Shown: one piece after another, positions 1 through 64,000 of the stretch | How positions within the stretch are numbered: the stretch's first letter is position 1 | How the letters are laid out: each line of letters opens with the position of its first letter | Assembly (NCBI GenBank): GCA_024679065.1 | Contig: JAGIQG010000004.1 | Coordinates: forward strand, 37,076,001 to 37,140,000 | From: Sphyrna mokarran | Lineage: Eukaryota | Length of the DNA stretch: 64,000 nt | Direction: 5' to 3' | The notes under the pieces: generated by a model | The model's database searches: none | The model's input: the letters and a program-made list of their open reading frames with translations, nothing else | What the model was told of the DNA's origin: nothing | Made by a program: the position numbers and the translations under genes

Positions 1-679
1 GTCCTGACCACAAATTGTATTCGTATTTCATCCCCTTAACCATTTTGGTCTAAACCAGGATATCAAACCTGAAGCCTTGCTTATGTGCATGGCAGGACTC
101 AAGTTGCCATCTATTTAGCAAGCAAGCTATTGAGGAAATTAACCACTCTCATTTCCTCTCCGATTGCATACTTCAGGAATGGCCAACGGTGATCTCAGAG
201 TTACTGGGAATGGGGGAAGTGAGCTGGTTCTCAAGCAGATAATCCCTGGGCATTCCCCCTTTCTTCCAAGTATTAAGATAAAGATAAATAAAAAGCAATT
301 TTGCAAATTAAGACAAACTATAATAGAATCTCTTCAAAAAAGTCATACTGTGTGAGAGTAATTTGTAGAGAATGCAGTATTGCATCAAGTCAAATTCTGA
401 AGAATGCTGAGAATAGATACTTAGGATGTGGGACTCATCTCTTCAGCAATGCATAATGTGTTTGGTGCATGGAATGAAATATTCCTTAAGTACTGTAAAT
501 AGTGATTGTCACAATTTAATTTACATTTTAGAAATAAATACTGTTTTAATAGAATTTTCTGCCAGAAATTCAAAGAAAATCTCATGAATTAAGTCATTTC
601 GTTGCTACACATTTCAGTGGACAACCTGTCTATTTGCACCTGAAATTCCTGAAAACACAGTTCATTTGATACAGTTCAA

Positions 680-2455
680 TGTAGATTGGAGGCGCAGATT
701 CATTGGTAGGATGGCTGAGGAACAGTGAAGGATTTTTAAGGATCTTTTTCGGTATTCAGCAGAAATATATTCTGATGGTAAAGAAGGACTATAGAAGAAG
801 GGAAAATCAGCCATGGTTTTCAAAGGAAATAAAGGAGAGTATTAAATTAAAAGCTGATGCGTTCAAAGCAGCTAAAAATAGTGGGCGATTAGAAGATTGG
901 GAAAGTTTTAAACAACAACAAAGAATGACTGAGAAAGTGATAAAGAAAGGAGAGATAGAGTATGAGGCTAAACTAGCTCTAAATATAAAAAAAGACAGCA
1001 AAAGTTTTTACAAATATATGTAGAGGAGAAGACTGGCTAGACTGAACGTTGGACCCTTGGAGGACGAGAGGAGGGATTTAGCGGTGGGCGATGAAGAAAT
1101 GGCTGAGGTTTTAAACAAGTTTTTTGTGTCGGTCTTCACAGAGGAGGACACAAATAATTTGCTGGATATTAAAGATAGAAGGACGGTAGGAGATGAAGTC
1201 CTTGATGCAATTACAGTCACTAGAGAGGTAGTGCTTGATAGACTAACAGGGCTGAAGGTAGATAAGTCCCCAGGACTGGATGGAATGCATCCTAGGGTTC
1301 TGAAAGAAATGACATAGGTGATAAGGATGCCTTAGTAATTATTTATCAAAAATTCGCTGGACTCCGCAGAATTGCCGAAAGATCGGAAAATGGCTAATGT
1401 TACGCCGCTGTTTAAAAAGGTAGCAGACAAAAGGCAGGGAATTATAGGCCGATTAGTTTAACATCTGTAATCTGAAAAATGCTTGAATCCGTCATCAAAG
1501 AAGAAATAGCAAGGCACCTAGAAAAGAACGGTTTGATCAAGCAGACACAGCACGGATTCGTTGAGGGGAAATCGTGTTTGACAAATTTATTGGATTTCTA
1601 TGAGGATGTGACTGGTGCAGTAGACAGAGGGGAACCGGTGGATGTGGCGTTTTTAGATTTCCAGGAGGCATTTGATAAGGTGCCTCACAAAAGGTTGCTG
1701 CAAAATGTTAGAGTGCAAGGAGTTGGGGATAAGGTATTAGCGTGGATAGAGGATTGGTTGTCTAATAGGAAGCAGAGAGTAGGAATCAATGGGTGCTATT
1801 CTGGTTGGCAGCTGGTACTTGTGAAGTGCCTCTGGGATCGTTGCTGGGGCCTCAACTGTTTACCATACACATAGATGATCTGGAGGAAGGGGCTGAGTGT
1901 AGGGTAACGAAATTTGCTGATGATACGAAGATGAGTGGAAAAGCAAATTGAGTGGAGGGTGTGGAAAGTCTGCAGAGAGGTCTGGATAGGTTGAGTGTGT
2001 GGGCGAGGACCTGGCAGATGGAGTACAATGTTGGCAAGTGTGGGGTTATCCACTTTGGTAGAAATAATAGTAGGAGGGATTATTATTTAAAGGGTGAAAA
2101 GCTGCAGCATGCTACAGTGCAGAGGGACCTGGGGGTCCTTGTGCACGAATCACAAAAACCCAGTCTGCAGGTGCAGCAGGTGATCAAGAAGGTGAATGGA
2201 ATGTTGGCCTTTATAGCGAGGGGATAAAATGTAAAAGTAGGGAGGTCTTGTTGCAACCTTACAGGGTGCTGGTGAGACTACAGCTGGAGTACTGTGTGCA
2301 GTTTTGATTGCCGCATTTGCGGAAGGATACATTGGCCTTGGAGGGAGTGTAGAGAAGGTTTGCTCGGCTGATACCAGATATGAGGGGGTTAGCCTATGAA
2401 GAGAGATTGAATAGACTGGGTCTGTACTCGTTAGAGTTTGGAAGGCTGAGGGAGA
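680..2455 (+). mobile_element. CR1-clade LINE ORF2 fragment (reverse transcriptase), truncated at both ends and disrupted
   Basis: ORF pieces KSPGLDGMHPRVLKE, QHGFVEGKSCLTNLLDFYE, VDVAFLDFQEAFDKVPH, YIDDL..KFADD, WQMEYNVGKC and QRDLGVLV, split by stops and frameshifts. Confidence 0.93.
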
Positions 2456-3374
2456 TTCGAGTGAGAAGTTGAACTGACAAAACAGGTGGGATCTAGAATA
2501 GTTTTCCTACTGGTTCAGTGCTTTTGGGAGAATCGCAGCTTTGATTTGCACTCTAAAGCTTTGGCATTCTTTTTAATCACATGTACTAAGTGATGTGCAT
2601 TATATGTAACTTCTCTTTAAAATATTGTATCAAACAATTTAAACATTCATTATTTAACTGGAATCAGAATGGATGAGAAAGATCTGGATTTACATTGGAA
2701 AACATAACTTTTTTCAGACGAGGAGAAAGATTAACAAATTAAGCTTTAGAATTTGAGAATGTGCATTTAAGAACTTCTCCTTTTCCTTAAAAAACAATGA
2801 CATTTCAAGAACAAACAGCCAGATGAAAATATGCTTTGTAGTAAAAACATATGGAAGAGCATTTTACTTTGGTAACGAGAAATGAGAGAGTTTAATCCAA
2901 GGGTAGAGTGGTAAATTGAACTTCAATTGCACGTAAGAGGGCTAGAGCTGGCTCAAAAGAGTCACACAGCTAGATTCTTATGGACACATTATTTTCTACA
3001 AGGACCCCCACTTCACTATGACAACAGCAAGATTAATGCATTGAAGCTGAGAGACAAGTGCCCATGAAATAGGCAGAATGAAGGGTTTGGACCTTGGCTG
3101 GATCCCAGCTTCATTCAGCCACCCAGTTTTGCTTTTCCTAAAATATACAGGACACCAGAAAATAATTCATCATAATCAATAAAATCACCACTTAGGAGCT
3201 AAATATTTTTCATAAAAGCTGCCCAAATAAATTAGTTAATGGTATTATAGAATTCCAAAACTCTCTTTCCTACAATTATGATTAAAACCATTGAATAAAC
3301 CATTGAATTCCTACAGGGCAGAAAGAGGCTATTCAGCCCATCAAGTCTGCAGTGACTCTCTGAAAGGACATCTT

Positions 3375-3614
3375 AGTAAGAGGTCTGATAACACCAATTT
3401 TAAATCCAACCAATTTATTTGATAGTAAACTTGCAAGCTTTCGGCTTTTGTAGCCTTCCTCAGGCGAATGAGACCTCAGACCTCATTTGCCTGAGGAAGA
3501 CTACAAAAGCTGAAAGCTTGCAAGTTTACTATCAAATAAATCGATTGGATTTAAAATTGGTGTTGTCAGACCTCTTACTGAGTTTACCCCAGTCCAACGC
3601 CAGCATCTCTACAT
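3375..3614. mobile_element. Penelope-like element terminal fragment forming a 98-bp-arm inverted repeat with hammerhead-like cores
   Basis: Arms 3375-3472 and 3482-3579 (6 mismatches, 9-nt loop). Tail ccccagtccaacgccagcatctc. Flanking duplication aaagg(a/g)catctta at 3363 and 3615. Confidence 0.75.
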
Positions 3615-3771
3615 AAAGGGCATCTTACCCAGGCCTCCTGCTCCCCCCTATCCCTGTAATACTGTGCATTTACCATGGCTAACCCAGCTAATTTACACAT
3701 CTTTGAACAATAAAGGACAATGTAGCATGGCCAATCCACTTAATCTGCACATCTTTGGATTGTGGGAGGAA

Positions 3772-4910
3772 TGATGTGAAGATGCTGGTGTTGGACTGGC
3801 GTAAGCACTGTAAGAAGTCTCACAACACCAGGTTAAAGTCCAACAGGTTTATTTGGCAGCACAAGCTTTCAGAGTCTCAAGATCCTTCATCAGGTGTTAA
3901 ACCAGGCGAGAAAGAGTGAACTGGCTCCCCTCCATTCAACCTCCTCAGTGGGTCACAGCAAAGGTTTAAGTTTCTTTTTCACGAGAATAAGCCTTTCCAA
4001 ATCAGAATGTATTTAAATATTTAAGTTGTGAGTAATAAGGGGTCAATCAAAAAGATTTTCTTGAGTCGAAGAAAGAACAAATTTATTAACCGCTAAACTC
4101 AATAATAAAAATGTGACATCAAGCATTCGGTCAAATTGAGTTTGATTGTTTCTTGGGTGCAGTCACATGTAGAAGATATCATAATTATAGCAAGATGTTG
4201 GTTTGCTGGAAGGTTCTAGGTAGAGTTGACTTCTAAAACCAGGTGAAACATTTACTCTAAAAGAGACAGAAGCGGAGTGTAGCCTTCAGCTTGTTTCCTC
4301 TGCTGAAGGCTTTCTTGACACCACCTACATTTCTTACAATCTCTATCAAGTGACTGAGCAACTTTGCTTTGAAATACTTCACCCATTGAGCATTTTCAAG
4401 AGGCTTTGGTTGTGTCCGTGGCAGCCATTGTATTAATATCCAGTACTTTGCATTGCTAAAGTCTCTTCCTTCAGCAGTTATGAATTTCGATAGCTGTCTG
4501 GATTATGGGAAATTTCTCCCTCATCATTCTCTTCTTGGGTGATTTATCTGTTTTTCACCTTCACCTTGGAGTGTGGCCATGCATTTTAAGCAGCCTGCTC
4601 CATCTCAGTTCAAATGGAAAAAATTTCAGTCAGTTGAAAGTTGAAAAATCAAATTTTCAAAAATAACGGGGCATTGCTTAATAGTATTTATCCCCAATAT
4701 TCACCAATTCCACGTGCTAGTTGTATTATGTCTCTGCATTTTTTTACAATTTATAAATTACAAACATAATTTGTTTTTAGTAAATTGAACATTTATGAGC
4801 TATCACTATTTGCATACAACTACAATTTAAACAGGTGATGAAGGAGCTTGAGACTCTGAAAGCTAGTACTGTCAAATAAACCTGTTGGATTTTACCTGGT
4901 GTTCTGAGAC
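3772..4910. mobile_element. Second Penelope-like inverted terminal fragment (arms about 3818-3892 and 4836-4909) interrupted by a ~935 bp insert
   Basis: Left arm ..ggtttatttggcagcacaagctttcagagtctcaagatccttcatc and right arm gatgaaggagcttgagactctgaaagctagtactgtcaaataaacc are reverse complements. Flanking duplication gtgggaggaa at 3762 and 4912. Confidence 0.72.
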
Positions 4911-5699
4911 CGTGGGAGGAAACCAGAGAACCCGGAAGAAACCCACGCAGACAGAGGGAGAACGTGCAAATTCCACAGAGACACCCAATTACAATTTAAA
5001 ATTTAATCTTGTTGCAAAGTCATCCTACATGAGTCTGTGCACTTTCCATTACAGCAATAACACATACAATTCCATGAGATGACTAAATATGTGGCTACAT
5101 GTTGGTTCATATGCAGTGATGTATACAGAGATGTGCACAAATACTAAACATCCACTTTTTTCCACTGAGAATGATATCATAAAATCAACAGGAAATTGTA
5201 CTCACATAAGCATCATTAATATAGTAAAATGTCCCAAGATGATTCACTAGAATATGACCAGTTAAATATTGACTGTGAGCCAGAGCAGACAAAATTAAGA
5301 TAGGTTAGTCAAAATTTTAAAGAGTATCTTAAAGGAGGAGAGAGAAGTAGAGAGATGGGGGAGGGATTTGTTCACTATATATTACTCACTGTTGCTAAAT
5401 TAATTATGCTCTGATAGCCTGTTCCAATACTAACCATTTAACTGAATGCCAAATATTGCATATCTTGGGATACAAGATTGTAACTCAGCCAAACAGAAGA
5501 TGTCAAGTTTAGTTGAGAAAGTCTACCAAAGTAACTGAGTATGAATGTTTATCAATTTGGAGACAAACAAACAAGTTGCCTTTCTAACAGAGCTGTCCAA
5601 GCGAACTCTGACCAGTTTCAGGTGTAGCTATGATGGCACCATTTCAGTCACAAGCACAATTTTAAATAAGAAATAGCTTACAACAAGACCAGGGGGAGG

Positions 5700-6270
5700 G
5701 GAGGTGTGATTCTTCCAGCCTGCTGAAGAATCACCAGGAGACATTCGCGGAGGCCGTTTAGCAAGCTCTCCGTTGGACACCACAGCCTCTGCGCATCTCC
5801 CAGATGGAGATTTTTGGAGTAATCAGCTCCACGCCATATTTAAATACTTAAATTTGGATTTTGATTTCGATTTCATTAGCGAGCTCGGGACTGAAGTCTC
5901 CGGACCTGCTATCATCCTCCCACTCCCACCCCCACCTCCCAACTCCAGCAGGGTTTACAACAGCTCCTCACAAATGGGGAACCAGCGGCCAACCCAGCTG
6001 GACAGAGCAGAAGCCACGGAGGCCCGTGAAGAGGTCGGGGATAAGGGGATGCCTACTGGGCATTGCCAGCCTGGCCCTCTGATACTGCCAAGGAGCAAAT
6101 TGGCAAGGGACATCTTGGGCTTTGGGCAGAGCCAAGGGGCAGAGGCTATTAGGAGTGAGGCCTATAGGAAGAGCGTTCATTGAGGGTGGGGGGTGTCACA
6201 CTGCCACTCTGCATAGGGATCAGTGACAGAGGAGGAGAAGGGAGTAATCTGTGGGCAACATTTCATTAAA
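5700..6270. repeat. GC-richer interspersed repeat, probable non-autonomous DNA-transposon relic
   Basis: Abrupt rise in GC content. Style resembles the elements at about 16310 and 58261. No coding homology recognised. Confidence 0.35.
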
Positions 6271-6344
6271 CATGGGCGTGAATAAGAGTACTTCACAGTA
6301 ACCTGTGAGATTTACATATTTGGAATATAGATTTCCGAGTGCCT

Positions 6345-7095
6345 TTTTTAATTTATGAGATGTGGACATTGCCAGCATTTATTGGTTATCCCTACCTGTC
6401 CTTCAGAAAGTGGTGGTGAGGGTGAACTGTCTTCTGAAACCGCTGCAGTCCCTGAGGTGTAGGTACACCCAGAGTACTGTTAGGGAAGCAGTTCCAAGAT
6501 TTTGACCTGGTGACAGTGAAGAAAGGTGATATATTTTCAAGTCAGGATTATGATGTGGAAGGGTAATTATCCCTGTTATCTGTTCTTATCCTTCTAGATG
6601 GTGATGATAATGATCATGGGTTTGGGAGGTACTGACAAAGGAACCTCGGTGAGTTCCTACAGAGCATTTTATAGATGGTTCACGTATCCGCCATTATACA
6701 CCTGTGATGGAGAGATCAAATGTTCATGGAATGGGTAGCTATCAGGCATGCTGTATTGTCCTGGATGATGTCACGCCTCTTGCATGTTGTTGGAGCTGCA
6801 CTCATACAGGCAAGTGGAAAGTATTCTATTACATTCTTCATTTGTGCCTTGTAGCTAGTGGACAGACTTTGTGAACCAGAAGGTGAGCTACTCACTACAG
6901 AATTCCTAGAATTTGACATTCTCTGGTAACCACATATGGTTGGCCAAATTCAGTTTCTGGGTAAATGCCAACCCCGAAGATGTTGATTGTGGAAGATTCA
7001 GCAATGGCAATGTCATTCAATGTCAAAGGACGATGGTTACATCCTCTCTTGTTGGAGAAGATCATTGTCTGGTACTTGTGTGGCGTGAATGCTAC
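6345..7095 (-). mobile_element. 3' fragment of a non-LTR retrotransposon (same family as 61410-63662)
   Basis: Reverse-strand peptides KYQTMIFSNKR..PLTLNDIAIAESSTINI and YKAQMKNVIEYFPLACMSAAPTT match the copy at 62.9-63.3 kb. The 3' tail is shared. Confidence 0.8.
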
Positions 7096-8081
7096 ATACT
7101 GAACAAGGGGTAGTATTGGTTGGGCACAGATGAGAGTGAATGACCATTGCATCAACGTGGTCTGGACCTCCAGAAATGTTAACTCTACAGTCATTTGACT
7201 GAAACTAACTTCCATTCTAAAATATCCTGAACAAAGAAAATCTAGTCGAGAAACATTTAAAAATCAAAAAGTATAATTTAACATCTGAAACATCAATGTT
7301 CATAGCTGAAATTCTTCTAATGCAGCCAAAATACTACTCATTTGCAAGAAGTTTCACAGCGTCATGAGAATCCTTTAGCCTGCAACTTTCTGGCTCCCCA
7401 GCATCAGATTTGAGGGCTACCTCAAAGATGTGTTGGGGAATCTTTCTGAGGAGTTGCCAGGTAAGGGTTTAATAAATGACTTGCTTTTTTTCAAAAAAAA
7501 ATTGCCAAAAAATCTGCTGTATGAACTTATTTTAAATTAGGAAATATCACTCTGAGAGTGAAGAAATGACCACACTTTAGATGCAAACATACTAATTATG
7601 TGTTGGAAGGTACTACACAAATTGTGTCCATTACAGAATTCTTAAGCTGTGCTGGCAAAAAAAAACACAGGAAAAGAGGCCGGAATCCTGGTCTTGGGTC
7701 CCATATGTCATTTTTAAAGGACTTGTGATTTGGTCCAACTCCATAAAGATACGTGCCAGTGTATCTTGTGCAGCTTCTAGATTTCTGTCCAGGAGTTGCA
7801 AGTGAAAGTTTGACATTATCAAAGCAATTGTTAAGAATGTTAGTTCACATGAGATTTGCGTTCTACCTTGAACGTATTCGGCTGTTGTTTCCTCTTCGCC
7901 ATGATATTCCATTTTAGAACTGCTCATTATTGATTGTGTTTTCTATATTCTGCTGACCTGAAGCAATTATTCTGATTGGTTGAGCCAATCATAATGACAG
8001 CTCTTCTCTTCATAAAATGCTCCTAAGGTTGCTGTTTAATTTTACTCGTAACGAAGAAGGAAAAGCACTCATACTGTTTAA

Positions 8082-8345
8082 CTTTATTTATTAGCGACAC
8101 AAGTAGGCTTACATCAACACTGCAATGAAGTTACAGCGCCTGTTCGGCTACACTGAGGGAGGATTTAGCAAGGCCAATGCACCTAACCAACATGTCTTTT
8201 GAACGGTAGGAGGAAACCAGAGCACCCACACGAAACCCATGCAGACAAGGAGAAAATGTGCAATCTCCACACAGACAGTGATACATGCCGGGAATCAAAT
8301 CCAGGTCCCTGGTGCTGTGAGGCAGCAGTGCTAATCACTGTGCCA
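8082..8345 (-). mobile_element. HE1-related tRNA-derived SINE
   Basis: ggaggaaaccagagcacccacacgaaacccatgcagac..gggaatcaaatccaggtccctggtgctgtgaggcagcagtgcta is the reverse complement of the SINE head and body. Confidence 0.8.
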
Positions 8346-11300
8346 TTGTGCAAAATTAGTTCTCCAATTCTGGTCTTACCATTTTATCATCAAATGCATA
8401 AAAAATATTCAAAAGAGCACATGCCGGTGTTCTCTGCTATAACTATTAAGTACAATCACATTATATATAACGTTTTCTTATTTATTAAAAATGTATAGCC
8501 ATATCTGAATTCCAACCAGCCATATCACTTATTAGGCAGCACAGCTTTATAAGTATTCAAGGTAAAAGTAATTCAACTCTGACAATCTATTACTGCACTA
8601 GCTATTTCTATCAGAGCAATTGAGTCATTTAAACAATAAAAAGTTACCTGTTGTGTTTTCTCTTGGATAACATGTTTTACACAGGCAGTGCATATAATAT
8701 ACTGAACAGCAATTTTAGAGTTCTAACTAAATATTTTCCATTCCTGTTACAAAAATGCTATGCTTTTGCCCATAAATTATACTGTATCCTATTTGTCCCA
8801 TTTATTCAAAGTGTGCATTGTCCTATATCAAATTAATATTAACCAGTGGGAAATTTATATGTTTTATAATTTTTTTTCATTGCCGTTTAGAGACATATTG
8901 TCATAAGGAATGTCTGATTTGCAAGCCAGACATTCTTGGCATAAAGGTAGCTTGCTTGACATTATTAAATATGGTGCCAGGTCCTTCCAATTTAGTATTT
9001 TTGACAGTTGAAAAAACAACTGATTTGTCTATAGAAGTTTACATTTAAATAGTTCAAAAGATTATTGGATGCAGGTGAATAGGGTGACCACGTAGCACGA
9101 AGTTAGATCCTTGCATGATATTCTTAACAGCTTAGATGGTTTTGATATATCACCATAATTACTTGGTTCCCCACCAGGATGATGATACCCCTTCAAAGAT
9201 TACTAAACCATTAACTAGAATCTCGTACTTCAATCTGAACTACTGTTTATAAACATTCAGAGTAAAAGTTCTGTGATGAAGAAATTGTCCACTTAACCTC
9301 AAGAATACAAGTCACAACATTTGTTGTACTTACTGTATAATGTGATTACATTCAGCAGTGGATTAAGAACAGGTTTCTCTGTCTTAGTGCAGGCACCTCC
9401 CAAACTGCATTAGTAGACACCCATTAGGATGGAATTATTGTCCCTTTTGTAAGACATACAGAATAATTTCTATTACGTCTCTTTATTTATCAGACCAAGC
9501 AACATACCCGTTAAATGGTAAAAACCTTCATTCAAAAATAGCCAGAGAGAAAGCTGATGTGTTGAATTAGATCCACAATATTTACTCCATATACACAGAA
9601 AGACACTGTACAGAACCCAGGCTTTAACTTTCAACCAAAGGGATAACATTTTCTCATAAATGCAAGGAAAATGCGCTACACTGAAACTTCAATAGCTACA
9701 ATGTTTTGCCCCAGTGGGGCTTATTTTATAGAGAGGTGAAGCACCTCAAACTTTCATTCACAGTCCAAGATCCTATAGTAAAATATCACCAGATGTACAA
9801 GGGTAGAAAAGAAGTCTGTGGATCTGTGATCAGGATGTTGTAAATACGCAGACATTTTATAAACCAGCTGTCCTGTCTGTATGGCCAGGGTAGTATGACT
9901 TCTTGAAACTGTTCTGCCAACAAATACAAAAACAAAAGAAAAAGGAAAAACAGCAGACAGCTCCAATGTAATACAAATCTTTTTTCAATATGAACAATCC
10001 AAACAATTGTCCATGGTTAAAACTGCTTCATGGTATAATGAGCACAAAACCTTAAAGCCTTCATTACTGTGTTTAGCACACCCCAGGATGTCTCCATACT
10101 GAGCCAGTAAATATCCAGTGCACATTGGAAAGGCTGTGGAGGAATTGGCAGCTTCCTTCATTTCTTCTAAATCTGCCTTTAAGTATATTTTATTAGTGAA
10201 TCACAACCAAAATAATTAAATCCAATGCAGCATCTAAAACAAGTTTGAACTATCTCACTTACAGTTTTGGCTCTCTGCAGAGTTCCAGCTTGACCTCCTG
10301 CTCAAATCCTCTGCTCCCTGTTATAATGTGAAAAGTCCCAGTCAGGTTGTGCAACGTGGATCATATATGATGGCAAATAATCCACTTAGAGAGAAACAAC
10401 TTCAGAAAATATAGTATCTTCTGCAGCATCAGTGTAAAATCTCTTTTACAGAGTCAGCTTCAGTAAGCTATACTTAGCAACACTTGTCACATAGGTGATT
10501 AAAACTGGAAGGATACATTACTTCAATCTATTTACTAAGAGCAGATAATTTTTGACCTGTCTTTGCCAGCAATCCAATAATCTGAATTAACTTAATATTC
10601 AAATGTCAACGTTCATCAAAAGTGTTATTGGTAATTGCTTGTCTTGCTCATACCAAGAGTTAGAAGATTCACTTTTAGAATGGAAAAAAGGAAATAATTT
10701 TGTATAGCAAAAAGGAATACTCAATAATTTTGTAGAATCAGAGAGATGCTACATTAGACATATGAGATGGTTGCTTCATCTTTTAACTTCACAAGTTTTC
10801 TGTACATCACTATATCACTTGGTTGAGAAGTGACTATGTTTCTCATACGTATTCATGTCTGTTGCTCTCAGTTGAATGTTGGGCACCATACTGTTGTTAT
10901 TTCTTACTTTTAAGTTTCAATGTTAGAAGCATGATAGAGTCAGTGACCAACCAGGACTAATCAAGCTCTCAAAAGCTTGAGGACAGTAAATCTGATAGGG
11001 TGAGCACTACCTAAATGAAGTCCGCAGTACTTTAAAGGGAAGGTACATTGTTTGTTTGGTGTTAGAAAAACAATATTCCGGAATAGCAGGCAGTGTGACT
11101 TCAACCAGGACTGCAGTCTAGGAAGGTGATCCTCTTCTGCTATAATGGGCAATGGGTACTCAGACAATTTTTTTGCAGCCTTGAAGGGGGTGGAAGATCA
11201 TGTTAATATCACAAGGATTGTTCAAAGGCCTGGCTGTAGTGCCGGAGAAAATGTAATGAGCTCAGCATGGCTGCCAAGGTACAAGTCACTTAACCATCTC

Positions 11301-12169
11301 TCAAGCTTTCCACATGGCCATGTAACATCATTATTTGGCTCAGCATATCAATCTTTCCTTCCACACAGAGGCCAGAAGGGATAAGAATGATGGGTTTCAC
11401 TCCCTAAAAGATGTTATGCAACCAGTTTTTTTTAATGAGAAGCTGACAGCTCTGTGGTTTGCTGGTTTATCTAATGGCTTCAGGAAAATGCAGATATAAT
11501 CACTAACTTGGAAGGATCCCTCATATTAGAGAACATCAGGGCCTACTCTCCTTTCTGTCCATTGGAAATATCATGGAAGTTTTTTCAGTTGCTTAATGGA
11601 AGCATGGACAGCAGACTGACTGATGTGATGGATATTTCCTGTGGCAGCCTTGAAGCAGCCAGAGGAAAAAACAGTCAGGTCTGCAGTGACCTTGACAACA
11701 ACAAGTAATTCTGTACTAGCTGTGGATTGCAGGATGGTTTTACAATCCAGTGACAGCTTCACTGGTCACTGCTCCTAAGTAAACTGCAGGTATTTTGTAC
11801 TTTGTTGGGATGGCAAAGATTCCTGCAAGCATGCCTTCTTCTATTTGTTCCTTCCTCCTTTGGCTGTTACCTCTAGATTCCTTGAAGCTGGAAAAACCAG
11901 AAGCCCCCACAAAAGTTAACTGTGCTCTGCAGCCAACACAAGTATTTTGAAATGGTCTATATGATAAAAATCACAACGCAATGCAATCAGAATGTCTCCC
12001 AAAAACTTTGCGTGTTTCAAGCAAGTGCAGCTGAAGAACTGTTCAAATATCACTAGAGAGGTTGGCTCTCAATTTGTACTATTTGTGCCGTGTACCCGGA
12101 ACAAATAGAGATAAAACAGCAAACAGAGTACTAACTAACCCATCTGATTCCAATTTCCATTTGTTCATT

Positions 12170-12315
12170 AGATATAGGACTTGGGGTGAATGAGATCAAA
12201 TGTTATGGAGAAAAAGCAGGATGAGCTATTGAGTTGGGTGATCAGCCGTGATCATAATGAATGGCAGAGCAGGCTCAAAGGGTCTCTTCCTGCTCCTTTC
12301 TTCTATGTTTCTATC
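12170..12315 (+). mobile_element. CR1-type LINE 3' tail fragment
   Basis: gatcagccgtgatcataatgaatggcagagcaggctcaaaggg..cctgctcctttcttctatgtttctat. Confidence 0.7.
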
Positions 12316-12559
12316 AGTCTCTGATTGATTTGAGGTCACTGCAGAAGATTTAAAAGTAGACAACAGCTGGTAGATCAGAGGTTCCACTTCCTACTCAACT
12401 TTGGTCCTGTTTTTTTTACATACAAATTAGGGTGTTAGTGAATGAAAATCATCTCCTAGCTTATAGTAGTCATAAAGCCCTTTTAGAAACCTAAAATTAA
12501 TAAAATAGGAGCATATGCATTATATGATCAATGTAGAATCCATTCCCTATTTCATTGCC

Positions 12560-13380
12560 AACACTTTGAACCTAAGAAAGTTGGGACATTGCATTTTCTA
12601 AATGGTTGGAAGCTGGGAACTAGGAGAGAGCTGAAAGATTTAGAGTTCTAAGTACGGAAATCACTAAAAGTCAGTAGATTGGTACAAAAAAATTTAAAGG
12701 GCTATAGAATGCTGGCCTTTATCTCAAGAAGACAAGAATACAAAGGAAAGGAACAAAACACTAGTTAAATCCCATTTAGAATATGTCATGCAGTTCTTGA
12801 ATCTGCACCTTGGACAAATAGGGGTGTCATACTAACCTTAGAGAGAGTAGAATACATATTCATTGGAATGATTACTGAGGCTTAAAAGTTTCATAATCAG
12901 AATAGGTTGCATAGACTAGGTAATTTTCCCTCGAGTATAGAAGATTGAAGAGTTGCTCAAATGAGATTTTTAAGATGCTTAAAAGTGTTGATAGGGTAAA
13001 AACTATTTCTTCTGGTGTAAGAATCCAGGACATGAAGGCATAATCTTAAAATTGGAGCAAGGATGTTCAGAGATTCCAGGAAGCATTTCAAAAGTATTAA
13101 ACTGAATTAAAGTGCTTTGGGGCATCGGGAGGTCATGAAGCAGGTTACAGAAATGCAAGTCTTTCTTTTTAAAAATCTGAAACTCCCAAAAGATTGTTAA
13201 GGCCATGTCAATTAAAAATTTCAAAATTTAGATTGCTAGATTTTTTTATTAGACAAGGATATGAGTGTTATAGAACCAAGGCGGATAAATGGAGTTAAGA
13301 AACAGGTCAGCCATAATCTAACTTAATGACAAAACAGGTTTGAAGTGCTGAATGACCTCTTTCTGTTCCTACAATCCTAT
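12560..13380 (+). mobile_element. Degenerate CR1-type LINE 3' end
   Basis: Resembles the 3' part of 680-2455 (gaatgctggcctttatctc.., ggttgcatagactagg) and ends in a CR1-like tail (gtcagccataatcta..tgctgaatgacctctttctgttcct). Confidence 0.7.
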
Positions 13381-14016
13381 CAAAGTCTGAGAATTTTAAA
13401 ATAGTTCTAAATCTCTGAATCACACTCACCCCACAAGTATGTAATGTACCAAAGACACAAAATCTCATTTTCTAAAATGTGACAGCACTCTTGCAGATAA
13501 ATAACACATTTTCATACGCCCTTGGGGAAATTTAGCTGCAACTGTATAATGCTGCACAAAAAAGTCACAAAACACTTTAGTTCTAATGAGTACTTAATAA
13601 GTATTCCCTTCACATTATATTATTTTCTTCTGGTTGACAAATAGGAAAATCACTCTTGTACTTCCACAGACTTTTTCTCTCAAACTGTCAACAGGAAGAA
13701 TTGAGTCATTTTAAATTTAGTATTAAACTTTTTCTAGCTTGGTATGTTATCTTCAGCCAGCCTTCCACCCAGAGAGAAATTTAAAAACTTGTCAGAATGG
13801 GTTCCTAAAGTTCCCATTAGCTCAAACCATGGAACAGTACCTGCATGAATAGTTAGACAACAGCAACAATACAAAATTGTGTAAAGAGGGTGAAATTCCT
13901 CTGGTTTTTAATTTTATTGGAAAAAATAGCATAAAAGAAATAATTTTCCACTGTGTACCGATGCTGACTTACTTGATAAAGTTGACAGGAACAGTCAAAC
14001 ATTCGAACAGCAAATG

Positions 14017-14470
14017 AATTTTTATTTATTTTGCACCTTTCATTGCCACAGGATGCCCCTAGGCATATTACAGAAGTATTTTTGAAGGTTAACAATTGTT
14101 GGAGTGTAAGAAATGGAGTGGCAAATTTGCACGCAGAAAAACCCTTAAGTAGTATTGACATAAATGGCATGATCATCTACTTCAGCTGTTGATTGAGGAA
14201 TAACTGTTCACCAGAAAACTAGCATTCCCTTTCTTGTCTTCAAGTAGTGCCACAGGGTCTTTTCCCTCTATCCAGGAGGGCAGATGGGTTTTGGATTAAC
14301 ATCTCACCTAATGGCACTTCCAGAATTACAACATTCCCCCCCCGACTCCCCACCCCTCGCCTCACCCCATGATGCACAGAAGTGCCAGCCTGGAATATGT
14401 GCTTAAGCCATTATAGTCAGGCTTGAACTTTTGATCTTCTGACTCAAGCGATAGTACCACTGAGCCAAGA
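14017..14470 (-). mobile_element. SacSINE1/DeuSINE-like element
   Basis: Deu-domain-like core (cttcaagtagtgccacagggtctttt..gagggcagatgggttttggattaacatctcacc) and a reverse-complement tRNA-like head (cttgaac..cttctgactcaag..accactgagcc). Confidence 0.7.
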
Positions 14471-15993
14471 CCGACAAATTACACATAATGAACAGTCACA
14501 ATATTCAAATAATTTAATTATTTTGTTGATAATTAACATCCAATTGGAATTGGAAGTACTAATTATGGATTGCAAAATCACTACCATTTCACTTTCAAAT
14601 GTTTTAGCTCATCAGTTCGAACAAACATTTTAATAACCACATAAAAATGAAATCTAAGTGACATCTTAAGATGCAGTTTTACGGTCACTGTTACATCAAA
14701 GCAAACCAATTTCACATATTAACTTAAAAATGACATTATCACATAGAAGTAATATCAACTCCTCACTACATGAAAACTAAGATGTGAACACTCCTCTGGG
14801 GTGAGAAGAGTGAAGACTTTTTGAGCTCAGTCTACTGTACTATAATTTTTAATGCAAAGTTTCATTTAAAAAGTTGCTAAGTGGTCCACTGGACTTCCTG
14901 GGAACTTTGAAAGTTAAATTTATAGCCTTTTTAATGATAAGGGAAAACATATCCTGCCAAATACTTTCTAAGGGAAGGGAGTAATTACGAATGGGTTGCA
15001 ATTATTGGCCCTGTTAGCAATGCTCACATCCCATAAGTGAATAACAACTAACGCACAAATTAATGCATATACCACCTTGTTGCTGACAGTATACAATAAG
15101 AGGAAGCAGTTTTATTCTGTTCCATCGAGCAGCCGATTCTACAGGTATCAATTTGGAAACAGTAACTTACGTATAACTACAGTCTTGAGTAATGAATCAC
15201 TTCCTTCCTTGACTTTGTCTATCCATCATTATTCTTGATTTAGCTTTCAAAAAAGTGATGCATGACATCATTTTCACATTTCAATCTTCTGCTCAATCGC
15301 AACTTATTTAAAATACTACCAGTCTTCTGTGACAGTATTCACAGCAAGTCAGATGAAGTGCTGTTATATAAGGACAGGAGCATTATACCATGTGCACACA
15401 GTGGTAGATTTTTAACTTCATCATCCAGACAGTAATCTGGGGGTGGATACAGATCATACACTCTTTCCAGAATTTGCCTGATTTTCATTGCATTGAATTA
15501 ATGGAGTGAAAATGAGGTGGGTTCTGTAAAAACAGTGACTACTTAAATTATCTGGCATTTCTTTCCAGACCACAAAGATGAATTGCTGAAAACAGGCACA
15601 TTTTGAGTCACAAAGATGGTACTGATATTAGTGAAGGAATTTTTCAGATTGTGGCTCCCAGGCTCCTGTCAAATAAGGAACAAAATCTTATCTTCCTTTC
15701 TTTAATGACAGTGGATCCTGTAAATTGCAGATATTCAAGGCACTGGCCTTAGTTGTCCTTTTTCTCACTCAAAACATCAGTTCTATAAAAATGTTCCCAA
15801 AAATCTTAAAACACCAGCTAAGATTACGATCAATACCTAATCAGCTGCAAGTGTTAATAATATATATTTTGAAGCAGATGCAACAAAATTTGCATTTCAA
15901 GTACAGTACTTCTGCAGTGGAGCCATTTCCAATGACAGTCTCAGTGATGCATAGCTTTAGGACCTAGGTCCGCACAGGATCAGGAATGTACCC

Positions 15994-16082
15994 ATCTTCT
16001 GGATCCAAATGGGGACACGTACACACGTATCTTCTGAATCCACATGGGTTGGGTGTGCATACATCTTCGAGGTCCATGTGGG
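15994..16082. repeat. Three degenerate ~20-bp repeats at a 34-35 bp period
   Basis: atcttctggatccaaatggg (15994), atcttctgaatccacatggg (16029) and atcttcgaggtccatgtggg (16063). Confidence 0.65.
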
Positions 16083-17119
16083 ATTGTGGATGCAATGGCA
16101 ATTCAAACTCCGATATACACATGGACAAAAAGAGGTCCAGCAACAATCCACCGATCATGGTCTTCAAACTTAGATACAGAACATTCTGTGCATATTTCAA
16201 AGCGTGGCATTAGACAAATCCCATATGTAAACATGTAAAAAGGTTTGCTATATTTCAAGCTGTCTGATTTTGGCAGTTTCCATTTTTTGCAGGTTTCACA
16301 ACATTGCGGATGGGCAAAATTCTCCCATTTTGAGACAAAAATGCAGTGGTGTGCAGCATTAGTGCAGCCTGTGTCACTGGCCAGAATGATATGCCAGATT
16401 TTGCACTTGAAACCTTGTTAATTATATCAGTGAGTTCCACTCGGACTCTCCCAGCAGGTTGGTAGCTAATTCATCTGCCTGCCCTCAGCTAACAGGTTTG
16501 AACGTCCTAGCACAATTTTAAAATGCCAGCCCATCACACTCCAATCACTCTTTCCAGCATACTTACCTTTACCAAACTGTGCAAGAAATCAACAACCTAG
16601 AAGGAAAAGGCTAGCAGCTTCAAGAGGAAGTCTGTTCCTTGATTTAACCACTGTCCTCCCCACTGCCTACCACCTGAAGCCCTACTTTGCCTTTTACTGA
16701 CCATCTCTGGGGTCTTCATCCATCCCTTTCCAGTAAGCAATATGGTATCCCTTTCACCCCTTTGTTCCAAATTCATTGCCGTTGACCTTCCCTCTGTTTT
16801 CTATTGTTTGTCTTTTTATCCACCTCTTTGTCCCTCTGCCTGCCACCATGAGTCTTCAAGCTACTCTCCTTCTCTCGCCCCTCCTTGCATTGCTCTCATT
16901 CCACATGGAACCCTCGTCTTCGTCAGGCTACCATTCTCACTCCCACACTATGCTCCAAAGAGCAACTATTAACCTTAAGTTTGCAACTGTTCAAACCAGT
17001 CTTGCCTTTTTCTTAAAATGGTATGACACTGTAATCATAAAGAAGAAGGAAAGACTCCAGGAAAATTTTTTCAAACTATTCCCTCAATTAAAAGAGGAAA
17101 ATCTATTACTTAAAAACTT

Positions 17120-17428
17120 GGGTGGCACGGTGGTTAATACCACGGTCTCACAGCACCAGGGACCCTGATTTGATTCTCAGGTTGAGCCAGTGTGAAGTTT
17201 GCACATTCTCCCCGTATCTGTGTGTGTTTTCCTCCAGATGCTCCAGTTTCCTCCCACAGACTAAAGATGTGCAGGTGAGATGAATTGGCCATGCTAAATT
17301 GCCCTTTAGTGTCAGGGGGACTAACTAGGGTAAATACATGGAGTATCAGGGATAGGCCTGCACGGGATTGTGATCAGTGCAGATTTGATGGGCTGAATGG
17401 CCTTCTTCTGCACTGTAAGATTCTATGA
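17120..17428 (+). mobile_element. HE1-like SINE, near full length
   Basis: tRNA-like head ggtggcacggtggtt..tctcacagcaccagggacc, body gaagtttgcacattctccccg..ggccatgctaaattgccc, and CR1-derived tail gggctgaatggccttcttctgcactgtaagattctatg. Confidence 0.88.
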
Positions 17429-18762
17429 ATGTTTTTGGAAATTTGAAATATTCCTGCTAGGAATTTCTGCACATCTCTTTCTCTGCAGAGGCTCTTTCCC
17501 TGCTAGACTATCCTGTTGACATTATTTAGGCATAACATTGCAAATTATTTTAATGCAAACTGCAAGGAAGAAGATGTCTTCAGACTGGCCTGCAGGCCAC
17601 TTTGTAACAGGAACACAGGAAACCAAGATGCAAACTGTTTTGAAATCCTACGTTGTTTCCAGTACTGCATTCACAATTGTTATTGTGGGTAATTTTGCAA
17701 TCTCCCTCATTTTGAAGGTCCGCTGCATTATAAATTCACCATCTGACTACATTTAATAAACATCAATTTGCACACACATAGTAACTTTAAACACAGTAAT
17801 TCTGTTGGTGTCATGTAACTTAACCTTTTCAAATTTATACATTTTTGTGCTTATTAACATGAAGTGCTGGGAAACTTGCACTTTTTCCATTTTGAACAAC
17901 CAATGTCAATATGAAGATTATGTTATAGGACAACCAGATATCCTCAATCTATCTGAATTTAAAGAATATATCCCAGCAGATTAATTTTCCACACCAACAA
18001 TCTTGCAGTCTGAGTGGTAGTGTCAATTTAATAATGTAGACTGTGCTGTGCCTCAAACTGACAAACTGTGAACTAGGTTTAGACTACCTAAACTGATCTC
18101 ACAGAAGGCCTTTACAGTTAGCAGATGGAGGAAAAGAAACCATTCAGCCAATCTTGGCTGCACTGAAATCCAGCTTCTAAACATTTAAAAAAATCTATAT
18201 TCCAAGTACAATCACATGTTGAATCACTCCCAAAATACAGGTTTCTTCTTTTCTGAAAAAACCATGATCCCCTTTAATGCACTCCATTAAAATAAGGAGA
18301 TAGCCAGTAACATATGAAAGAATATTTTTAGCCTGCTGGCAAACAACTCTAAGAGTGTCATTATACACAATTTTGTGGTTTCTACATCAGAACAATCCAA
18401 AAACAACAGACTGACTCTGGTTTCATTCTGACTTTAAATCAGGGCCTCACATTGGAGGCAATTTCACTTTGCTTTGGCTTGGCATTACGTGCAGTATAAC
18501 TCCAGCACAATGTTTTGTCAAGCTTAAGAAGTACTTAGGGCAGTCACTGGATTGCCTGGATATTTTGTAAACCTAAGCAGAGCTTGTTTAAACATTTTGA
18601 GAGTGTGGCTACTCTCTCCATTTAGATTCGTGCCAAGAGCAGGGAAGTCCGCAGATATGGAAACACCTCTCTCGTGGCGAGATGCTTTCAGTAGCAAAGC
18701 GATATTATAGCTAAAGGTACAAACTTATTTACAATAACCACTTCATATGTTATGCTACCAAT

Positions 18763-19617
18763 ATTTGACTTGATTTATTCTTGTCACGTATTGGAATACA
18801 GCGAAAAGTACTGTTTCATGTGTGCAATACAGACAAAACATGTCATAAAGTAATTTGAGGAGAAGGAAAGGAGAGGGTGCCAAATATAGTGTTACAGTCA
18901 TAGCTAGAGGGTAGGGAAGGATCAACTTAATATATATGTGGTCAATAATCAAATTCATCTATTTCATTATTTGTGAATTTAATTTTTGAATTGTTTAATC
19001 TCATTCACTGACTTCATGCAAAGACTGACCCAATTGTTAAAAAAATAAACATCTGGTGCAACAGATTTGATATGATTTATTATTGCACATGGGATCTAGT
19101 GAAAAGTATTGTTTTTGTGAACTGTACAGATAAAACACACTGTTCATAGCGTACATAAGGGAGGAGAGGATGCAGAATATAGTGTTGCAGATACAGATAG
19201 AAGTCAAGAAAGATCATCTTAACATATGGTCAATAATAGAATGATACTTTTTCATTATTTGAGCATTTAATTTTTGACTTATTTAAATCACTGACTTTAT
19301 AAAAAGATTGATCCAATTGTTAAAAACTGAACTGTTGGTGGGATTGATTTGACTTGATTTATTGTCACACAGATAGGGATACAGTGAAAATTATTTTTTC
19401 TTGCATGCTATACAGACAAAACACACCATTCATAGAATACATAGGGCAGAAGAAAAGGAGAGAGTGTAGAATTCAGTATTGAAATTTAGAAAGCGCGTAG
19501 GGAAAGATCCACGTAACATATGGTCAATAATAGAATGCTACTATTTCATTATTTGAGAATTAATTTTGAATTATTTAACTTCATTGACTTTATAAATAGA
19601 TTGACCCAATTGTCCAA
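18763..19617. repeat. Tandem triplication of a ~280-300 bp unit containing a minus-strand Rex1-like LINE tail
   Basis: Units start at 18763, 19065 and 19347 (atttga(c/t)(t/a)tgatttatt..gaaaa..tacaga(c/t)aaaaca..ggtcaataat..actgactt..tga(c/t)ccaattgt). Confidence 0.85.
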
Positions 19618-19619
19618 AG

Positions 19620-19932
19620 ACATGTACCAACCGATTCAAGAACAGCTTCTTCCCTGTTGTCATCAGACTTTTGAATGGACCCACTTTATGTGAAGTTGAT
19701 CTTTCTCTACATTCTGGCTATGACTGCATTCTACATTCTCCTCTCCTCCTCTATGTGATTCCAAAAAAACGACTGGACTTTAACTTGGTATTGTGAGACT
19801 TCTTACTGTGTCCACCCCAGTCCAATGCCAGCATCTCCATGTCACACCTTCTCTATGCACGGCATGCTTTGTCTGTATAAGAAACATTTCACTGTTTACT
19901 AACACTTGTGACAATAATAAGTCAAGTCAAAT
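19620..19932 (+). mobile_element. Rex1/Babar-like LINE 3' tail with an inserted Penelope-like end (about 19756-19846)
   Basis: accaaccgattcaagaacagcttcttccctg..atcagacttttgaatggac..gtgacaataataagtcaagtcaaat. The insert ..ggtattgtgagacttcttactgtgtccaccccagtccaatgccagcatctcc is flanked by a cct(c/t)ctctatg duplication. Confidence 0.7.
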
Positions 19933-20084
19933 TTAAAGATAAACTTCTGATGGGACAGAAGACTTAATGTTAGCTCACAGTTTATGAATGGAAGTATGTA
20001 AACAGTTACCTCTATTTGTTTCTGCCAGTTAACCTTCCACTTTGACCAAATTCAAACTTGGTCCAAGTGTCAGGTCACTTGACC

Positions 20085-20230
20085 ACTGACCCAGCTCCTC
20101 AGGGGTGGCCATGTTGGCGGTGACGTCACGTGTTCCTCGGTTCCCCGCGAGGAGTGGGTGTGGCGCGCTGGCTTTGTGTGTGTGGGCGATGCTGTCCAAA
20201 GCGCAGAGATAACAGCCTCTGTACTGAGGG
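20085..20230 (-). promoter_or_regulatory. Small CpG-rich promoter-like element (YY1, CRE, E-box) with a candidate first coding exon
   Basis: GCCATGTT (YY1-like) overlaps ccgccaacATGG. TGACGTCA (20121-20128) overlaps CACGTG. Candidate donor G|GTCAGT at 20091/20090. Confidence 0.5.
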
Positions 20231-23200
20231 GGGGGGGGAAACAACCCAGGCACATCCAAATAAAAGTGTAGTCATGCAACACAATATTACCAATGAAAAC
20301 TTGGAGGAGGAAGGAAGGGGGAAAAAGGACTCAATTCACCTGTAAACATGTTCCCAAACACAGGTCGGATTTGCAAAGCTGAAGCTCCCCACAGGGAGAT
20401 AGATAATCAACTTCCCCCCCCCTCCCTTTTTGCCTCTCTAACAAAGTGCATTCTCTTCAGGGGGTAGCCGACATGAAGTTCCCTGAGGTACATCCGCAGC
20501 TGCAGGGCAACATCCCGTACAGTCCAGAGACAAGGGCTGCTTGTGCGTCCCCTCAGTGAGGAGAAAACATTTCTAAACTGCAGACCAAACAGATTTTGTT
20601 TTAACCCAACTCGTGTATGTGAAGCAAATTGAAACTCAGCAAGAGCATCCCCCTCCCCCCCTCACCTTATGATCCAAGCATCTCCCCCAAAGCACTAGAT
20701 TATTGGCGCCTGTTCCCCATACTTTACATGGCACTCACTCACTGTTTTACTGGGAGCACGAAAACAAGAAAAAAAAGATGAATGAAAGCAGAGCTATTGA
20801 TACATTTTCGCAACATCTCAGATTTCTGTTAATTATTTGACCGCGCTTTAACAGGCTTTTGTTATGTTTTGTTTTGAGGATTGCTGCAGTTGTGATCTTC
20901 CCGAGTTTGGTAATCCTCAAGGATTTGTCTTAGGGTCAGATAAGTATCAATTCAAATCAAGGAGGATTACTGAGGAATCCAAAACTGCCAACAATGAATG
21001 AGCAAGTTTTAATTGTCACCTGACCTGAGTATTGCAACTCATAGGAACAAGTGTGAGGTTTATTCCTAGTTCAGTTTTACAGAATAATCTACACACATAG
21101 AAAAGCCATTTGCTTTCGTTTACTATCTGCGAATGTTTTATCGTGGGGATATAAAGGAATTGTTTTTCGACATACAGAGGGCATTTTTATGGGGCACTTT
21201 ATGGCGTGCTGATACAATATCTTGTTGGAACTCAGTGCCGAACGTGCTAACTTTTGGAGTTGAATTTTCCACCCTTTTTTCCCAAAGCTTTGACAGATTT
21301 AGTGTGAAGACATGACAGAACATATGTGACATTTTCATCTTTATAATTAAATCATTGCAAATACAATAATTTTCTGTATATTTTAGTTGAAAAATAACGA
21401 TGCTAGAAGGTGAGAAATTTCATTCGCACCTGTTTAAGTTACAAATATGTAACATAACGGATTTGCATTTCAAACGATTACGCCAGACGGAGCACGATAA
21501 AAAATTTTAGGCAAACTGAAATATAACATTCACACAGTTATGCAATCATATTTCTTGCCTACGGAAAAGCCAGTTCTATTGGTATATGAAAAATAATCGA
21601 ATACTAAGTTCGTCCTGACAGGAATTAAGATTTCCGAATCGTGCGTAACTTTGAGTAAAGACTTTTGTTAGGATTTCGCATTCCGTTGTTTAAATGCAGA
21701 GGTTTGTCCTTTCTTTTCAACACTAACAGTAATTAAATGCTACAATTGTATCCTGTGACCGTCACTTTTGAAAACCAAGTGTATCCTTGCAGTGACTACC
21801 CATAGACACCACCACCCCCGCCCCCGCAAAGAACACATTTTATTTCCCACCATCAAATGCGATTCACTCAATTACAGAGGATTTAAACGCTATAATTAAA
21901 TGATGTAAAAAAATTGAAAGGTCAGTGTATGGATGGCCATTGGGATTCGACTGTGCAAATAAATGCGAAACGGAAGAATTCTTCGGGACAATTTGCGCTT
22001 CAACCCTGCGATTTCCTTTTGAACAAATACAGCGTGCACTGAGACCATTCGTATTTAAATTCCAAGCTCGTTAGCGCTTCAGGTGAATGAAAGATTTGGA
22101 CTACAAACTAAATCAAAATATCTTTCCAATTATCCAATTTATGGTCCTGATGGGAGGTTATCGAATATGTACATTTAATATGTATTTGGAATCGAATTAC
22201 ACGATTAAAATATAGAATTAGTTCAGTGCATTTTATGAGAATTGATGCAAACCCAATCAGTTATTCAACGCAAACATTCATCATCGCCTCCATTTAAATA
22301 CAAAGCAGAAATTGAGTAGTCCACTGTTGTGTGCGCCGATCTTAGGTATAAAGTGATATTTCAGCCTATTTTATTTCGTTCCAAAAAATAACTTCCAAGG
22401 GTCGCTTTCACTAGATTTTGCTTCAGTGGAGGTACAGCCATTCTATAATAATTGTTTCCGGTGTTTACTAGATTTCAAGTCGAGGAGTGTGATTAAAGAA
22501 ATCGCTGAATAGAAATCTGTTAATTTGTTATTTATAACCGATTGAACCGCTGAGAATGTTCACGCATGCTTCGAAATGATTTGGAAATAACTTTGGGATG
22601 AGCTCAGAAAGTTTCCATCTATTTGACAGTTTCCTCTGTGCATATGCATATATTGTATTAAATATAATTCAATTCCTTTTCGTTCTACTTGCGTTGAAGA
22701 TAAGGGAAAGGGAAAACTTTAAAATGATTTTGCTATGTTAATTTGCCCGATTGCATGAAAGCTAGAAAAGTAATTTTAAAAATCGGCTAGATGTGCTCTG
22801 TGATATCAAAGCAAGCCAGCCCATCCATAGCAAGCACTGAGCTTACGCTATACAAACTTCAGATTGATTAGTGACTTTGCTTCACTTTAAAAATAAATCA
22901 TTTGCAGTCTCTTCAACTTTACATTACGTGTTTTGACGTGGAAAATTAATCGTCTGGCGGTGAAAGAGGATACCGATCTAAAGTTATGTTTTAACAATGC
23001 ATAAATAAGTCTCTCCCTTGACAGTTTATCTGCTGATAAACATGCCGGAAGCTGATGCACCATAGACAAACAAAAGTCTTCAATTTAATCCCGTTAGAGT
23101 GCCAGAAGACAAAAGGACGAAGCGAATACCCGGAGCATTTGCAAGGATCATTTAGCATCCAGCCCTGTAAATATTGGGTAACTTGGCTTGTTGTAAAAAC

Positions 23201-25669
23201 CCAGAGAGGATACCGTGCTCGAATTAACAGTTCCTGCATTGCAGGAAGTGCAACGATGTGTAAAATTAAATGCAGCTGTCGAAAAGGGGGGAAAAAGATC
23301 ACTTCAATAAAAGAAATGCACTGTTCAAGGCAAATACCTGCGGTTTCATGAGTATAAAGGCTATGCGATCTTTATTGGGACTCATAGATCTTTAGTTCCG
23401 AAAGGGACGGAGACAGTGTTCCATGGGAATGTAGTAAAGTGAAAAGCATTATTGAAACAGGGCTTTTAGTGTTTATTTCACCCAATGTCCCTGCGAATGA
23501 TTGGCCTGGTAATAGCAAAGCAAACATGAAAATGTGGTATAGATTTTTAGCCTCATTAAGGAAGCGCTCACCATTTAGCGTCAGTCAATCAATTATAATC
23601 ACGAGTAAAGACACAAGGCATTATTATAAAAACACACTGGCCCGATGATTTTGTAAATGAGGAGATGGCTGTGCCGGTCCCATTCCCGGTACAGAGAAAT
23701 CAACTTTGCATTTTACTCAGCTAAAGTTGATCTGAAAAAGTGAACCCAGTTAACAGGAAGTCGGAGTGTGTGAAATGTTCCTCTTTTTTTAAAACAACAT
23801 GGTCTTTAAAAATGACTGCTCTATTTATTGTAAGTCAAAAAAGTTTCAGTAAAATCAAAAACGTCATATTTCCTGTAGCTTAATGTCATATTATGTCGAC
23901 CCCCTGGTTAACGCCGTTTAAAAATAATGTACCACCAAATGTGCTCTAACATACAGATATTTGAGTGTTCGGACAGCATCATGCTTTTTGAACCGAAGTT
24001 AATTCAAAGAGGCAAAATGTCTTTCAAGCGTTCAACAGGCTGAAGACAGTAGCTTAATACAGAAATGTATGTGTGGTGAGATGTCGAGAACATGCGTGTC
24101 CGAGATGTCGAACATCAGGATGTGAAATGTCATCATAATCGTTGGTCTAAGTCAAATCTGCAACCTGCAACCTCTGAAAGATCTCCACTTCCAAATAGAT
24201 CGAATTATATAAAATGTAGCAAATTGTTAATTCCCCTACATCCTCTTCCGTGTCTATTAACATTTGAAATGAAAAGCTATTTTGTCGGGACGGTAGCTGT
24301 AAGCCAGTATCCAATTTGGCCGTACTGCAATGATGACAAGTGCACCTATAAGGCAGAACTGCTGCCTTTGCATTGTCTTCCCCACTTGGTGCCACCCCTT
24401 GCAAATCCTGTACTACTTTCCAACTTGCTGCTACTGTTCCTGCAATATATGTGGCCACTGACATGAATACCGCTTTTGTTGTGCCTAATGACAAAACTCA
24501 CAAGATTATTCCACATCCCAGAGCAGTCCTGATAATCCACTTCACGATTTAGTAAACTTGAGCCAATTGGTGGAGGTCGTTAGGATAAAACTCGCAGTGC
24601 AAAACAAAATATTCTAGATGTGGAAAACGGTGGCAAGCTTCATCTGCAATAAGTTTCACAATCCATGCTGCATCAACAGTAACTCAGTACAGATAATCAT
24701 TTGGGTTTTTTGTGGGGGGGTAAAGCAAATTTTCCAATTCCGTAATAAGACAGACAAATCCGGGTTGCAGCACATTTGAACATATGTGACTTCACAACCG
24801 TCTCATAGTGCAAGCCAATCCTTTACAGGTCTTACACACTTGGTTCAAAGTAAATGCATTTTATATAAAACACACAGTTAGTGGCTTCGGCGCAATAACT
24901 AATTTCACAGATAAGAAAAAAACAAATATCCAGTACAAAAGCAATTACCAGAGCTAAACCCAGCTCCTCCCATCAATAGTAACTGAGGGACGGAAGGAGC
25001 CTGATCTAATCGATACTGTAATTAAAGATCCTATGAAGCGACCAGAGAGTGAGGAGCACGCAAAGAATTTATAATCCTGTCCCTGTGAGCACTTTATGAA
25101 GGAAAATCATTGGGAAAAGCTCCCACTGTCTCCTTCGATGTCAATACTGTGCGAACAGCAAGCAGGAGACAGCTCGAAAAGACTGTCAATAAGATCTGCT
25201 CGCTTTTTCTTTCATAGAAGCAGCAGCGAGGAATTATTTCCAGCGGAAAGGGGGCGTTTAGGCGAAAGTTATTTGTCCAATTCCCCACGATCCCCTGCTA
25301 GCGCTCGGCAACGAAAATACCTCAATCAATTGGGTCAATATTAAAACGCAGTTTGATTAAGTTGCCAAACATCCTACACAATCTACTAGTTACTGCAACT
25401 CTTGGGGTGGAATTTGTTAACTAAGAGGCTCACATTTTTAAGTCTCAGAAATTCAGACTACGGTAGTCTACGAAATGCAAGTGCATGGAGGTTCAACTTT
25501 GGTACAAGATGTAGTCAGCCTCAAATGGGGGTAGATGGGCAATGGATATCAGAATATATCACATAGCTCTGTCCATCAAGTTCTCATCCAGTAGTTTAAA
25601 TAGACAACATTTGATTATAACTGCCAAGATGCTTATTAAAAGTGTATATCTGATTTCTTGTGATAATAC

Positions 25670-27176
25670 GTACTATTAAAAAATTGTTCTTTTTATTGTT
25701 GAGCTTAATCATGGGTTCCTTAGTGGTACAGTGCAAGAGGCACATTCTGAGTATTTACCCAGTGGTCTTGGTATATATTAAACTATGCAATAATGAAATA
25801 TCCTAATTTTTTTAAATCAACAGAATCATCTATTAAAATCACATTATTCTGCACTGCTTTTTGAACTCTTAATGTGTTAGAAACATCTTAAAATCAGTAA
25901 TTTACAAATTATGAACAGATCTGTATTTTAAAAAGCCTTTTAGAAATGGATACTTACCGAGTTTAGAAAATAGGTCAATGGACTTGCAATTAGTGGACAG
26001 AACCCCAAAAGAAAGTGATTTTAAGAGAGAAAGCAAAAATACACACGCATCAAGGGTGGCTGTTGCAAAACTCATGTATTTGATTAAATGAGTAAGAATT
26101 ACAGTACCTCAGCTGTTAGTAGGTATTAAATTTTAGTGAAACTGGATTGTTTCTTCCAGCTTTCCAAGAAAGTGCATATATCAGTCACAAGGGTTTTCAT
26201 ACCTAATACAAAATTATTACACAATAAAACACTATCTCTCGTCGGTCGGTGAAGATGAAGCTTTGTCTTAAGCAACTTACCGGTACAGTATATACATTAA
26301 TGATTTTCCCTAGACATATGTCATTATGATATATATATACACACACAAGACATAATCTACAATAGCTTCATATTACTCCCTTCAAAATTGTTCAAAAGAT
26401 GCATTTACGTAGCAGCAATGTGAAAGTCCAGCACATTTTTCTTCTATACTAAATATACCTATGGGGCAGAAATCTTTATTGTATTTAAAGGTACAATAAC
26501 AGGAGTTTCCTTCTATGACCATCGTGCTTATTACTTCACTGAAACTCATCAACATTTAAGATGACGTAAGTGAAAAGCACAGTACAAAGAACCATTTAGA
26601 ACAGAAATGGTTTAACCTACAAAAAAAAACTTGCAATTTCACTTGGTGTTAAAAACAGTAAAGGGTAAACTGCTTACAGAGCAACAGCATTGACATTCAG
26701 TTTGAAGTCTGCAATTTTACAGTTATTTTGTTAATGGAAGGTATGACTGAACAATTAACTGATTGTGAATACTGTAGCAGACTACCAAAACTTTACATTA
26801 TATATACAGATCTTGTTTAGTGAGGAATGGACTTTTGAGGCATTGCACCAATGCCAGTCATGTTAAAACTAGATTACTCACAAATCATAAAATAAGTTAA
26901 TGCAAGGGCAAAAATCACCTAACAGAATAGATCTGCAAATGCTAGGAAACTTACATGTTTAAAGCACTCTAGTCCATTAGTATATAGGCCAAGATGCTGA
27001 AGACCAGTAGTTTACACTTGCAACTTGTTTGCAAAGCAAAGTTATCACTAATAAATAAGTTTTTCATACAACACTAAAAGTTAGGCATTGTACAAAAGGT
27101 GTTCTCACAACACTTTGGTCCATTGGCCTGAAAGACGCCCCAGATTACTTCCATTGTTGGAATGTTGACTGTCACT
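25670..27176 (-). other. SALL1: SALL1 3' UTR with candidate polyadenylation signals
   Basis: AT-rich, repeat-free sequence after the stop codon. AATAAA occurs on the minus strand at 26475-26480 and 25692-25697. The true 3' end cannot be determined from sequence. Confidence 0.6.
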
Positions 27177-27617
27177 TCAGTTTGATACAATTTCTTTGTT
27201 GTCTTCCACCAAGCGGGTGAATTTATGGTTCGTTCCATTTTCAGTGGTTGACATTTTCTCCAGACCAGCTAGAGGTGCACTGGGTTCAGTATTGTGAAGC
27301 TTCTCCATGCTTCCCGTTAAACCACTGATGGGCGAGCTGCCACCATTGCCCAGACTAGCAGGGTTTGGAGGAAGTCCACCATTCTGAATCACTGAAATCT
27401 CATTGGTCTTCATTGCTAAGCCATTCGTTAGTGCCGCTGCGTACTGGTTCCAAAATGAAGAAGGGTCTCCGTCACGAGCTCGAACAGCCAAATCCTTCTG
27501 AAGCATTTCTGTGAATTTAATGGGATTTCCACTTAGGAATGCCATGGGACCATCCACTGAAAGACGCCGCCCTCGCCTTGCAGGGGCACTGTTCCACATG
27601 TGTGTCCCCATGTGAAC
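27177..27617 (-). CDS. SALL1: SALL1 coding exon 3 (completes the last zinc finger; C-terminus ..[15 protein letters not shown])
   Basis: Acceptor ttacag|GTT CAC ATG ([20 protein letters not shown]), then [27 protein letters not shown]. The C-terminus resembles human SALL1 (FTRFVEDSKEIVTS) rather than SALL3 or SALL4. TGA at 27179-27177. Confidence 0.96.
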
Positions 27618-28729
27618 CTGTAATGTCAAAAATCAGATCGAACAAAGTTAGATCAGGCAATCACACAAGAATTGGGTATCAACAAAGACACTGCCATACC
27701 CAATCTACGGACAAGAAAAATGCATGCATTTTGGGGCCATGTTCGGCGTTTAGCTAAGACTGCTGCATCCAATTTCGTTGTGATAACTCACATTATATCT
27801 GACATCACTAACACTGCAAGTAAACATCCTTATCAGACAGGGATAAAATATCTTTAACTTGACAGTCTGATTGCTCATCAGAGACAAGTCACTGAAGGTT
27901 ATTATTCCTCTCATATTACATGGGCAATCCCAAGAGAAGTAGTTTGTCAGAAGAAATCGGCACATATTTGTTGTGCTCAATGGTTCCTTAAATTAAATAC
28001 CGAACAAAAGGACATTTAAATTTTTAGAGTCTTTTATCCCCCCATAGCTTTGTTAATCCATTTCCTACAAGTGAATAGTTAAACATCAGAATGTAAAAAA
28101 AATTTGAATTTTATTAACTGTTTGCAAGAATTGATTGTTTTACAAATGATTTGCACACAATTTAAGCATACTGCAATATTTTCCATTAATATAAATTGTA
28201 CTTTGATTTTTCTGGCATAATGTCAATTTTCGATATTTTTGACTCTCTTAACACCATGCATTGATTACACTTATATAATTTATTATCCCATTTCTCCACT
28301 CTCCTCCAACATCCTACCCACCCGACTTTTCACAAGAGACACAGAAATATCTCTGGGAATCTATGCTATCCTCTTTATTGTATAGAATTCTGAAATATGC
28401 AGATATCTCTGTACACATTGGCAGGTTTCTTGGTCAACCCATGAACACGTTCACCGTGACTGATAAAACCAACCCAAGGAAGAGGCCAGAGTGCTACTGC
28501 CAACCAAGCTGGCATCAATCTCAGAATCTAGATCCAAACCTCAGTTCTACATTAGATGTCAATGATCCACCTTGTGCTTTTAAATTTGCCAGATAAACAA
28601 CTGGCAAACAATTTGTCTGTGCACTTCTTTCCAGCAGTTGATAAAATAAAAGTAGAGTTAGTGTCTGAGGTAGTATGGTGTGCCGGACTCATTTGATGAT
28701 TTGGGTTTATTTGGAGCTAATGGACAAAG

Positions 28730-28890
28730 AATCATAGAATCCCTACAGTATAGAAGAAGCCCTTTGGCCTGTCGAGCCTGCAATGATGGCAATCCCACCG
28801 AGGTCTTATCCCAATAACGTCACATATTTACCATGCTAGTCCCACTGACCATAAGGGGAAATTTACCATGGCCAATCCATCTAACGCACA
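28730..28890 (-). mobile_element. HE1-like SINE 3' fragment in SALL1 intron 2
   Basis: atcatagaatccctacagtatagaagaagccctttggcc..aatttaccatggccaatccatctaac. Confidence 0.8.
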
Positions 28891-29361
28891 TTATCCTTGA
28901 AGAAATCACAATAAATTCTGCCTTACAGACATTTTAATGGAAAGTATCAAGCCGTTATTATCGCTGATATCTGTACCTTCTTTGATACATCATCTAATTG
29001 GTCTAAAACATAAATATACTTCAACATTACTGACCCTATTACAGATTGAAAAGGTATTGTTCTGAAATAAATGTGGGATTGCACGTTTTCCATTTCGTTG
29101 ACTCCAAAGTCAATTAAGAGGATTCACATTTATAGCTACTGCTTTAGTTGCATTGCATACAGGATTAGAATTGCATTTTGTTTAACAAAGCAAACTGCTT
29201 ATAATTTGCATAAGATAAAACAGCATACTCTGTTCTTCTCACCTTCCTCCTTACGTCTTTAAAGCCAACAGTATGACTAGATGCTGCTCTGATTCCATTT
29301 CAGTTTAATATCTAAATCACATGCACAAATTCAACGCATTTAACATAATGCCAGAAAATAC

Positions 29362-32300
29362 CTTCAAGTTGCCTTTGGTGGTAAAAGCTCTTCCACATAT
29401 TGTACAGGCAAATGGTTTTTCACCAGTATGTGTTCTCTCATGTATCTGCAGAGCGCTGGATGAGGAGAATGTTTTCCCACATGCTGTGCAGTAATGCTGT
29501 TTCGGTGTTCTTCTTTGCGGTGCTGGCAGGACAGGCGAGATAGCAGATGCAGACAGAGGCCCTGATGAAATAAGGCTAGCAGGTGGATCTTTACAGTCCT
29601 GGGAACACCCATGCATGAAACCATTGACCTCAGTTTTGATTAGGGATGTCAAACTGTTAGCAGCCACATTTGAAGAGCTCTGATTAGGACCGATATTAGA
29701 GTTGTTGGGTTCAAACAGCTGAGATGGAAGGTCCCGCATCTGATGTGTCAACATGTGCTGCTTCAAATTACCCTTAGTGGAAAAGCCACGATTGCATACT
29801 GTGCAAATATATGGACGCTCTTTGGTATGGCTTCTGTAATGAATGTCCAAGGCACTCTGACAAGCAAATGCTTTGCCACAGATATCACAAGATGTATTCC
29901 TTAACTTACCCCGATCTCGACTGGGAAACAGCATGCTTAAAGCATCATCTTTAATTATTCGTTCTGCATTACTAGAAGTCAGATCTAAGGCACCACCATT
30001 GGTGGTTGCTGGAGATACTGAATTAGATAAATCTGGTAGTAAAGTTCTGTGCTGTCTCTCTTCACAGCCCGGTGACTTTGACCTACGACTATCTGTGTTG
30101 CTGTTGGCAGGGGATGGAGCCTGCATGGAAGAGGTAGATTCTGAAATGGCAGGACTTCCAGCACTCTGGCTCTCCATATCCCCTATCATTGAAAAAGAGT
30201 CACTAGTCATTTGGTCTCCATCTGCTGATCCGTTCTCACCTGACCTGAGGCTTGCTTGGAGCTGTTCAACAAGACCAGCGTTAATCATTTTCATTTGATT
30301 CTCAAGAGCTACAATACTGGACATTTCTGACGGCAATGGAGATGGAGATAAACTGCCTTGAGACACCTCTGCAGATTTGGGCGTGTCTGGTACACTACTA
30401 TCAGGACAATCTTCCATATTCTCATCTGAGTAGTCATCTATATCATCAAAATTTTTGTCTTCAAAAGAAGCCGTGTCAGATTCCATAGATTCAGGATAGT
30501 TGTCAGCGACGGGAGTATTTGGAATCTGGCCTCCCATATGCATTCGAATGTGCTGTTGCAATACCACAGCATTTGTGAATTTCTTCTGGCATATCGGACA
30601 AGAATGCTGAACTCTCAGTGGTGGCATGGCACGATGAACACCATAATGGGTTTTCAGATTTCCCTTAGTGGTGAATGCACGACCACAGACTTTGCATTTG
30701 AAGGGCCTCTCACCAGTATGTGTACGATAATGCATCTTCAGTGCACTATGGCAACTAAGAACTCGATGGCAAATGACACATTGGTTGGGGTCCGTCATCT
30801 TCCTGTCAATGTTTTCTACTAGCTGCTGCAACTTTGAAGTTTCTGACGCCTGCAAAGAATCTAAGAGACCTCCAAATGGAAACTTTGACTTAAACTGTTC
30901 TGACATAAGTGGTATAAGTGGGCTTGTAAAAGCAGAAGTAGTACTTAGACCTGAATCAGATGCACTTGAACTGACAGGGACAGCCAAGCTGGTGACAGAA
31001 TTAATAGATTGTGTGTTTTCATCTAGTTTACCATTTGAGGTAGGTGAAGCACTTTCTTCCATTTCGTCCAAATCATTCGCATTTTTCACGGAGGGTTCTG
31101 TCGCTCCTAAGTCACTCTGGACCGAGCCAGGAGGGCTACAAGATTGATTAACTGAGATAGACTGACACTCCTCTGATTTGATAATAGCCGACAAACCTGA
31201 TATGGTTGATGGGAGTGGCAGGCCCACAGATGTGGTCAGTGTAGGTAATACAGGCTTACTATCTAGCCAACTTGTTATAGGTTTTTCAGGTGGTATAGAC
31301 ATTCCATATGGAATACCTGTATTTGTTGGAACATTGTCTAAATGTTCTGGAACTGGATAGGGATTCATATGAATATGGGGATATTTTTCTCTGTGCCTCT
31401 GAAAGTGAACCTTCAAATTTCCTTTTGTGGAGAATCTGTTACCACAAATGTTGCATTTATAAGGTCTCTCGCCAGTATGGGAGCGCAAATGAATCTGCAA
31501 GGCACTGTCACTTCCAAACACTTTAGCACAAAACCTGCACTTATGTTTAAAGAAAGCCTCATCAGAGCTGCTTTTAGTCTCAAATACGACCACATTTGGT
31601 GGCTTGCCTTTCCTTTGATTTGCCAGAGCTGTCATTGAGCCAAGGTTTCCTGAAGTTGTTTCAATGCTTGAGAGAGGAGTGGAAAACACAGAAGTGGATG
31701 TGGAGGTTTGAGGTAGCAGCGAGTTGGACAAACTGGATGCAGGACTTAGTAAACTGCTAATTCCAAGAGCTGGTGTGGACACTGTAGATACCGAAGGACT
31801 GATTAACTGAGAATCACTAATGGTACTTGTAGATACGTTTTCAGAGGGCTGTATGGTACTAGGCAATGAGGATGCAGTTACTTTTGGAGAACTACTGCCA
31901 GGCTGAGCTATGGTGCTTCCAAGGCTGCTCTGAGGTAGATGAAGTTGCTTTCCACCATTGATGCTGGCAGATTGGCTGGCAAGGCTCTGTGCTAGCCCAG
32001 CTGCAGCAGCAAGCTGCTGAGATAGATGTGAACTAAGTGTAGTTAATGGATTAACAGTAGTTCCTAAAGTACCTTGGGAAGAGTTAACTGATGGTGGAAT
32101 TTCTGCATTTTGGGAAGCCAGTAGGATTATCTGGTGACGGATTTGTTCAATAAGCTGTAACTGATGGATTTGTTGTTGTTGCAAAGCCAGTAGTTGTTCC
32201 ATAAGTGCTGGAACAGCAACCTTGCTGTTTGATGCACTATTAGATCTTGTTTCCTGGGAGAACTGGGCTACAGCCACTTTAGTACTTTGAAGATTTTCAA

Positions 32301-32777
32301 TGATCACATTACTGTTTAACATTGAGAAATTTCCCAGAGCTGTTAGATCACCTATATGAGGTAGAGGTGTTGTGACAGCTGAGGTACCCATTGTGGGATA
32401 ATTACTGCTTGTATTACTATTGTTATTACTGTTAGAACTGCTAACGTTGCTGTTGCTAGTGATGCTGGAAGTGTCCACCTCCATGGATTCTTCCTGGTCA
32501 ACTTTTTTATGCTCTACAAGATCATCACAGTCTGCTTGACTTGTGTTATTAATTTTGTCATTTGCTTCTTCAACAGGATTATCAGGAGATCTTGGAGAGG
32601 AGGCTTCTGAAGGAGCTGTTGAATTTTCATTTACAATCAGAACCAATTGTTTCTTAGTGCAAGTTTTTTTGTGATGAAGGAAATCGGGCAGTTCAAAGAA
32701 CTCAGCACAACATCGGCCACAGACATGAGCATCCCCATTCTTAAGGACTCGTTCTTCCCGCCCTTCTCGTGAAGTTC
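29362..32777 (-). CDS. SALL1: SALL1 coding exon 2 (C2HC finger, Q-rich dimerisation region, four C2H2 double-finger clusters)
   Basis: Acceptor ttttattttctag|GA at 32778/32777 continues exon 1 in frame ([43 protein letters not shown]) and overlaps the 1109-aa ORF. It contains [18 protein letters not shown] and the fingers HKCRFC/YKCNIC, NQCVIC/FKCKVC/HSCPIC, TSCDIC/YICTVC and HYCTAC/FACTIC, with SAL boxes F(S/T)TKGNLK. Donor AAG|GTATTT at 29362/29361. Exons 1+2 total 3489 nt (1163 codons). Confidence 0.97.
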
Positions 32778-33201
32778 CTAGAAAATAAAAGGGACAGGAG
32801 ATTAGTCAACAAGCAGACACAAGATTCCTCACCAAGTATCATACGCAAACAACATCAACAAAATATGGAGGTCGGGGGGTGCGCGGTGGTGGAGTAGAAA
32901 AAGAATCAATGATTGGACATCATAGATCTTACTTAGAATGAAGATCTGCAAAGCTTTCAACTGGATTCCATCATTCACTAAATCTCAGTGAATCAAGTAC
33001 CTTAAGACAATCTGTCAAAATATACATTTCTCCAAATTAAAGATATTGGTACTTAATGAAATGCCAAAGGAAGTATTGATTTCCAATATTTCATACACAT
33101 CATTTCCTTGTCCACTGGGTGCAAATCAAACATTTGAGGACTTGATAAGACTCTTCAGTATCTGTCAACTTTTTTTTCACTTCGAGAGAATAAGAGAGGT
33201 C

Positions 33202-33266
33202 TTTGATAGTTCACTCCCTGTCACTAAACCAATTTGATAGTTCACTCCCTGTCACTAAAGCAATTT
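33202..33266. repeat. 31-bp tandem duplication in intron 1
   Basis: tttgatagttcactccctgtcactaaa(c/g)caa at 33202 and 33233. Confidence 0.9.
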
Positions 33267-36200
33267 GTAATCATTCAGATCCCGATCACTATATGACAGG
33301 AGAAACAGGAGAACCATGTCATCTGGTTGCAGAAGCGATATTGGGATCTAATATCTAAATGTTTCATGGAATCCTCCATGACTCAAAGCACTGCCTTTTA
33401 ATTATATACAAACCAAATAAAATATATATTTTGTAAAATAGTTTTGTTACATCAGATGATTGAACACAAAATAATGCTCAATGTTTAAAATTATGTTTTC
33501 AATGTATAAGCAAAATATGCCTGCACTTATCCCTTAAAAATCATTTTTAATAGTACCGTTTTAATGCTCTAAATATTGCAAGACTTTCTTTAAAGCATTT
33601 TTATCATCTTCGAGGATGGTCTGCTAACAATCAATTTTTCAGGATCTCTTGCACTTCAAAATTGTTAACCTATTTTCGAACTTTTCTAAACATTAGTTTA
33701 TATGGTGTCATACATTTGAAGAATATCTGGAAGGCTAATATATATTTCTATCGCTGTGTTTACATTGGTAGCTGAACAAGTTTGGTGGACACTCTGGATA
33801 TCCAATTGAAAAACTATAATATTTACATTGCTGTGGACCTCTGACCTTTTAAACCCAGCAACGCAGGTGCAGAGAAGGGACACCAGCATTGCAACTAATT
33901 CACCACATTGGTGCCCTTTATTGCTTGGAGACATGCAAAGAGATCAAAGACTCTCGCTATACACTCTCATCGAACAGTTGTAAAACTGGTACAACATTCA
34001 CGCAAGAAATGGTTCTCATACTGGTATGTGGGGGAGACAATTTCACATTTACTTTTATTCAAAATCAAATCACATTGCAAAGTAAAGGCTCGTGCTCTAC
34101 AATAGATGTAGTTGTATGAATTAAGATCGATTTAGGAATTCTTGTTGCCAGCCTCTTTAAGGTTTTGTCAAAGAGGCTAGTGTGATGAAACCTATCTTTC
34201 TAGAATTTAGAAAGAAAGAATTTGCATTCATATAATTCCTCTTGTGAATGTAGGATGCCACAAAATGTTTACAGCAAGTACTTCTGAAGTGCAATCACCA
34301 ATGTTTCGATACTATAAGCCATCTTAAAAGTATTTTCAATAAGTATTCAAAGAATAAATGATGAACAATTCACTATATATTCTTAAAATCCAACGATGAA
34401 GCACATTAAAGCATTCATTTTTGATACCTTGTTGGATACAGGAACAATTGCACAAATATTGTTGATATCAACTATATCGCTAAATACCAAGCTAAGATCA
34501 AGAAAGTGTTACCACTGAAAGAGTAAATTCAGAGTAGTTTTGAAACACTATCCATAAATTGCTGGCTTGCTTAGCTACATGACTGGAAGACACTGAAGGG
34601 GAACAATATAAGAGGGGACCGTGCCCTCCAATTCCCATCAAGTATTGTACTCAAAGATCAGTGATGCAAAATGATACAATTTAGAACCGATATGAACACT
34701 GTGCTCTCAGATAGAAGGTAAATTTCTTTCTCACACTGAATAGTATCCCCCAATATTGGGGAAAATCAAAATTTATAAAGAGCCAAATTTATAATTTTGT
34801 TGGGCGTAGCAAGCAAGGAAAACCTTCTTCGTTTTGTCTTAACCTCCCAAACTCAGGAAGAACCCCAGTGTACCAAGGTGAGTTTTTGATTTCCCAACAT
34901 CAATTATCTTTATTACTTCCTTCTTAATGACAATTTGTGAGCAAATGGTTCATGGCCATTACATTATGGCTACAAAAATTACTTTTGATGCAAAAACCTA
35001 GGTATCAAGCACAAAAGGGAATCTTCAATTTGGTCTGAAATACAATATAGATGCTAGAAATGACAAGATAGCAATTATGTTTTCATTGAGTCGATTATCC
35101 CTCTACTTAATCTACCTCTATAAGAGCTGTGTACCAAAGCACTGAAACATTTACTGGGTTAATTATGAAAAACATAGATGCAAAGGCACACACACATATG
35201 TGTTCTAAACAAGGCCAATACAAGTAAATGCAGTGAAATTTTACTGTATTTTTTAATTACATGAAGTTGAAAAACATTTCACTTTTGCATTTGCTTAATT
35301 ATCAGTACAATTATATATAAACTTTACTTGTAAAAATTATGGAACGTAAAATGTAGGAAAATATTCTACATAATATAGGATAAGCACAAATGGTGATTAT
35401 ATATAAATTAGCAATAGCCAGAAATGAATGTTCTTAAAGATAACTGCAGCAGCAAAGACAATAGAAAAGGTTGCTCTATGCAGTGACTGACCTAATCTTG
35501 AGTATTAAATTGCTTAAACTGGTTCAAAGAGGCTTTGGAGGTTAATGGGTTATACAGTACTTCCCAGTGTCAGAGTCTAGAATGATCTCTGACAAAAACA
35601 TGTAGGCTGCACAGTGGGAACTATTTGTGTTCATTTGAAACATTTAGTTGCAAAATCTGATTTATAGATAAGCAAATTGTCCCTATTCAAGCCTTTCACT
35701 GAAAGATCTTTTTACTTCCTTTTTCATTCGCACTGTTACTTGCATTTCTCATCACACTGAGGATTAATTTGCAAATCAAACAAAAAATTTCAGCCCTCTA
35801 ACCCACTTCATCCTTTTCAAGGACAGGATGGCTCCCTATTGTTTGCTCAGCATGAGGACAGCAACTTCTGTCTCACAATGGTGTGTGGTCATCAGGGAAG
35901 GCCCAGAAAGCTGATCTTGTTTAATTCAGGGATTATCTCTCTGCATGTTTCCCTTTACTACAGAATTAGATAATAGAAAGTTGCCATGACATCAGAATCC
36001 AAGTCCATAGCAAAGCACTGGGACAATTAATTCCAGATATTGGGGAGATCATCTGAAATAATGTGGTTCAATTGCCACACTGCTCAAGTGTCCCTGGGCT
36101 ACATTCGGAACAATGGTCGTTAATGTCATCTCCTGCAGTACATTCAGTTTAATACCTACAAAGTTGTAATTCTGTGACCTGCTGAGCTTTACTTTTAAAT

Positions 36201-39200
36201 GCAGTTTTAGAAGTTATTTACATATTGCTGCACACAGTGAAATCCAAAATGACCATAATTCCATACAGTTTAGCTTACCAGCGATTACAGGAAACATACA
36301 GAAATTATTCCTTTATAGTGCACTGCAACCAAATTATTAAAATGTTCAGTTAATTACTATTCATGTCAACTTTAAAAAAAGGAGATTGGAAGCCGAGGAC
36401 GATGGGAAAGAAATCAAAATGCGACGGTTCCAAGGAACACGAAAGTAGCAAGTGAATGATTTATCTGGCATCTGGCTCATTTCTGAAGTTTTTAAACACA
36501 CAGAGCCATCTGCGCTTAAGGAAATGACATTTGAGATATGATGGATTTTTCTAAATTACTTGGTTCATCTGTTGAATAAATTAAACACGGATGTTCATGC
36601 TATAGTTTGCTTACCCAATAAATACTTGTGAAGTAATATAAATTTCTGCAACATATTCATTTCTAACATACATATACTATATTATATATAGTTGTACTAT
36701 ATATATACATAGTTACGTATCATTGTAACTTGTATTTTTCAAGGAAAATTAAGGCAAAATATGAGAATTTAACAATAATTCTAATTAACTCTCAATACCT
36801 GGCACATTAAAAAGTTACGTCCCTCTGCCGACATGTTAATAAAGCTCCCTATGTACAGAAAAATATTTTTCAATGTGATCGCATTTATCAAAACACAAAG
36901 GCACTCTAGAACATCATTTTGCTTGGTCAGCTGTACTTAAACAAATAATTACCAAACTAAATAACTACTGTGGGAAATCACAAGATCCACTTCATCAGTT
37001 TTGTAACTCAGCATGCACAAAAGTCTGAAGTACAGATCCACAAGCTTAGTGTGGTCTGAATGTATTAGTTAGTAACATTATTCAATGCTGGAATGTTAAT
37101 TCTAGTGGAAACCTATCTGATTGATTTTTATTTTAAATCATGCAAAAATACAACATGAACCAATGAATCATACCAGCTTTAAAGTCACAATGTTAACGCA
37201 CAATATACTGTCCTATCCAACTAGATAAAGCCTCTCATTATTGTCCTTCTGCTCTTCGAACTGCTGTGCAGTAAAGCAAGATGGGAACACATTTTGAATT
37301 ACATTTTTTTAAATGATAAACATTTAAACATTTTAGTATTTCCTCTAAATAAAACATTGAGGAAACAGGTATATTTTAAACAGTTTTCTATTTATCAATA
37401 TTCAACAATATGTAAGTCCACATATTTGTCCTTAATGAACTTGCTTGTTTTGGCAAAGGTTTAAAATATTTATTACTATTGGATGTTTGAAGTGTTTGGT
37501 ATTTAATGCAAGTCGATAATAGTGACCTCTAAAGAGGTGAAAACTTTGCAAATCAGCATTGAAAATACAACATTGTGTGCTTCATACTGGACATGGAGTA
37601 AATCTATTTTTCATATGACTATTTAATAAACATATGTAGAGTGTTCATATGACTGAATTATAACATTTGCTAAATTATTAAACATAAGTTGATGAAATTG
37701 AAAGCATATTAGGCGTCAAGAAGCAGCCTAATGAAAAGCAAACACTGAAATTAAAAATAGTTACTTTGTTATTGTTTTTAACAAATTAGTCACTTTTTAT
37801 GAAATCTGCAAACATTCCACCAAATTGACACTATTCAATAATTTTTTAACTATACTTCCAAAATCTGCCAAAACACTTGGGTTTTGAGCAAAACCTCAGT
37901 TATGAAATAAATTCCAGCATTCAGCTGAAAACCTGGGTGCATCAGAATGAACACTAGATGGGGTACCAGTTGCAACAGCTAAGTGAAAAAAACTTCAGTA
38001 CTACTGTCCTACTCACACGTAAAGTATTTTTGCTTTAGGCTACATACAAGCTTTGGCTGCATAAACATTGGCAATGTGACAAGAAACTAAATCCCTGTTG
38101 TAGGTAAGGTAAAACTGTGCCGTGGGAACTACCCATCAATTACCTCATCAGGGGTCTGGCATTTAAGGGGAAAGGGGAAAAGGGTTAGTGGTTCCTGTAG
38201 TACTGATAAGGTTAAAGCTGAAATAAAGTACTGATATCCTGCTAGGCAGACTGTGGGACTGACTTCTGAGGTCAATTCAAAGGTACTGAAGTACATCTTG
38301 TGTTATGAACTCTTGTCACTTTTTGATAGAAGGAGGCGGCAAAGGTTAAAACAGCAGAACAGTAAAGTACTTCGTAGTTCCCAACATTAAGAATCACACA
38401 AGAACCGCTATTTAGTACATGACCAGAATAAGTCAAAAATCCTTTATGGCAAATGGATAGTCAAATCATTTATCCAGCTCTCCATGTTTCTCACTAAGCT
38501 CTTTATCCAAGAATGCACAGAATATCCTTCAGGCTCACCACTGAGCAGCAACAAACAAAACATGTGAACCCGAAATAGAGCCAAGAATTCACACTGGCAA
38601 CTACAATTTTTTTTAGAAAATAATTGTACACCAACCAACCCCATTGTAAATGTTATTTTTCTCAGACTTTGTGTTTTTACCACATTACTAAGAACAATGT
38701 ATACTTACTGCAAACTGACCGAGTTGCCACAGGACTAGTATAAAAAGTCCACATTTATATGCATATAATCAAAGAAGCCTATTGCATTAACAAACAAGAC
38801 AAGGTCAGTCCACACAGGAAATAAATCTAATAAAACCCTTGGCAAAAAAAAGCATTTTGCATCCTTCAGTTATTTGTGCAATTCATATAATAAAAAGGCA
38901 AGCTACACGTGCGGACAATATCATTTTGGTTCAATCCAAAGCTCATCGATAAAGTTCCAAAAGAGAATTAAAAATGTTCATCCATTCAAACAACTTGCTG
39001 AGACAAAAAGAATAAAGCTGATCTTTTTTAAACATAAGAATTATTTCTTCAAATCACGCTGATCCAACTTATTATTGCTTGTGTAACCCTTGGGAGTGAA
39101 ATTCTAGTAAGCTTGCCTTCTGTTGTACAACTCTACTATGAAGCACCCACTTTTAAGTCCCAGATTCAGCAACAAAGCTCAATAAAAGATTTTAGTGTGC

Positions 39201-64000: not shown

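Follow-up and report, generated by a model that had tools for sequence, protein, structure and literature searches.

The window analyzed, a stretch of 64,000 nucleotides from the hammerhead shark Sphyrna mokarran, contains a SALL-family zinc-finger gene, decayed LINE-type fragments, several pieces related to the ends of Penelope-like retroelements (PLEs) and, approximately 24 kb past the point near 27177 at which the final coding frame of the SALL-family gene ends, a near-perfect palindrome with a hammerhead motif on each strand (Table 1).

Table 1. Features of the window. Negative positions in the remarks are counted from the element end (0).
Feature	Position	Strand	Remarks
LINE-type RT/endonuclease-like fragments, decayed	1476..1874	+	judged by eye from translations
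Host interspersed repeat, left part	about 3290..3375		abundant; palindrome nested in it
Left TSD copy, 13 bp	3363..3375		paralogous empty sites; family TSD median 13 nt
Palindrome, 205 bp	3375..3579		arms 3375..3472 and 3482..3579, 98 bp each
Inverted 5´-truncated copy of PLE end, without tail	3376..3472	-	spans about -132 to -32 from element end
Minimal type I hammerhead motif	3427..3472	-	core 3463-3439; stem II 4/4 with G10.1-C11.1; stem I 5/6; GCUU at predicted cleavage site
Junction insert	3473..3479		short tandem duplication together with right-arm start; genome-unique
Direct 5´-truncated copy of PLE end (pLTR end and tail)	3480..3614	+	-134 to 0; 93% identical to L171 5´ pLTR
Minimal hammerhead motif	3482..3527	+	core 3491-3515, intact; stem I 6/6; stem II damaged (G-U at 10.1-11.1 and A-C mismatch)
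Unpaired ~32-35-nt tail, one arm only	3580..3614	+	in full-length L171, equivalent sequence stops just before ORF ATG
Right TSD copy	3615..3627		13-nt match to 3363-3375 with 1 mismatch
Host interspersed repeat, right part	about 3615..3770
Older copy of related PLE subfamily	3774..3900	-	76% to right arm, inverted relative to it; own hammerhead core 3893-3867, 160 nt from palindrome
Short diverged PLE-end fragment	4867..4911	+	78%
Short diverged PLE-end fragment	19760..19837	+	82%
SALL-family zinc-finger gene	27177..32805	-	large exon 29317-32805; 1162-aa open frame, SALL4 best PDB match (E 1.8e-62); last coding frame 27177-27632
LINE-type RT/endonuclease-like fragment, decayed	62262..62654		judged by eye from translations

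When the palindrome was re-measured by sequence comparison within the window, the values given in the initial annotation were recovered: the two arms differ at six of 98 positions (3389, 3410, 3412, 3443, 3454 and 3466), all of them transitions, and enclose a 9-nt loop, ACCTCAGAC. Both hammerhead cores also read as had been claimed. The 14-mer following each core, by contrast, was described as self-complementary and is so at only 12 of its 14 positions; within it lie AAGCTT, the palindrome of stem III, and the stem I 3´ strand.

The suspected ~13-bp target duplication was found as 13 nt with one mismatch, and paralogous empty sites support a true duplication. These sites came from a comparison of the palindrome flanks with 171 sequences, in which the left flank was matched in 42 and the right flank in 51. 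Among 19 adjacent flank-pair matches, four host-repeat paralogues (L046, L089, L108 and L128) carried the 13-mer once, without any insert and at an offset of exactly -12, while the remaining 15 were more distant variants with other offsets. Since the empty sites carry the 13-mer only once, the insert corresponds to positions 3376-3614. The palindrome is nested in the host repeat, which we take to be SINE-like. In contigs from four sequencing runs, paralogous repeats swamped the matches at the locus, no piece crossed the palindrome, and an orthologous empty site was not observed.

A genome search with the right arm returned 2270 candidates, 40 of which were scored, with full-length matches at 93-97% identity. 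Further, an exact 37-mer from this arm occurred 803 times in the 2.77-Gb genome, compared to none for the control. The copies of this large family have a fixed end and a variable 5´ extent, and some of them run upstream from the shared end into a GIY-YIG frame and, further up, an RT frame; the copy number and RT/GIY-YIG linkage that the initial annotation had proposed to look for were thus both observed. This ORF is present in family copies and absent from the truncated window locus. In the parent frames, Pfam detected PF01541 (GIY-YIG) at 23.2 bits against a cut-off of 22.6 and PF00078 (RT) at 32.5 and 32.2 bits against 29.6, scores which barely exceed the cut-off in all three frames tested, and a Cys/His-rich linker was found ahead of the GIY-YIG domain. 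The long ORF-bearing copies belong to a sister subfamily whose end is 85-90% similar and which is linked via the loci L003 and L010.

One copy, L171 (G000:C749:19341500-19347000), is a full-length PLE in which an inverted arm (465-1632, 1.17 kb) is followed by a 5´ pLTR (1650-1820), an ORF with its ATG at 1819 and a 3´ pLTR (4674-4842), with a TSD. The two pLTRs flank the ORF as a partial tandem and are 93% identical to each other; the ORF is broken, and its ATG directly follows the tail. The Penelope-like origin proposed for the palindrome is borne out by this relative, which carries RT and GIY-YIG frames and is 93% identical at the right arm. The proposal that an inverted terminal fragment is involved held as well, since the left arm is an inverted 5´-truncated copy of the PLE end without the last ~32 nt. 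The outer ends of the two arms lie at about 0 (right arm) and about -32 (inverted arm), inside the ~13-nt TSD.

In the available parts of PMC3846280 and PMC8557442, insertions of endonuclease-bearing (EN+) PLEs such as Pen2a_Av (PMC8557442, Fig. 2) have, like the window palindrome, an inverted 5´-truncated copy adjoining a direct copy, a 30-40-bp tail at one end, a TSD, a hammerhead in the pLTR and a parent with RT and C-terminal GIY-YIG. The arrangement seen in L171 is also given for PLEs in the accessible text of PMC8969392 and PMC2377424. All of these hallmarks of EN+ PLEs, i.e., the RT and C-terminal GIY-YIG parent, the flanking pLTRs, the inverted copy with a tail on one side only and the TSD, were found here. 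In contrast with the insertions described in those parts of PMC3846280 and PMC8557442, both window copies are cut to about 100-135 nt with no ORF between them, and the median TSD of 13 nt exceeds the 8-10 bp given there for rotifer PLEs. The Cys/His-rich linker of the parent frames resembles the Zn-finger-like RT-EN linker of Neptune/Nematis-type PLEs (PMC8557442, same parts). Together with the family data, this makes us confident that the palindrome goes back to one truncated insertion of a PLE with an endonuclease, in which two copies of the hammerhead-bearing end are placed head to head in a 13-bp TSD.

To describe the family as a whole, the first 94 of the 803 exact 37-mer matches as listed were used, which left 93 loci once the duplicate L095 was dropped; the exact match to the tail region biases this sample to young, tail-bearing copies. 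An adjacent inverted arm, defined by a gap of ≤130 nt and an identity of ≥83%, was present in 71 of the 93 loci, and short palindromes (≤300 nt) like that of the window in 47. The main arm had a median length of 137 nt. For 50 of the 71 inverted arms, the outer end was located between -27 and -37, with the window locus at -32. For the TSD and arm-correlation tests, 59 loci with an outer end between -45 and -20 were employed, the other 12 of the 71 inverted arms being set aside; a TSD of ≥9 nt was detected in 53 of these 59 (median 13), compared to 3% of 600 mismatched flank pairs. Arm lengths formed a continuum grading into the RT/GIY-YIG ORF. The window junction gave one match at ≤1 mismatch in the 2.77-Gb genome, and junctions varied among loci; this uniqueness indicates that the palindrome has not spread as a unit. 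Such palindromes are the form in which this PLE family most often inserts, and they are built anew at each landing.

Two sampled loci showed peculiarities of their own. At L149 (-376 to -201), a stretch of 25 nt from inside the element is present as ~6 tandem repeats at the junction between the arms, which suggests slippage during joining. L094 and L095 (C1:107.64-107.66 Mb) represent one insertion with a shared flank found twice, 11 kb apart, and reflect either segmental duplication or a sequence duplicated in the assembly.

With regard to the hammerheads, the motif matches the minimal type I form of PLEs, as had been supposed, with AAGCTT as the stem III palindrome. A convincing stem I had been reported missing, but it is present on both arms (Table 1). 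The minus arm has the core, the stem II with G10.1-C11.1, the NUH site and the helix I of a minimal type I hammerhead, whereas the plus arm fails in stem II. Features shared with the metazoan PLE hammerheads in the consulted portion of PMC4209133 are the CUGANGA core, the extra base before 10.1, G10.1-C11.1 (minus arm), a palindromic 15.2-16.2 without helix III and a short helix I; the window motifs differ in that stem II has only 4 bp and is broken on the plus arm, and in that a long hairpin traps the two of them. Pairs of opposite-strand motifs 100-700 bp apart are noted in the same portion. An Rfam search, recommended earlier for this motif, yielded 10 matches with E≤10, none of them to a hammerhead model; all were sub-threshold, and most were to miRNA-precursor models, which fell below the gathering score and match because of the palindrome hairpin.

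Folding gave a minimum free energy of -159 and -162 kcal/mol for the two strands. Each strand carries one sense ribozyme only, preceded by its own antisense. Accordingly, the earlier expectation for a transcript of either strand stood for the long hairpin and not for a ribozyme-containing RNA: the predicted probability of stems I and II was about 1e-47 (plus) and 1e-39 (minus) in the full hairpin, and 4e-5 and 0.03 in the isolated arms. Nor did a ribozyme dimer emerge from the proposed monomer and dimer folding, where, in the nearest-neighbour model employed, the isolated-arm trans-dimer paired the stem III/I sequences; a cis dimer of the inverted ribozymes was not possible. If transcribed, the locus is thus predicted to yield a hairpin of ~98 bp that keeps the only sense ribozyme from folding, and the palindrome is probably not a working ribozyme. 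Its hammerheads appear to be passengers of the insertion.

In the inserted copies, decay of the hammerhead core is neutral-looking: non-CpG changes amounted to 18/917 in the core and 204/7687 elsewhere (Fisher p=0.27), and at least 13 of 92 arms passed all strict hammerhead criteria, a lower bound as an indel variant was mis-scored. Stems that use different bases, as read by eye, are kept in the sister subfamily and in the older copy at 3893, which is what would be seen if the hammerhead fold were maintained in source elements. At the window locus, the arm-arm divergence of 6/98 is close to the family median of 6.2% (n=48). The locus is an old, decaying, ordinary PLE insertion of published architecture.

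Two other readings of the unit were considered. The initial annotation had seen in it a non-autonomous, retrozyme-like element, and a MITE-like palindrome that is transcribed, self-cleaving and mobile as a whole would likewise be short, devoid of an ORF, flanked by a TSD and provided with two hammerhead cores, and the similar size of 47 of the 93 sampled loci counts in its favour. However, the 2.77-Gb genome has this junction at a single place and different ones at other loci, tandem repeats were absent (none in positions 1-8000 of the window), arm lengths grade continuously into the RT/GIY-YIG ORF, and inverted ribozymes form no cis dimer, so that this reading was abandoned as extremely improbable. 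A non-LTR retrozyme was rejected in view of the lack of head-to-tail same-strand hammerhead units and the unreplicated junction: the non-LTR retrozymes in the part of bioRxiv 10.64898/2026.07.22.740005 at hand are, like the window palindrome, short, non-coding and related to PLEs, and they carry type I hammerheads, but they are head-to-tail tandems with same-strand ribozymes, whereas the window unit is head-to-head, single and unreplicated. A MITE or DNA-transposon TIR family was discarded on the one-sided tail, unlike TIRs in making the two ends asymmetric, the variable length and the RT-bearing parent. It is also quite unlikely, if a little less so, that the host has recruited the hairpin as an RNA element, i.e., as an siRNA/piRNA source, an editing substrate or a cis-element downstream of the SALL-family gene. 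The very stable hairpin predicted on both strands, its position past that gene and the small RNAs described for rotifer PLEs in the available part of PMC3846280 speak for such a role; yet the arms have diverged as much as the family median, the palindrome sits within another interspersed repeat, and like hairpins number hundreds in the genome.

How a truncated PLE insertion acquires two arms is a separate matter. According to the sections of PMC11167929 available to us, the PLE protein of a lizard Poseidon element, a predicted dimer, nicks and extends both target strands in vitro, and two RT start sites bound the tail. The outer ends at 0 and -32 would correspond, by analogy with this other PLE family, to these two start sites. 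The end positions thus point to a two-strand priming step, in which the PLE protein would nick both target strands in a staggered manner, ~13 nt apart, and reverse transcription would be primed from both nicked strands over the same RNA stretch, from the tail end (0) on one strand and from ~32 nt inside the tail on the other. At the window locus, both cDNAs would have stopped near -133, and end-joining that added a few templated bases would have linked them; the short duplication at the junction fits end-joining repair. Double-ended concerted priming by a PLE dimer from two start sites bounding the tail is, in our judgement, an evenly balanced proposition for the origin of these palindromes.

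In line with this proposition, the inner ends of the two arms were coupled, with a rho of 0.74 in the 59 loci, 0.54 in 43 short loci and 0.62 when refined ends were used (n=49), and lay ≤20 nt apart in 34 loci compared to 13.9 by permutation (maximum 25 of 10,000). The inverted arm was longer in 31 loci and shorter in 23. Such coupled, symmetric lengths fit simultaneous priming from both target strands. Subfamily variants were concordant between arms in 39/42, 40/44 and 36/47 cases, against 18.4, 28.3 and 22.6 expected. A less likely but serious competitor is that one cDNA or antisense template folded back and primed itself to give the inverted arm, without a second target strand; self-priming on an antisense template is favoured in the accessible part of PMC3846280, fold-back accounts for the shared arm variants, coupled arm lengths are naturally expected under it, and the junction centres that were overlapping and palindromic in 20 of 59 loci count in its favour. 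If a cDNA started at the tail end and then folded back, however, the inverted arm should never be the longer one, and among the 49 refined pairs it was >10 nt longer in 16, compared to nine in which the main arm was. Fold-back also leaves unexplained the fixed outer end near -32, where PMC11167929, in the sections available, maps the second RT start site. Later deletion at palindrome centres could have shaped the junctions as well. A literature search on twin priming and inverted Penelope copies, with subscription papers, Repbase and Dfam outside its scope, listed two papers, neither of which, judged by its title, deals with the PLE mechanism.

The distribution of 5´ ends was inspected for marks of other processes. 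A transcription-start mark was not established, as only a mild, weak hump was seen (17/128 ends at -133 to -127), and an apparent pile of ends turned out to be a subfamily-mismatch artefact. A pile-up at the predicted cleavage site was rejected, with 7/128 ends at -97 to -91 and no excess over neighbouring bins; four ends at -94 adjoin a polymorphic base that halts the alignment. This is consistent with the hammerhead being unneeded for insertion: in the same sections of PMC11167929, the PLE hammerhead cleaves only with protein and is dispensable for insertion in vitro. In the family (among L061-L150), hammerhead position 17, where cleavage is predicted, is occupied by either A or T, and this T/A site was discordant in 8 of 47 arm pairs while other variant sites were concordant.

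The window locus itself is of little weight, being one among hundreds or more dead insertions. In annotation, PLE palindromes of this kind can be mistaken for miRNA precursors, MITEs and retrozymes. The arm-length coupling is the sole part of wider use. The geometry of the family bears on the formation of tandem and inverted pLTRs, which is called undefined in the available part of PMC8557442, and that of the arms connects the two-start-site, two-strand result obtained in vitro (PMC11167929, sections available) with genomic insertions. Double-ended priming, if true, would give arms whose outer ends are fixed, which have subfamily variants in common and whose lengths are coupled yet symmetric, and hundreds of loci per genome would constitute a data set on how inverted pLTRs form.
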